Below, one piece after another: positions 1-58,733 of a stretch of DNA of 58,733 nt (positions are counted from its first letter, which is position 1; the number at the start of each line of letters is the position of its first letter). Below the pieces are notes generated by a model. It had not been told where the DNA came from. It saw nothing but the letters and a program-made list of their open reading frames with translations, and did no database searches. The position numbers and the translations under genes were made by a program. This DNA comes from a virus (Duplodnaviria > Caudoviricetes): positions 1 through 58,733 of IMG/VR virus record IMGVR_UViG_3300028766_000008, one strand, 5' to 3'.

Positions 1-126
1 GACGAGTTTTATAAAACTGCCAAGGAGAAGGATAAGGATAAGGGCGACTACAGCACAGCCGCATCGTCGGGCTACTACAGCACAGCCGCATCGTCGGGCT
101 ACGGCAGCAAAGCCGCATCGTCGGGC
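1..126. repeat. Terminal direct repeat / circular assembly overlap with 58589..58714
   Basis: 126 nt identical; the copies then differ (gactac vs tacggc) inside the 27-nt repeat array. Confidence 0.9.
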
Positions 127-747
127 GACTACAGCAAAGCCGCATCGTCGGGCAAGTACAGCAAAGCAGAAAGCTCTGGGGAGCATAGCGGATGCACAAG
201 CATTGGCTACCGTGCAGCCGTCAAAGGTGATCTTGGCAACCTGCTAATGGCTTCCGAATATACCAAAGACGGCGTGCCAGTTGGCGGAAACGCCGATTTA
301 GTTGACGGCAAGAACCTTAAAGCCGGAAGCTGGTATATCGTTGAAAAAGGCGCATGGGTTGAGGTTGATTTTACAGATCGGGTATTTTCTTACGTCCTCT
401 CCAACAAGAAGGGCGTGAAGAAGGTCAAAACGGAACAAGGAAAAGTTCTGTACGTCGTAAGCGACGATAAGGGCAATTCCGCGCACGGAGAGACAATTGC
501 CAAAGCGCGTGAGGATTTGATTTACAAGGACATTGCAAAATTCGATGGAGAATTGCCCAAGAAAGCCACAGGCAAAGAATGGGTTGGCATTTATCGTGCT
601 GTTACAGGCACTTGTGCTGCCGGAGTCAAAAACTTTGTCGAACAAACCGGCAAGAGCCTTGACGATACATACACCGCAAAAGAAATTGCCAAGCTGGTGC
701 ACGGTAATTTTGGTGCAGAACAATTTGCTAAAAAGTTAAACAAATGA
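1..747 (+). CDS. C-terminal part of 9-aa-repeat (S[T/K]AASSGxx) protein; continues from 58511 across the circular join
   Basis: Frame is open from base 1 (DEFYKTAKEKDKDKGDYSTAASSG...) into the 247..747 ORF; position 1 corresponds to 58589, in frame with ATG 58511; paralogue of 57348..58274 with an extra C-terminal domain (AHGET...YRAVTGTC). Confidence 0.85.
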   Translation, partial: DEFYKTAKEKDKDKGDYSTAASSGYYSTAASSGYGSKAASSGDYSKAASSGKYSKAESSGEHSGCTSIGYRAAVKGDLGNLLMASEYTKDGVPVGGNADLVDGKNLKAGSWYIVEKGAWVEVDFTDRVFSYVLSNKKGVKKVKTEQGKVLYVVSDDKGNSAHGETIAKAREDLIYKDIAKFDGELPKKATGKEWVGIYRAVTGTCAAGVKNFVEQTGKSLDDTYTAKEIAKLVHGNFGAEQFAKKLNK

Positions 748-864
748 TAAGATGGTTATGTAAAAAACATCATTGCGAGCATCATAGAATAGAAAGATTA
801 AAAAAGCTTACGAAGTTGTCCAATAAAGCATAATAGAACAAAGAATTCCTCATGGCTGGGGAAT

Positions 865-892
865 AGCCGGAGAGGGTAAAATCTCTCCGGCT
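865..892. terminator. Hairpin, probable intrinsic terminator
   Basis: agccggagag-ggtaaaat-ctctccggct, perfect 10-bp stem near the convergence of plus- and minus-strand operons; weak U-tract. Confidence 0.55.
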
Positions 893-922
893 TCTAGCTT
901 AACCTTTAACCCCCACACCCGT

Positions 923-1081
923 ATGCCCACCCTCACCGAATTATCATTCCTCGCAATTGGCGCTATCCTAGGTGCTTGGTGGAGGGGAAAACGCATCATC
1001 AAGCATGACGCGGAAATTCAAACCGGTATTCACACGCTGGTTAGGTCATTGGCGGATGCGAAGGATCAGACGGTTTTATAG
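923..1081 (+). CDS. Small membrane-anchored protein (52 aa, not in ORF track)
   Basis: MPTLTELSFLAIGAILGAWWRGKR...; hydrophobic N-terminus; preceded by TAACCCC motif. Confidence 0.4.
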   Translation: MPTLTELSFLAIGAILGAWWRGKRIIKHDAEIQTGIHTLVRSLADAKDQTVL

Positions 1082-1476
1082 AATGAGTGCGCTCCGATTA
1101 CCGCGCACGGCGTTAAATTACGGTTCCATGCCGTCACAAGGCCCGTTACACAGTAGGAATCCGCGCCGCCAGTGGGATCAATCAATTTACCGGAAATCGC
1201 ATCAGCGGCTATTTGTGAGCATCCTTGAAACACTGGATCGGCAACATCCACATTCATGATAATGGCGCGATTTGGATCATTGGCGTTCCATGTGCTAAAT
1301 TGCTCATACTTTAGACAAACATCACGAGGATTGTCTCCCCACCATCTCGGACTATTGGCCCGGTTCATAATCACGGATGCAACGCCGACTTGGCCGAGGC
1401 GGGGTTGGTTGCGACTTTCCCCATACACGGTTCTGGCGACTATCCCAGCATCCGAAAACTGGTCAGTGTCGCTCAT
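1066..1476 (-). CDS. Endolysin, cell wall hydrolase (SleB/Hydrolase_2-like)
   Basis: ARTVYGESR...VASVIMNR...QFSTWN...IGAHSFY motifs; end of late operon. Confidence 0.85.
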   Translation of the reverse strand: MSDTDQFSDAGIVARTVYGESRNQPRLGQVGVASVIMNRANSPRWWGDNPRDVCLKYEQFSTWNANDPNRAIIMNVDVADPVFQGCSQIAADAISGKLIDPTGGADSYCVTGLVTAWNRNLTPCAVIGAHSFYKTV

Positions 1477-1709
1477 CTCGTAAGATCCTGGGCTTGGCCG
1501 AATGACTCTATAACGCCCCTCAGATCATTTGAATTAAGGTGAATTATCATTTTAAGAAATAAAACAAATATAACCGCGAGAATGGCCTTGAATGTCCATC
1601 GGCCAAATGTTGCAAACTTTTCGTCTAACCATGCTTTGGTTATCATGTCGAAAAGCCGTTTTTGCTCATCAATACGGCGTTGTTCTCTGTCTTGCATATT
1701 AGACACCAC
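1473..1709 (-). CDS. Single-TM membrane protein, possible holin
   Basis: One hydrophobic stretch (AILAVIFVLFLKMII); next to endolysin. Confidence 0.45.
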   Translation of the reverse strand: MVSNMQDREQRRIDEQKRLFDMITKAWLDEKFATFGRWTFKAILAVIFVLFLKMIIHLNSNDLRGVIESFGQAQDLTR

Positions 1710-1905
1710 AAGCCCTAATCTCTGCCCGTAGCTTGGCGTAGTCCTCCATTGCAGGGATTAACAGAGATCCAGGCGGGAGCATGTCGATTTCAGCTGCCAT
1801 AGTATCTTGCTGGTCGTTTGTCCAAGGGCGCAATGGCGGGCAAGCGTTCGATACACTGCTAGAAGCGCATCCAGTGAGCAGAATTAGGGCAAGAAGAGCT
1901 TTCAT
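1699..1905 (-). CDS. Lipoprotein, o-spanin (Rz1-like) candidate
   Basis: MKALLALILLTG-C lipobox, Pro-containing mature part, lysis cassette. Confidence 0.6.
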   Translation of the reverse strand: MKALLALILLTGCASSSVSNACPPLRPWTNDQQDTMAAEIDMLPPGSLLIPAMEDYAKLRAEIRACGV

Positions 1906-2105
1906 AATTTCCCCTTGCGTAAGAGTGCTTCCATCGCCGTTTCGTCTGTAGGAGCTGTTTCTGCGGCCTTGGCCTCTGCCATAATCGCGTTAACATTTGC
2001 CTGTAGATCGTCGGCGCGTTGGGAGTCTGCCGTTTTGGCAGGAAAAAGCCGCCCCCAGAATGTGCTGAAGGCGGCTTTAATCACTGAGGCGATAAAGCCC
2101 CACAT
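1902..2105 (-). CDS. Small protein, i-spanin-like candidate
   Basis: Hydrophobic N-terminus, helical C-terminus, ATGA overlap with lipoprotein gene. Confidence 0.4.
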   Translation of the reverse strand: MWGFIASVIKAAFSTFWGRLFPAKTADSQRADDLQANVNAIMAEAKAAETAPTDETAMEALLRKGKL

Positions 2106-2107
2106 GC

Positions 2108-2521
2108 TTAGGCTGCAGGTGCTGGATCGACAGGAGCAGCTTCGGCGGGTGCAGCAGCAACAGGCGTAGCAGCCACCGGAACGGCAGTCACAGCCTGATT
2201 ATGCACGGCTGCAACAAACGTGCTGAGCGTAGTAGCCGCAACAGTCTTGCCAGCCGTTACAAAAGCCTGTTCGGCAAGAGAGATGCCTTCGGAGATAATG
2301 GCAGAAGTTGGATTGCCAGCAGCAACGCCAGCAAGGATCGAAGTGCCGACATTTTCAACAATACTGAGTAAATCGCCAGGAGCGATTGTCTTTAGTTCAG
2401 CCCAAGCCGCTGTAGCAGCCGTATCAATGGCCGAACCTACGGTTGAGCCCTGCCAGCCAGCAGCGATGTCATGAAATACCGCGCTAAAGTTACCTGCTTC
2501 TAGATCCTGCAAAACGCCCAT
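2108..2521 (-). CDS. Ala-rich hypothetical protein of lysis cassette
   Basis: SD ggag upstream; 137 aa ORF collinear with operon. Confidence 0.6.
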   Translation of the reverse strand: MGVLQDLEAGNFSAVFHDIAAGWQGSTVGSAIDTAATAAWAELKTIAPGDLLSIVENVGTSILAGVAAGNPTSAIISEGISLAEQAFVTAGKTVAATTLSTFVAAVHNQAVTAVPVAATPVAAAPAEAAPVDPAPAA

Positions 2522-2641
2522 TTTACTCTCCCTGTTTGATTAGGTATTGACACTTAACATATTTAGGTAGTTATCGCAACGACAAGAATACCATCCCTAG
2601 CACCATTATGACCATTATCGCCGCTATGATGTATTTTTCCA

Positions 2642-2836
2642 TCATTTAGGTTCGATCCCCGCCTGTTTGAGGATCTTCTTCCGCATGTTCCGATCTCGTA
2701 ACGCATACGGAACGGTTATCTTGAGACCTTCCTTGCAAAACTGGTGATGATCGCCTTTACCTTTGCCCTTAATATGCTCAAAACCGTTTCCCAACAGTTT
2801 CAAGCGTACATCGTGGAAAAGCTCGTGGTTGCTCAT
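2642..2836 (-). CDS. hicA: HicA-family mRNA interferase-like protein
   Basis: L..NGF....GKGDH......ITVP.......KKILKQAGI pattern, 64 aa. Confidence 0.75.
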   Translation of the reverse strand: MSNHELFHDVRLKLLGNGFEHIKGKGKGDHHQFCKEGLKITVPYALRDRNMRKKILKQAGIEPK

Positions 2837-3090
2837 TTCGGATCCATTCCCAAAATCGCATTCACTGGAATCAATCGCCTGTTACGTTCCGCCTCGTCCA
2901 TTGGCGGTTCTAAGAAAAACTCCACGCCTACCAGCGTGCGCCTTAGAAAATCCCGCGTGTCGGATAGCCTAACATCACCAAATGCCGCCCGTGATGCCGA
3001 CTGATAAATCCACCGCAGCGCATCCTCACGATCCGCTATCGAGTTCGTAAACCTATCAGCATCAAAGATTTGGGCGGCGAAGTGGGGCAT
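2833..3090 (-). CDS. Hypothetical protein coupled to hicA
   Basis: Start overlaps upstream stop; ATGA overlap with hicA. Confidence 0.55.
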   Translation of the reverse strand: MPHFAAQIFDADRFTNSIADREDALRWIYQSASRAAFGDVRLSDTRDFLRRTLVGVEFFLEPPMDEAERNRRLIPVNAILGMDPK

Positions 3091-3386
3091 TAGAGAGAAA
3101 CGGCCCCCACAATACCTGTCGCGTTAAGAGCGGCAACCCACGCGACCTTTTGAGTACGCGCAATCGGCAATACAGCAACTTTTGCAGTGGTGTCTGTATA
3201 AGGAACGGCGGCAACTGCTGGTGTTATTACCGTTACACCGTCAGTGTCGTAAACAGCAGGGGTTCCGACAGGAGCTGGCAAATTGACCACTGTATTGCCC
3301 AAAATTCCTGCGCCATTGTCGAAAGTAAAAGCAAACGTATATGAACCGTCTTCATTAGCGGTTACTGAATTGATCGTATCGGCCAT
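3090..3386 (-). CDS. Hypothetical virion-associated protein
   Basis: T/A/V-rich, follows fibre-like gene. Confidence 0.55.
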   Translation of the reverse strand: MADTINSVTANEDGSYTFAFTFDNGAGILGNTVVNLPAPVGTPAVYDTDGVTVITPAVAAVPYTDTTAKVAVLPIARTQKVAWVAALNATGIVGAVSL

Positions 3387-3389
3387 GTT

Positions 3390-4703
3390 TTATACTCCGT
3401 CACAGTCATAATCTATTTTACCCGCAAGAGCCGTCCCCGTGACGGTCAAAACGGTAGTTGTGTAGCTATAGGCAAAGGCTGCATTAACAGATTGGCTCGT
3501 TACGCGGCAATGGTTCCATGTGCTGTAGCCCGTACCTGCGAAGGTGATTGTGCAGGAGGCGGGAGTTCCGGCTGTAATGCTTACAGTGCCGGATTTGTTA
3601 TTTGCGCGTGCATCGATTGTGTTTGTTCCGCAAGCCGAAACCACAGGAGCGGCGAGGCTGTTGCTGTTAGCGAATATCATGCCGCCGATGTTGATTTCAT
3701 TGGATGTGGAAGAGGCTACAGTATCCACCGCAGTACTCGTGCCGATCAGGATATTCGAATTACCCGTCGTAAGCGTCGTATTAGCAACATTATAACCAAT
3801 AAGTGTGTTGTTCGTTCCATTAGTGACAGTGCCGCCAGTAAAGGCACCAAACGCCGTATTACGGGCGCCAGTAGCAACTACAAGCGCCTGCGAACCGACG
3901 GCCGTCTCCCCGCTTGAAGAAGAATTAGTATACAAAGCCTGGAAACCAAATGCTGTATTATCCCCTCCGATATTGTCATTGGTGAGCGCGGAGTTACCGA
4001 GCGCGGAATTTCTCCGTCCCGTAGTTATAGAGTTTCCGGCTTGGTATCCCACGGCGGTATCAGCCAACGCCGCAGTGGTCATAGTACCGTTCAAGGCCTG
4101 ATAACCTATAGCTGTATTTCCGTAAGCTGCGCTGGATGTCTGCCCTGATAGAGCATTAACGCCAATCGCAATCGATCCACCAGTTGTTGAATCCGTGGTT
4201 GGGAATCTGATGGCATTGTTGCCATTAAACAGAATGCCGCCGGTCGTCAGATTGAGATTACCTGTACCCTGCGGGGTCAGGTTCAACGTAATATTCGTAT
4301 CCGTACCCGCTGCAGCGATGATCGGATTTGCTCCAGTTGCAGCACCAGCGAAAGTTGGATAGTTCACAACCGTGCCAGAACCTTGCAAGAATCTTCCGGC
4401 CTCTTTACCTCCAGCGGCAACAGATAAGGTCGATGATGTTGCGGATTGAAACAGACCTGATGCCGTATCCGTCGATACTGCCCAGCCCGGTGCGCTGACA
4501 GTGCCCTTGTTGAACGTTCCGCCGCCACCAGCAGAACAAGTATTAGTAGATGGTACCCAGACATAACCAGCAGTTGAGCAACCAGTTTGTGTTTGTATAG
4601 CTGCCGCAATCGACGCAGCAGTAGTCGGAACGGTTGTAACGGCTTTTAGACCAGCATATGCAGGGCAACTTATAAGCAGCAAGAATATTAGAAGATATTT
4701 CAT
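3390..4703 (-). CDS. Fibre/adhesin-like beta-repeat protein with signal-peptide-like N-terminus
   Basis: Likely start MKYLLIFLLLISCPAYA at 4703; NTAxGxxAL repeats resembling YadA-head/tail-fibre beta-rolls. Confidence 0.7.
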   Translation of the reverse strand: MKYLLIFLLLISCPAYAGLKAVTTVPTTAASIAAAIQTQTGCSTAGYVWVPSTNTCSAGGGGTFNKGTVSAPGWAVSTDTASGLFQSATSSTLSVAAGGKEAGRFLQGSGTVVNYPTFAGAATGANPIIAAAGTDTNITLNLTPQGTGNLNLTTGGILFNGNNAIRFPTTDSTTGGSIAIGVNALSGQTSSAAYGNTAIGYQALNGTMTTAALADTAVGYQAGNSITTGRRNSALGNSALTNDNIGGDNTAFGFQALYTNSSSSGETAVGSQALVVATGARNTAFGAFTGGTVTNGTNNTLIGYNVANTTLTTGNSNILIGTSTAVDTVASSTSNEINIGGMIFANSNSLAAPVVSACGTNTIDARANNKSGTVSITAGTPASCTITFAGTGYSTWNHCRVTSQSVNAAFAYSYTTTVLTVTGTALAGKIDYDCDGV

Positions 4704-4704
4704 A

Positions 4705-5046
4705 TTACGAGCCAGTTCCCAAATGAAGTATAAGACTACCCGTTCCGCTATCAGCAAGAGATGAATAATAATTATTCCCGTTACGGCCAACAATCATAAC
4801 AGCCCCCGCAGGGATGTATATTTGCGCCGTTCCAGGAGCAGTAGCCGTGTTAACAGCAACAACAGAAGCCCCACCCAAAGCCAATTGAACACCGACAGAC
4901 CCGTTATTGACCACCATAACGTCAGGCCAATTCGCATTGCCAGCAGCAGTAGGTGTGAGCAAAGAGGCAGCAGTCGCTGAAGTTCCTATGCTCGTGTTGC
5001 TGACTTGATTCCCGACAGTAAAGTTCTGAACGAACATTGCTGGCAT
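4705..5046 (-). CDS. Hypothetical virion protein
   Basis: Beta-rich composition, tail region. Confidence 0.55.
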   Translation of the reverse strand: MPAMFVQNFTVGNQVSNTSIGTSATAASLLTPTAAGNANWPDVMVVNNGSVGVQLALGGASVVAVNTATAPGTAQIYIPAGAVMIVGRNGNNYYSSLADSGTGSLILHLGTGS

Positions 5047-5050
5047 AGAA

Positions 5051-5590
5051 TTATCCCTTCAAAGCAGCAGCAAATTCATCCATCTTATTCTTCAACTTAG
5101 CACTCGCAGCGGCAGCGTATTGTTCATGGGCAATCGCGCGAGCCTCTGCTTCCAAGGCATTATTCTTTATTTCTTCGATTTCAGCCTTCTTCGCTGCAAC
5201 GAGCCGGTCAAACATGGATCGATCATCTTGCAGAGACGCAACATTAGATTGGTGGGTGTTTACGGAACTAGATAAATCGGACACACGAGCATTGTGTTCA
5301 TTCTGCGCGTTTTCCAAAGCAGCCTCTCTTTCAAGAAGCGATTTTTCTTTCGCGTCAAGCTCCTGTTGTTTGGTATCAGCGACATCCTCGGCCCCCTTAG
5401 CGTTCTTTTCACGCAACTCAGCCGCCATAATCCGTGCTTCGGCGCTTTCTTTAGCGGACAAATTCTTTTCCAGAGCGTCTTTATGTTCGGCAATCTTGTC
5501 CTGCAATGCAACGATGTTCGCTTTCACCTTGTCTGGGTCAGATACAAGCTGTAAGATAGCGGTTAACATATCATTGGTTGTGATGCTCAT
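5051..5590 (-). CDS. Coiled-coil protein
   Basis: A/E/K/L heptad-like composition. Confidence 0.6.
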   Translation of the reverse strand: MSITTNDMLTAILQLVSDPDKVKANIVALQDKIAEHKDALEKNLSAKESAEARIMAAELREKNAKGAEDVADTKQQELDAKEKSLLEREAALENAQNEHNARVSDLSSSVNTHQSNVASLQDDRSMFDRLVAAKKAEIEEIKNNALEAEARAIAHEQYAAAASAKLKNKMDEFAAALKG

Positions 5591-5769
5591 TCTATCCCCG
5601 CTACAAACAAAGAGTTTATTTCACGTTTGAAAACAGACTTCTTGAAGCCACTGTTTTCGTCAATAGTGATAAGCTCCCAACCTTCGGCTCCGAGCTTATT
5701 ATAACGATCTTCCATTTCCTTCTCATCCAAAGGAGGGAATGCCGTTATGCGATATTCAAATTTTGCCAT
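5587..5769 (-). CDS. Small DUF4177-like protein
   Basis: FEY...NKLGAEGWELI...VFKRE pattern. Confidence 0.6.
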   Translation of the reverse strand: MAKFEYRITAFPPLDEKEMEDRYNKLGAEGWELITIDENSGFKKSVFKREINSLFVAGIE

Positions 5770-5780
5770 ACTAAACCCCG

Positions 5781-6302
5781 TTAATCCGGCGATACGCCGA
5801 GTGAGAATGAAAAGTCAGTTGTTGATGCTGGCGTGACTCCACCAACACCTACTACTATGCAAACATAAGCCTTGTTAGTTTGTATGGTGTCTGTGTTGTT
5901 AAAGCTAAGCCCCAAATTCATTGCCGTTGTGCCAGCAGTAGGTGTTGATCCTTGTGGCGCAGCTAAAGTAACGGATGATGTGTAAACAAGCTTAGCCACA
6001 TCAGCCGCATTTAGGGCAAAGGCACTCGTGTCCGTGCATGTAGAGGCGGTTGGGTTCGCACTAAAAACATAAATCGTAACCGCAGGCGTAACACCACTAG
6101 ATGAACGAACGGAAGCCCATTGCAGCCGAGCGCCACTAAGCCCAGAACGGAACACGGGGACGGTGTATAGCCCGCCTAAAGATTTACTGGCAATATAGGC
6201 ACCTGCCGTGACTGTCATGGGAACAGCAATAGAAGAATCATAGAGTTGGTCGGCCATTGCTGGCGAGGCCAAAAACAAAAGAAGTGAGAGAAGTTTTTTC
6301 AT
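5781..6302 (-). CDS. Beta-rich protein with signal-peptide-like N-terminus
   Basis: Likely start MKKLLSLLLFLASPAMA-DQ at 6302, right after upstream stop. Confidence 0.6.
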   Translation of the reverse strand: MKKLLSLLLFLASPAMADQLYDSSIAVPMTVTAGAYIASKSLGGLYTVPVFRSGLSGARLQWASVRSSSGVTPAVTIYVFSANPTASTCTDTSAFALNAADVAKLVYTSSVTLAAPQGSTPTAGTTAMNLGLSFNNTDTIQTNKAYVCIVVGVGGVTPASTTDFSFSLGVSPD

Positions 6303-6303
6303 G

Positions 6304-6639
6304 TTAAATTCCTGTTGGTATAGGAGGTTCAGTTGGCAAAACAGTTGATGTCGTATCTGCGCCCGTAACAATGGCGCGTAAGGCATTGCGGTATGTTTGG
6401 TTAGCCGAAGGAACGGCAACTCCCGCGCTATAGCAACGGATAACGGTTATGTCTGATTTGGTGAGGGCGGCTTGCGCCTCTGATGGCAGCATATTAGGTG
6501 GTGCATATGGCGTTGGTGTATTTCCTGCCGCTACCCATGCCAGGTAGACTTGATAGTCACTATTGCGCACGTCGGCAGGAATATACGCTTGGTCAGCGTC
6601 ACGAATGATAGTTGTTGTGGCGGTGAGAGTATATGCCAT
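6304..6639 (-). CDS. Tail fibre assembly/chaperone-like protein
   Basis: IPADVRNSDYQVYLAWVAAGNTP and YRNALRAI motifs typical of genes downstream of fibres. Confidence 0.65.
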   Translation of the reverse strand: MAYTLTATTTIIRDADQAYIPADVRNSDYQVYLAWVAAGNTPTPYAPPNMLPSEAQAALTKSDITVIRCYSAGVAVPSANQTYRNALRAIVTGADTTSTVLPTEPPIPTGI

Positions 6640-6641
6640 GC

Positions 6642-8264
6642 TTATAGCTCCGCACTTGCTGTTGAACCTGTACCGATCACCGCTTCAGCAGTGGACGTTA
6701 TGCCCACAACTGCCGAATCAGTGCTGAGCGCAGATTGACTTCCATTAATACCAGAATATGACATCGTAGGTGTCACACGTTTGGAAGTTTTGAAGGACCA
6801 TATGACTCGTGAAGAACCCGATGCCGCAAAAGTACCATTGAGATTATTATTCAAAAGTTCAAAATACCTTTGGCATAATACCAGCTCTAACCCATCCGAT
6901 CTTCGTTCAAATGGCGTCGCCTGTGTCCCGTTTTCGAGTTGCCATTCGCCGATTGTCCATGTGCCGGAAGTTTGCGAGCCCACTGAAAGTTCAATCTCAA
7001 GCCCAGCCGTTATGTTTGCACCCAAGGCAATTTGTGCCGAATATATTGCGGCAGTTGACGAAACGGTGAAAGTTCCTGTTGCAATAGACGTTCTCGATGT
7101 CCATGTGTCAGACGAACCAGGATAATAAGCCGTCCATGTTACTGTTGTCAGCAAACTGTTTGCCAATTGGACGGAGAATGTCGCTGTCGTTGAAGCTAGG
7201 TCATAGACATTCGTCGATTCATATCTTTGTCCGAACGCAATTCCCGTGACCGAGGCCGCGCCCGTAAATTTATAAACGTACTGGTTGGGAGCCGACCCCG
7301 CAACGCGCTGCCCCGTGACATTAGCGCCCGTACAAGCGGCATAAAATCGGTCAACAGTATATGCGTTTGATGTCCCAGAAGTTCCAGCGGTAATCGTCTG
7401 GCTCGCGCCTGAATTTCTTTGATCGATACGAAAATCACCATTTATCGTACGATTGCGAAGACCGGCGAGTTGACCGCCATTGACGGATGTGGTCTGGACT
7501 GTTCCACCCGTCACGTTGCCCGTCACGTTGCCCGTCACGTTGCCCGTCACGTTGCCCGTCACGTTGCCCGTCACGTTGCCCGTCACGTTGCCAGTAATAG
7601 TCCCAGATGCGTTAATGGCGGCTGTAGTCGTTGTTCCCGTTACCGCCAAATTCCCGCTAATCGTTCCACCCGCCAATGGCAAATATGTTCCAGAAGCGTT
7701 GATAGTTTGAATATTAAGAGCAAGCGACCAATCCCCGGACGCTAAATCCGTTGCCCATGTTCCAGACGTATTTGCAATAGCGCAGACATACAGGTTGTTC
7801 GTATATGCGCCGTTCACGCCGTCCTGAACGATGTCGCCAAAATTGTAAATGACGTTGGTAGCCCACACGCCACGGTAGGAGCCACCGCGAGCGGATACTT
7901 GCTGGATTTCCATGCAAAGAGTATCAAGGGCTTGTTCTGTAACTTGTGGCGCAAAATCGCCTTGATTCTGGATGCTGATAAGTTGCTGTAAAGGAAGCGT
8001 GCGCGTAATCGTACAAGTATAACCAACGCCAGGGGCACTATTTAAAGTTACATATCCCCCCACACCCCAAAGCTGACCAGTCGTGGCTGAATTAAGCGTT
8101 ACTGTATATTGCGATGCTGTTAGAGTGGTGGATGCGCCAGTGCTTGTATTTGTGGTCTGAACAGTAATGTCAGATGCAGCATCGGCGATAAATGAAAATG
8201 GAACGACAGTTTGAGCCGCTATCAAAACAACGGCGGTGGATGAAGCGGTTGTGCTGATTGTCAA
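6642..8264 (-). CDS. Tail fibre protein
   Basis: T7-gp17-like N-terminal adaptor (PFSF...ITRTLP...EQALD), GNVT repeats, RNRTINGDFRIDQR...QLENGTQATPFERR...LCQRYF module; SD gggag before TTG. Confidence 0.85.
   Translation of the reverse strand: MTISTTASSTAVVLIAAQTVVPFSFIADAASDITVQTTNTSTGASTTLTASQYTVTLNSATTGQLWGVGGYVTLNSAPGVGYTCTITRTLPLQQLISIQNQGDFAPQVTEQALDTLCMEIQQVSARGGSYRGVWATNVIYNFGDIVQDGVNGAYTNNLYVCAIANTSGTWATDLASGDWSLALNIQTINASGTYLPLAGGTISGNLAVTGTTTTAAINASGTITGNVTGNVTGNVTGNVTGNVTGNVTGNVTGGTVQTTSVNGGQLAGLRNRTINGDFRIDQRNSGASQTITAGTSGTSNAYTVDRFYAACTGANVTGQRVAGSAPNQYVYKFTGAASVTGIAFGQRYESTNVYDLASTTATFSVQLANSLLTTVTWTAYYPGSSDTWTSRTSIATGTFTVSSTAAIYSAQIALGANITAGLEIELSVGSQTSGTWTIGEWQLENGTQATPFERRSDGLELVLCQRYFELLNNNLNGTFAASGSSRVIWSFKTSKRVTPTMSYSGINGSQSALSTDSAVVGITSTAEAVIGTGSTASAEL
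7507..7590. repeat. Perfect 12-nt tandem repeat x7 (cccgtcacgttg) encoding (NVTG)7
   Basis: Counted in sequence. Confidence 0.95.
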
Positions 8265-8469
8265 TATAGTCTCCCTGTCTGCATCACGCAGATAGTCTGA
8301 GCAGTATTATAGGTGATATTTGTTTAAAAAGCTATCCATATATTATAACGGACGATTGTTCTGTAGCAATTGTCAAGGGTCACCGGCATAAAACAATTTT
8401 GACGGCATAGTATCATTTAACTATGTGTTATTCCACAGTATTATACTGTCGCTGGGTGTGTTTGGGTGT

Positions 8470-10908
8470 TTAAAGCTTGTTGTTGCCCAGCAATCCGCTA
8501 GATGCGCCACCCTTGGCAAGATAAACACCAGGAACCCCCCACGGAACGCCAGCACCAGGACTATATCCAATCATCGTATTATTGCCTTCTTGTCTCAATC
8601 TTTGATTTGCTCTTTCGAAGTAACCCGGATCAGCAGCCTCCAACAAGTGATACGCAATCAGATAATCATACGCACCCTTGACGTAAAATAGATTGGCGAA
8701 AGGAACGTGATTAACCGCCATGTGCGCCAAATCAGGCCACAGTTTATTCTTCTCGCCCTCAACATCGCCCATCGCTTTACCGTATAGCGAGGCTATGTCG
8801 TTCAAGTCTCCGGCAACGGGGCCAGCAGCGGCAATAACACCCTGCTTGCCCATACGCTGAATTTGCCCAAACAACTCGTCACCAGCAATACCGAGGAACC
8901 CACTATTGGCAGTTGCCTCTAGTGCCGTCTTTATGTTCATCGGATCAGGCAACGGACGACCTGCTAATTTGGCGTTCACAGCCATTCTCATATATCCAGC
9001 GGGAACGCCGAGAGCGACAAGCATCCCCATATTATAAACGACTTCTTTTTTGGATAGGCTTTGAAAGACATTTCGTTCAAGTATCTGGTTATAAGCAGCA
9101 AGAGGCCACGCTTTGAACTGCATCAAAGATTTTACCAATTCGCTAGGCAATGTTCCTTTTCTCAAATTGCCGTACATATACGCTTGTTCTTTAACGCCAG
9201 ATGTCACAACCCCTTCACGGGCAGAATCGGAATAATAGGACAGGATTTTATCGGATATATTTCTCGCATCAGGATGATCGCCCAAACCCTCCATAATCGA
9301 AGTTGGCGTCAGGTATTTATTGCCGTTGTACTCACGAAGGTTGCCCTCTGTTTTTTGTATCAACCCCCACGCATCCGCATTAATGCCGTAGCGAGATAGC
9401 TGATTTTTAATGTGCGGTTCCAGAGCATCAAAGTTAGTCCTAATCGACTCAGCGAGATTATTTGAAATCATACTCTTGATGCCAGCTTTCCAGCGATCAA
9501 ATAGAAAATGGATTCCAGTTGCATCCATGAATTTGTTGGCAAATGCGCTAACCGCTCCCGGCACCGTGCTTTCACCAAATACATTCGATTGATGCCGGAA
9601 CATGCCGTCATCATACGCACCATTTTCAGCAGCAATCCGCGCCCATTCCCCCTGTGGCTTGCCTTCGAATATACTCTTAGCCATCATCCCAAACGCGCTT
9701 AACCTATTAATGCCGTTATGAGCAGCCATATTGGGAATCGCATACACACCAGAGAAGAAATGCGTCCACATAACACCGCCTAATTTCGTAGTACCCTCAA
9801 ACGCACGAAGCGCGGGGCCAGCTTTTGCAACGAATCCCATGTTGTACGGGATGTTGGCAGTTCCGTCGAGTAATGCCATCTCGTTGCGAATGTTGTTCGC
9901 CTGATCTCTAAAACTCCTTACGGCATCCCCTTCGCTCTTATACGTTTCCTCAACGCGACGAATAACCATGTTAAGATTAGCCATTGGGTTGTTGCCGAAT
10001 TGCTCCATCAATGCGCCAGCCCGTGCCATGCGATCAAAGATATTTGCAACGGTTGTAGCCAGATTGGGGCTTTTGCCGTATTTCTGGGAATAGGAATAAG
10101 CAGATTCGCCGTCTTTCCAGACTATCGCACGATGCGCGGAAACTTGATTGGACACGTTCTTTGTATTCTCAAAATCCTTGGGAACGAACCCGCTCTCGGT
10201 AGAACCAACCTTTTCATGAACGCCCGTGTAGAGGCTGTCATACATATCGCGCATCAAGCGCATTTGCATATCGGCGGCAGATTCACCTGCTTTTGGCATA
10301 TCGCCCCTGAATGTTTTGGGCGACATCCATTGTTTTACATCGCCATACCAAGCATTAAATGCTTCATCCAATGTCTTCCCAGAACCCGCAGCAGCGCGTA
10401 ACTTTTCAGAACTGTGATCTGTTGCGATTGCATAATCACGGGCGTCCTTAATTCTTCCGCCAACGGCATTTACATCATCACGCGCACCATCGGTGAACTG
10501 GACAATCAACTTTGCCAATGTAGAAACGGGGGAATTTCCTATCTTCTCACCGTTCTGCAATTTATACATTGCAGTATATGTGTCTTTGTCCATCAAGCCA
10601 GAATTAAAAGCCTTAGTCAAATTTGCCTTTCGTAATTCCTCACCAAATAACGTGCTGTATTGACCGCGTTTTGAAATCCATTTGCTCTGAATGCTGTTCG
10701 CAGCCTCATTAACATTCTTGAACGATCCGCGTAACAATGCGTGGAGCGTTTCAGCCGCATTCTTTATGCCCCCATTGCCAAAAATCTTTGTCATAATCCT
10801 GTCGCGCTTAACAGCAGAATCCAGCGCGTCCATCTTCTTCTCACGGGCTTCCTGCGCGTCACGCATAGCCTTTTGAAACTCACCACGCTCCATGCTGCAA
10901 GTCGCCAT
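8470..10908 (-). CDS. Internal virion (ejection) protein
   Basis: 812 aa, position before the fibre as in T7/epsilon15-like podoviruses. Confidence 0.65.
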   Translation of the reverse strand: MATCSMERGEFQKAMRDAQEAREKKMDALDSAVKRDRIMTKIFGNGGIKNAAETLHALLRGSFKNVNEAANSIQSKWISKRGQYSTLFGEELRKANLTKAFNSGLMDKDTYTAMYKLQNGEKIGNSPVSTLAKLIVQFTDGARDDVNAVGGRIKDARDYAIATDHSSEKLRAAAGSGKTLDEAFNAWYGDVKQWMSPKTFRGDMPKAGESAADMQMRLMRDMYDSLYTGVHEKVGSTESGFVPKDFENTKNVSNQVSAHRAIVWKDGESAYSYSQKYGKSPNLATTVANIFDRMARAGALMEQFGNNPMANLNMVIRRVEETYKSEGDAVRSFRDQANNIRNEMALLDGTANIPYNMGFVAKAGPALRAFEGTTKLGGVMWTHFFSGVYAIPNMAAHNGINRLSAFGMMAKSIFEGKPQGEWARIAAENGAYDDGMFRHQSNVFGESTVPGAVSAFANKFMDATGIHFLFDRWKAGIKSMISNNLAESIRTNFDALEPHIKNQLSRYGINADAWGLIQKTEGNLREYNGNKYLTPTSIMEGLGDHPDARNISDKILSYYSDSAREGVVTSGVKEQAYMYGNLRKGTLPSELVKSLMQFKAWPLAAYNQILERNVFQSLSKKEVVYNMGMLVALGVPAGYMRMAVNAKLAGRPLPDPMNIKTALEATANSGFLGIAGDELFGQIQRMGKQGVIAAAGPVAGDLNDIASLYGKAMGDVEGEKNKLWPDLAHMAVNHVPFANLFYVKGAYDYLIAYHLLEAADPGYFERANQRLRQEGNNTMIGYSPGAGVPWGVPGVYLAKGGASSGLLGNNKL

Positions 10909-13900
10909 TACCCAACCCCATTTTCACCTAGGCATTGCCCAAGTTCCTTCATTTTATCGGAATAAACTTTATCTGCATCCGCAGCTTCTTTATAGGCTTG
11001 CTGAATATCAGCTCGTTCTTCGACCGTCATTCCAGAAGCATTGATTGTTCTCTCGGCATCGGCAATGCGTAAATCCAATTCATCGCCGCCGCCGATTGCA
11101 CTCTTAAACAATCCTTCATCGGCAGGTTTTTGTTCAACATTTGGCTTAATCTTGTCGCCACGCGCTTGCATGGCTTGTTTAGCGGATTTCTCCATGCCGC
11201 TTAGGACACCTTGCTCTCCGCCTCCTGCGACATTCTTTGCTGGCTCGAAGGTTGTGGGTTTTTCTTCTGATCTTTCTTTTACCGCATTAGAAAAATCACG
11301 GACAAAATCAGTTGCGTCGCCTATGCTCATGCCTGACTTTTCAGACATCCCCTGCGCCATTGCCTTAAAGGATTCCTCTATGGTTAATCCCCTGTCTCTC
11401 AATTCATCCAACGCACCCTTGAACCTTATAAGTGCGGCCTGAGCCGCAATAGAAGCCTTACCTTCTTTGACAGATAGAATTTCCTCTGGCAGCATCTTCC
11501 TTATTCCAAGGGTTCCGATATATCCAATGTCTTTAATATCATCATGCGGCGTGAAAGTGATGTCACTGTGAGCTTTTATTAACTCGTCCAAATCTTCTTT
11601 TGTTGCGCCAGTTTCACCAATGCCATAAATAAGCTTCTGTTGTTCTGGCGTTAATTTATCCTCTATCTCACCAAGTTCCTTGCTGGCTTTGTCGGCACGG
11701 GCATGATCCATGCTTTCGGACTGCCGGACAAGGCGATTAAACCTTTTGGCTTCTTCATCGCTTCCAAGGGCTTTTATAAGTTTCTCATGGTCAGATAAAT
11801 GCGTTTCATCACGCATCTGTTCCAGAGATTCACGGGGTAATTTATATAAATCGCCTTTTGTAACTACTTCACCGCTTGCGCCGCTTGCTGTTGGCCCATC
11901 ATCTGTGCCTGTTCGTCCTGCGTCGGCTCTTGCACCTTCGGCTCCGCGTCCAGCAAGCTCTGAGTTGACTTGTTCAGAGCCTTGAATGCCTCCCTCGTTT
12001 CCGGCTTCAAATTCGGATCGCTCATCGCCTGCGCTGATTTCTGGTTCATCTGCTGTATGTGCGCTAGTCGGGACGGTTTCATTGGCATGAATATCCTCCA
12101 TATCTGGATAGTAATCTCGTTGTAATGATGGATCTTCTTTATCTAGCAAATCAAGAGCATTATGCTCTTCTGCCGCCTCTCTAAGCTGTTTCTCAAGCTC
12201 AGCATGAATTTCTTCTGGTTTCATCCCAGTAGTATCAATGCCCATCTCTCCTGCATGACGCTCTAAATCTTCATGGTATTCACTCAATACAGTCTTTTCG
12301 TCTCTCGCTTCCATCGATGATCTATTGCGTTCTGAATAGACATGATCCTTGTTCAGGCCACGACGAATCAGCTCAAGAACTTGGTTGTCTGATGGTGGGT
12401 TGTGTGCATCGAATCCGGTATATTCTCGTCCAGCCAACTCAAGACCTAATTCATGCAAACTGCGCCCGGTGTCACGAATAAGTCTGCCACGACCGGGGAC
12501 AAATTCTGTTTCTGCGCCCATAGCTTTGAGATCGCCATGTGGCTTTAATCCGCCCATTTCAGCGGCAAGTTGAATAACATTAGGGTTTTTAAATGGAGAA
12601 ACTGTACGTTTTTGCGGAACGGTAATTTCAAGAGGTTTTTCAGAATTAAATACCTTCGGAACATTGATTACTTCTGTCTTGGCCTTTGCATTTTGCTTAA
12701 TGGCCTCACGAACATCTAATGCGCCTTGTGCAATCTGTTGCTTCGTTAATCCAGCTTTATCAGTCAGAAAACTTACAAACTTGTCATGCGCTGGTGATTT
12801 ACCTTTTCCGCCCACAATATAAAGAGCCTTATCAATGTCACTATTAAAGGCTACCTCTTTACCATCGGCCCAACGAGGGGAGGATTTGGATAATTCAGAA
12901 GGTAGTCTTGGCTCTGCAACAGGAACAGGACGAGGTGCAACTTCAACGGGCTTTGGCGTCAGATCAACTGATTTCCAGACAGATTCTGGGTTTCTCTCAC
13001 CAGCCTCTACTTTTGCCAAAGGACGCGGTTTAGCAACACCTTCTGGATTAATCTGCTCAGCCTTAATTCTTGCTATTTCCTGAACAACGCTATCGTCAAC
13101 ATTCTCGATGCCAGCGTTCGACAATTCCTGTTTTACCGTTCCTTTATAACGGTTAATTTCATCGTCCGGCAAACGCGAGGGCTGAGGCTCAACCTTTAGG
13201 CCATTCGGAAGAATTGTTTTTCTTGCCGCCGCCATTTCTTCTGGCGTCATATTGGGGGAATAGCCGTTCTGATTTTGTTGCTTCCTGTCATCAGCAATTT
13301 GCGATAAATTGGGCGGTTGCCCATCCTTACCTATGACTGCCGAAGGATCAGCCGGACGACCATTAACAACATCAGCAATCGTCGAGTTCATCGCCGCAGC
13401 TTTAACGGGCGCTGGTTGGCGAAGAATATCTGCTGCTTGTGATTGAAAGTCAGTCTTGAGCGTCTGCGCCCTCATTAACTCGTCGGGCTTCAGAACGCCA
13501 CTCTCATGCAACGCGCTTCCGAACCCACCATGAATTAATGCGCCTCCGACAGCCCCGAACGCCATATCACTAAGAGCAGACTTCACATCGTAGTCACCGC
13601 CCTGATACGCGCTGATGCCCAATTGCGCTCCGGCCAAAGGCACCATGGAAGCCGCGCCGCCAACAGCGCCTGATATTACCCTCGCGCCCACTCTGGCTGC
13701 TGTAGTGGCTGTATCAACGCCCAAAGCACCAAGGCCAGCTAAAACCTTGCTGCTGCTGAGAATCGCGCCTCCGTATGCCATTGCAGCGATACTGGCAGGA
13801 TCGGCTAACGTTGCAGCCGCGCCAGATGCCAATGTCGGCAATAATCCATGCGTATTACTATAACGAGCATTCATATCCTCATTAACTAATTCTCGCTGTT

Positions 13901-14225
13901 TATCCTTAGTAATCATATTGGCGACATTCTCATACATCGGCTCATCAGTAATATGAACCTGCTTGCCGTCATTGCCAATCGGAGCCGAGGAATTAATTTG
14001 TTCGGCAGATATTTTCTGAGACTTCGGAAGATTGAACCCAAGCGCATTAGATGTGGCGTCTATAGCTGTATCTACGTTCTCCGCAACGAACGATCCAGCT
14101 TTATTCGTAAAGTCTGAGGCTATATTATTCCCAGTCAATCCAGTCCATGTTGGAGACTCTTTCTGGAAATCAAAAGCAGCGCTCTCTTGCGGCATCTGAA
14201 ATGGTGTACCATCAGGGATATACAT
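10908..14225 (-). CDS. Large internal virion (ejection) protein
   Basis: 1105 aa, N-terminal G/A-rich hydrophobic helices then charged region; synteny. Confidence 0.6.
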   Translation of the reverse strand: MYIPDGTPFQMPQESAAFDFQKESPTWTGLTGNNIASDFTNKAGSFVAENVDTAIDATSNALGFNLPKSQKISAEQINSSAPIGNDGKQVHITDEPMYENVANMITKDKQRELVNEDMNARYSNTHGLLPTLASGAAATLADPASIAAMAYGGAILSSSKVLAGLGALGVDTATTAARVGARVISGAVGGAASMVPLAGAQLGISAYQGGDYDVKSALSDMAFGAVGGALIHGGFGSALHESGVLKPDELMRAQTLKTDFQSQAADILRQPAPVKAAAMNSTIADVVNGRPADPSAVIGKDGQPPNLSQIADDRKQQNQNGYSPNMTPEEMAAARKTILPNGLKVEPQPSRLPDDEINRYKGTVKQELSNAGIENVDDSVVQEIARIKAEQINPEGVAKPRPLAKVEAGERNPESVWKSVDLTPKPVEVAPRPVPVAEPRLPSELSKSSPRWADGKEVAFNSDIDKALYIVGGKGKSPAHDKFVSFLTDKAGLTKQQIAQGALDVREAIKQNAKAKTEVINVPKVFNSEKPLEITVPQKRTVSPFKNPNVIQLAAEMGGLKPHGDLKAMGAETEFVPGRGRLIRDTGRSLHELGLELAGREYTGFDAHNPPSDNQVLELIRRGLNKDHVYSERNRSSMEARDEKTVLSEYHEDLERHAGEMGIDTTGMKPEEIHAELEKQLREAAEEHNALDLLDKEDPSLQRDYYPDMEDIHANETVPTSAHTADEPEISAGDERSEFEAGNEGGIQGSEQVNSELAGRGAEGARADAGRTGTDDGPTASGASGEVVTKGDLYKLPRESLEQMRDETHLSDHEKLIKALGSDEEAKRFNRLVRQSESMDHARADKASKELGEIEDKLTPEQQKLIYGIGETGATKEDLDELIKAHSDITFTPHDDIKDIGYIGTLGIRKMLPEEILSVKEGKASIAAQAALIRFKGALDELRDRGLTIEESFKAMAQGMSEKSGMSIGDATDFVRDFSNAVKERSEEKPTTFEPAKNVAGGGEQGVLSGMEKSAKQAMQARGDKIKPNVEQKPADEGLFKSAIGGGDELDLRIADAERTINASGMTVEERADIQQAYKEAADADKVYSDKMKELGQCLGENGVG

Positions 14226-17158
14226 TATTTAATCGCCTCGTTAATAATATCAGCCAATGAACCCTTGACTGGAATTTCACCACGTCCCAAGTATTGATTG
14301 GGTGTCGCAGCCAAACCGCCTTGGGATTCACGTTCTTTCGCTTTTGCAGCAAGATTTTCAACACCAGAAGCAACTTTCTTCCCTGCCGATTCAGCAATAC
14401 CTGGAATTTCGGAGAAGCTAGGCGCTTTATCAGCCAATGAACCCTTGACTGGAATTTCACCACGTCCCAAGTATTGATTGGGTTGCACAGTTAAATCTGG
14501 TGGACGCACGACAGGCTTCCGCATAGCAGCATCATTAAAGCCAACAGATATTTGCTTACCGTCCAAACCAAGAACAGGAAGCCCATGATTGTCGATCATC
14601 AGTAATCTTTGATTGGCCTCATCGGTTAAAAAAGAAGATGATGTTTGTAAATCTTGGATATAGTGTTCTCTTGAAGCATAAGTTGGCGGCACATATTGTT
14701 GCGGAGATACTAGATCCCCAATGTGCTGCTGATAAAACTGGGTGTTTGTAGATATGCTATCAATTCTATTTAAGGGAACGCGATCTCCTGATGGCAGATA
14801 GCCATAACCATGCGTCATTGCAGCAACAGCCTTATTGGTAGCATCTTTAATACTTCCGGCTGCTGGGTCATAAAACTTAATCGCCATAGACATATGTTCG
14901 GCTTGGTCTTGTATTTGCTGTAGATATTGTGGGCTTGCACCCGATCTACGCATCGACAACATAAAAGATTGTAAATCAGTATTGCTGGTCACGGCATCTT
15001 TCATTGCCGTAAGATTTTCTTTACCGCCCATAATAAATTCGTCTGTTTTACCCTTCGTCAAATCATCCGAACCAAGTTTAGCATCCATTGCGCCATACTG
15101 CGCCATCATCGGGTCTTCTGCCGTGTGTGCCTGAGTTTGCTGTTGGAACGTCAGGCCGAGTGACTTATAAACTTGGGGCCATGTATTTCCGTAATTCCTT
15201 GCCATCTTCGCAAGCTTGTCTGGAGCCTGCTCTGGATTCGCAGTTAAATCATTCTGAATTGCCGCAGCATAAGCTTTTGGCAAAACAGAACGATTAACTT
15301 CTGGCACCTGTAGGGCTTCCTGACGAGCCGCAACAGCATTAACGTAATTAACCATCTTCTGCGGGTTCTTGGTATCCTGAACAGCATCTTGGAATTGATT
15401 GCTTAATTTAGTATCATTGCTAGTTATCATGCCAGCGGGATCATCACCTAGTTGCTTATAATAGTCCTGAGCCGCTTTCTGCATTTTGCCATACAAATTT
15501 GACTGCTCACCGAAGTTCTGCGAACCGCTCATGCGTCCAGTGACATCAGCAACATAAGAAGAAACGCTTTTACCGTTCTTATCTGATGTATTATTTATCC
15601 AAGGCGTAGGGCTTCCGGCAGGAGCAACATTTCCAGCACCAGAAAAATACCCAACCGCGATTCTTGCTGGATCGCCGTTAAACTTGCTTGATAGATCATC
15701 AATAATGCGATGACCAACCGCCTCATTATCTTTGGGGTTGTTTATATCTTCACCAGGTTTGGCGTATTGTGCAAAGGTTCCGGGAGTAATCTGCCATCCA
15801 CCTACAGAAACTCCGTTAGCAGGAGCGTTCGCTTTACCGCCAGATTCTTGTTGATGAATGGAATCGGCAATCGACATGCCGTGAGGGGCAAACGCATCTA
15901 ATGCCGCCTGATTTTGAGCAGGCGTTCGTGTGGGCATCCCGCCAACAAAACCGGCAACCTGATGAAGCTGATTTACTTGGTTTAGAAAGTCTTGTGCTTT
16001 ATCTGGATCTTTTCTAAAAGCTTTTTGAACTGTAGCAGGATCATAAACGCCGACTGGGGATTTCCCAGCGTAAGCTAGAGCCTCGTCATTCTTATAGGCT
16101 TGGTTTAAATCATAACGCGCCTGCTCTGCGCCAAAACTAGTTTGCATATTATCAAGATGATGCGTCATGGCATCTATATCATCCTGACTTCTTCCTGCGC
16201 GTTGCATTGAACCAACAACAGCGGCTTTATTATAATTGTCTCCTGTTACCGCATATTCTTTTGCATCCTGTATCGTCTGATTTTGCTGACGCACAAATTC
16301 TTGTTGCATAGCATTGGTAATTTCAGTGCGTTGTTGCGCATCAACATAAGGCACGTTCGTTACAACTTGATTGCCGTCCTTATCAACGCCAACAGCTTGG
16401 TATGAACCATTCAGATATTTATTGGCTATAGATTGCGCCAAATCTGGGCTAGTACGAATATTTGAGTTAATAGCACCTGATATTGCTGTGCCTATATGTT
16501 TTGCCGACATACCAGCAATCGCAGATGGATCAGTAATACCTTGATGGTCAGCTAAATCAGCCGTGTCATTTCTAATCTTATCAATATAAGTAGACGCAGT
16601 AGGGTTGTTTGCATTAAGCGCAAACTGATTGGCATTATTATCTATAGAAGATTTTAATGAGGTGAGTTGTGCGGATTCGGCTTGATCTGCAACATAAGCA
16701 CCAGAACGAAAAATAGCACTGCTGGCTTCATGCGAAAAATCGTCTTTGAATTTATTCTGCGCCGCCAAATTTGGCATAGAATTGGCGTATTTTTCTTGAA
16801 TTTGAGAAACGCTATCCTGAAAAGTTTTATAAGCGTTTACGGAATTATTGCCTTTGTTTTGTCTAAAAGCCAATTCCGCATCAGATAATTCTTTAGACGC
16901 ATTTGTTACGCCGTCACGCGCAGACGAGTCAGCGTACATTTGGGCAAAATGCGTAGCTAAATCACTCGCTTCATCTCCTAATTGCTCACCAGTTTTACCC
17001 GCTTGCTCTAACGCCTGTCCTACATTTGCACCGAAATCATTCGGATTGGCTTGAACCTCAAAACGCGGCCCACGACCAGCAGGTGAATCCGTATCCGCAA
17101 TACCCGATGGGCTTGCGTTATAACCTTGATAAACATCTTGAGGTTTTGGGCCAGCCAT
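14225..17158 (-). CDS. Ejection protein with lytic-transglycosylase-like domain
   Basis: IHQQESGG...GGWQITPGT...VGYFSGAG...SYV lysozyme-like motifs within 977 aa. Confidence 0.7.
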   Translation of the reverse strand: MAGPKPQDVYQGYNASPSGIADTDSPAGRGPRFEVQANPNDFGANVGQALEQAGKTGEQLGDEASDLATHFAQMYADSSARDGVTNASKELSDAELAFRQNKGNNSVNAYKTFQDSVSQIQEKYANSMPNLAAQNKFKDDFSHEASSAIFRSGAYVADQAESAQLTSLKSSIDNNANQFALNANNPTASTYIDKIRNDTADLADHQGITDPSAIAGMSAKHIGTAISGAINSNIRTSPDLAQSIANKYLNGSYQAVGVDKDGNQVVTNVPYVDAQQRTEITNAMQQEFVRQQNQTIQDAKEYAVTGDNYNKAAVVGSMQRAGRSQDDIDAMTHHLDNMQTSFGAEQARYDLNQAYKNDEALAYAGKSPVGVYDPATVQKAFRKDPDKAQDFLNQVNQLHQVAGFVGGMPTRTPAQNQAALDAFAPHGMSIADSIHQQESGGKANAPANGVSVGGWQITPGTFAQYAKPGEDINNPKDNEAVGHRIIDDLSSKFNGDPARIAVGYFSGAGNVAPAGSPTPWINNTSDKNGKSVSSYVADVTGRMSGSQNFGEQSNLYGKMQKAAQDYYKQLGDDPAGMITSNDTKLSNQFQDAVQDTKNPQKMVNYVNAVAARQEALQVPEVNRSVLPKAYAAAIQNDLTANPEQAPDKLAKMARNYGNTWPQVYKSLGLTFQQQTQAHTAEDPMMAQYGAMDAKLGSDDLTKGKTDEFIMGGKENLTAMKDAVTSNTDLQSFMLSMRRSGASPQYLQQIQDQAEHMSMAIKFYDPAAGSIKDATNKAVAAMTHGYGYLPSGDRVPLNRIDSISTNTQFYQQHIGDLVSPQQYVPPTYASREHYIQDLQTSSSFLTDEANQRLLMIDNHGLPVLGLDGKQISVGFNDAAMRKPVVRPPDLTVQPNQYLGRGEIPVKGSLADKAPSFSEIPGIAESAGKKVASGVENLAAKAKERESQGGLAATPNQYLGRGEIPVKGSLADIINEAIK
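14248..14483. repeat. 56-nt exact direct repeat (14248-14303, 14428-14483)
   Basis: Encodes PNQYLGRGEIPVKGSLAD twice, 180 nt apart. Confidence 0.9.
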
Positions 17159-17238
17159 GATTTACCTATTGACTTGGATAAGCTGAACCAGAACCAACGG
17201 TGCCAAAACTAGAATCTACCGTAGGAGCAACAGAACCG

Positions 17239-17859
17239 CTAAAAACCACTGCGGCCACCATTCGTGGTAAATTTAGCGTAATTACTAGCAGCACTTCCCA
17301 ACCCACCAAGCACAGAAGAACCCGCTCCAATGTCTCCGGCTGTTTCAGCTTGGCCTGCAGAAGAAGTGTCTAAATTTGACTGCGCCGTATCATTGGCACC
17401 TTGGACTTGGTACCCATAAGCCGTTCGAGCAGCATTAGAGCGGATTGTAATGGCGTTTAATTCTCCAAGTTGGCGAGCCGACGATTGTACTTGTAAGTTT
17501 GACCCTGAATTAATATCAACGCCAGATGCGCCTTCGTTAGCAACAATGGCCCCAAGTTTTGCGCGTGACTGAAGCCCAGCTTGTTCGGCTTGTGCTGTGC
17601 CAGCTGCCCCAGCGTAATTTGCGCTTTGTGTAGCTATAATAGCATTATTAGCAGCTATCTGGGCGTTGGATTTATCTGTGGCAGATGTGGCTTCTCCTTG
17701 TTGTATGGCACCAACTGTACCCAACCCAGCAGCTCCTATGGATGTGATGGCACCTATAGCCCCCAAATTAGCTCCAATAGCTGCTGTGGCAGTTCCAAAG
17801 GTACCAGCCCCACCAGCGGCGGCGGCTATTCCAGCGGCAGATACAGTTCCACCCGACAT
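17239..17859 (-). CDS. Small internal virion protein (T7 gp14-like position)
   Basis: G/A-rich, GASGVDINSGS motif, synteny. Confidence 0.7.
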   Translation of the reverse strand: MSGGTVSAAGIAAAAGGAGTFGTATAAIGANLGAIGAITSIGAAGLGTVGAIQQGEATSATDKSNAQIAANNAIIATQSANYAGAAGTAQAEQAGLQSRAKLGAIVANEGASGVDINSGSNLQVQSSARQLGELNAITIRSNAARTAYGYQVQGANDTAQSNLDTSSAGQAETAGDIGAGSSVLGGLGSAASNYAKFTTNGGRSGF

Positions 17860-17864
17860 ATTAT

Positions 17865-18323
17865 TTACTTCCCCGTAATGGTAACATGATTGATGGCGTC
17901 TTCATTGCGCGAGAATAGAAGGTGCGTCTCATCCGTAAATTCTTCTTCAGCTTCTTCAACCGTTTTTGCGCTCGTTGGGAAGACCATTGTAACGTAAGTG
18001 TCACCTATCGCATATCCAGCTTGTTTGCGGTTGGCGTTCCCAGAGAATACATTGTACCCATGCAATTCAATGGGTTCGTTATCAATATAAATAACAAAAT
18101 CACCGCTCAAAATTAGTAATGTTGGAATCTTCATAAGCGAACCAACTATTGTCACACCAGCTGGAACCATAATCGTTCGTGAATACATTCCAGCGTGAAT
18201 CAAATGAGATGTCGGAATTAAGGTTTGTGGTAATTGACCAACAAAAGCCTCAAGACGACGAACATTGGCAATCGTCACTTCACTCATAGTATCTATGCGA
18301 CGCTCAGCCACTGCATTAGACAT
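17865..18323 (-). CDS. Cupin-like hypothetical protein
   Basis: HLIHAGMYSRTIMVPAG beta-strand pattern. Confidence 0.5.
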   Translation of the reverse strand: MSNAVAERRIDTMSEVTIANVRRLEAFVGQLPQTLIPTSHLIHAGMYSRTIMVPAGVTIVGSLMKIPTLLILSGDFVIYIDNEPIELHGYNVFSGNANRKQAGYAIGDTYVTMVFPTSAKTVEEAEEEFTDETHLLFSRNEDAINHVTITGK

Positions 18324-18801
18324 TCGTTAATTTCCTGAAAAACACACGATTAGTCTCAACATACCCTATATGGGGTAAAACTTCAGCTAGATTACCACCA
18401 AAGGGGGCACTAATAAAGAGGCATGGAGATTGTCTTTCTGCGGCATATTCTTCAGCAGCGCGAATAAGTTTAAGACCAGCGCCTGTTTTACGATGCTCTT
18501 TAGCAACAAAAAGGCTTTCAGTGACGGACATAAGAACCCCGCAATGAGGGAAAATAGATATTAAAACAGTTACAAAACCGACTAATTTATCGTCCAAAAA
18601 CGCACCAATCGCCTGCAAAGAACCCAATTTTTCAAGGTTATAATACATTTCCATCTTAGCAGAAAACGGGGGTGCGCCGTCCACAACAAGTTCAGTCGCA
18701 TATTCAGCCAATAAATCTGAAAAATTTGGTGCAGATTCAAGGCGCGATACGGTACATTTACAAATATTAATCACTCGTATCCCCCATTTCATACCAAACA
18801 A
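18316..18801 (-). CDS. GNAT-family acetyltransferase
   Basis: LFVAKEHRKTGAGLKLIRAAE acetyl-CoA motif A. Confidence 0.75.
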   Translation of the reverse strand: MFGMKWGIRVINICKCTVSRLESAPNFSDLLAEYATELVVDGAPPFSAKMEMYYNLEKLGSLQAIGAFLDDKLVGFVTVLISIFPHCGVLMSVTESLFVAKEHRKTGAGLKLIRAAEEYAAERQSPCLFISAPFGGNLAEVLPHIGYVETNRVFFRKLTNV

Positions 18802-21652
18802 TAAGGCTGTTAAGGTTTATAGGAAGGGGGTACTGCGTTTGAATAGCAATTTGTGCGTTTGTTTCCCAATCGGCGGGAGCTTCAATATATTCATCGCCAG
18901 TATATAATGGCACTGAATTACCAGGGATAACAGCAGCATTTCGTTCTCTTGATGAATAAAGACCCGTCCACGTTATATTAGCATTATTTGGCTGGGTGGA
19001 TGCATCAGGCTGATTAACACCAATTGAAATGCCCCTTGATGCCTCCATACGCGCCGTAACGCCAAATATTGACTTACGTTTGCCTTGGGGCGTGTCTTTT
19101 TGTCCTGGTGGGTCAAGGTACATAGTTTGTAATTGACACGTGTACGGCAATCCTACGGTTATTTGGGAGGCTGCCAGAGGCAATGTCACGGTGCCGTTAA
19201 CAACAGTCTGACTGGGAACGACAGCGCCATCCGCCAATATAGAAACTTCCAAACCGTTTAAATGATTTAACCCGCTCACAGACGTTGTTGGCGTTCCTAT
19301 TGACCAGTTCCCTGATATTTGGGGTATTGGCGTATTATTCGGGTCATTGGGAATAGTTTTAGTTATAGGTGTCGTTATGTTGGCCGTAACACTTGTTCCT
19401 GACGTATAAGACGTAATTGTAGCCACCCCACCGCCAGTTCTAATAACATCCCCAACCATGCCAGAAGAAAAAACCGAAGATGAAGTTGTGAAAACAACAT
19501 TATTGGTAATTACGGCGCTGACAACCGCACCCGAACCTGTACTATCGGATATTAATATACTGGTTTCACCTAATGTATAATTTTGGCCTTGAGTTAATGG
19601 AGTAACTGCTGTGATAACACCAGCAACAACCGTAACACTAAAAGTAGCCCCAAAACCTTGCCCACTGGCGTCGAGCGCAACAGCAGTAGGTGCTGTATAT
19701 CCTTCTCCTCCAAAAGCCACGAGGGTACTTGATATATTACTTGTTCCGTTTGCCGATGCTGCATAAATTGTAGCTGATGGATAATTTAAAGCCAAAGTGA
19801 GCCCTGCATCAACGCACCAGCAACTACCAACATCTTGCCACAAACGATTATTCATGCGTTCTGAATAATAAACGTAAACACCATTTACCAAACGCTGCGT
19901 TACAATATACAAAGCATCTACAGGTGGCTCTACAACAGTGCAAACGCTGGCATACAATCCATTGGTGTCGTGTCTTGCCCAAGCATAAACATCTTGTTCT
20001 TTAAGGTATGTAAAAGATAACATAGTGCCGTCATTTCTGACGCACCATATAAGTTTGTACGGTTCCTCAGCATAAGCCCATTGAATGATCTCATAACCAG
20101 TAAACAATTGGTTTGAAAGAACAGTAGTGTCCGTTCCAGTATAAATGTTAACAAAGAAATTATAAGACAAATCCCTTACGATTGATCCTTTGGCTTGCAC
20201 ATATAAAATATCGTAATTAACCACGATAGGCGGGACGGTTGAATTGCAACCATTATATGCTTGGGGCTGTGCGTCCTGACTTGACGGTGTAATAGCTGCA
20301 CTATTACCACCATTTAATTGCCATGCCCCAGAACCTGTCAAAACAACTAACCCACCTGGCATGGGAACAAGAAATTGAATGCCATTAACTTGTTGCGCCC
20401 ACGGTGATCCAGTTATTGAATCAGAATCGGCAATAGGTATGGCATAGTCAAAATTAAGAAAAGCCCCTGGCTGGCTCATGTAATACGTATCTGGATTATC
20501 AATTGTACTTGCATAAACGCGACGTTGCTGAAAATACGCTACGCATCCGGGGTAATAACCCGTCCCTGTAAAAGGGTTTTGATGCTGAGGGGGGACAGTC
20601 GTAAAATCAGGTTGAATGTTTGTGTCAACAAAACTTGTCGATAAACTTGTCCCGGCAAAACCAAAAAGAACTCCCGAAGGTTGCGCGGTTCCATACGAAG
20701 GCGTTGCTTCATATATATTGTAGCTTGTAGCCCCGGTCACGGCTGACCACGTAATAGTATTGCTACCTGCGTATATTGATATGTCGTTATTGTAACATTG
20801 AGCTACATTTGAAGCGATACTTTCTTCGCCATCGGAAGCAACAGCCGTAACAACATACTGATAATAAGTTGTCGCAGTTGTGGAAGAATTAGCTGTAGCG
20901 GAAGCACCAGTAGGAGCAGATATAGAAGAAGCAAATGTTACTTCTGTAAAAACCCAATTTGTCGCCCCATCACGCTGAAGATCATAGGGCGGATAATCAT
21001 AGGGTGAACTTTCATTAACATAAGAAACACATGTCAAAGACATTGTGTTCGCGCTTTGAGTATATTTTAAATAAGGCAAATCTACAGCAGCGTATGGAGA
21101 TGTCACAGTATAAATACGGGCAACCGTGCCGCCAGTAGAAGCGGTTGCCGAAGTTACGTTATTTCCAAAAAGATCTTGAACATTAAAAGTATTGGTGGTT
21201 TTCGCTGTAACAACCCAAACTAATCCGCTAAAACCCGTATTTCCAGAATCATAAATCCAATCGCCAACACGATAACCATGAGCCGTAGCTGTAAATAGTC
21301 CAGCGGAACTGACACTTGTTACAGTAACGGCGCTTTCTAAAACGTATGCGCCATCAGACAAGATGCGCATATATTCATCACCAAATTCCAGCGCATAACC
21401 TTGGTCAATGTTAAATTGAAAAGGAATTAACCGTGGTGGATAGCTAGATATTGTGCCACCAACATTAGGGGCGTTTTGCTTACACATTCCGCAATACGCA
21501 GTGCCTGCGCGTGACGCGGCTCCTCCACGATAATTGGCGAAGAAATTACGATAAGTAGAAGCCCCCGAATGATATTTCTGAAGATCCGTTCTGCCAAAAA
21601 CCGAAGGACTAAGTTCGCCTGACGAAAAGCTGTTTTGAATAGTGGTTAGCAT
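18767..21652 (-). CDS. Tail tubular protein B (nozzle)
   Basis: QNSFSSGELSP...GRTD N-terminus, YFQQRR, WARHDT motifs, 961 aa. Confidence 0.85.
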   Translation of the reverse strand: MLTTIQNSFSSGELSPSVFGRTDLQKYHSGASTYRNFFANYRGGAASRAGTAYCGMCKQNAPNVGGTISSYPPRLIPFQFNIDQGYALEFGDEYMRILSDGAYVLESAVTVTSVSSAGLFTATAHGYRVGDWIYDSGNTGFSGLVWVVTAKTTNTFNVQDLFGNNVTSATASTGGTVARIYTVTSPYAAVDLPYLKYTQSANTMSLTCVSYVNESSPYDYPPYDLQRDGATNWVFTEVTFASSISAPTGASATANSSTTATTYYQYVVTAVASDGEESIASNVAQCYNNDISIYAGSNTITWSAVTGATSYNIYEATPSYGTAQPSGVLFGFAGTSLSTSFVDTNIQPDFTTVPPQHQNPFTGTGYYPGCVAYFQQRRVYASTIDNPDTYYMSQPGAFLNFDYAIPIADSDSITGSPWAQQVNGIQFLVPMPGGLVVLTGSGAWQLNGGNSAAITPSSQDAQPQAYNGCNSTVPPIVVNYDILYVQAKGSIVRDLSYNFFVNIYTGTDTTVLSNQLFTGYEIIQWAYAEEPYKLIWCVRNDGTMLSFTYLKEQDVYAWARHDTNGLYASVCTVVEPPVDALYIVTQRLVNGVYVYYSERMNNRLWQDVGSCWCVDAGLTLALNYPSATIYAASANGTSNISSTLVAFGGEGYTAPTAVALDASGQGFGATFSVTVVAGVITAVTPLTQGQNYTLGETSILISDSTGSGAVVSAVITNNVVFTTSSSVFSSGMVGDVIRTGGGVATITSYTSGTSVTANITTPITKTIPNDPNNTPIPQISGNWSIGTPTTSVSGLNHLNGLEVSILADGAVVPSQTVVNGTVTLPLAASQITVGLPYTCQLQTMYLDPPGQKDTPQGKRKSIFGVTARMEASRGISIGVNQPDASTQPNNANITWTGLYSSRERNAAVIPGNSVPLYTGDEYIEAPADWETNAQIAIQTQYPLPINLNSLIVWYEMGDTSD

Positions 21653-22437
21653 AGGCTAAATCCCCAATTAATGTTGTCATACCCTACGCCTTGCCAAACA
21701 TCCCATCCACCAGAGCCGCCATTTCTTGCGGATATCCAGTCAGGGACGTGATCTTGACAGTTGCTGCCTTCATTCCCATCAGCCGTCCTGGCTTGCATAA
21801 TAATTTCTTCAGCCAACCGAGCTTGCATTTGCATCAACGGCAAATTCATAGCAATGCCAGGGCATAAAAAGGCCGCCAAAGACGCCACAAATGCAGCTTC
21901 AAATTGCGAATCCCAAATTGTTGGGATTGGTTGATTAACAATATAATTAAGTTGAGCCTGATCTTGATTGGTCAAGATAACGCTAATAGGACTTCCGCTT
22001 GCATTTGTGCTGTAAGCAACCTTAAAAGGAATTTGACCGCGACCCCGAAAATAGATGGGCGCTGGAACACTACCAGTTGTATAATTCGTGCCACTTAACT
22101 GGGCCGGATACGTAGGAACAATAGCTCGTGCTTTAAGCATGTCAGTAGGGGCTGCATACATATAAAGCCAAGGTGTAGGAACGGTTAAACCATAGCCAGT
22201 AGTTCCACCTTCAGGCGTACCTGCTGCCGCTCCCAATATTGACAATGAAGCTTGTTGAGATAAACAATTCCACCAAGCAGTTCGCGCTAAAGATTGAAAT
22301 GTGGGAAGATACAAAAGATTGCAAGCATTTGCGGCAACACTTTGATCGCTAGGAAATACGCTGCTTATGGTTGATTTGCCGCCTATTGCCATCAAAGATC
22401 GTTGGCATAGACTTAATTGGCTGGATGCTGATGTCAT
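21646..22437 (-). CDS. Tail tubular protein A (adaptor)
   Basis: LCQRSLMAIG...W..Y..P.D.L pattern; upstream of tube B. Confidence 0.75.
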   Translation of the reverse strand: MTSASSQLSLCQRSLMAIGGKSTISSVFPSDQSVAANACNLLYLPTFQSLARTAWWNCLSQQASLSILGAAAGTPEGGTTGYGLTVPTPWLYMYAAPTDMLKARAIVPTYPAQLSGTNYTTGSVPAPIYFRGRGQIPFKVAYSTNASGSPISVILTNQDQAQLNYIVNQPIPTIWDSQFEAAFVASLAAFLCPGIAMNLPLMQMQARLAEEIIMQARTADGNEGSNCQDHVPDWISARNGGSGGWDVWQGVGYDNINWGFSLC

Positions 22438-22448
22438 GCTTCACCTGC

Positions 22449-22826
22449 TTAATAATACAGGTTGCGACCTTTATTGCCACGACCTTTGAGTTTCTTTTTG
22501 GGCATTTCATCACGCTCAACTTCGGCTTCTTCTGCCTGCTCGTTCTCACAACTCATAAATTTGATTTGCAGACTAACGCGGCATTTTTCGCCGTCTTCAT
22601 TTTGTTCAGTATTAATTCCCGTAACTTCCGCCATACAAAACAAATGAATCAAATCGCCAATTTCGCAATTTTCATCCAAGCCAAGCTTTTCAAGTTCAGC
22701 ATCACAAAGCGTAATTTGAAGGCCATAAGGATATTTGGGAACAGATTCGCCTAGAGCAAATGGAACGCCCATTGACTGTTCATCTTCGAGGCTTCGCGCC
22801 ATATCAACCAATTTTGGCATTTTCAT
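22449..22826 (-). CDS. Capsid staple/cement protein (epsilon15 gp10-like)
   Basis: LVDM...YPYGLQITL...LEKLGL...LQI pattern. Confidence 0.65.
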   Translation of the reverse strand: MKMPKLVDMARSLEDEQSMGVPFALGESVPKYPYGLQITLCDAELEKLGLDENCEIGDLIHLFCMAEVTGINTEQNEDGEKCRVSLQIKFMSCENEQAEEAEVERDEMPKKKLKGRGNKGRNLYY

Positions 22827-22835
22827 ATTTAACCC

Positions 22836-23558
22836 CTAAGCCGCAAGATTTTCAATTTCATCAACAGATATAGGCCGGATATCTTCAGCCACATGCTCTA
22901 CTGGAATCACATTTGTTACTTTTGGAAACATATATTCATATTCGCCAATATGCCCAATTTCTTGCGATAAATCATGATCGCAGAACATTTTGACGCCATG
23001 CACACGTAAAAGTGTCGAAAAATAAATATCCGATCCAACATAATCTTGTTTTTCTTCAAGCCAACGGATTTCAAAACGAGGCTTAGGAATTTCTCTAAAA
23101 GACGACACGCGAGCCAAAAAACTTGCCCCGCCCATAGAAGCGACTTCTTGCAATCCTGTCTTACCAGTTGAATCCAAACGGTTGCCGTTTATGTCACACA
23201 AAATGCCTTTAACTTCATTAATATCATGCATAGTTTTGTGACGATAATTTGTTGTCACAACATCCTTATCATGCTGAATAAGACGATCAACAATATTGTT
23301 AGGAAATGTCATATCGTCATCTAAAGATAACCAATGGGTGTAATTCCCATTAATCATCTCATCGACAAATTTTTCTTGGGCTATAGGAAGAACGCTAACT
23401 TGGCCGTATGAACGAAACTGAACATCTTGGAGTTTATACCCAGATACGCCAATGCCAGTTGTCATCAAATAGGACATAAGTCCTACAAGGGAAGAGCCAA
23501 ATTTGCCCTTCCAATCTCTATTGCTGGCCACGCTAACATAGAGCCTTACATTTTCCAT
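22836..23558 (-). CDS. GT-A fold (GT2-like) glycosyltransferase
   Basis: THWLSLDDDM (DxD), GSDIYF, HIG motifs. Confidence 0.7.
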   Translation of the reverse strand: MENVRLYVSVASNRDWKGKFGSSLVGLMSYLMTTGIGVSGYKLQDVQFRSYGQVSVLPIAQEKFVDEMINGNYTHWLSLDDDMTFPNNIVDRLIQHDKDVVTTNYRHKTMHDINEVKGILCDINGNRLDSTGKTGLQEVASMGGASFLARVSSFREIPKPRFEIRWLEEKQDYVGSDIYFSTLLRVHGVKMFCDHDLSQEIGHIGEYEYMFPKVTNVIPVEHVAEDIRPISVDEIENLAA

Positions 23559-23569
23559 TAAAATCCTCT

Positions 23570-24100
23570 TTACGACAACCTATCAACCCAGAAATTAGAG
23601 CCTGCGTTAAGCGTAGTAGCCGTTGCGTTGCTGACATTTTGAGAGAAAGATAGCGCAAAAGTTCCTGTTGTTGCAGCTAAAATCGTACCTGTAATGTTAA
23701 CTGTGGTAACTGCCCCTGTATAAGCCAGAAGATTGCTTGACAGAGCCGTAATGTTACCTTGTGCGGCCACCGTAGCGGTATTGTAGGCCCAAGTATCAGC
23801 AGACAAAGTTGTTGCGGTAGCAGTGCCAGTAAATTGAAGCTTTAGACCGCCAGATGCACCGTTAGTTACCGACAAATAAACGTCAAAAACATAAACGCCA
23901 GCAGCTTGCAAAATAACTGACATGCCGCTTGACGTAATAAGCGTAGTCGAAGTTACCGAAACGCTATTGGCAAAATACGTGCTGCCCTCAAAGTTAGTGA
24001 TTTGCGTAAGACTGAATTGCTCAGTCGTGGCCGCAGGATAACCGTTTCCAGAAATACCCTGTACGATTACTAGTTCGTTACCAATAGGAAGTGTTGCCAT
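23570..24100 (-). CDS. Beta-sandwich virion decoration-like protein
   Basis: T/S/G-rich, head module. Confidence 0.5.
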   Translation of the reverse strand: MATLPIGNELVIVQGISGNGYPAATTEQFSLTQITNFEGSTYFANSVSVTSTTLITSSGMSVILQAAGVYVFDVYLSVTNGASGGLKLQFTGTATATTLSADTWAYNTATVAAQGNITALSSNLLAYTGAVTTVNITGTILAATTGTFALSFSQNVSNATATTLNAGSNFWVDRLS

Positions 24101-24102
24101 GA

Positions 24103-24513
24103 TTAATCATTCCCTTCTTTTTCGCCACCCTTGGTGGCTTTGTCTATGATTTTGTCTTTCTTTTCGTGCGATTGCATTTCTTTTTGATGTTCGGGTTCGC
24201 CAAGCTCTTTTTCATGGCGAGAATGCATTTCTTTCATTTCTTTTTCGTGACGAGTATGCATTTCTTTTTTATCAGTATGACCTTTGGCATCATGCATAGC
24301 ATGTTCGTGTTCATGACGAGAATGCATATCATGGCGTTCTTTGACGTGGCGGACATGTGCTGGCATTACTTCATGATTATCGGCTTCTTTCATGGTTTCA
24401 TGGTTGCCAGCTTTTTTGGAATCTTTTTCAATACGGCTAATTTCCATATCTCCGTCTTCTCCACGTTTCATCGTAGGAGATTTGCCGTACATGCGTTCAG
24501 CTCTGCTGCTCAT
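24103..24513 (-). CDS. His/Glu/Lys-rich protein
   Basis: Repeated MHxRHE units. Confidence 0.6.
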   Translation of the reverse strand: MSSRAERMYGKSPTMKRGEDGDMEISRIEKDSKKAGNHETMKEADNHEVMPAHVRHVKERHDMHSRHEHEHAMHDAKGHTDKKEMHTRHEKEMKEMHSRHEKELGEPEHQKEMQSHEKKDKIIDKATKGGEKEGND

Positions 24514-24794
24514 TTTTTAACCTTTCCATACATAGATTTCATAAGAGTCTTAGCCCCAACGTGCTTTTTCTTATGTGCTTCTTTTTCAAACGTTTCAGCT
24601 AAACGAGCTTCTTTTCCAAGCTTACCTGGTGCATTTTTTTCTTCTTCAGCATATTCATGAACGGATTTACCGGCAGCTTTTGCTTTAGCCGTAAAAATTC
24701 CTTTATGGCTTTCAGGAACCGCTTTTTTCATCCATTTCTTTTTTGGTTTTTCAGACATTGATTTTGCACCATCAACAAGATTGGACATTACCAT
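24510..24794 (-). CDS. Small basic protein
   Basis: KKKWMKKAV...GKLGKEARLAETF; start may be the MSEKPK Met. Confidence 0.55.
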   Translation of the reverse strand: MVMSNLVDGAKSMSEKPKKKWMKKAVPESHKGIFTAKAKAAGKSVHEYAEEEKNAPGKLGKEARLAETFEKEAHKKKHVGAKTLMKSMYGKVKK

Positions 24795-24799
24795 TTAGA

Positions 24800-25276
24800 T
24801 TAACCAAGTTTTTCGATTTTAGAAGCGCGTTCTTCATTGTTTCCAACAAATTCAGAAGTTGTTTCTGGGCTAACTTTTTGAATACGCTTCTTGCTATTCA
24901 TTTTAGCGCCCATAATTTTAACACCATTAGGGTTTTGAACCGTTTGCAAACGACGAGCATCTTCTGAAGCGTTGGCAATCATTTCATCTTTAGTGCGTGG
25001 ACGACCAGCATAATAACGACCATTGCGCTCAGCTACAATGCGTGCGCTTTCTTCCAAAGAATCAACATATTTTTCAAACGCTTCTTGCGCCAGTTCATTC
25101 ATTGGCTCCATATCCTCGTTCGGCGTATCATAAAGAACAATGAGTTCGCCCGATGGATGCAGCGTGTCATCTGGGCCAAAAAATCCCTGTTCATTAAGAA
25201 TACGATAAACAGGACGATCTTGCGGAATAGCAGGATCGCGTTTTTGAACGGGAGGCGCTGTAAAAAGCTGAACCAT
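24800..25276 (-). CDS. Hypothetical head-module protein
   Basis: SD aaggag; collinear ORF. Confidence 0.6.
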   Translation of the reverse strand: MVQLFTAPPVQKRDPAIPQDRPVYRILNEQGFFGPDDTLHPSGELIVLYDTPNEDMEPMNELAQEAFEKYVDSLEESARIVAERNGRYYAGRPRTKDEMIANASEDARRLQTVQNPNGVKIMGAKMNSKKRIQKVSPETTSEFVGNNEERASKIEKLG

Positions 25277-25294
25277 AAAGTCTCCTTTGTTTAG

Positions 25295-25324
25295 AAAAAC
25301 CCGTGACCATTTCTGGCCACGGGG
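25295..25324 (-). terminator. Intrinsic terminator after capsid/cement genes
   Basis: Minus strand cccgtggcca-gaaa-tggtcacggg followed by ttttt. Confidence 0.75.
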
Positions 25325-25332
25325 TATGCGTA

Positions 25333-25890
25333 TTAACCAGCGATGTAATTGTTTGCGTATTGATTGCCCAGCAAACCAGCTTTTGTGCCAGCAAAGCTTG
25401 GAGGATTTAGCGTCATAAACGAATTGACGCTAAGGGTAATGGTCGTGTTCGATACCGTGTAAACAAGCTTGTAAAAGCGAGGAAGTGCTTCGCCCATAGC
25501 TGCCAAGGTAGACGGTACAGGAAAGTACAAAACAGAACCAGCGTACAGCATCGTACTGCCAGAAAGCGCAGCGGACGTGTAAATGGTAGTGTAAGTGCCT
25601 TGACCATACGAACCGTTATCAGGAGCAGCCTGCAAGGTGATAGTCATGGTGCCGGTTACTGTCGTGACGGTATTAATCGTTACGACAACATAAGGTTGTG
25701 CCATTCCATCGCCAACACCGTAATCAACGCCGATTGCAGTATTGGTTGCAGGGAAACCATTAATCATTGAAGGAGCATTGCCTGAGCCAGCACCCGTAAT
25801 ATCAATGATGGTGGAGGTTGTGGTTGTATTAGCGATTGCTAGTACAGTGTTGACCGCCGTATTGAAAGACAAACTATTATCCAAGTACAT
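25333..25890 (-). CDS. Capsid cement protein (Bbp16-like)
   Basis: MYLDNSLSF...STIIDI...PRFYKLVYTV; directly after major capsid. Confidence 0.7.
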   Translation of the reverse strand: MYLDNSLSFNTAVNTVLAIANTTTTSTIIDITGAGSGNAPSMINGFPATNTAIGVDYGVGDGMAQPYVVVTINTVTTVTGTMTITLQAAPDNGSYGQGTYTTIYTSAALSGSTMLYAGSVLYFPVPSTLAAMGEALPRFYKLVYTVSNTTITLSVNSFMTLNPPSFAGTKAGLLGNQYANNYIAG

Positions 25891-25901
25891 TAGATTTCTC
25901 C

Positions 25902-26966
25902 TTACGACAGTGTTGCTTCAGTGTTGGTCAAAGCATCGACCACACGGATGGGGATATCACGGAAGGCCAATACGGGATCGCCTGCAAAGTCCTTGCTCGA
26001 CAACAAAACGTTTTTGTCGCGAATAGCTTGGATATCCAAGTTTTCACGAACAGTACGGTTGCAATACCAAGCTGGGTTAATACCAGGAGCCGGTTCACGA
26101 GGACTGTCGCTTTCAGTAATGCCAGAAGCGCGACGAGTAAGGGTAGGCAACTTAACAACTGCACGCGACATCAAAGCAAACAAGTCAGGAGGTGTCGTTG
26201 AGAACAGGCCGCCTGCGTTTGTAGTCGTATCAATGTTGCAGATACGAACCGTATAGCGCCAATCCTTAACAGCTAGGCCGCACTTCCAGCAGAAATAGCT
26301 GGTGTAACCTTCAAACTGGTTGCCGTTCGTATCGTAAAGAGCGCGAACGTCACCCTTGTCTTCATACTGAAGACCGGCTGGCGAACCCTTGGGGAAAATA
26401 CCAAACAAAGTTTCGTCGCCCCACCCACCAAGCCACAAAGAAGCGTTGGCTGATGCTGTACCGCCAGCATTAAGTACGTTTACGGCATTCTTCGCGTTTG
26501 AAGACGTAATCGTATTATACTGAGGTGCAAGACCAGTAAACTGCTGTGGGTTCGTGGCTTCGTTTGAATAGAACAAAGCTGAAGCGATCTGCTGGCTAAG
26601 ACCTTCAATATGCGCCATGTCTTGCGACAAACGGAAAGCCTCTACGTCACCATTCAGGGATGCTTCAGACTTATCTACCAAGCTGTAATCAACCAATTCG
26701 CCAATGGCAAACTGGAACTGAGCTTGGAGGGGTTTGGTGGACGCAACACCTTGGTTGTTGCCGCGCCATGTACCTTGCGGTAAACCAGCACGAACCGAGA
26801 TTTTGTGGCCAAGAGGAAGATTGCCTTCCTTCCAGATAATATCCTTCAGGACTTCGTTGCATTGAGAAAGCAATTCTGCAATGTCAGCAACTGCACCATC
26901 GGGATCGACGCTCCGTGCCCAATCAACGAGATTTGGTAGGACGTTATAGCTAAATGCACCAGCCAT
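25902..26966 (-). CDS. Major capsid protein (BPP-1/epsilon15-like)
   Basis: IAELLSQCNEVL...EGN...RAGLP...QFTGL...FRDIPIRVVDAL. Confidence 0.9.
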   Translation of the reverse strand: MAGAFSYNVLPNLVDWARSVDPDGAVADIAELLSQCNEVLKDIIWKEGNLPLGHKISVRAGLPQGTWRGNNQGVASTKPLQAQFQFAIGELVDYSLVDKSEASLNGDVEAFRLSQDMAHIEGLSQQIASALFYSNEATNPQQFTGLAPQYNTITSSNAKNAVNVLNAGGTASANASLWLGGWGDETLFGIFPKGSPAGLQYEDKGDVRALYDTNGNQFEGYTSYFCWKCGLAVKDWRYTVRICNIDTTTNAGGLFSTTPPDLFALMSRAVVKLPTLTRRASGITESDSPREPAPGINPAWYCNRTVRENLDIQAIRDKNVLLSSKDFAGDPVLAFRDIPIRVVDALTNTEATLS

Positions 26967-27050
26967 ATTATTAGCTCCTTCTAAGGGATGGGACGATTCA
27001 CATCGTTCCAGTTATGCCTTGCTAAAGGGCGATAATTACTTCGAGAAGTG

Positions 27051-27899
27051 TTAGCTTTTCTTCCCGTAAAATCTTTGTTTGCGCGAAACTTGTTGAGCGG
27101 GTGGAGTTCCAGCAGGGACAGCCGTAGGCTCAGAAAGATTCGCGGTAGCTTTAGCAAAAGCGCGAATAACAGCTGGATGATTGCCAATGCCCGTTGTTTG
27201 CATAAGCGTTCTAAGTTCCTTTTGTTGTTCTTCACTTCCACCATGACGACGAATAAATTCACGTGCCGCAGCAGCAGTCTCGTCTTTACGATTTCCGCCA
27301 ATTTCAGGATCTTTAACAAAAGAATCGTACCAACCCTTTGTTTGGTCTTGCCACGATTTTTTGTAAGCTTCCGCAATTTTCTCGACAACCGCTTGTACAC
27401 TTTCAATATGACGATCAATAATTTTCTGTCCAAACTTTTGAACTAAAGCATGGTCTGCTTTAGACTCAAGTTCAAATTCAGCAAACATCTTGTTAACTTT
27501 TCCCAATTGGGATTGGTCAACAGTCATATTTTCAGGAAACTTCCACGGCTCATAGGACGGCAACGGAGCTGGTTCATCAGACTGGTTGCTCTTTTCCTCT
27601 TTGTTTGCCTCAGTCGCTTTTTCAGCGCCATCAGCAGAATCTTGTTTAGCATCTACCTTAATGTCCGATTTAACTTCAGATTTTAAATCTTTTGGTTCAG
27701 TTTTAATTTCTGTCGAAACATCAGATTTATTATCAGATTTAATTTCTGTAGATACTTCGGTTTTTACATCAGCTGGTGCTGTATCTACAACGTCACTGCC
27801 CAGTACGGTATCCATAGATGCCGATGCGCTCTCTGTTGATAAAACAGGAGCAGATTGTACTGGCTCAGGTGCCGTAACATTAACCACTTCTTCAGTCAT
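27051..27899 (-). CDS. Scaffolding protein
   Basis: Acidic low-complexity N-terminus, DPEIGG and GIGNHPAVIRAF; upstream of capsid. Confidence 0.75.
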   Translation of the reverse strand: MTEEVVNVTAPEPVQSAPVLSTESASASMDTVLGSDVVDTAPADVKTEVSTEIKSDNKSDVSTEIKTEPKDLKSEVKSDIKVDAKQDSADGAEKATEANKEEKSNQSDEPAPLPSYEPWKFPENMTVDQSQLGKVNKMFAEFELESKADHALVQKFGQKIIDRHIESVQAVVEKIAEAYKKSWQDQTKGWYDSFVKDPEIGGNRKDETAAAAREFIRRHGGSEEQQKELRTLMQTTGIGNHPAVIRAFAKATANLSEPTAVPAGTPPAQQVSRKQRFYGKKS

Positions 27900-27958
27900 G
27901 GTTAAGTATTATATAGAAAATTTATACTCATTAATATCCTACGGAAGCATGATGCATA

Positions 27959-28159
27959 TTAAATATGCAATGAACCATTAGAAACTAAAATTGCAACAGC
28001 GTGCGGAATATTACGGGCTTCAATTTTATTTCTTACAGATAGAACATGAGTTTTTATTGTTGTTATTTCCAATTGGAGATTTTGTGCAGCTTCTTGACAC
28101 GTTAATCCGTTTGCCAAAAGCACCATGACTTGCTGTTCTCTAGGACTCAATATCTTCAT
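27959..28159 (-). CDS. Stand-alone LuxR-type HTH protein
   Basis: LSPREQQVMVLLANGLT..EAA..L......IKTH. Confidence 0.85.
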   Translation of the reverse strand: MKILSPREQQVMVLLANGLTCQEAAQNLQLEITTIKTHVLSVRNKIEARNIPHAVAILVSNGSLHI

Positions 28160-28481
28160 TTTTCCCTGCTTCTTTACGCATTTTTATACAAAGCTCAGGA
28201 GCGGCTTCTTCAATTTCCATCCAAATCATTTTACCAAGGTTAGCCATTCCGATATTGCAATAAGTTTCGTGAGAATCTCCACGGACAATAGGATTTCCAA
28301 ACATATAGCTGGCTTCAAGTATATGGTATATCCATGCGCGTGCTTCTTTAACGGACATGATCCCACGTATAACTTCGTCGTTCTGTATTTTTGCGCGAGC
28401 AGCTTTTTTGCGTGCCCTATTAACTTGTTCTTTGTCGTCAGCATTATATTGATCTTCTTCTTCAATCATAATTTTGACCAT
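28140..28481 (-). CDS. Bbp19-like head-module protein
   Basis: IMSVKEARAWIYHIL...NIG pattern between portal and scaffold. Confidence 0.6.
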   Translation of the reverse strand: MVKIMIEEEDQYNADDKEQVNRARKKAARAKIQNDEVIRGIMSVKEARAWIYHILEASYMFGNPIVRGDSHETYCNIGMANLGKMIWMEIEEAAPELCIKMRKEAGKNEDIES

Positions 28482-28735
28482 TTAACATTGATGTCATGAA
28501 ACAATGCAGTTACAGCCGATACAATTTGTGACCATGTGGAAGACCCGTGGCATATATGGGTAAAAACATGCCCGTTGCTTTCAATATAAGCTACACACAT
28601 TCCGACTAATTCACCACGCTCTGCTTTTTGATTAAGGTTTTCCAATAAGCAAATAATGGATGTAGGCGTATCACCCGTTGGAAGATGAGATTCTGTTAAC
28701 GCAATAATTTCAGCTGATTTGCGTTCTTTTGGCAT
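28466..28735 (-). CDS. Hypothetical protein
   Basis: Collinear overlapping ORF. Confidence 0.55.
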   Translation of the reverse strand: MPKERKSAEIIALTESHLPTGDTPTSIICLLENLNQKAERGELVGMCVAYIESNGHVFTHICHGSSTWSQIVSAVTALFHDINVKWSKL

Positions 28736-29049
28736 TAGTTAATAATAAGCTTTTGCGGACGGCTTTCATCAAGAGCAGCAACGGATTTTTTTTGTTTGCC
28801 ATCTATCATCTGCAACACATCAAAACGAGACATTGGTTTTGATTTCCATAAATTAACGCCATGATTATGGATTTCGTCCAACAGTTCGCTGACATCAGCC
28901 CAAATTGGGTGATTTTGCAAACGAGACATTTGCATAGCCGCAGAGGATGCTTGTCTTAAACCTTCAACAAAAAACTCAAATGTTTCTCTTTCAGTAATGG
29001 GTGTAAGAGATTTATCTTTTGCATCTGTTGCATTAATGCCTACTGACAT
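28735..29049 (-). CDS. Hypothetical protein, paralogue of 29033..29239
   Basis: FVEGLRQASSAAMQM vs FIDGLTKSSGAAAQM. Confidence 0.6.
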   Translation of the reverse strand: MSVGINATDAKDKSLTPITERETFEFFVEGLRQASSAAMQMSRLQNHPIWADVSELLDEIHNHGVNLWKSKPMSRFDVLQMIDGKQKKSVAALDESRPQKLIIN

Positions 29050-29239
29050 TTTCCACCTTTATGCCGCTTCCTTTAATGGCCATATTAATTGCTTTATCCC
29101 GAACCGCTATAAGCTTTTCTTTAATTGGCAAAAATCGTGGATCTTGATGCGAATGAACCATTTGCGCCGCAGCACCACTAGATTTTGTCAATCCGTCGAT
29201 AAAACGTTTTAAAATTTCAGTTTGTTTTTCTTCGGTCAT
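29033..29239 (-). CDS. Hypothetical protein, paralogue of 28735..29049
   Basis: Same shared motif. Confidence 0.6.
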   Translation of the reverse strand: MTEEKQTEILKRFIDGLTKSSGAAAQMVHSHQDPRFLPIKEKLIAVRDKAINMAIKGSGIKVENVSRH

Positions 29240-31120
29240 TTACCCACCATTCGCTCCGGTTCCTAATAACTGAGAAAGCGCATTAGCGCCGCCGCCTATA
29301 TCTGTACTTGCAAGAGTTTGTCCAGCTTGTGCGGCTATATTGGCTGTTTGCGCAACATGCTGCATTGCTTGCATCTTAGCCGTTGCCTGAGCAGCCTTAG
29401 CTTGCATATCGTTAATCTGTTTATATTGATCTGGCGAACGAATGATGCGCTGCTGGTTGCCAAGAAGGTCGTTCATAACACGAACATATTGTTCAGCATC
29501 AAGAATATTTTTAATTTCAGGATATATAGGATCCATATTGCCAATTAAAGCAGCCAAACGTTCCAATCCTCCTGTAGCAGCAGCTTTTTGAGACAACGCC
29601 AACATAGAAACAAAATTGACGCCCAAAGGCACACCCTTTAACGAAGGGGGCGGTGGATCTATAAAACCTTTGCGTTGCAAAATTCCGTAAATACGTTTCA
29701 GTTTTAACTTTAAAACCCCAAGCATATTTTCGATAACAGGCCCAAGTACAGTTAATTTTTCTTGAACTTTTTGTGCCACTTCGTATGCCGTCATACGATC
29801 AGAACCAGCACCTTGCTCTAGCATCAAAAACAAATCATTAAAAAAAGCTACTTTAATACGTTGCTCAATCGCCGCAATGTTTGCCGACATTGCCGCCACA
29901 TCAGGATTAACTTGATATATGGAACGCATACCCGTTCCTGCATCAAGTTTAGGCACATATGTAACATGGCCAGGCAATGCCGACGATGGTTGATTCTTCA
30001 TTGACATGTCCGCCAACAAAGGTGGACGAACCTGCTTTTCAATGGCTTCCGCTAATCTGCGTGTCATAACTTGGAGCTGAATAACATCAGGGAGAGCGTC
30101 CATACCGGGACTGCGCCCATAAGCATCGTTTGATTGTGTTGACCAACGAGCAACCGTAAACGGCTGGTCATGAAACCCACGAATTGATAAAGGTTCTTTG
30201 CTGCCAGAAGCCCACACCCAGTAAACTTCTCTCCACGCAAAATCGCCAGGTACTTTACCAATTTTTCCTTTTCCAACAGCAAAATTTGGTTCAATAGAAT
30301 GTGATATAGTGCGTTCCTGATCTAACGCAGAACCTTTTTGTGACCACATAGCTTTAATATCGTCAGGAGGAGTCTGACTGCCAAAAAAGTCTATGGTTTG
30401 TAAAATGGTTTGTAGAAATTGACGGTTAAATGTATCAACTCTATTTGATCCATCATTCCCTAAATAATGTTCGCCAATGCAAGGATTATAACAACGAATA
30501 ATGTCTCTTTGATCTTCATAAATAAGACATGGGGCTGTCCCAAAAACAACCACATCTTCTTTTTCCTGGGCTTCAGATTCATAAAAATTAGAAGCAGCCA
30601 ATATTTTATAAAAACGATCTTCAGTTTCGTCCATCCATTGACGGCCAGCGGTATCAAGATCTTTATGGGCAATCGCCGAAACCATTTTAAACCAAGGCCG
30701 CGATGGCGATACCAAGCCAGATACAAGGCCGCCAGAGCAAATACGTGCGGCATAAGTAGCTGTAGGATCAACAATTGATTTATTGATTTCTCTGCCACGA
30801 AGCATATTATTGGGGGTTGGCATACCGCCAGAAGATTGAGTCAACCAAATAGAACGACGAGGCAATTCAAACTCAGCTAAATCAGACCAGTTTTGCATCC
30901 ACCACGAATAACGCCATGCTCGTAATCCGTTTAATCGTTCAGTTAAATGCTTTTCAAGTTCTTGCCAATCTTTACCTATTGGCTTTTTGTTCATAGGTGG
31001 ATCGTTTGGCTGCAAACTTAATACGGTTGGGCTTTCTTGATCGTAAAAAGCACCCACAGAATTTTTCGGCATTGCCACAGGGTTTTGTTTGGTTATTTTA
31101 TTTAATAACTGTTTACCCAC
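29240..31120 (-). CDS. Portal (head-tail connector) protein
   Basis: SPSRPWF, YGRSPGMDALPD, MTAYEV...EKLTVLGPV motifs. Confidence 0.9.
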   Translation of the reverse strand: MGKQLLNKITKQNPVAMPKNSVGAFYDQESPTVLSLQPNDPPMNKKPIGKDWQELEKHLTERLNGLRAWRYSWWMQNWSDLAEFELPRRSIWLTQSSGGMPTPNNMLRGREINKSIVDPTATYAARICSGGLVSGLVSPSRPWFKMVSAIAHKDLDTAGRQWMDETEDRFYKILAASNFYESEAQEKEDVVVFGTAPCLIYEDQRDIIRCYNPCIGEHYLGNDGSNRVDTFNRQFLQTILQTIDFFGSQTPPDDIKAMWSQKGSALDQERTISHSIEPNFAVGKGKIGKVPGDFAWREVYWVWASGSKEPLSIRGFHDQPFTVARWSTQSNDAYGRSPGMDALPDVIQLQVMTRRLAEAIEKQVRPPLLADMSMKNQPSSALPGHVTYVPKLDAGTGMRSIYQVNPDVAAMSANIAAIEQRIKVAFFNDLFLMLEQGAGSDRMTAYEVAQKVQEKLTVLGPVIENMLGVLKLKLKRIYGILQRKGFIDPPPPSLKGVPLGVNFVSMLALSQKAAATGGLERLAALIGNMDPIYPEIKNILDAEQYVRVMNDLLGNQQRIIRSPDQYKQINDMQAKAAQATAKMQAMQHVAQTANIAAQAGQTLASTDIGGGANALSQLLGTGANGG

Positions 31121-31742
31121 GATGATCGCCCCTATTGATTGAACCGCTGCTTACGCCGTGGATAAGGTTGTGTTTTGCTAAATTTAATTTACCGACAATT
31201 TTTTTTTCTTTATCAGTATTTTGTTTAACAATATGCTTACGATTAGCCCTAACGGGGGCTCCGTCAGCTTTAATAATTGGTTTGTTAACAGGCGTAGAAT
31301 CAACCATTAACCGCCCCTACCCACGACACGTTGATTTAAATATTCATCAATAATGTCTTTAGCACGATCTCGGTCAAATTTTAAATAACTGCCATTGTCA
31401 TCAAATTCTATGGATGTGCATTCAGCAAGAGCATCAAGCATCAATGTTTCCAGCCCACCCGTAAATATATTCTGACTACGATTATCGCGATAAGCTGTCG
31501 TCATTTCTTTGCTCCCAATAAAAGTTTTAAGGCCATCTTAACTTTGTCTTTAAAAACATATTCTTTAGGATTGAGTAACTTTTTTCCGACAACCCAAAGG
31601 TGGTTCTGGATGGAAACTGAGACTTGGGCTTGGCTAAATCCCATGGCCTTTGCCTGTTGGTCAAAATTTTCAAACCATTGTTCTTTAAATGTGACCCCCA
31701 AACTTTCGGCATATTGTCGAGACCCTTCGTAGTTATAATTCA

Positions 31743-32030
31743 TTATTGCCCCAACAATTTCTGCTGAGCCGTGCTTTGTGGAACCGTAAGCCCCTGTTCC
31801 CCCAGAGGCCCTGCTGTTCCACTGGCCGCCGCCGCCCCACCAGCCGAAGCAGCGGACCGACTACGAGCTGTTGCGGTAGCCTCGGACGATTGATTAATTG
31901 TTTGAGCTGCAATAGGAGGTGAAGCAGCTGGAGGCGGCACAGGAATTGCAGGCGCGGATGGTGCGCCTCCACCCATATAACAAATCCACGGTTCGTAAAA
32001 AACATAACCATTGTTAGTGAACTTAATCAT
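31743..32030 (-). CDS. Small Pro/Ala-rich virion protein (T7 gp7.3-like position)
   Basis: MGGGAPSAP...KLLGQ; upstream of portal; true start uncertain. Confidence 0.55.
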   Translation of the reverse strand: MIKFTNNGYVFYEPWICYMGGGAPSAPAIPVPPPAASPPIAAQTINQSSEATATARSRSAASAGGAAAASGTAGPLGEQGLTVPQSTAQQKLLGQ

Positions 32031-32031
32031 C

Positions 32032-32484
32032 TTAACTCCTTTTGCTTAACTTCTTTTGCAACAAAACGTGACCTCTGCGATATTCATAATCCTTAAGATA
32101 TACCTCCCATGGAGCGGGGCATTCTACCTGTGAGATTGTGCATCCTATACTTTCGGCCCAATCCTCGACCTGCTTTGTGTATGGTATCCAGCCACCTATT
32201 GTCTCCATAAACTCTTGCCAACCCTCAACCCGAACCCCCGTCAAACAAATAAACCTTAGTTCTTTCGCGGCAGGATATTCAAGAATCTGCGTTATTATAA
32301 ACCCGTCCAGATCATCGTCCTCAAAAGCCAGCCATATCTGCATATGATTAGTTCTAATATATTCAATGACATCCTCGGCCCTTAACCTTCCCAAGCTATA
32401 CGAACACGCAACAACAAGCTTAGGATACACAACATCAAGATATGGTTGCAGGTCATCATACGGCGTTGGAACGAGCCGTTTCAT
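32032..32484 (-). CDS. GNAT-like hypothetical protein
   Basis: MQIWLAF...GFIITQI...VEDWAESIGC...W pattern. Confidence 0.45.
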   Translation of the reverse strand: MKRLVPTPYDDLQPYLDVVYPKLVVACSYSLGRLRAEDVIEYIRTNHMQIWLAFEDDDLDGFIITQILEYPAAKELRFICLTGVRVEGWQEFMETIGGWIPYTKQVEDWAESIGCTISQVECPAPWEVYLKDYEYRRGHVLLQKKLSKRS

Positions 32485-32663
32485 TTTCCCTTCTTATAAA
32501 ATTTTGATTTACGGGATTGGAATTTGGACTGCTTTTTGTCTGCATCAGTAAAATCTCTACCAACAGACTGCGGAATACCGGCGTATCCACCTTTTGTATG
32601 GGCGGCGATTTGCATTATCTTATGTTGTGCTTTTGACTGACTTGGCACGCCTTTTGAACCCAA
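32481..32663 (-). CDS. Small basic phage protein
   Basis: PSQSKAQHKIM..AAH...GIPQSVGRDF. Confidence 0.55.
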   Translation of the reverse strand: MGSKGVPSQSKAQHKIMQIAAHTKGGYAGIPQSVGRDFTDADKKQSKFQSRKSKFYKKGK

Positions 32664-32709
32664 AAAACGGTAATTTGGGTGTTATCTTAACACTAAATTT
32701 ATGTTAAGT

Positions 32710-33012
32710 CTAGGTTATCGTTCTTGCATAACCCGTTAAAGCTTGAATGAATTTCCATGCAGATGCTTTATCGAACTGCATCCAGGCGCATTCCTTTTCA
32801 AATTCAAGCGTAAGTTTGTTATCGGAAATACCAATCTTCATTGCCATTTGAGAAGGCATTTCGGTTGGCTTAACAATTGTACCATCGGGCTTTGGCTTAA
32901 AAACAACCCCCTGATCCGGCGCTGCTGGTTTTGCTGCAAACCCAGTTCCATTGCCATCAAGATTGTTTGGCAATCCCATTGCGCTACGAATTTTTTCAAA
33001 ATTGTCGGTCAT
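32710..33012 (-). CDS. Hypothetical protein
   Basis: SD ggag, collinear. Confidence 0.55.
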   Translation of the reverse strand: MTDNFEKIRSAMGLPNNLDGNGTGFAAKPAAPDQGVVFKPKPDGTIVKPTEMPSQMAMKIGISDNKLTLEFEKECAWMQFDKASAWKFIQALTGYARTIT

Positions 33013-33014
33013 GT

Positions 33015-33752
33015 TTACTCCGTTATTTCCAAATGTTCAGCATCAGGCACAAAATGCCACGGCAGTTTCAAGATATTTACAATCGGCTCAAAGCTAACGG
33101 GTTTGTAACGAGATATGACATACAAAGGTTTTTGTAGTTTCAAAACTTCGCACAGCAAAACCAGTGACGTATCTATTGTAATCACCCGTTCTGCTTTTTC
33201 AATAACGCCAATCCAATCAAACAAAGTAAAACCTGGAGTTTCACGCAAATACACCGTATTTAACTGCGTATTAATCTGCATTTCGCCTGTACTGCAATGA
33301 CCATTAACCAATGTGTAGGAACCTTCAATTTTTAGTTTTTCTTCCAGTTCTGCCTCTTTTTTAGGCAAACGGTTAATTTTGACATAATTTGCCCAATCCG
33401 ACCAATCCATCTTCAAAAACGAATATTTGGATGTCATCATGCTACCGTTCATTGCTTGATAGGCAGATCCAATGGGTAAAAACACAAATTTATCAGAATG
33501 ACGGACGGGCGATGTAAACGGTTTATTGGCCGTCTCATTATGCAATTTGGTAAATTCGTTAGAATACTCAAAGTCAGTTCCTAAAATTTGATACTCGACA
33601 TTAGGATGGGATTCAAAATAAGAAGCAATCCAATAATGGCGATCAAGTAATGGGAAAACAACTTTAAATCCCATGTCAGCATATCGCTTTACAATTTTTT
33701 GAATAAACATGACATCGCCAATGCCATGCGGTTGGTCAATCATAATCTTCAT
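33015..33752 (-). CDS. GT-B fold (GT9-like) glycosyltransferase
   Basis: HGIGD near N-terminus and AERVITIDTS near C-terminus; probable start MKIMIDQ. Confidence 0.65.
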   Translation of the reverse strand: MKIMIDQPHGIGDVMFIQKIVKRYADMGFKVVFPLLDRHYWIASYFESHPNVEYQILGTDFEYSNEFTKLHNETANKPFTSPVRHSDKFVFLPIGSAYQAMNGSMMTSKYSFLKMDWSDWANYVKINRLPKKEAELEEKLKIEGSYTLVNGHCSTGEMQINTQLNTVYLRETPGFTLFDWIGVIEKAERVITIDTSLVLLCEVLKLQKPLYVISRYKPVSFEPIVNILKLPWHFVPDAEHLEITE

Positions 33753-34834
33753 ATCAGAGATCCCAAATAGTCTTCCCATTCTTTTGCACGAGCATCCCAA
33801 TTACACGCACGCGCGTAGGCAACTTGACCTTCCCTGTCAAACCACGAAAGATTACTTATTGAATTAACAACATGCGCTGCAAATCTGCCAGCCACGATAG
33901 GCGTAATATCGGGTTGTAAATCCATCAACGCCCCAAACCCGGCACACGTTTCAGGCAACGCGCCCAGCTCGGTTGATATAATCCCGCAACCAGCCGCCAT
34001 AGCTTCCATAGCTGATATGCAAGACGTTTCTGGAAACGTAGAAGGATATGTCCAATAATCTATGCCAGCCAATTCATCAGCCAGCCGAACTTGCGATAAT
34101 GCGCCGACATACTCAACACCATCCAACTTACGAGCAGTTTCATACAATCCTTCATAAGGGTCAGTTTCTCCATAAATCGCCATGCTCGAAAATATCTTTA
34201 AACGGCATTCAGGTATATGTTTTCGTATCGTCGAAAACGCCAACAGCAACACATCCAACCCGCGATAGGGCGTTGATGTATAAGCAAGCGTAATGTTATC
34301 ATGTAAACGACGCTCAACATTTAAGAACGGTTCGCTTATCGCATTCCTGATAATTCTGGTTTTATCAAATATCCGAAACGACAATTCGTAACGCGACTTT
34401 TGCCATTCACTTACAAATACAAACCCAGAGTAAATGGATTTTTCCTCCGGCGTTGCCAAATTAAAACATGCCGGTTGATTGCTATCATGATGTGCCCACA
34501 AAACAATCGGCTTTGTGCAACCAACAGATTTCAATTTGCGACCCAACGGCACAGAAACGGGAATCAAAATATCATAATCATTGGGTTGAACTTTTTCGCT
34601 TTGCGAAATGAATTTAACGTTCTCAACTTCGCGTGGCTCCGCAACACCATTCACAACCGTAACGTCATGCCCACGTAATGCCAAAGCTTTCGACAATCCA
34701 GCCACAGCCGATTGCGTGCCTCCAAGGGGTTCGCTTAAACCCGTTAAACAATCATAGGCGCGTGGGGAAAGGTCAATAAAAAGAAGTTTCATGCCCGCTC
34801 CAGCGCATGATGGCGTGATTACAGATTTACTCAT
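33749..34834 (-). CDS. GT4-family glycosyltransferase
   Basis: LGGTQS, YTSTPYRGL, ETSCISAMEAMAAG...GALPE motifs. Confidence 0.9.
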   Translation of the reverse strand: MSKSVITPSCAGAGMKLLFIDLSPRAYDCLTGLSEPLGGTQSAVAGLSKALALRGHDVTVVNGVAEPREVENVKFISQSEKVQPNDYDILIPVSVPLGRKLKSVGCTKPIVLWAHHDSNQPACFNLATPEEKSIYSGFVFVSEWQKSRYELSFRIFDKTRIIRNAISEPFLNVERRLHDNITLAYTSTPYRGLDVLLLAFSTIRKHIPECRLKIFSSMAIYGETDPYEGLYETARKLDGVEYVGALSQVRLADELAGIDYWTYPSTFPETSCISAMEAMAAGCGIISTELGALPETCAGFGALMDLQPDITPIVAGRFAAHVVNSISNLSWFDREGQVAYARACNWDARAKEWEDYLGSLI

Positions 34835-34889
34835 CTCCGCCCCTCAATGACATTGCAGATAACCAAAGTTGCGAGTGCGAGGAGCCAGC

Positions 34890-35039
34890 TCATTTCTCAC
34901 CGCCCATTTTCACCAACAACTGTTCAATAATCGTGCTGATCTTTAATCCCGTTTTTTTGACACGATCCAATAATATTTTGTCAGCCATGCGCGACAAACT
35001 AATCGTTCGTCTTACTGTGTTTCCATTATCTATCGGCAT
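34890..35039 (-). CDS. Ribbon-helix-helix DNA-binding protein
   Basis: RRTISLS....L....KTGLKISTIIEQLL. Confidence 0.55.
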   Translation of the reverse strand: MPIDNGNTVRRTISLSRMADKILLDRVKKTGLKISTIIEQLLVKMGGEK

Positions 35040-35040
35040 G

Positions 35041-35334
35041 TCAGCGTTTCCTGCGTTTTTGTTTTTTCTTGGCAACAATTTTCTTTTTTTTCAATCCATC
35101 GTCAATCTTATTATCAAGAGCAATAATTTGTTTTTGATGATAATCGTACATTCTGTTAAGCGCATCTTCTAGGTCAACAAGCCTATTGTGCAGGTCTTTG
35201 TTATGCCTTCCTAGCGTTTGTATTTGCGCTTTAATATAATTTAATGTTGCAAAATCTTCTTGCAAAATAACAGTCCTGTCATCTTCGTGCAAGACCACGC
35301 CGCGCAAAATCCATTTTCTAAACCATTCAAACAT
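35041..35334 (-). CDS. Coiled-coil protein with basic tail
   Basis: SD gggag; KKKQKRRKR end. Confidence 0.5.
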   Translation of the reverse strand: MFEWFRKWILRGVVLHEDDRTVILQEDFATLNYIKAQIQTLGRHNKDLHNRLVDLEDALNRMYDYHQKQIIALDNKIDDGLKKKKIVAKKKQKRRKR

Positions 35335-35346
35335 ATTAAAAACTCC

Positions 35347-35628
35347 CTACCGACATGTATAACAATCCCCAAACTGCGACGTAAACCGTTCAGCAGGAGT
35401 TTGCGCGTTATATTGTTGCAATTCGCGTTGTTGATCTTGAATTTGCTGTTGATACTGCCGCTCTCGTGCATCTTCCTGCATTTGCTGATTACGCGCAGCA
35501 CCTTCGTCATACGAATTATTCGAATACGAATTGTCGTTATACGAATTATGCGACGAATACGAATCGTAACTGTCGTATTGAGCAAATGCTGGGGTCGAAA
35601 TAACCATAAACAATATTAGGTATTTCAT
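35347..35628 (-). CDS. Small exported protein with S/Y/N/D repeats
   Basis: MKYLILFMVISTPAFA signal peptide; SD ggag. Confidence 0.65.
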   Translation of the reverse strand: MKYLILFMVISTPAFAQYDSYDSYSSHNSYNDNSYSNNSYDEGAARNQQMQEDARERQYQQQIQDQQRELQQYNAQTPAERFTSQFGDCYTCR

Positions 35629-35918
35629 AGATAAACTCCGTAGTGTGAACTTTCATAATTTCAATCTATACCTCCTGTAAAAAATAGCAAGCATAAAAGT
35701 GTGAAAGTTGTTTTTTCGGTGCGATATAGGCGGGGGTATATACGCCTACGACTATGACTTTGGGGGGACTCCCCCGCCTACCCGTGCCCCTAAAACACTG
35801 TTTCGGCATTGTGGTCTGGGCAAGGGATTGAACTAAACTGCTATTGAATTGATATGCTTAGATAAATACAGTATGAATGTTATGACATACCCCCAGACAT
35901 ACCCCATATGTAATGACA

Positions 35919-37367
35919 CTAGAGACCGCGAGCGGCATCTGTCGTCAATGGATTGTAGTTATATTGATGATTGCCTTCATCATGCTTCATGCCACTATCG
36001 GCTTTTTTTGTATCTGGCCTTGAATAACGCAGCATCATAATTGCATAGCGACAAGCCGATATAACGTCATCGAACTCTTTGACCACTTTGCCATCCTTGC
36101 GATGATACATAAGCATTTCATCAAAGAACAATTGGCAGCTATCGAAAACTTTGAATGTGCCATTTTCCATGCGCGTCAGCATGTCCATAATTCCAGCCTC
36201 AACGCCGTTCGATCCATCGTCAAAGGTTGCGCGTTCAGGCAACATGGCTAGACCTTCGCGGCGATATTGATCAGCTAGGTTTTCGCCCGATCCTTTATCA
36301 TGTTGCAATCCGTCATGCGGCCACGACCACGGCAAATCTTTGCCCCATGATTTTAACGCGCTCGCATGAATGGCAGGAATAGCCTCAGAACGTTTATAAA
36401 CATTGATAAGGTAAATAATATCCATATCAGGATTGTAAGCTATCTTAGCTGCAGCTGTCGGATGATCCCAACCGAAATCGATGCCACCGATCTTGCGATA
36501 CCACTGTGGAACCTCAAAACGAGGAACTTTTATCAATTCCTCAGATACCGGAAATATGCGACCCGATCCAAGCATCGGTTTACCGTTAATGCGTGCCTCG
36601 CGTTCATGCGCGGGATAGCTTGCGATAATACGCAGTTTTTCATCTTCTGAAATATGCGTAACATCGGATATCGTCATATTGATATCAACGCGATCAGGCG
36701 AAGGTTCATTCAGGAATCTACGCACAACGGTGGACATCCCTAAAAGAGGGGTAAATGTCGTCCACAAAATACCGCCGGTCGCATTGGTACGTGTGAGGAT
36801 TTCCATATAAATATCATCGGGCGGTTCTTCGTCATTCCAAGCCCATTGCAACGTGTCGGCCTGGAACTTCTCGCGCCCCTGTTCATAGTATTTCAGCTTA
36901 ATACGTGAAACGCCACCCCTGACATGCTGAACAAGTATCGTATCCGCAAGCCCTGCCACACCGCGAGCGTTAATGACTTCCTTGATGTCCTTGTGCGGAA
37001 TAAACCCCGTTCCCTCTTTACCAACAGCGCCGATCAACAATCTTTGAATGGTGTCGCGTGTCACCTCGCCTGTAACGCCCGATGCCCAGCCATCATTAGC
37101 TTTGTCAAAACGTTTGCCATCCCACCAATCAGGATACCGCCCCGTTGCGTGCATAGCGGCCTCAGCGCCGCCAGCCAATGATTTTCCTAATTGGTTGCCT
37201 GCCCGAAACAATCTTTCACGTTTCGTCTTGCCCAGGCTGTGGAATTGTTTCTGTTTCGGGTAAGGTTGATACAATTCGAGCTTGCGCCTCAATAACTGTT
37301 CCTCGATCTTGGCCTGAAACATCAGCAATTCGGATTGAGAGAGCATCGCGGAGTCTGAGAATGTCAT
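35919..37367 (-). CDS. terL: Terminase large subunit (P22-like)
   Basis: Walker A AGNQLGKS, Walker B WNDEE, nuclease GIDFGWDHP and DDVISACRYA. Confidence 0.95.
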   Translation of the reverse strand: MTFSDSAMLSQSELLMFQAKIEEQLLRRKLELYQPYPKQKQFHSLGKTKRERLFRAGNQLGKSLAGGAEAAMHATGRYPDWWDGKRFDKANDGWASGVTGEVTRDTIQRLLIGAVGKEGTGFIPHKDIKEVINARGVAGLADTILVQHVRGGVSRIKLKYYEQGREKFQADTLQWAWNDEEPPDDIYMEILTRTNATGGILWTTFTPLLGMSTVVRRFLNEPSPDRVDINMTISDVTHISEDEKLRIIASYPAHEREARINGKPMLGSGRIFPVSEELIKVPRFEVPQWYRKIGGIDFGWDHPTAAAKIAYNPDMDIIYLINVYKRSEAIPAIHASALKSWGKDLPWSWPHDGLQHDKGSGENLADQYRREGLAMLPERATFDDGSNGVEAGIMDMLTRMENGTFKVFDSCQLFFDEMLMYHRKDGKVVKEFDDVISACRYAIMMLRYSRPDTKKADSGMKHDEGNHQYNYNPLTTDAARGL

Positions 37368-37650
37368 CGAGCGTTAACTCCTCAAATGGATCAAGTTTTT
37401 TAATATCGAGTTGTTGGATCGGTTTGCCTTCAACGCGGTTGATTATTTCTTGAATGGCGGCGGAGTTGCCTTCCATAGCCTGCTTGCAAAGTGTTTCCGC
37501 CAGCAAGGCCGCTTTATTGCCCAAGGAACGGTTATCTTTTGAAAGGTCATAATCCCTAGGCAAACTTAAAATAACGCTTAGAGCATCGGTTATAGGCTTA
37601 GCGGAACGTCTTCCGCCAGGATTTCCGGATTGTCCTGGCTGAAAAGGCAT
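37216..37650 (-). CDS. terS: Terminase small subunit
   Basis: PFQPGQSGNPGGR N-terminus, upstream of terL. Confidence 0.75.
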   Translation of the reverse strand: MPFQPGQSGNPGGRRSAKPITDALSVILSLPRDYDLSKDNRSLGNKAALLAETLCKQAMEGNSAAIQEIINRVEGKPIQQLDIKKLDPFEELTLDDILRLRDALSIRIADVSGQDRGTVIEAQARIVSTLPETETIPQPGQDET

Positions 37651-37812
37651 TCATTTCAATCCTTAAATAATTGAATATTAACTAATGTGCCTAAACTTTA
37701 ATCAAAAGTCAACCACGAATAAAACTGCCTAAATTTTAGGCACCAAATTTGACAACCACGCAAAAAGCCCAACAAAAGCGCCACCAACAGCATAACTACG
37801 GCAGAATTGGGT

Positions 37813-38022
37813 AAAAACTAGGATAAGGAATCAACGTTTGCAGGGGTTTTTCTTTTATTTAGTCAATATATATATATATTATAATATAAAAAGAAAAAGA
37901 GAAGGGGTGATAAGAAGCCACCGATATCTTCTGATGGTGGGCAAATGTTGACGCTATATCGTAAGTTTTCCTGTAACTCATTGATATTTATCTGATATAT
38001 GCATTTCCTTATCGTAGTTTTT
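37813..38022. repeat. 18-nt inverted repeat (1 mismatch) flanking AT-rich tract; origin/packaging candidate
   Basis: aaaaactaggataaggaa (37813-37830) vs ttccttatcgtagttttt (38005-38022); (AT)n run near 37866. Confidence 0.55.
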
Positions 38023-38107
38023 TACATACGTGACTACATTACACGACATCACAACATCACTATTGCACAATGTAGTTTATTGTGGTAATAATGCCTAAAT
38101 AACTGTA

Positions 38108-38344
38108 ATGAAAGGATTTTATATGGCTTTTGAGATAGACTGGTCAAAAGTACCACCGCCGCCGCCTATCAGGCATTGGCCTTTTAAAAACTGGCAAATC
38201 GGTCAAACGGAATTCTTTCCAGAAGACGGGAGGAACACCACCGGCGCGGCTCAGTGTTGGGCATCAAGAACAAAAAAGAAATTCAGAACCAAAAAGACAA
38301 TGGAGAACGGTGTAATGGGAACGAGAGTGTGGCGGGTAGAATGA
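38108..38344 (+). CDS. Small putative DNA-binding protein
   Basis: WPFKNWQIGQTEFF...RVWRVE; paralogue of next gene. Confidence 0.6.
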   Translation: MKGFYMAFEIDWSKVPPPPPIRHWPFKNWQIGQTEFFPEDGRNTTGAAQCWASRTKKKFRTKKTMENGVMGTRVWRVE

Positions 38345-38562
38345 ACAAGCCAGAAAGATCAAACCGAAGCAGGAAATACCATTTTGGGCAGTGGGAACTA
38401 GGACACGCTCAATTTATTGCCTTTCGTGTGGGTTCAAAGGAGTATTTCAATAAAATGCGATGCACGCTTAGAAATTGGAACTATCGGACAGACAAGCGTT
38501 TTAAAACAAAAACTGTAATGGAAAACGGCATAATGGGCTTGCTGATAAAGCGTACTAAGTAA
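38341..38562 (+). CDS. Tandem paralogue of 38108..38344
   Basis: KRFKTKTVMENGIMG vs KKFRTKKTMENGVMG; ATGA overlap. Confidence 0.6.
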   Translation: MNKPERSNRSRKYHFGQWELGHAQFIAFRVGSKEYFNKMRCTLRNWNYRTDKRFKTKTVMENGIMGLLIKRTK

Positions 38563-38700
38563 TTTTATTGCTTTCTTCTAACGTGTTGTAATTATTGAAT
38601 ACTAACATGGCGATTATGCTTTACAGACGGTAAATTGTGGGATAAGATGCAGTCATAAGCGAGACCGCGCCTCGGGAAATCAGGGGCTGGAGTAGATACC

Positions 38701-39564
38701 ATGTCAGATAATTCCACTTCTTCCAATTCCCACAACTACGAAGCCATTGCCAAAGAAACCTTGACGCAATCAGGCAAGCTTTGCGCCGCTTATCGTTACT
38801 TCCACCGCTATTCAATCGGTAATCAGTTCTTAGCGATCATGCAGCTTGCACAAGCCGAACCGATTAACACTTATAACGGGTGGAAAGAATTAGGTCGCCA
38901 AGTTAAAAAAGGCTCGAAGGCCATCGCGTTGCTAATGCCTTGCGTGTCGAAGGACAAAGTTTCGGGCGAAGTTAACGGCATGTTCTTCATTCGCCGGAAT
39001 AACTGGTTCGGATTGAGCCAGACCGAAGGCGATGACTATGTTATGCCGGAAACGCCAAGCTTTGATATGGCAAACGCACTTGTCGGGCTAGGCATAACAA
39101 CCGAGCATTTTTCAACGGTCAATGGCAACGCGCAGGGATACGCAAAGCCGAATGCAAAAACAATCGCCGTTAGCGCACTGGCAGCTAATCCCCTTAAAAC
39201 CCACTTGCACGAAATCGCGCACTGTTTGCTACATGCCGATGATGTTTTGCTTGCCGACAGCGCCGAACTTCCCAACACCGTTATCGAAGTAGAGGCCGAG
39301 CTAACCGCTTATGTCGTGCTTTCCGTTCTTGGCATCACCGAAGGGCTGGAATACTCGCGCGGTTATATCGCCAACTGGAACAGCGGCAACGCAGGGGAAA
39401 AGGTACGGTATGGGAAGGTATTTAGCGCCGTGGACGCGATATTGAAGGCGAGGCCGCATGAAATACGCTCTACAACGCGCCCCAATGCCGCATCGTTTCC
39501 TCGTGATAGATACGAGCACCCGCGAGACGGTAGGAGCAGGGCTGACCATCCTGCAAGCTTATGA
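38701..39564 (+). CDS. ArdC-like ssDNA-binding/metallopeptidase protein
   Basis: YSIGNQFL, TYNGWKELGRQVKKGSKA, HEIAH (HExxH), EVEAE. Confidence 0.8.
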   Translation: MSDNSTSSNSHNYEAIAKETLTQSGKLCAAYRYFHRYSIGNQFLAIMQLAQAEPINTYNGWKELGRQVKKGSKAIALLMPCVSKDKVSGEVNGMFFIRRNNWFGLSQTEGDDYVMPETPSFDMANALVGLGITTEHFSTVNGNAQGYAKPNAKTIAVSALAANPLKTHLHEIAHCLLHADDVLLADSAELPNTVIEVEAELTAYVVLSVLGITEGLEYSRGYIANWNSGNAGEKVRYGKVFSAVDAILKARPHEIRSTTRPNAASFPRDRYEHPRDGRSRADHPASL

Positions 39565-40334
39565 GCTGGCTACGATGTTGAACTTACGTTCTCTTAAACT
39601 TGAACATGGAAAGGCGGCTTAAAATGACCAGAACATGCAAAGCAATACCCCTAACGATTGATACCGCCGCTGCCTATATCGTGGGATTAATTAAAAACCA
39701 CAACCTGGCATTCACAGGTGGCTATGGCATTGATTGCGACATGGGCGTTGAAAGCTGGGGCGATATTTACCAAGGCAACGGCAAACACGTTGAGCTTAAC
39801 TATCAACGCAAGGGCGGTCATGTTGTCGTAACGGCTTTTGAAACAACGGTGACGGCATGAAACGCTTTATCATCATGATGCAACTAAGCGAAGATAACGA
39901 AACACCGCTTTATTTTCCTTGCGATGCCGATGACGCTGACCATGCGGAAGAACAGGCTTTAGACGCCTATCCAGGCTGGCATTGCGTAACAATCTATCAG
40001 GAGGTCTAGCCATGCTTATTCAATTACCGAATGACGCCAAACTTACCGGGGTTAAGCAAACAAAGCCCTTCACGTTCGAACAAGTTTTCAAAAGTGAAAG
40101 CGCCTCTTTTATCGGGACAGAAAAAGAGTTTTTGACCGCTGGCAAAGCCTATAGCTACGTCTCGCTTGATAAATTCACTCGCTTACAGGTGCAATCATGA
40201 TTGAAGTCACAGAATGCGAAGAAATTGGCAATACGTATCCGCCTTGTAAAACGTTTATCGAAGCTTGCGCCACATTGGAAAAGCTTAACCCGGACTGGCG
40301 GGAGTTTTGGACAATTCAGCAACGCGACAATATC

Positions 40335-40687
40335 GCCGAAAGCATGGTGCAATCATGACTTGGCTTACCAATAACCCCGAAACTGCGGCCAAGCTAAACG
40401 CCGCTGATAAAGCTTACAACAAAGCTCGCGCTGACGCCTTTCATCTTAGCCTTGAACAAAAGGTTGACCTATCCCACCTTCGCGCAATCGAAGCCAGATT
40501 AAACCGCGAAAAAACACGCTTGTTTCATGCCGTGAACGAAAAAGAGCGAGTGTTTCGGGAAACACAAGTTAAACAAGCTCAAAAAGAACTGGACGGGGAA
40601 AAGAAGTTTCTTGCCAAAAAGGGCATTGTTATCCCTGAAGAAATCGAAATGAGCGATGATGAATTGTTGAGGGAGTTAATGTCATGA
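40335..40687 (+). CDS. Hypothetical protein; C-terminal part paralogous to 55464..55688
   Basis: DLSHLRAIE...GEKKFL...MSDDELL; start approximate (MTWLT). Confidence 0.6.
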
Positions 40688-40838
40688 CCATGCTCACATG
40701 CAAAGAATGCGGCATATGGCTAGATCACGAACTAGCCCACGCAACATCGGTTAACAAAGACTACCCGTATTGCGACGAGTGCATATGGTTAGCGCAGGAG
40801 CAGGAAGAAATGGACAACGGGCAATTCGGGGTGGGCGC

Positions 40839-41045
40839 ATGATAATCCAAGAAGATTGGCAAACAATGGATACAGCACCACGGGACGGCAAGCCTTTTCT
40901 TGTCTATGGAAAGGGACTTTATGCGATTTATAGGTGGGAACAAGAACTTGGACATTTTGAGAATGAAGGAGATTCATATCTTGATTGGCATAAAGCTAGA
41001 GGTTGGATGACTTTACCCAAAATGCCAGATAGAGGGGATTTATGA
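40839..41045 (+). CDS. DUF551-like protein
   Basis: WQTMDTAPRDG...WMTLP. Confidence 0.6.
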   Translation: MIIQEDWQTMDTAPRDGKPFLVYGKGLYAIYRWEQELGHFENEGDSYLDWHKARGWMTLPKMPDRGDL

Positions 41046-41398
41046 CCGCCTTTTCCTTCAAACCCATATTCGTGCCTAAAATCCTCGCTGGCGAAAAGCT
41101 ATCGACTATTCGTTCGACCAAGCGTTGCGAGGTTGGCGACACGATGCAGCTATACACGGGGTTGCGCACTAAGAAATGCCGTAAGCTCATGGACGCGCTT
41201 TGCATTGGTGTCGCGCCAATTATGATCCGTGAGCCTGACATATGGGCAATTATTGGCAAGATCGAAGGCAATATCCATCCAGCCAGTGTTTTACATATTC
41301 AAGAAGGTTTTAAGAACGCGCAAGATTTCTTGGAGTTCTTTCGCCACGAATACGGATTGCCCTATCGCGGCTGGATACATGCATGGTTGCCGAAATGA
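41042..41398 (+). CDS. ASCH/PUA-domain protein
   Basis: FKPIFVPKILAGEKLSTIR...VGD GxKxxTxR motif. Confidence 0.7.
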   Translation: MTAFSFKPIFVPKILAGEKLSTIRSTKRCEVGDTMQLYTGLRTKKCRKLMDALCIGVAPIMIREPDIWAIIGKIEGNIHPASVLHIQEGFKNAQDFLEFFRHEYGLPYRGWIHAWLPK

Positions 41399-42049
41399 GA
41401 GAAATTCACAAGCTAACTAACATTGATAACCCATATGAAGGTACTGAACCGCCTGATCTTTTAACACTTATGATTAAGTGCCAAGATTATGTCGTGCTAG
41501 GCATACCGTACAAGAAAAACAGAAGCGCACGATTGCAGAAGAAAATGCGAAAGATTGTTAGGGGAATGAATGAGTAACCACCCATCACGATCCCGCCGCA
41601 AACGGAACGCTTTAAGGTTTCGCCTATACGCAGCAGACGGGCGCATTCTTGGCGTATATTCGCGCCGGTATCTAGCCGAGCGTGAACAGGCTTTGCATAA
41701 TGGCTCGGTTTTGAAAGTGGAGGGCGGAAGTGGAGGGCGGGAAATGACTGACCACATGAGTCTCTTGCACTGGACACACGAACAACTTGACGCAGAACTA
41801 GAGCGTGATAATCCTAGCGAAGCCGTGATCGTCGCGTGCCGAATCGCCATTAAAAAGCTAGAGGACGGAGGACATGCAAAAACCTTCGCAGAAATGAGCC
41901 AGCCGAACGATGATTAACCCACATAAGCACTTCATTATCAAATGTGACCGTTGTTATACGGTTATTGCCCAGTGCAGATGCTTCGATAGTTACCGCACAT
42001 TGAAATGGGAAAGGTGCGAGAATTGCAAACAGCCTAGCTTGGCGCAAAT

Positions 42050-42502
42050 GTGCATAGACCCACGCGAGTCGGAATGATCGAACGGCGCAGCGGGAGAGAA
42101 CGACGAGCGTTTAAATCCCTGATCGTTAACCGCGCCAACTATAACTGGCATGGTGCTAACAATGTACGCAGGTCAGAGCGCCGCGCATACGTTGAACCTC
42201 CTATAACTTGCGTACTACCGCAGCCCGAACAACCGCCAATCCGCGAGTTTGCGCCACGCAAACAGATACGACAAACCATAACGCAGCTAATCCGCGACCA
42301 CTTGCCAGACTTTTGCTGGATGACCGCGCACGAAGTTCTAGCGGTTATTCAGCAGCTTGATGATACTGTACAATCGAAAAACGTACATATGGCACTCATG
42401 AAGCTTGCTCGAAAAGGTGAGATCGAGCTAAGACAGTGCCGCCAAAATATGAAGCGAAATGGCAAGCGCGTGGTTTTTGAATACAAGGCAATTTCCTCTT
42501 GA
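42050..42502 (+). CDS. Protein with C-terminal winged-HTH-like region
   Basis: MTAHEV...VHMALMKLARKGEI. Confidence 0.45.
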   Translation: MHRPTRVGMIERRSGRERRAFKSLIVNRANYNWHGANNVRRSERRAYVEPPITCVLPQPEQPPIREFAPRKQIRQTITQLIRDHLPDFCWMTAHEVLAVIQQLDDTVQSKNVHMALMKLARKGEIELRQCRQNMKRNGKRVVFEYKAISS

Positions 42503-42653
42503 CACAAATGGTTGACGGACAATCAGGTTATCACACTACCCAATGACGATAAAAACAAAAAATCATTCCGTATAAGAAATAAATAATGTTTTTGACCAAA
42601 GGAAAGAATTGGATATATATTGAGCGTAGAACCCCGCCAGTTGAAAGTTCCCC

Positions 42654-42833
42654 ATGTATATTCCGATTAGCGTTAGTGAAGCCGTTGAATTAGTCGCAAA
42701 ACGTGCCAAAAAGCTTAAAATATCGGTTTCTGTTCTCTGCACTCAGGCAGGTGTTTCGCCAGCTACTATCACACGCTGGAAAACCCGCAACAAATCTTAC
42801 AAAGTTTCGACATTCCTGCGCCTCATGAAATAG
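42654..42833 (+). CDS. Cro-like HTH protein (59 aa, not in ORF track)
   Basis: MYIPISVSEAVELVAKRAKKLKISVSVLCTQAGVSPATITRWK...; TTGACC and AT-rich -10 upstream. Confidence 0.7.
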   Translation: MYIPISVSEAVELVAKRAKKLKISVSVLCTQAGVSPATITRWKTRNKSYKVSTFLRLMK

Positions 42834-42842
42834 GGGCGAGGT

Positions 42843-44198
42843 ATGGCAAAAACATCCAGTGCTAGGACTATCGCGCTTAATGATATGAACAAACGGTTTG
42901 CCGTTGTTTGCATCGGCGGCCTTGTGCGGATTGCAGATTTTTCGCAGGATATTCCGCGTTATTTGTCGGTTAATGACTTCAAAACCCTACTGGACAACAT
43001 ATTCGTTGAAGAAGAAGCGCCGACCACAGAGGAAGAAGAATCAAAAAAGCCAAGCAGAAAGAAGATAGCTTCTTCATGGCTATCATGGAAACAGCGCAGA
43101 CAATATGAATCGGTGGATTTTGCGCCGAATATTGAGCTGGACAGCAGTTCATACAACCTATGGAGGGGCTTCAAATTTGAGCCAAAAGAGGGCGGGAAAT
43201 TTGATTTATTTCTCGATCACGTCAAGACAAATATATGCAGCGGGGAGGATTACCTTTATTCGTGGGTGCTAGACTGGCTTGCTGACATGTTCCAACGTCC
43301 AGAACGTAAAAACGGGGTTGCTCTTGTGCTAAGAAGTTCAGCAGAGGGCACGGGTAAGGGCCGATTCGCTACCACAGTATCAAACCTTATCAACCAAGCT
43401 AATTACGTCCACATCTTGCAATCACAACAGCTTGTGGGAAAATTCAACGCACAATTGCAATACAAACTTTTAGCCTTTGTTGACGAGGCTTTTTGGGGCG
43501 GCGATCAGCAAGCAAAGGGCGCTTTGTATGGCATGATAACTGAACCTTATTTGAACATCGAAGGGAAAAACAAGGACGCCGATTTTAAACGCAGCTATAT
43601 CCGCTTTATCATGGCCACTAATTCGACGTGGGCAGTACCAGCTAATGCCACAGCACGGCGATTTTGCGTTCTGGACGTAGCGGAAAACGCAATAAGAAAC
43701 CGCCCCTATTTCGCAGCAATCGAAAAGCAACTAACCGACGATAACAATGCCGGATATAAGGCTTTACTGAGTTTCTTTTTAAATAGAAAATATGACGAAA
43801 ATATTTTTTCGGATGTTCCTAAAACAAACGCTCTTTTAGATCAAAAACTCAACGGCATAGCAGACGAATTAAAATGGTGGCACGAGGTATTATTGACGCG
43901 CCGTATAGGGGCAGCAAATCCGTGGGACACAAATCCGCTTAACCCAACGATAGGATGTAATGAGTTCTTTGAAGCCTATATAAAATGGGGCGAACAGGCG
44001 AGAGTTAAGCACCCAAAAACTTCTATATGGCTGGCGAGGAATATCAACGAATACGCCGGACTTGAGAAAAACGAGCTTAGACTAACACGTAAACAGGAGT
44101 CTTCTAATGGATCGACCTACTATGCGTTGGATAGGATAGAATATTACCGCGCTGCCTTCGAGGAAAGACTGAATCAACCCATAGATTGGGAGGAATAA
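42843..44198 (+). CDS. SF3/D5-like helicase (DUF5906-like), no primase domain evident
   Basis: Walker A EGTGKG, Walker B FVDEA, MATN motif C, RRF. Confidence 0.85.
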   Translation: MAKTSSARTIALNDMNKRFAVVCIGGLVRIADFSQDIPRYLSVNDFKTLLDNIFVEEEAPTTEEEESKKPSRKKIASSWLSWKQRRQYESVDFAPNIELDSSSYNLWRGFKFEPKEGGKFDLFLDHVKTNICSGEDYLYSWVLDWLADMFQRPERKNGVALVLRSSAEGTGKGRFATTVSNLINQANYVHILQSQQLVGKFNAQLQYKLLAFVDEAFWGGDQQAKGALYGMITEPYLNIEGKNKDADFKRSYIRFIMATNSTWAVPANATARRFCVLDVAENAIRNRPYFAAIEKQLTDDNNAGYKALLSFFLNRKYDENIFSDVPKTNALLDQKLNGIADELKWWHEVLLTRRIGAANPWDTNPLNPTIGCNEFFEAYIKWGEQARVKHPKTSIWLARNINEYAGLEKNELRLTRKQESSNGSTYYALDRIEYYRAAFEERLNQPIDWEE

Positions 44199-44201
44199 AG
44201 C

Positions 44202-45209
44202 ATGTTGTGTGATGAACTTTACGAGAGCCATACTGGAAAAGTAGGGGCATATTTCAAATATGACAAGGAAGGAATTGGCTCCTTATGCAGGAAGTTCATA
44301 GAAGCTCATAAATTTGTTGTGAGCGACGATGCTTACGAAATGGCTCGACACATTAGAGAGCAGAAACCATCATCAATGCTAGAAAGTATGAATTTCGCAA
44401 GGCCACCGTTCCCCCTAACGTGGATTGAGTATAGTTCATCGGCAAAACGCGACAGTAATATAGATGATCTACGCACAGAGGCCGAAGCACCCAGAACAAA
44501 GAAAATAGGGTTTCTGGTAGAAGAAAAGAGCGAAAATGAATTGCTTATTTCGATGGGGTATTCTTTTAGAGATTCATCTTTGCCGCCGATTATGAGCATT
44601 CTTTCTTATGTTTACGACAAAAAGAAAGGGGCGGAAATGATGGAAGAACTTATTAACCTGGGATCTGGCATAAAGGTAGATCCAAGTACGTATATGAAAG
44701 CACAGGATGCAAAGATTTCCGAATGGGTAGAAACATTATCTTCGCACGAATTGGAAGCAGCGAAAAAAATTGGGGAAATGTTTGTACCTTTCCCATTCCC
44801 GCATTACATGAATACAATGTATGAAGGAGGAAAACTCGATCAAAAGATAATGGTTCAGTCTATGCAATCCGCAGCCGCAGATTGGATTGGAGAAACATTG
44901 TTTCCTCAATTGTTTTTTATCCTTATGAACTGTAAAAACGCAGTAGAAATCCAAGATCACGAAAATATTGAAGCTTTAAATAAGAAAAGAATCCGCAACG
45001 GAAAGCTGGCATTATTTGATCATAAAACTATTGTATTAACCAACAAGTTAAAGGCAGCAATTAGAGAGGACGGCGAAACAGACGAGCATGTAAGAATGCA
45101 CTGGCGAAGAGGGCACTTTAAAATTAGAAAAACTGGCGTGTATTGGTGGAGTCCGCACTTAGCCGGACGTAAAGAACTGGGAATGATCGAAAAGGATTAT
45201 GTATTATGA
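44202..45209 (+). CDS. Hypothetical phage protein
   Basis: RPPFPLTWIE and C-terminal HWRRGHF motif. Confidence 0.65.
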   Translation: MLCDELYESHTGKVGAYFKYDKEGIGSLCRKFIEAHKFVVSDDAYEMARHIREQKPSSMLESMNFARPPFPLTWIEYSSSAKRDSNIDDLRTEAEAPRTKKIGFLVEEKSENELLISMGYSFRDSSLPPIMSILSYVYDKKKGAEMMEELINLGSGIKVDPSTYMKAQDAKISEWVETLSSHELEAAKKIGEMFVPFPFPHYMNTMYEGGKLDQKIMVQSMQSAAADWIGETLFPQLFFILMNCKNAVEIQDHENIEALNKKRIRNGKLALFDHKTIVLTNKLKAAIREDGETDEHVRMHWRRGHFKIRKTGVYWWSPHLAGRKELGMIEKDYVL

Positions 45210-45529
45210 AACCATCCGAAGCACTTCATGCTTTACAGCCATGTTCTTTAAAATTATGGCAAGAGCAGCGCATGAAAACAGAAACAAACCGCGTATCGTT
45301 GATGCTGGCCGACCCGAAGGAAATCGACCTGTACCTAGACGGAGCTTCAAATTACATGTTTGACGGAAGTTTCTGGGAACAGCAGCACCTGTATCACCTG
45401 TTCTGTTTCCTGTGCTGGAATAGGTCAAAACGCGAACCAGAGGGGCTATTAAAACGCCTTCTAGCTAATGGCCGCGCAATCATCGAACGGCGCATTAACG
45501 CCGACAATTCAGACAGGATGGGGTTCTAA
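45206..45529 (+). CDS. Hypothetical protein
   Basis: Overlap-coupled ORF. Confidence 0.5.
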   Translation: MKPSEALHALQPCSLKLWQEQRMKTETNRVSLMLADPKEIDLYLDGASNYMFDGSFWEQQHLYHLFCFLCWNRSKREPEGLLKRLLANGRAIIERRINADNSDRMGF

Positions 45530-46101
45530 TGGCTAAAGGGAAGTTTACACGCAACAAACCCACACTCGCCGCGCTACAGGCACAAATGAGAAGCCAAGCT
45601 CCAAGCGGCTGGGGTAACAAGACTTCGGCCACTCCATTAGCCTTCATGGACAAGACACCGCGAGCGCCGCGCAAACCACGAGCTCCAGGACAAAAGAACG
45701 CGCACGAGGAAAACACCACACAGGCCGCTGTCGTGCACTACCTACATCAAATGTGCCCACAGGTAACGGTTTCCGCGTCAATGAACGGTGAAATAGGTTA
45801 TATTCGGCGGTTTATGAGTATGCAGCAATTTATGGGGTTAGTAGCTCGTTTCAAAGCCAAGGGAATGCTCAAAGGCGAACTCGATCTAATGCTTACGTGG
45901 CACCCTGCTCGAATAATCTTTATCGAACTTAAAAAGGAAAAAGGCGGTGTTGTTTCGGAAGCGCAAGAACTTGTGCATAAGGCGCGAGTCGATCAAGGCT
46001 TTAAAGTCTACGTGCTAGATAACGGAATCGATGGCCTCAAGGAAATCATATCCCTAGAGGCAATCCCGTGTCGAGAGCATCATTATTCGACCCCGTTCTA
46101 A
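45529..46101 (+). CDS. VRR-NUC-like PD-(D/E)XK nuclease
   Basis: GELDL...FIELK..GG.VSEAQ...GF. Confidence 0.75.
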   Translation: MAKGKFTRNKPTLAALQAQMRSQAPSGWGNKTSATPLAFMDKTPRAPRKPRAPGQKNAHEENTTQAAVVHYLHQMCPQVTVSASMNGEIGYIRRFMSMQQFMGLVARFKAKGMLKGELDLMLTWHPARIIFIELKKEKGGVVSEAQELVHKARVDQGFKVYVLDNGIDGLKEIISLEAIPCREHHYSTPF

Positions 46102-46262
46102 CGCAACCACGTTGCCCGCATGTCCAAGTCCCCAGATACTCAGATTTCTTCAACCTATGCGCCAAAAGCAAATTCACGCCAGTTCCGAACGAGCCTTGTG
46201 CGCCGCATACGCATGGGTGGCTGAACCAGGTAGTGCCGCTTCGGTGCTTTCGGATGGAGGGG

Positions 46263-46406
46263 TTATTTCTTGAGATACTCACGGATTAGGCCACGAATAA
46301 TTTGGGAGACTTTCATGTCTTTTGACTTAGCATCGGCCTTCAAAGCCTTGTGCATATCGGATGGAATATCAACCGATAGTCCTGGTGTTTTTTTAATTCG
46401 TGACAT
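46263..46406 (-). CDS. CopG/Arc-like RHH regulator (47 aa, not in ORF track)
   Basis: MSRIKKTPGLSVDIPSDMHKALKADAKSKDMKVSQIIRGLIREYLKK. Confidence 0.75.
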   Translation of the reverse strand: MSRIKKTPGLSVDIPSDMHKALKADAKSKDMKVSQIIRGLIREYLKK

Positions 46407-46430
46407 TTGTAATTTACCCCATTTATTTTA

Positions 46431-46459
46431 TTGACGCCCCATTAATAGCATTGTAGAGT
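46431..46459 (+). promoter_or_regulatory. Sigma70-like promoter for recombination operon
   Basis: TTGACG-17-TAGAGT; a reverse TTGACA at 46465-46470 may drive the RHH gene. Confidence 0.6.
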
Positions 46460-46563
46460 GTTTTTGTCAAAGAGAGAATCAACCTTCAATTAGGAGCCAC
46501 GACATGGCGCTATCGAGTTGAATGTGGCGGAAATAATTCTTTCAAAACAAGTGGAAAAGCCAA

Positions 46564-47508
46564 ATGCCAATAATTATTAATTACGAGAGTGAGCAAGAAT
46601 GGCTTTCCCACAAGGAAAAGGCTATTACTAGCAGCGAAGTAGCCGCTCTGTTTAACGAGTCTCCATACACCACAGAATATGAGCTATTCCATCGCAAGAA
46701 AGACGGAATCTCCATCAGCATGGAGGACAATGATCGGCTTCGTTGGGGACGTAGGCTCGAAATGCCGATAGCCCACGGGTTGGCTGAAGATTATGGTTGG
46801 GAAGTTAAGCCGCTTAAAGTTTTCATGCTGCACTCGACCTGTGCTCGCTATGGATCGAGCTTTGATTTTGAAATCAGGCGGGGAAACGAAAAGGGATTAT
46901 TCGAGTTAAAGAATGTCGATTATAAAGAGTACAAAGAAAAGTGGATATCTCTTGACGACGAAATAGAAGCGCCTGTTTCTATAGAACTGCAATTACAGAG
47001 CGAGTTAGAAGTCGCCAACAGTAATAACCCAGAGCCTTACACGTTCGGAATTATTGGCGCTTTAATTGGTGGGAACAAACCCGTCATTGTTGAGCGCACC
47101 GTGGATCGTGAAATCGGCAAGCTTATTTGCGACAAGGTTTCAACATTCTGGCGCATGGTTAATATCGGCATTGAACCAACTCCTGACTTTCAGCGCGATG
47201 GTGAGATCATAAAGAGGTTGTATTCAGATACATCAGGCGAAGCTATAGACCTTTCATCAAATAATAGATTTGCATCTTTGATTGGCGAATATGGTCATCA
47301 TCAATCAATAGAATCCGTAGCCAAGAAAGCTAAAGAAGCCGCCAAAGCTGAAATGACTACAATAATGGGAAATGCCAGTACAGCCCGTTGCGGAATTGAC
47401 TGGGTGACACGTAAAACCGTAAACCGAAAAGGCTATACAGTCGCAGGTCAAAGCTACGTAGACCAACGCATTAAACTAGGAAAAGGAGGACATGACCAAC
47501 AAAGGTAG
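46564..47508 (+). CDS. YqaJ/lambda-exonuclease-like recombination nuclease
   Basis: ITSSEVAA, WGRRLE, SSFD, FELK, QLQ motifs. Confidence 0.9.
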   Translation: MPIIINYESEQEWLSHKEKAITSSEVAALFNESPYTTEYELFHRKKDGISISMEDNDRLRWGRRLEMPIAHGLAEDYGWEVKPLKVFMLHSTCARYGSSFDFEIRRGNEKGLFELKNVDYKEYKEKWISLDDEIEAPVSIELQLQSELEVANSNNPEPYTFGIIGALIGGNKPVIVERTVDREIGKLICDKVSTFWRMVNIGIEPTPDFQRDGEIIKRLYSDTSGEAIDLSSNNRFASLIGEYGHHQSIESVAKKAKEAAKAEMTTIMGNASTARCGIDWVTRKTVNRKGYTVAGQSYVDQRIKLGKGGHDQQR

Positions 47509-47683
47509 AAGGAAGAACGGAAAAGAAGAACTGATATTCTGTAAAAATGGACATGAATTGACTGGTGATAACGTAAGAATTGAAGTCACTGGTTTTAGAA
47601 GGTGCGTCAAGTGCAGAAGCGAGTACGGCTTAAAATATAGACAACACAAAAAGGATGAACAAAATGAACGAACCGCAAACTAA
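47492..47683 (+). CDS. Small Zn-finger protein
   Basis: CKNGH...RCVKC, like the C-terminus of the HNH at 49705. Confidence 0.55.
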   Translation: MTNKGRRKNGKEELIFCKNGHELTGDNVRIEVTGFRRCVKCRSEYGLKYRQHKKDEQNERTAN

Positions 47684-48590
47684 GCAAATAACCGTCATAG
47701 ATGAAGTCAGGGCAAACATTCAAAAAATGAGTGGTCAATTCGCTATGGCATTACCGAGCCACATAAGCCCTGAAAAGTTCCAGCGCGTGGCCATTACGGC
47801 CATTCAGAACAGCCCAGACTTGCTTAATGCAGATCGTCGCAGCCTGTACGCTGCTTGCATGAAACTTGCTCAAGACGGGGTTATTCCCGATGGACGTGAA
47901 GCTGCACTCGTCACATTCAGTACCAAACAAAAAGACGGCACATGGATTAAGGCAGTCCAGCCGATGATTATGGTTGCAGGTATTTTGAAAAAGATACGCC
48001 AATCAGGAGAACTCGCAACGCTCCACGCTGCGGTTGTTTATAAGAACGACCAATTCCGTTACTGGGTGGACACTGAAGGCCAGCATATCACGCACGAGCC
48101 TATTTTATTCGGAGAACGCGGAGCCGCGATAGGCGTTTATGCAATGGCTAAGACAAAGGACGGAAGCGTGTTTGTGCAACCGCTTTCATTGGCCGATGTT
48201 GAGAAAATCCGCGCAGCTTCACGTTCCAAAGACTCAGGGCCGTGGACTTCATGGTGGGAGGAAATGGCTAAGAAGTCAGCTATTCGCCGTCTTGCTAAGT
48301 ACCTGCCACAATCAACAGACGTTGAACAAGCGTTGAAAGCAGACGAAGATTTGTTTATGCCGGACTTACCAGCGAAAGATCATGCTGAAAATCAAGCTTT
48401 GCTAGAACTGGCGCAAGAAGAAGATAAGCCAAAACGCAAGTCACGACTCGACAAGGTTAAGGAAGCAGCAACGCCTGTTGTGGAAGCGGAAGAAGCTATG
48501 CCGCCCATCCCCGACAACATGCGCCGTGGACGTGACGAACAACCACCAATGCCAGAACCAGGATTATTCGAGCCAGAAGATGTAATTTAG
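47655..48590 (+). CDS. recT: RecT-family ssDNA annealing protein
   Basis: AQDG..PDGREAALV, GPW...EEMAKKSAIRRLAKYLP. Confidence 0.92.
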   Translation: MNKMNEPQTKQITVIDEVRANIQKMSGQFAMALPSHISPEKFQRVAITAIQNSPDLLNADRRSLYAACMKLAQDGVIPDGREAALVTFSTKQKDGTWIKAVQPMIMVAGILKKIRQSGELATLHAAVVYKNDQFRYWVDTEGQHITHEPILFGERGAAIGVYAMAKTKDGSVFVQPLSLADVEKIRAASRSKDSGPWTSWWEEMAKKSAIRRLAKYLPQSTDVEQALKADEDLFMPDLPAKDHAENQALLELAQEEDKPKRKSRLDKVKEAATPVVEAEEAMPPIPDNMRRGRDEQPPMPEPGLFEPEDVI

Positions 48591-49082
48591 GAATCCTCGC
48601 GCCAAGGTAACGAGTAGAGCATGGCGCTGGCAGCACGGAATTAGACGGCAATTATTTGGAGGGAAGATGAAACCCAGCACCGACCTTATTCTTTGGCAAA
48701 ATCTAGGCCAAAACTGCCATCATCTGACAAAATACATTTATGAACGATCTGTAAATAAAAAAACCGTTCCTAAATGGTACTATGAACATGAGATAGAGAA
48801 AAGATATGCGCGTAAAACCCTACAAGCCCCGCCTACCGCATCCGAACCCCAAAATAGGCGAATACTGGATTGTTGAATATCACGGCAAACGCGAGGTTAT
48901 GAAGCTGGCCATGCGCACGAATCCGCAATGGTATCGCTGTGAACATCATGACGCTGTATTTGATGTAAAGCCAGTTAAACGGGTTAACATTTAGTTAATT
49001 ATATATCCGCTGGCGAAACGAATTATTGCATTGACTATCGTTGTACACTGTGCAACAATCATAATCATAGAACGGAGCTAAC

Positions 49083-49223
49083 ATGAAGATCAAGAATATC
49101 CACATAGGTTTAAGAATACCGGCTGATATTCTGGCAACAATCCGCCAGAGCGCAAAGTCAAACACGCGCAGCCTATCAGCCGAAATAATCCACCGGCTCA
49201 AACAAACCATCAGGAGCAAATAG
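49083..49223 (+). CDS. Arc-family repressor (46 aa, not in ORF track)
   Basis: LRIPADILATIRQSAKSNTRSLSAEIIHRL; near-palindrome gttgtacactgtgcaac in upstream promoter region. Confidence 0.8.
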   Translation: MKIKNIHIGLRIPADILATIRQSAKSNTRSLSAEIIHRLKQTIRSK

Positions 49224-49704
49224 CCATGTCAAACGTTACGCCACTTGCACCAAAGCCACCGTTTAACGCTGAGTGCCGCAAAGCATACGCTACAGGCCGT
49301 TATATCCACGAATGGGCGGCTATCGACCAAGGCGCGCGGGAGCTTGACGAACGTGCACGCAAGGCAGTTGAGCATCTAAACCGCGCCTGTGATGTGATTA
49401 TGTTTGGCGGCAAGCTGTGAACGAGGACACCGAACAAACCTTAATGCGCCTACAGCGTAAACTTTTAAATGGAGGATATGATGATTATCTCAATAGCCAA
49501 CAAAACCCTGTTTCTTGTGTTGACCCTGTGCATACTGGCAAATTTAGGGGTTATGGTGTGGCAAACCCATTTATTCGTTCAGGTGACTTTCGGGAATCCT
49601 CCCGTTGAGCAGGTCGCGCTTGCACCAGCTTTAGACATGGCGCTTATGCAGCCGTTGCCTACGCACCCAGCGCCGCAAAAAAAGCCTAAGATTAAAGGAT
49701 AGAT

Positions 49705-50166
49705 ATGTTCGATTTGGAAAAACTTCCTCAAAGAATAAAAAATAAAATAATGCCTGAACCAAACTCTGGATGTTGGTTATGGATGGGGGCTATTGATATA
49801 GGAGGGTATGGTGTAACTTGCAGCGGAAAACACCAAAAGGTGACAAAAGCACATAGATTTGTGTTTAAATCTTTTCACGGAGGAATAGATATAAATTTAT
49901 GTTTAGACCATCTTTGCAGAGTTCACTCTTGTGTAAACCCCGCCCATCTCGAACAGGTTACTCACAGGGAAAATATGAGGCGTAATAAACCTTATATAAT
50001 TCATACATCTCATTGCCCGCATGGCCATGAATACAACGATGCAAATGCTTACATAACTTTTGATAAAAAAATAAACAAACAGCATAAAGTTTGTAGGGCA
50101 TGTGACGCTGCTAGAGGAAGAAAAAAAAGAACAAAAATAAGACTGGAAAAACTCAACAGGAGCTAA
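49705..50166 (+). CDS. HNH endonuclease
   Basis: SGCWLW, AHR, DHLCRVHSCVNPAHL...EN. Confidence 0.9.
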   Translation: MFDLEKLPQRIKNKIMPEPNSGCWLWMGAIDIGGYGVTCSGKHQKVTKAHRFVFKSFHGGIDINLCLDHLCRVHSCVNPAHLEQVTHRENMRRNKPYIIHTSHCPHGHEYNDANAYITFDKKINKQHKVCRACDAARGRKKRTKIRLEKLNRS

Positions 50167-50507
50167 CCCATGGCCGCACCCTTTGACATCCCCGACCTTT
50201 TGCCCGAATATATGCTGTACGATTTTGCAACCGCCTACGAAACCCAAATTGAGGCCGACATGCGTTTGAACCGTCCGTTTGATGTTGGGATGCTGGTAGC
50301 CGTGCATTCGTTCTATGACACGAATTTGAGGATCGGCACGGGAATCGTTCGCAAGGTCGAATACGGCGAGGCGTTTGGGCAATGGCTATGTGACGTAGAG
50401 ACCGCCCATTGCATGATGTATTGCATTGCCGCGTCACGGCTTAAACGTCAGGTGTTTACCAATGTTAAGGCTTTGCTACGGCAACGGGTTATTCAGGGAG
50501 GTGTGTT

Positions 50508-50912
50508 ATGCTAACGCCAATGTCGAAAAGAGTCATTAAGAAAATTAGCAAAAAGCCGAAAAAGACGGCATCCCCTAAACGGGTGATTGACAAAAAACAT
50601 ATTTACGAAGACGCAATTTGCATTGATCCGAAATGCCCAGATCATGCCGCTAAAGACGATCCACGCGCACCGATTGCTGCGTGGTTCCCCAAAGATTCCC
50701 CGCAAGCCTCTACGCAAGCAAGCTCAAACCGAGCACCTGAATTAACAGGGCCCCATGCAAACGATACTAGTCACGCGCATGGTGGGGGAGATCCATCCGA
50801 ACACGACATAATCCCGACAAAAACCGACTTAACCGTCATGTTCATTTGTGGTATGCTGTCAATGGCGAGTATGGGGCTAGTGCTATGGTTCGTAGTGAAA
50901 CTGCTGTCGTAA
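50508..50912 (+). CDS. C-terminally anchored membrane protein
   Basis: SD gggagg; terminal hydrophobic helix. Confidence 0.5.
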   Translation: MLTPMSKRVIKKISKKPKKTASPKRVIDKKHIYEDAICIDPKCPDHAAKDDPRAPIAAWFPKDSPQASTQASSNRAPELTGPHANDTSHAHGGGDPSEHDIIPTKTDLTVMFICGMLSMASMGLVLWFVVKLLS

Positions 50913-51064
50913 TACCGTTTCCGGCTAAGATCGTCGCGTATAACCCATTCCTGATCTGGCAATGGTACGTTGAAATGTGGACGGCATGCCTTCCAGTTGT
51001 GCGCCATGAGTGCAAGATTTACAGGTTTCCGGCTAGGGAAATAGCGCCTAGATAGTCGTTTGAG

Positions 51065-51340
51065 TCATAGAACACCTCGATCATCGTTAAGTGCCATTTC
51101 AAGTTCTTTCTCTAATTCTTCTATCTTTTGCATCAATCTGATGTTCTCTGCGGCGAGATTTATACCGCCTGATGTCATCGTAGCTTTCATGATGAGGTTT
51201 TTGGCTTCTGGTATAAACTTATTAAGCCCAGCATAGAAATCGTCCATATCAAGTTCATGGTTTTGGTTGAGTCCAAGATAAATATCCATCCAATCCAAAA
51301 TTTCCTGAACGGCTGGCGTCGTTTGTGGATTAAGTTTCAT
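51065..51340 (-). CDS. Hypothetical protein (probable start MKLNPQTT)
   Basis: SD ggag before 51340. Confidence 0.55.
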   Translation of the reverse strand: MKLNPQTTPAVQEILDWMDIYLGLNQNHELDMDDFYAGLNKFIPEAKNLIMKATMTSGGINLAAENIRLMQKIEELEKELEMALNDDRGVL

Positions 51341-51527
51341 TTGGCGGCTCCGGTAGTGGCATCCAGTGGGTGGGAATGATTTCATCTTCAAAATCATCCC
51401 AGTACCAAGCTCCCTCTGACTTATGAGCAATTGAAGGTTGTGCCCACGACTTGGCAAATACAATGACGGACGCATCATCTTCGCCATCATAGGTTTCAAT
51501 TGGCTTCCAGTTCGTCGTTTCAGTCAT
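51330..51527 (-). CDS. DUF551-like protein
   Basis: WKPIET...PTHWMPLPEPP. Confidence 0.75.
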   Translation of the reverse strand: MTETTNWKPIETYDGEDDASVIVFAKSWAQPSIAHKSEGAWYWDDFEDEIIPTHWMPLPEPPNET

Positions 51528-51723
51528 TGTGCTTCTCCAAAGTTTCGCTCAAGGCGTTCAATGCCTCTTGCGCCGACGGGTAACCATGAACTCCTCGACT
51601 CTCTGATATTCTACTCGATAGTTTATGAGCGCGTGCTTTCCATTCCTTTTGGAAATAATCACAGCTTACCTCTTCGAGACACCACCCGATGGGAAAGTCG
51701 AATGTTAAGGTGGTTTCAGTCAT
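51520..51723 (-). CDS. Hypothetical protein (MTETT start)
   Basis: Overlap-coupled in small-gene array. Confidence 0.6.
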   Translation of the reverse strand: MTETTLTFDFPIGWCLEEVSCDYFQKEWKARAHKLSSRISESRGVHGYPSAQEALNALSETLEKHND

Positions 51724-52391
51724 TGATTTAGCCCCTTCAGTTCCTCAGTGATAATTTCATCGAGATATTCATCTATCCCCTCGTTATGAAATCGAATAGC
51801 TCGATCACGATCAGCAACCATCCTATTCAGGGTCTTTGCTTTTTCTGGGTTCTTCTTTTCCCATTCCTCATAACCAACCCAACGCTTGAAGTCGTCCTTT
51901 TCATCCCAAAAATATTTTAGGCTATCACCGGGGACCGCATGGCCTCGATCAATGTCTCTGCCGTACCTATCTAGGATTGGCTCCGGCGTCGTTAGTGATT
52001 TATTTACAGGCATCATCATTTTCCATCATCGCTAAAAAACAATTCTTAGCTGCATCACGATAGTTTTGCGCACCCACTGATCCTGATACATCAGGCCAAT
52101 CTTCTTCGTTACACATAACGGTTCCGTAAGCGGCTTTAGCCCCAGCTTCAATCATCTTCTCTGTGGGGTAGGTCGTTTTAGTTGTCATGTTAGTTCTCCA
52201 AGGCGTCTGATGATAAGCGTCCGATTTCGTGGAAGCCTTCGATGTATTCATCCTTATTGAGCGAACACATCTGATTTATCTGCCGGAATACCTCTTTGAG
52301 ATAATCGACCGCTTCAATGGCATCTGCCACCGTCTGAATATCTTGGTCGAGAATGCCGCGCTTGATGGTGTCAAATTTCGTCGTTTGTGGT

Positions 52392-52592
52392 TCAATCTTC
52401 ATCTGGTGAATCTCCAAGCCATGCTTCACACATCTCAAGTGTGTCGCAGATAAAAATATCCTCATTGTCTTCCGTATGATCAGCCGGAATCCGCATCTTA
52501 GGTGGACGACCTTCGGAACACATTTTACCAATCATGCTGCGTGACTTTTTGCAGCGGTCAATGATTAGTTGTCGGTTCGTCGTTTGAGTCAT
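52392..52592 (-). CDS. Hypothetical protein (MTQTT start)
   Basis: SD gggag; overlap-coupled. Confidence 0.6.
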   Translation of the reverse strand: MTQTTNRQLIIDRCKKSRSMIGKMCSEGRPPKMRIPADHTEDNEDIFICDTLEMCEAWLGDSPDED

Positions 52593-53068
52593 GACTTGAT
52601 TACTCCCTTCATGGCTTCGATAAGCACTTGGATTTCTTGGACACTGACGTAGATAAAATCATCCATCCATGGGCGCTCGATACTTTCTAAAGCCTGTTTT
52701 GCTTTTATAAGATGAACAAAACATTCATCAAAATGTTTCTTATAGTGCTGGCTACTCATCGCAACCCGTCCAAGATCTTGCGCTTTCTTTGTAACTTGGT
52801 CTGTTACGTCGATGCCATTTTGAACAATCATAAAATCCCCCAAGGCCAGCACAAATTAAAGGCGTAATGTCTAAACCTACTTTTCGTCGTTTCAGTCATG
52901 CCGTTCTCCTGTAGATGAAGCCCGGCCACACCACCACTTCGTCGTCGGCAAGCTGTGATAGCGCAACCGCACCGCCGCGATCTTCTGTTGCCTTGCGGTC
53001 ATAACGATAGCGTCCACCCGGATAATCCAGAAATTCAGGCGGTTCTGTGGTTACTGTTTTTCGATCGT

Positions 53069-53494
53069 TCATGACATCTTCACTCCCGTATCGTGCAGGA
53101 TGCCTTCGGCCTGTAAAATTCCCAATGCCCTGACGATGTATATTTCCACCATCGGATCATGGATAAGATGCGGCACCATGTGTGGGCCAGCCTCAACCAC
53201 GTTGGTTTCGTTTTCTTCCCAATAGGCAAAAACTTTATCAGCATTGCCGTGAAATTCTTTGCCGAAGTCGTAAAGCCTTCCGATGAACACTCGCGCCTCT
53301 GGCGAAAGTTTCCAGCAAGCATCTTTGAAAGCCTCTTTCCCTTTCGGCGTTGCCCTACGGTGAGCGCCTTCCGAAAGGTCGAGTATCCTAATGGCCTCTT
53401 TGATTAGCCGCTGTTCCTCTGTTAGTTCGATCTGTGATGACTCACGCTTGTCGCAAGCCTGCGCTGCGTGCTTTTCTTCTATGTCCATTATCAT
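53069..53494 (-). CDS. Hypothetical protein
   Basis: SD ggagg; collinear. Confidence 0.55.
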   Translation of the reverse strand: MIMDIEEKHAAQACDKRESSQIELTEEQRLIKEAIRILDLSEGAHRRATPKGKEAFKDACWKLSPEARVFIGRLYDFGKEFHGNADKVFAYWEENETNVVEAGPHMVPHLIHDPMVEIYIVRALGILQAEGILHDTGVKMS

Positions 53495-53937
53495 GCTACT
53501 TCCTCCATAAAAGCTGTTATGAAACCTTCCGCTTGCGCGGCATTGATGGCATTGCCGTAACCGCGCAGTCGTCCCACTCTCGCGGAAGCCCCATGAGCCA
53601 GCGGGAATGTGCTGGGTTCAACTGGCCTCCACTTTCCATCCCGGCAGTAGAGCCAGTCAGCATCTCGCCAGAAGCCGTTAGTCGGGCCGCTTGCGGGTCT
53701 GCCCACGCCTTCGCCTGCATATTCAAATCCGACAGGCATATCCCCATCGACTGCGACCCGTTCTCCATGCTCTTGCGCTTTCGTTCCAAGAAAGCTTCCG
53801 GCTCTCCGTTCGCGTGGTTGGTCAGCGGCGTTCCCCATCCCGCTAGAACCGCCTGCTGGCTCAACGGAACTCCCGTATCGTGCGGCCTCGCTTCCCTGCC
53901 GCCCCTGCTGTGATCCTGCGCTGTTGGCGATACCCAT
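53491..53937 (-). pseudogene. C-terminal fragment of a C5-cytosine DNA methyltransferase
   Basis: [12 protein letters not shown] motif X; no motif I or PC motif IV upstream. Confidence 0.65.
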
Positions 53938-54440
53938 CCTGCCAATTCCGCAACTCTTGGTTTCTGAGTTGGATGATCTCCGCGTGTTTCTCCGTTAGCT
54001 CGCATACAGCCATTCCATAAAAATTGAATGCGCCTAACCGCCTTTGGTAAGTTAGTCCAAGCCAATTCACAATCCGCAAAATCCGTGTCTCCGTTTAGCT
54101 TATCCCAAACAAGCCAACATGATGTTGGCGGAAGATCATAATAGTTGCCGCCAAATATGATCTGATATTTTCCACAAGATCTAACTAAATCCATAAGCTC
54201 TTTAGAAATTGGCTCTTTGTCCCAATCATCATTTCCGTAATCTTTTTGATATAAAGATGCTTTCTTTAGTCCAGAAGTAAGGCCGCTTGTTCTTGTTTTT
54301 GCTTTACCGGCACTTTCACCAATCCCGTATGGAGGATCGGTAACAACCGCAGTACGTGAATAATCAAACGGAATTGAAGAAAATAAATCCTTACAATCAC
54401 CCAAGAATAATCTGCAATCTCCTATGACAACTGAGTTCAT
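53517..54440 (-). CDS. Chimeric N6/N4 DNA methyltransferase lacking SAM-binding motif I
   Basis: GDC, TDPPY and HPTQKP, then an abrupt switch to GWxxP/LNP...WLMGLP sequence; no DPFxGSGT. Confidence 0.7.
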
Positions 54441-54776
54441 GGGAGCACCCTTTCTAGATGCTTAATCCAGTCGGCCTCAAATCGCCAATCCTTGCCTTCA
54501 TATCTAACAATAACATCCACTCTGCTTCCCTGTTGGCAACATTCAACTAGAGACTCTATTGAGTTCTGTTGTAAGTTGTTGAGCATATCTTGTGATAACA
54601 TCCAATCGCTGTTCATGCCCCCACCCCAAACTGACCATTTTCTTCCTCTTCGCACTCATTGGCTATATCAATACATTGCAAGCAATACGGGCCTTCTTTG
54701 TTAAGCATCGTATAATGCCGATCACCTACGTTCACACCGCAATCAAGACAGATAAAATCGCCTGATATTTCCTTGT

Positions 54777-55358
54777 TCATGGCAAATTCCTTTTAGCCTT
54801 ACGTTTTATCTTCGCGGCATAGTTAGCCTGCTCTATAGGGCGCCTCCCAAGCACTGATTTGGCCGTATTGAGGGAAACACCAGCCTCCTTAAGCAAAATC
54901 TCTGTAGGCCATTCCTTTGAAGGCATGGGCCACCTGTCTTTGATCTTGGCAATACCTTCTGCGCTTTTCTTTTTGCGAATATCTGCGGATATTTTACCAC
55001 CTACCTTGGCAGCGCCATTTTTACGAGCATCTTTCCATGCCATAACAAAGGGCAATCGAGGAATTGGCGTTTTCCATGATTGATTTTCCTCAACGCTATG
55101 TATTAGCGCGCCGCGCTTGTTAGCCATATTAATAAAGTTATTAATGTCTTTTTCATCGTCTGAAATAACGGCTATGCTCGAGACATAAAATTCTGTAATA
55201 GATTTTCTTTTTGTGTTTCTGAGCAAACTATACATGCCAGACACACCTTCAAAAATATTAATTTGATCCGGAGGAAGCATAGCCGCAGGAGCAATCGTCA
55301 AAACTTGGTGAGTTTTGCTTCTCCACGTTAAGTCAGAAATAAAGGCATTTGAGGTCAT
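54777..55358 (-). CDS. Degenerate serine-resolvase-like protein with C-terminal HTH
   Basis: AFISDL in place of YxRVS; YVSSIAVIS for VxxLDRLxR; RGALIHSVEE; C-terminal LLKEAGVSLNTA; by-eye resemblance only. Confidence 0.45.
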   Translation of the reverse strand: MTSNAFISDLTWRSKTHQVLTIAPAAMLPPDQINIFEGVSGMYSLLRNTKRKSITEFYVSSIAVISDDEKDINNFINMANKRGALIHSVEENQSWKTPIPRLPFVMAWKDARKNGAAKVGGKISADIRKKKSAEGIAKIKDRWPMPSKEWPTEILLKEAGVSLNTAKSVLGRRPIEQANYAAKIKRKAKRNLP

Positions 55359-55388
55359 TTTGTAACTTTCTTGCGTTTCGTTGTTGAC

Positions 55389-55431
55389 ACTATAATTCGT
55401 GCTTGACAGTTTGTCAATGACGGATTATATC
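55389..55431. promoter_or_regulatory. Overlapping divergent sigma70-like promoters
   Basis: Palindrome TTGACA-gtt-TGTCAA (55403-55417); minus TTGACA-17-TATAGT; plus TTGACA-17-TATATC. Confidence 0.65.
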
Positions 55432-55463
55432 TTTTTATATCAAGACAACAAACGGAGCCAATC

Positions 55464-55688
55464 ATGAAAGACCTATCTCACCTTAACGCTTTAGAAAATG
55501 GCCTAGCGAATGAACTGATGCGCCTTTCTAACGCTAAAACAGCTGGCGAACGAGAAATGCGTACGGTGTGGGTCAATCAACGCAAGAAAGAAATTGCCGG
55601 AGAAAAGAAGTTTTTGGGCATTGAAGAAACAGCCCTAGATGTTCTCTTGATGAGCGATGACGAACTACTTGCCGAACTTTCAGCTTAG
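55464..55688 (+). CDS. Small helical protein, paralogue of the 40.3 kb gene
   Basis: SD ggag; MKDLSHL...GEKKFLG...MSDDELL. Confidence 0.7.
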   Translation: MKDLSHLNALENGLANELMRLSNAKTAGEREMRTVWVNQRKKEIAGEKKFLGIEETALDVLLMSDDELLAELSA

Positions 55689-55698
55689 CCACTAACCC

Positions 55699-55816
55699 CA
55701 ATTTTTACTAAGTGAGCCGCCACAGGTCAGGCGGGGCTGAAATTCAGGATTGACCGTCTTGAAAAGCCGCAACCGGCTAGAGAAATCTAGAGCAGGGCCT
55801 CACGCAGTAAGAATTG
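55699..55816 (+). ncRNA. Candidate structured RNA (multi-stem, possible kissing loop)
   Basis: Closing stems caatttttact/agtaagaattg and gtgag/ctcac; four internal hairpins; complementary loops ggtca/tgacc. Confidence 0.6.
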
Positions 55817-55849
55817 CATCAACCCCTAACCCCAGAATTGGACAAATCA

Positions 55850-56212
55850 ATGAGCTTACCTTTTCTCTATCTGATTTTTTGCGTTCTTCCATCCGCTGCT
55901 GGATGGGCTGGAACTTTCACGATCTTGGGGATTATTACTCTTGTCGTGCTAGGCATCGCAATTGCCTTTATGACGTCAGTTGAATACAACGATGACGACA
56001 AAAAGAAATCAGCAGCAGTTATTTCTTATGCAAAGAAACTTTCTGGTTTCGTAATCTTGCTGGTGATCTTGGATGTGTTTCTTCCAGACCAAAGTCAGAT
56101 TTATAAAATTACTGGCGCATATGCCGTCACCAATAATGCTGAAATGGCTAAATTGCCTGACAACATTCTTAAGGCGGCAAATGGCTATCTTGAGAAGTTG
56201 AACGCAAAGTAA
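55850..56212 (+). CDS. Multi-pass membrane protein
   Basis: Start MSLPFLY; two to three hydrophobic segments. Confidence 0.65.
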   Translation: MSLPFLYLIFCVLPSAAGWAGTFTILGIITLVVLGIAIAFMTSVEYNDDDKKKSAAVISYAKKLSGFVILLVILDVFLPDQSQIYKITGAYAVTNNAEMAKLPDNILKAANGYLEKLNAK

Positions 56213-56250
56213 CCTTTAACCCCCAGAAACTTAACCCGAAGGAGAAGCCC

Positions 56251-56625
56251 GTGAGCAAATTAGACGATCTTACTATTGGAGAAGCCAAACAACTCGCTTC
56301 TCTTTTCTGCAAAGCCAATACGCCAATCGAATCGTGCTCGGATAATCACCCCATGATCGGCAAGCGTTGCTTGATTCGCACATATTCGGCTGGTGTCCAC
56401 ATTGGCGATGTTGTCGCCGTCAACGGTATGGAGGTGCAACTCGAAAACGCCCTGCGCCTTTGGAAGTGGGAAGGCGGCGGCCTCTCGCTTTCTGCCGTGG
56501 CAAACAATGGAATCGTCAAGGGCCGTTTGAACAAAACTGGCAGCATTTACTTGACGAATGCCATTGAGTTTATTCCCACAACCAAGGAAGCGGAGAAGTC
56601 CTTTGCAAAATTTATCGAAGATTAA
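56251..56625 (+). CDS. DUF6948-like protein
   Basis: IRTYSAGVHIG...LENALRLWKW...SLSAVA; SD aaggag before GTG. Confidence 0.7.
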   Translation: MSKLDDLTIGEAKQLASLFCKANTPIESCSDNHPMIGKRCLIRTYSAGVHIGDVVAVNGMEVQLENALRLWKWEGGGLSLSAVANNGIVKGRLNKTGSIYLTNAIEFIPTTKEAEKSFAKFIED

Positions 56626-56959
56626 AGCTGCTCATCATGGGGTTGATTGCTACGGCGACGGCTACGGCTCCGGCTCCGGCTACGGCTCCGGCTCCGGCTA
56701 CGGCTACGGCGACGGCTCCGGCTCCGGCGACGGCTCCGGCTCCGGCTACGGCTCCGGCTCCGGCTACGGCTCCGGCTCCGGCTACGGCTCCGGCTCCGGC
56801 TCCGGCTACGGCTACGGCTACGGCTCCGGCTACGGCTACGGCGACGGCTCCGGCTCCGGCTACGGCTACGGCTACGGCGACGGCTCCGGCTCCGGCTACG
56901 GCTCCGGCGACGGCTCCGGCTCCGGCGACGGCTACGGCTCCGGCTCCGGCGACGGCTAA
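56603..56959 (+). CDS. (Gly-X)n protein, X = Y/S/D
   Basis: TTG at 56603 with SD ggag; 51 tandem XXXggc units at 56651-56956. Confidence 0.6.
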   Translation: MQNLSKIKAAHHGVDCYGDGYGSGSGYGSGSGYGYGDGSGSGDGSGSGYGSGSGYGSGSGYGSGSGSGYGYGYGSGYGYGDGSGSGYGYGYGDGSGSGYGSGDGSGSGDGYGSGSGDG

Positions 56960-57007
56960 AAATTTTTAATTTTCTGAATGCACACTAACCCCAAAACGAG
57001 ACAGATC

Positions 57008-57313
57008 ATGAAAAAACTAGCCCTTATGGCACTGTGGATATTGGCAGCATGTCATCCTGATAAGCCAGCAAAAACAGACGACACCTATTCCGCATCCTGT
57101 CTTGAAAAAGATTACACAGGTATGTACGGCAATGATCTTGTTGTTGGGCTTGGTTCTGAAGCCCAAGGTGCATGCAATGTACTCATTGGCTCTTATCTCT
57201 CGGTTCCGGAATCTCACCCTGACTATTTTGAGAACATCGGAAATCGGCTGTGCCGCGATATAAGGACAGACCAGTCACTAGATTGCAAAACCGGGCTTCC
57301 AATCAACCACTAA
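57008..57313 (+). CDS. Lipoprotein
   Basis: MKKLALMALWILAA-C lipobox; four more Cys. Confidence 0.7.
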   Translation: MKKLALMALWILAACHPDKPAKTDDTYSASCLEKDYTGMYGNDLVVGLGSEAQGACNVLIGSYLSVPESHPDYFENIGNRLCRDIRTDQSLDCKTGLPINH

Positions 57314-57347
57314 CCCCAATTTCTACAAACCAGCCAAAGGGAAACGT

Positions 57348-58274
57348 ATGACTACACAAAAGAGCCAAGCCGAAATTGAAATCGAAGCCCTTCAGGATGT
57401 TTTTAACATTGCCACAACTGGCTTTAATGAGTTTTACAAAACAGCCAAGGAAAAGGATAAAGGCAACCACAGCACAGCCGCATCGTCGGGCAACGGCAGC
57501 ACAGCCGCATCGTCGGGCAACTACAGCACAGCCGCATCGTCGGGCTACGGCAGCAAAGCCGCATCGTCGGGCAACTACAGCACAGCCGCATCGTCGGGCA
57601 ACCACAGCACAGCCGCATCGTCGGGTGACGACAGCACAGCCGCATCGTCGGGCAACGGCAGCACAGCCGCATCGTCGGGTGACCACAGCACAGCCGCATC
57701 GTCGGGCTACGGCAGCAAAGCCGCATCGTCGGGCTACGGCAGCACAGCCGCATCGTCGGGTGACCACAGCACAGCCGCATCGTCGGGCTACGTCAGCAAA
57801 GCCGCATCGTCGGGCTACTACAGCACAGCCGCATCGTCGGGCTACTACAGCACAGCCGCATCGTCGGGCAACTACAGCACAGCCGCATCGTCGGGCTACG
57901 GCAGCACAGCCGCATCGTCGGGTGACGACAGCAAAGCCGAATGTGCAGGAGAGAACAGCGGATGCACAAGCATTGGTTATCGCGCCGCCGTTAAAGGCGA
58001 TCTTGGCAACCTGATAATGGCTTCCGAATATGTTGTGGAAAACAACAAGGCCATTCCAGTCGGCGGCAAAGCAGACATCATTGACGGTAAAAAACTTAAA
58101 CCGCAGTGCTGGTACATCGTTGAAAAAGACGCATGGGTTGAGGTCGATTTCACGGATGGCGTGTTCTCATACGTCCTGTCCAATAAAAAGGGCGTGAAGA
58201 AGGTCAAGACCGAACAAGGAAATGTTCTATATGTCGTAAACGACAAGAAAAGATTGGATTTGAAAAATGTCTGA
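57348..58274 (+). CDS. 9-aa-repeat protein (17 full repeats plus one partial), lacking the C-terminal domain of its paralogue
   Basis: ORF track and alignment with 58511..747. Confidence 0.85.
   Translation: MTTQKSQAEIEIEALQDVFNIATTGFNEFYKTAKEKDKGNHSTAASSGNGSTAASSGNYSTAASSGYGSKAASSGNYSTAASSGNHSTAASSGDDSTAASSGNGSTAASSGDHSTAASSGYGSKAASSGYGSTAASSGDHSTAASSGYVSKAASSGYYSTAASSGYYSTAASSGNYSTAASSGYGSTAASSGDDSKAECAGENSGCTSIGYRAAVKGDLGNLIMASEYVVENNKAIPVGGKADIIDGKKLKPQCWYIVEKDAWVEVDFTDGVFSYVLSNKKGVKKVKTEQGNVLYVVNDKKRLDLKNV
57462..57938. repeat. 27-nt tandem repeat array ggY-NAC-NNC-agc-aMa-gcc-gca-tcg-tcg
   Basis: Counted 17 full units plus a partial one. Confidence 0.95.
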
Positions 58275-58467
58275 TCAAACAACTACGAAATGCTGGCCTT
58301 GGGCGCATCAATGGTCGAAATGGTCAGAAGTCATAACGGGATATGTTGGAAAAAGCCAATGGCGTGTTTGCAGCTGCTGCGGAAAGATAAAATCTCGAAA
58401 CATAGAGTACGCGAACCAAGCTGATTCATACACAATAAACAATGCCATTAAGGAGATACCGCAATGA
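58267..58467 (+). CDS. Small Cys/His protein
   Basis: C....HQW...CSCCG; between the two repeat paralogues. Confidence 0.55.
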   Translation: MSDQTTTKCWPWAHQWSKWSEVITGYVGKSQWRVCSCCGKIKSRNIEYANQADSYTINNAIKEIPQ

Positions 58468-58510
58468 AACCACTAACCCCAATTTCTACAAACCAGCCAA
58501 AGGGAAACGT

Positions 58511-58733
58511 ATGACTACACAAAAGAGCCAAGCCGAAATTGAAATCGAAGCCCTTCAGGATGTTTTTAACATCGCCACAACCGGCTTTGACGAGTTTTAT
58601 AAAACTGCCAAGGAGAAGGATAAGGATAAGGGCGACTACAGCACAGCCGCATCGTCGGGCTACTACAGCACAGCCGCATCGTCGGGCTACGGCAGCAAAG
58701 CCGCATCGTCGGGCTACGGCAGCAAAGCCGCAT
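58511..58733 (+). CDS. N-terminal part of second 9-aa-repeat protein (continues at base 1)
   Basis: MTTQKSQAEIEIEALQDVFN identical to 57348 gene; open to the window end. Confidence 0.85.
   Translation, partial: MTTQKSQAEIEIEALQDVFNIATTGFDEFYKTAKEKDKDKGDYSTAASSGYYSTAASSGYGSKAASSGYGSKAA

Follow-up and report, generated by a model that had tools for sequence, protein, structure and literature searches.

On its plus strand, at positions 55699..55816, the window (the whole stretch of DNA analysed here, i.e. the complete 58,733-bp IMG/VR virus record IMGVR_UViG_3300028766_000008) carries a 118-nt structured element, delimited by sequence reading and RNAfold. This element is non-coding, folds in a strand-specific manner into a closed four-way junction and is placed between two linkers, independently of both neighbouring genes. 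We propose that it might be a self-contained structured RNA module, which would be co-transcribed early, trimmed at its terminal helix P1 and act through its shape, and we give this reading a probability of roughly one in three. A stand-alone RNA is the reading that best accounts for how the element is placed as a module and for its closed architecture of tRNA size. Its transcription, its excision and its action in trans are inferred.

As judged from the sequence searches, the element is a single sequence from an uncultured peat phage, with no relatives found and belonging to no known Rfam family. Its status as a functional RNA rests on this one sequence, which makes it a credible but unproven orphan candidate. 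Antitermination, a decoy function and catalysis had been put forward in the initial, sequence-only reading; the evidence favours none of the three.

Fold of the element

The two ends of the element pair with each other in the 11-bp helix P1 (55699-55709/55806-55816, one G-U pair), which is separated by a 2x2 internal loop (AA/GC) from the 5-bp helix P2 (55712-55716/55799-55803). P1 and P2 together close a four-way junction without any unpaired base, whose arms are P3, P4/P4b and P5. The arm P3 (55717-55734) consists of 5 bp (ccgcc/ggcgg) and an 8-nt loop, ACAGGUCA. The second arm begins with the 4-bp helix P4 (55735-55738/55765-55768) and is extended, beyond an internal loop (GAAA/A), by the 8-bp helix P4b (55743-55763; ttcaggat/gtcttgaa, two G-U pairs) with the loop UGACC. 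P5 (55769-55798) is an interrupted stem, and within it lies the hairpin P5b (55777-55790; CUAGA-GAAA-UCUAG) with the loop GAAA. All these features refer to the plus strand, and every pairing in the stems and hairpins listed by the sequence-only reading was found in the sequence where that reading had placed it.

In isolation, the 118 nt fold with -44.6 kcal/mol (z -4.60, none of 200 dinucleotide shuffles being equally stable), and a second, separate set of shuffles gave a z of -4.52. The helix probabilities in the isolated element are 0.98-0.99 for P1 to P4, 0.92 for P4b and 0.62-0.65 for P5. When the whole intergenic gap of 161-162 nt is folded, the structure of the plus strand is unchanged (z -2.62), whereas the minus strand of the gap reaches a z of only -1.16, with 27 of 200 shuffles as good. 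Since the fold contains three G-U pairs, the structure is one of the plus strand only, and the comparison of -4.60 for the 118 nt on the plus strand with -1.16 for the minus strand of the gap is in line with the earlier claim that these pairs favour the plus strand.

The loops of P3 and P4b contain ggtca (55725-55729) and tgacc (55751-55755), which are Watson-Crick complementary, as had been noticed before; for simulated loops of 8 nt and 5 nt the chance of such a complementarity is 0.0039, a value computed after the fact. Two short reading frames touching the element were set aside as coding sequences: a 13-codon GTG frame (55712-55753) has no ribosome-binding site, and a 77-aa TTG frame (55750-55983) likewise has none and overlaps the next gene out of frame.

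Stability of the fold against the genomic background and in long transcripts

The genome was scanned in 7816 windows of 118 nt on both strands using a GC-corrected score, and 6 of the 7816 scored equal to or below the element. Equally stable stretches occur at 29876-29993 (minus strand), 25216-25333 (plus strand) and 2021-2138 (minus strand), with shuffle z-values of -4.4 to -4.5 (about -4.4 for the three), and they lie in or beside coding sequence. Of the 22 gaps that contain no ORF and span 100 nt or more, only the operator region folds as well as the element. No other non-coding stretch of the genome is as structured as this promoter gap (55359-55463; z -5.1 on the plus and -4.0 on the minus strand), and such folding is what DNA palindromes would lead one to expect.

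If the folded segment is shifted by 10 nt, so that it ends at 55806 and P1 is cut, z drops to -1.0; the stability signal therefore depends on P1. Because the 5' strand of P1 lies within a linker that also occurs without the pairing partner, P1 may be partly fortuitous. Within 350-750 nt of flanking mRNA, the closed fold has a probability of 0.13-0.16 and is only 1.8 kcal/mol worse than the optimum. In this long context P3 (0.77) and P4b (0.93) are kept, and P4 and P5 are replaced by an AGCCG/CGGCU hairpin (0.81-0.84). The sequence-only reading had counted this hairpin (agccg-caac-cggct) among the parts of the element, which holds for the long mRNA and not for the isolated fold, where its probability is 0.0 and AGCC is paired with a GGCU upstream of it. 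The pairs that compete with the closed fold in the long mRNA involve translated sequence. Thermodynamic prediction alone is therefore suggestive and not decisive.

The early operon and its surroundings

The 24 public runs listed as holding the stretch are all peat metagenomes (DNA), with no RNA run among them. Structural genes (terminase-like, portal-type, major head and tail proteins) occupy the minus strand, and their products share 33-70% identity with those of the 62.9-kb record G010; the large terminase-like protein has 482 aa (phrog_2, phrog_5653) and the portal-type protein 626 aa. Primase and RecE/RecT-like genes form a block on the plus strand. The element belongs to a short rightward operon, which extends from 55464 to about 900 and runs across the record ends. 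Long tandem AASSGxxS(T/K) repeats are shared by two paralogous genes, at 57348-58274 and at 58502-58733 / 1-747, and both record ends fall within the second of them. Since, in addition, the record begins and ends with the same 145 nt apart from 3 mismatches, it was probably in this repeat that the assembly broke. The genome is likely to be circular or circularly permuted.

The rightward and the leftward operon diverge at 55359-55463, where a sigma70-like divergent early promoter and operator region (55389..55432) is found. The leftward promoter (TTGACA-17-TATAGT, 55417 to 55389, minus strand) was detected by a consensus scan (11/12). The rightward promoter (TTGACA at 55404-55409, a spacer of 17 nt and TATATC at 55427-55432, plus strand) was read by eye, the consensus scan rejecting TATATC for its last base, which is not T. 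A perfect palindrome, TTGACAGTTTGTCAA (55404-55418, read by eye), overlaps both -35 boxes and is, judging from its sequence, probably the operator for a dimeric regulator. The first leftward gene (54777-55358, minus strand) encodes a 193-aa protein whose predicted fold is resolvase-like, with an HTH at the C-terminus (Atlas 0.90-0.93, TM about 0.5), and for which we obtained no Pfam match, Resolvase included, and, on inspection, no evident catalytic-serine motif. This protein is probably a DNA-binding regulator and may be a recombinase relic serving as such.

The first gene of the rightward operon (55464..55688, plus strand, from the ORF list) encodes a helical 74-aa protein of no family, with no Pfam or PHROG match and nothing above 0.77 in the Atlas. 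The next gene (55850..56212, plus strand) encodes a predicted membrane protein of 120 aa (phrog_3878, unknown function) and is followed by a DUF6948 gene (56251..56625, plus strand, Pfam E 1.2e-21). The element starts 11 nt past the stop of the 74-aa gene, approximately 260 nt from the putative rightward promoter, and ends 33 nt upstream of the start of the membrane-protein gene. The ORF-free gap of 161-162 nt that contains it compares with spacers of about 10-40 nt elsewhere in the operon.

No terminator-like sites were found on the plus strand in 54500-58733 or in 1-1500. At the end of the rightward operon there is a hairpin, GCCGGAGAG-N8-CTCTCCGGC (862-896), followed by a poor T tract, which may be a weak terminator, although the consensus scan made no call. 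The element itself was considered as an intrinsic terminator or attenuator and rejected, since P1 is followed by GCAUCAACCCC with no U tract, and since there is no plus-strand terminator-like site in 54500-58733.

Linkers and the mosaic slot

The motif TAACCCC is present 14 times in the window, compared to 4.5 expected copies, and none of 100 shuffles reaches 14. Seven copies are intergenic and on the plus strand (907, 55693, 55827, 56217, 56986, 57311 and 58474); all of them belong to this one operon and lie 17-37 nt before start codons, so that a TAACCCC linker precedes most genes of the rightward operon. A second AACC unit often precedes the copies of the operon, a frequent form being AACCnnTAACCCC. 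The copy at 58474 lies in a 16-codon mini-frame (58464-58514), which overlaps by ATGA with both flanking genes and may serve translational coupling.

The sequence-only reading had described the element as filling the space between two TAACCCC motifs like a cassette, and the copies at 55693-55699 and 55827-55833 do bracket it. The former belongs to a 23-nt 5' linker, CCACTAACCCCAATTTTTACTAA (55689..55711, plus strand), which recurs with 91% identity at 57307-57329 and 58470-58492, both before genes; its 3' half also provides the 5' strand of P1. The latter is part of a tandem 7-mer, CAACCCC TAACCCC (55820..55833, plus strand). In the viral contig L099, which has no protein in common with the window, a 19-20-nt version of the linker, CCACTAACCCCAATTTTTA, is tandemly duplicated between genes (5697-5712). 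A 16-mer of the linker matched 15 times in IMG/VR, which by our own arithmetic is no more than chance. The linkers could act as recombination linkers, as RNA signals or as Rho loading sites.

The neighbours of the element have relatives, and these do not carry it. For the 74-aa protein we found 14 viral relatives (39-58% identity), none of which is followed by the RNA element. The 120-aa protein has none in viral contigs, and its sole metagenomic relative (L089, 83% amino acid identity) has no RNA upstream of its gene. In L089, TAACCCC is found on both sides of this gene (235-241 and 624-630), the upstream slot is taken by an unrelated ORF ending in TAACCCC, and the homology to the window starts exactly at the 3' linker (55820..55833). 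In the peat run X22, a variant contig likewise no longer follows the window immediately upstream of 55830. DUF6948 is a widely shared mosaic module with relatives in 55 viral loci; the neighbour genes of the window are not conserved in these 55 loci, and the RNA element is present in none of them. Since the relatives of both the upstream and the downstream gene lack the RNA, a device dedicated to either neighbour is unlikely. By sequence comparison, the element occupies a slot like that of a gene, located at a mosaic junction, and is independent of both neighbouring genes.

Search for known families and homologs

The sequence-only reading could not match the element to a tRNA or to a known riboswitch or ribozyme, and this assessment stands: ARAGORN predicted no tRNA gene, and none of the 4227 models of Rfam 15, among them riboswitches, ribozymes, tRNA, tmRNA, Y RNA-like and phage motifs, reached its gathering score anywhere in the window. 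At E<=10 nothing overlapped the element in a search of 701 nt, and a search of 151 nt with lax filters gave one 9.2-bit match to bxd_2 (gathering score 80) on the minus strand. The comparison with Rfam, which that reading had asked for, thus revealed no known family at odds with an orphan RNA.

Homologs were not found either. By blastn, 1001 nt gave no match to GenBank phages, 147 nt gave six records with E>=2, none of which covered more than 21% of the query, and plasmids gave none. Exact probes from P3 (19-mer), P4b (21-mer) and P5 (19-mer) each had zero matches in the 2.9 M viral contigs of IMG/VR, and a pattern made of the loops only retrieved 16 loci there, none of which was positive by covariance model. 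The covariance model R1, built from the single sequence and run over the window and 14 loci, recovered at E<=10 only the element itself, without a second copy in the genome. It had no match in 71 loci and in 16 further ones, no homologue over 101 to approximately 130 related loci in all, a best E of 0.45 in five loci with filters off, and no match over 45 whole related virus records. Contigs from four peat runs show no variant within the element, so that the population data are silent.

Two apparent leads were discarded. The P4b 21-mer matched one of 185,579 genomes, a Deltaproteobacteria MAG, and this was rejected as chance: by our own arithmetic about 0.3 chance matches are expected for a 21-mer in that many genomes, the site is antisense to the 3' end of a 4Fe-4S dicluster (ferredoxin-type) gene, and the region folds differently (z -1.67), its 23.8 bits with R1 being driven by the 21-mer. 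A link to tRNAs via DUF6948 was likewise dismissed. ARAGORN placed a tRNA within approximately 125 nt upstream of this gene in 7 of the 55 loci; six of the seven are near-identical arrays and the seventh lacks confirmation by Rfam, and an association in 6 of 55 loci is too few. The six (L057, L058, L059, L060, L065 and L069) belong to one phage lineage and possess an Arg-Leu-Met tRNA array (approximately 3560-3970), which ends about 35-40 nt before the DUF6948 homologue; two of them include a further, unusual tRNA for which a 4-base anticodon was called. The DUF6948 gene of the window is located one gene downstream of the RNA element.

The element resembles the tRNA cloverleaf in its three hairpin arms with a terminal helix and in a GG-bearing loop that is complementary to another one. 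However, a tRNA can be discarded, as there is neither an ARAGORN prediction nor a match to RF00005, the terminal helix has 11+5 bp, the arm lengths are wrong, and the T-loop motif and the CCA end are absent. Another likeness is that to the c4 antisense RNA of P1/P7 and the CI RNA of P4 (C4, RF01695), which are small structured RNAs cut from a phage operon transcript. The loops of c4-type RNAs base-pair with sites in their own operon. The RF01695 model did not match the window at E<=10, and in contrast to c4-type loops with their targets in the operon, the element has no complement above chance in the phage: the longest one elsewhere measures 11 nt, and this is also the most frequent value among 200 shuffled controls. 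It is thus improbable that the RNA works as an antisense regulator of genes of the phage.

Proposed mode of action and alternative explanations

If the element is a self-contained RNA module, the host sigma70 polymerase would transcribe it within a polycistronic message starting about 260 nt upstream. It would fold locally into the closed four-way junction, with its 5' and 3' ends paired via P1 and P2, and would most likely be trimmed at the base of the terminal helix. Excised stable RNAs like tRNA and pRNA are usually built in this way, with a compact core of several helices that is closed by a terminal helix. The subsequent action of the RNA would depend on its folded shape: it would bind a protein or serve as a decoy, and would not be an antisense regulator of phage genes.

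Among the alternatives, the one that survives best, although we consider it unlikely, is that there is no RNA function at all. The element might be well-folding recombination debris at a mosaic junction, or it might consist of inverted repeats that matter at the DNA level, either as the target of the resolvase-like protein encoded next to it or as a short segment that can be inverted. The region is indeed strongly mosaic with homology breaking at the linkers, equally stable windows exist inside genes, and no homologue was found. However, the structure is specific to RNA and to one strand on account of its G-U pairs, the fold is bounded at the linkers, and debris of 160 nt is seldom retained in phage genomes. 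A role as DNA would fit the 193-aa leftward neighbour, with its predicted resolvase-like fold and HTH, and the 11-bp inverted repeats that bound the element, but this protein shows, as mentioned above, neither the Pfam match nor, on inspection, the serine motif of a resolvase. A MITE-like or invertible segment, as the 11-bp inverted ends might indicate, was rejected: there is no second copy in the genome, the exact probes gave no copies in viral contigs, the one match in 185,579 genomes is due to chance, and no strand-switch joint was seen in the contigs of four runs, the last being weak evidence.

It is also conceivable, though rather improbable, that the element acts in cis on the stability or processing of the operon mRNA, by offering a cleavage site of the RNase III type or a barrier to 3' exonucleases. 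The P1-P2 stack (approximately 18 stacked pairs) would then uncouple the level of the first cistron from that of the downstream ones. In T7, RNase III sites are located between the early genes, and these sites are single irregular hairpins. The element resembles them in its position between cistrons, on the sense strand of one putative early polycistronic transcript, and its long terminal helix with the symmetric 2x2 internal loop as well as the lack of a detectable trans target would be compatible with such a function. By description, however, it differs from the T7-type hairpin in having three further arms, and these, together with the perfect four-way junction, exceed what such sites need; moreover, it is absent from the relatives of either neighbouring gene.

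Clearly less probable is processive antitermination in cis, like that by HK022 put or lambda nut, with which the element shares that it is structured, putatively transcribed in cis and located in an early operon after the first gene. The nascent fold would bind the polymerase and carry it past terminators or past Rho-dependent stops in the C-rich linkers. The downstream linkers, being C-rich and G-poor, might resemble Rho loading sequences, and the distance of the element from its early promoter (approximately 260 nt, the promoter having been read by eye) is close to that of HK022 putR, which lies about 270 nt from the PR start (PMC9378689). The same source describes put RNAs as being about 70 nt long, with two stem-loops in a V shape, and as occurring as the pair putL and putR (PMC9378689). 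The element is set apart by this description in size, shape and copy number, being a single, closed four-way fold of 118 nt. In addition, where put RNA binds the zinc-binding domain of the RNA polymerase beta' subunit and suppresses terminators downstream, the operon of the element has no plus-strand site resembling an intrinsic terminator (none in 54500-58733 and 1-1500, as noted above), and no boxA-like sequence was recognized by eye.

Very doubtful is the idea of a small self-assembling RNA, in which GGUCA and UGACC would pair between molecules to form dimers or closed rings in the manner of the phi29 pRNA. The complementary loops are carried on arms of unequal length, 5 bp versus 12 bp (4+8) from the junction, and from this inequality it is only suggested that an intramolecular kiss of the loops would be strained. 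The phi29 pRNA (RF00044) is also encoded by a phage, is also approximately 120 nt long (120 nt for the active pRNA, 118 positions for the Rfam model) and also combines paired ends in a long terminal helix with a multi-helix junction and complementary loops. The pRNA is defined by a terminal helix of the 5' and 3' ends, a helical junction and two mutually complementary loops, and the loops 45AACC48 and 82GGUU85 of phi29 pRNA pair between molecules into a ring (PMC2241910). P1/P2, the junction, and GGUCA with UGACC are the corresponding parts of the element. The differences are nevertheless substantial: the RF00044 model had no match in the window at E<=10, the junction is four-way and not three-way as in phi29 pRNA, and the element lies in an early operon of unknown function and not at a genome end like the pRNA gene. 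Furthermore, pRNA serves the phi29-type ATPase gp16 of a small, protein-primed phage, whereas this 58.7-kb phage possesses an ordinary large terminase of 482 aa.

A new class of self-cleaving ribozyme that cuts the operon transcript between cistrons is hardly credible, since, although small ribozymes do occur between phage genes and the compact multi-helix fold has internal loops on two arms, no Rfam model matched the strand of the element at E<=10 (151 nt, lax filters), and a known catalytic core would hardly fit into a junction in which every base is paired.

Implications

As it stands, the element makes no long-standing question directly testable. If it is real, its two complementary loops would offer a simple system for tests of RNA self-assembly, and should the self-assembly proposed above be true, nature would have produced an oligomeric phage RNA a second time and independently, here for a different task and in the early operon of a tailed phage with a conventional terminase.

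To our knowledge, few phage non-coding RNAs other than tRNAs are understood. If the element is real, it would stand for a hitherto undescribed family of structured RNA, encoded by phages and behaving as a gene cassette, with its own slot among the linkers of the protein genes and swapped independently of its neighbours. An early, tRNA-sized RNA with a four-way junction would then be a candidate for a role in host takeover, anti-defence or transcription control.
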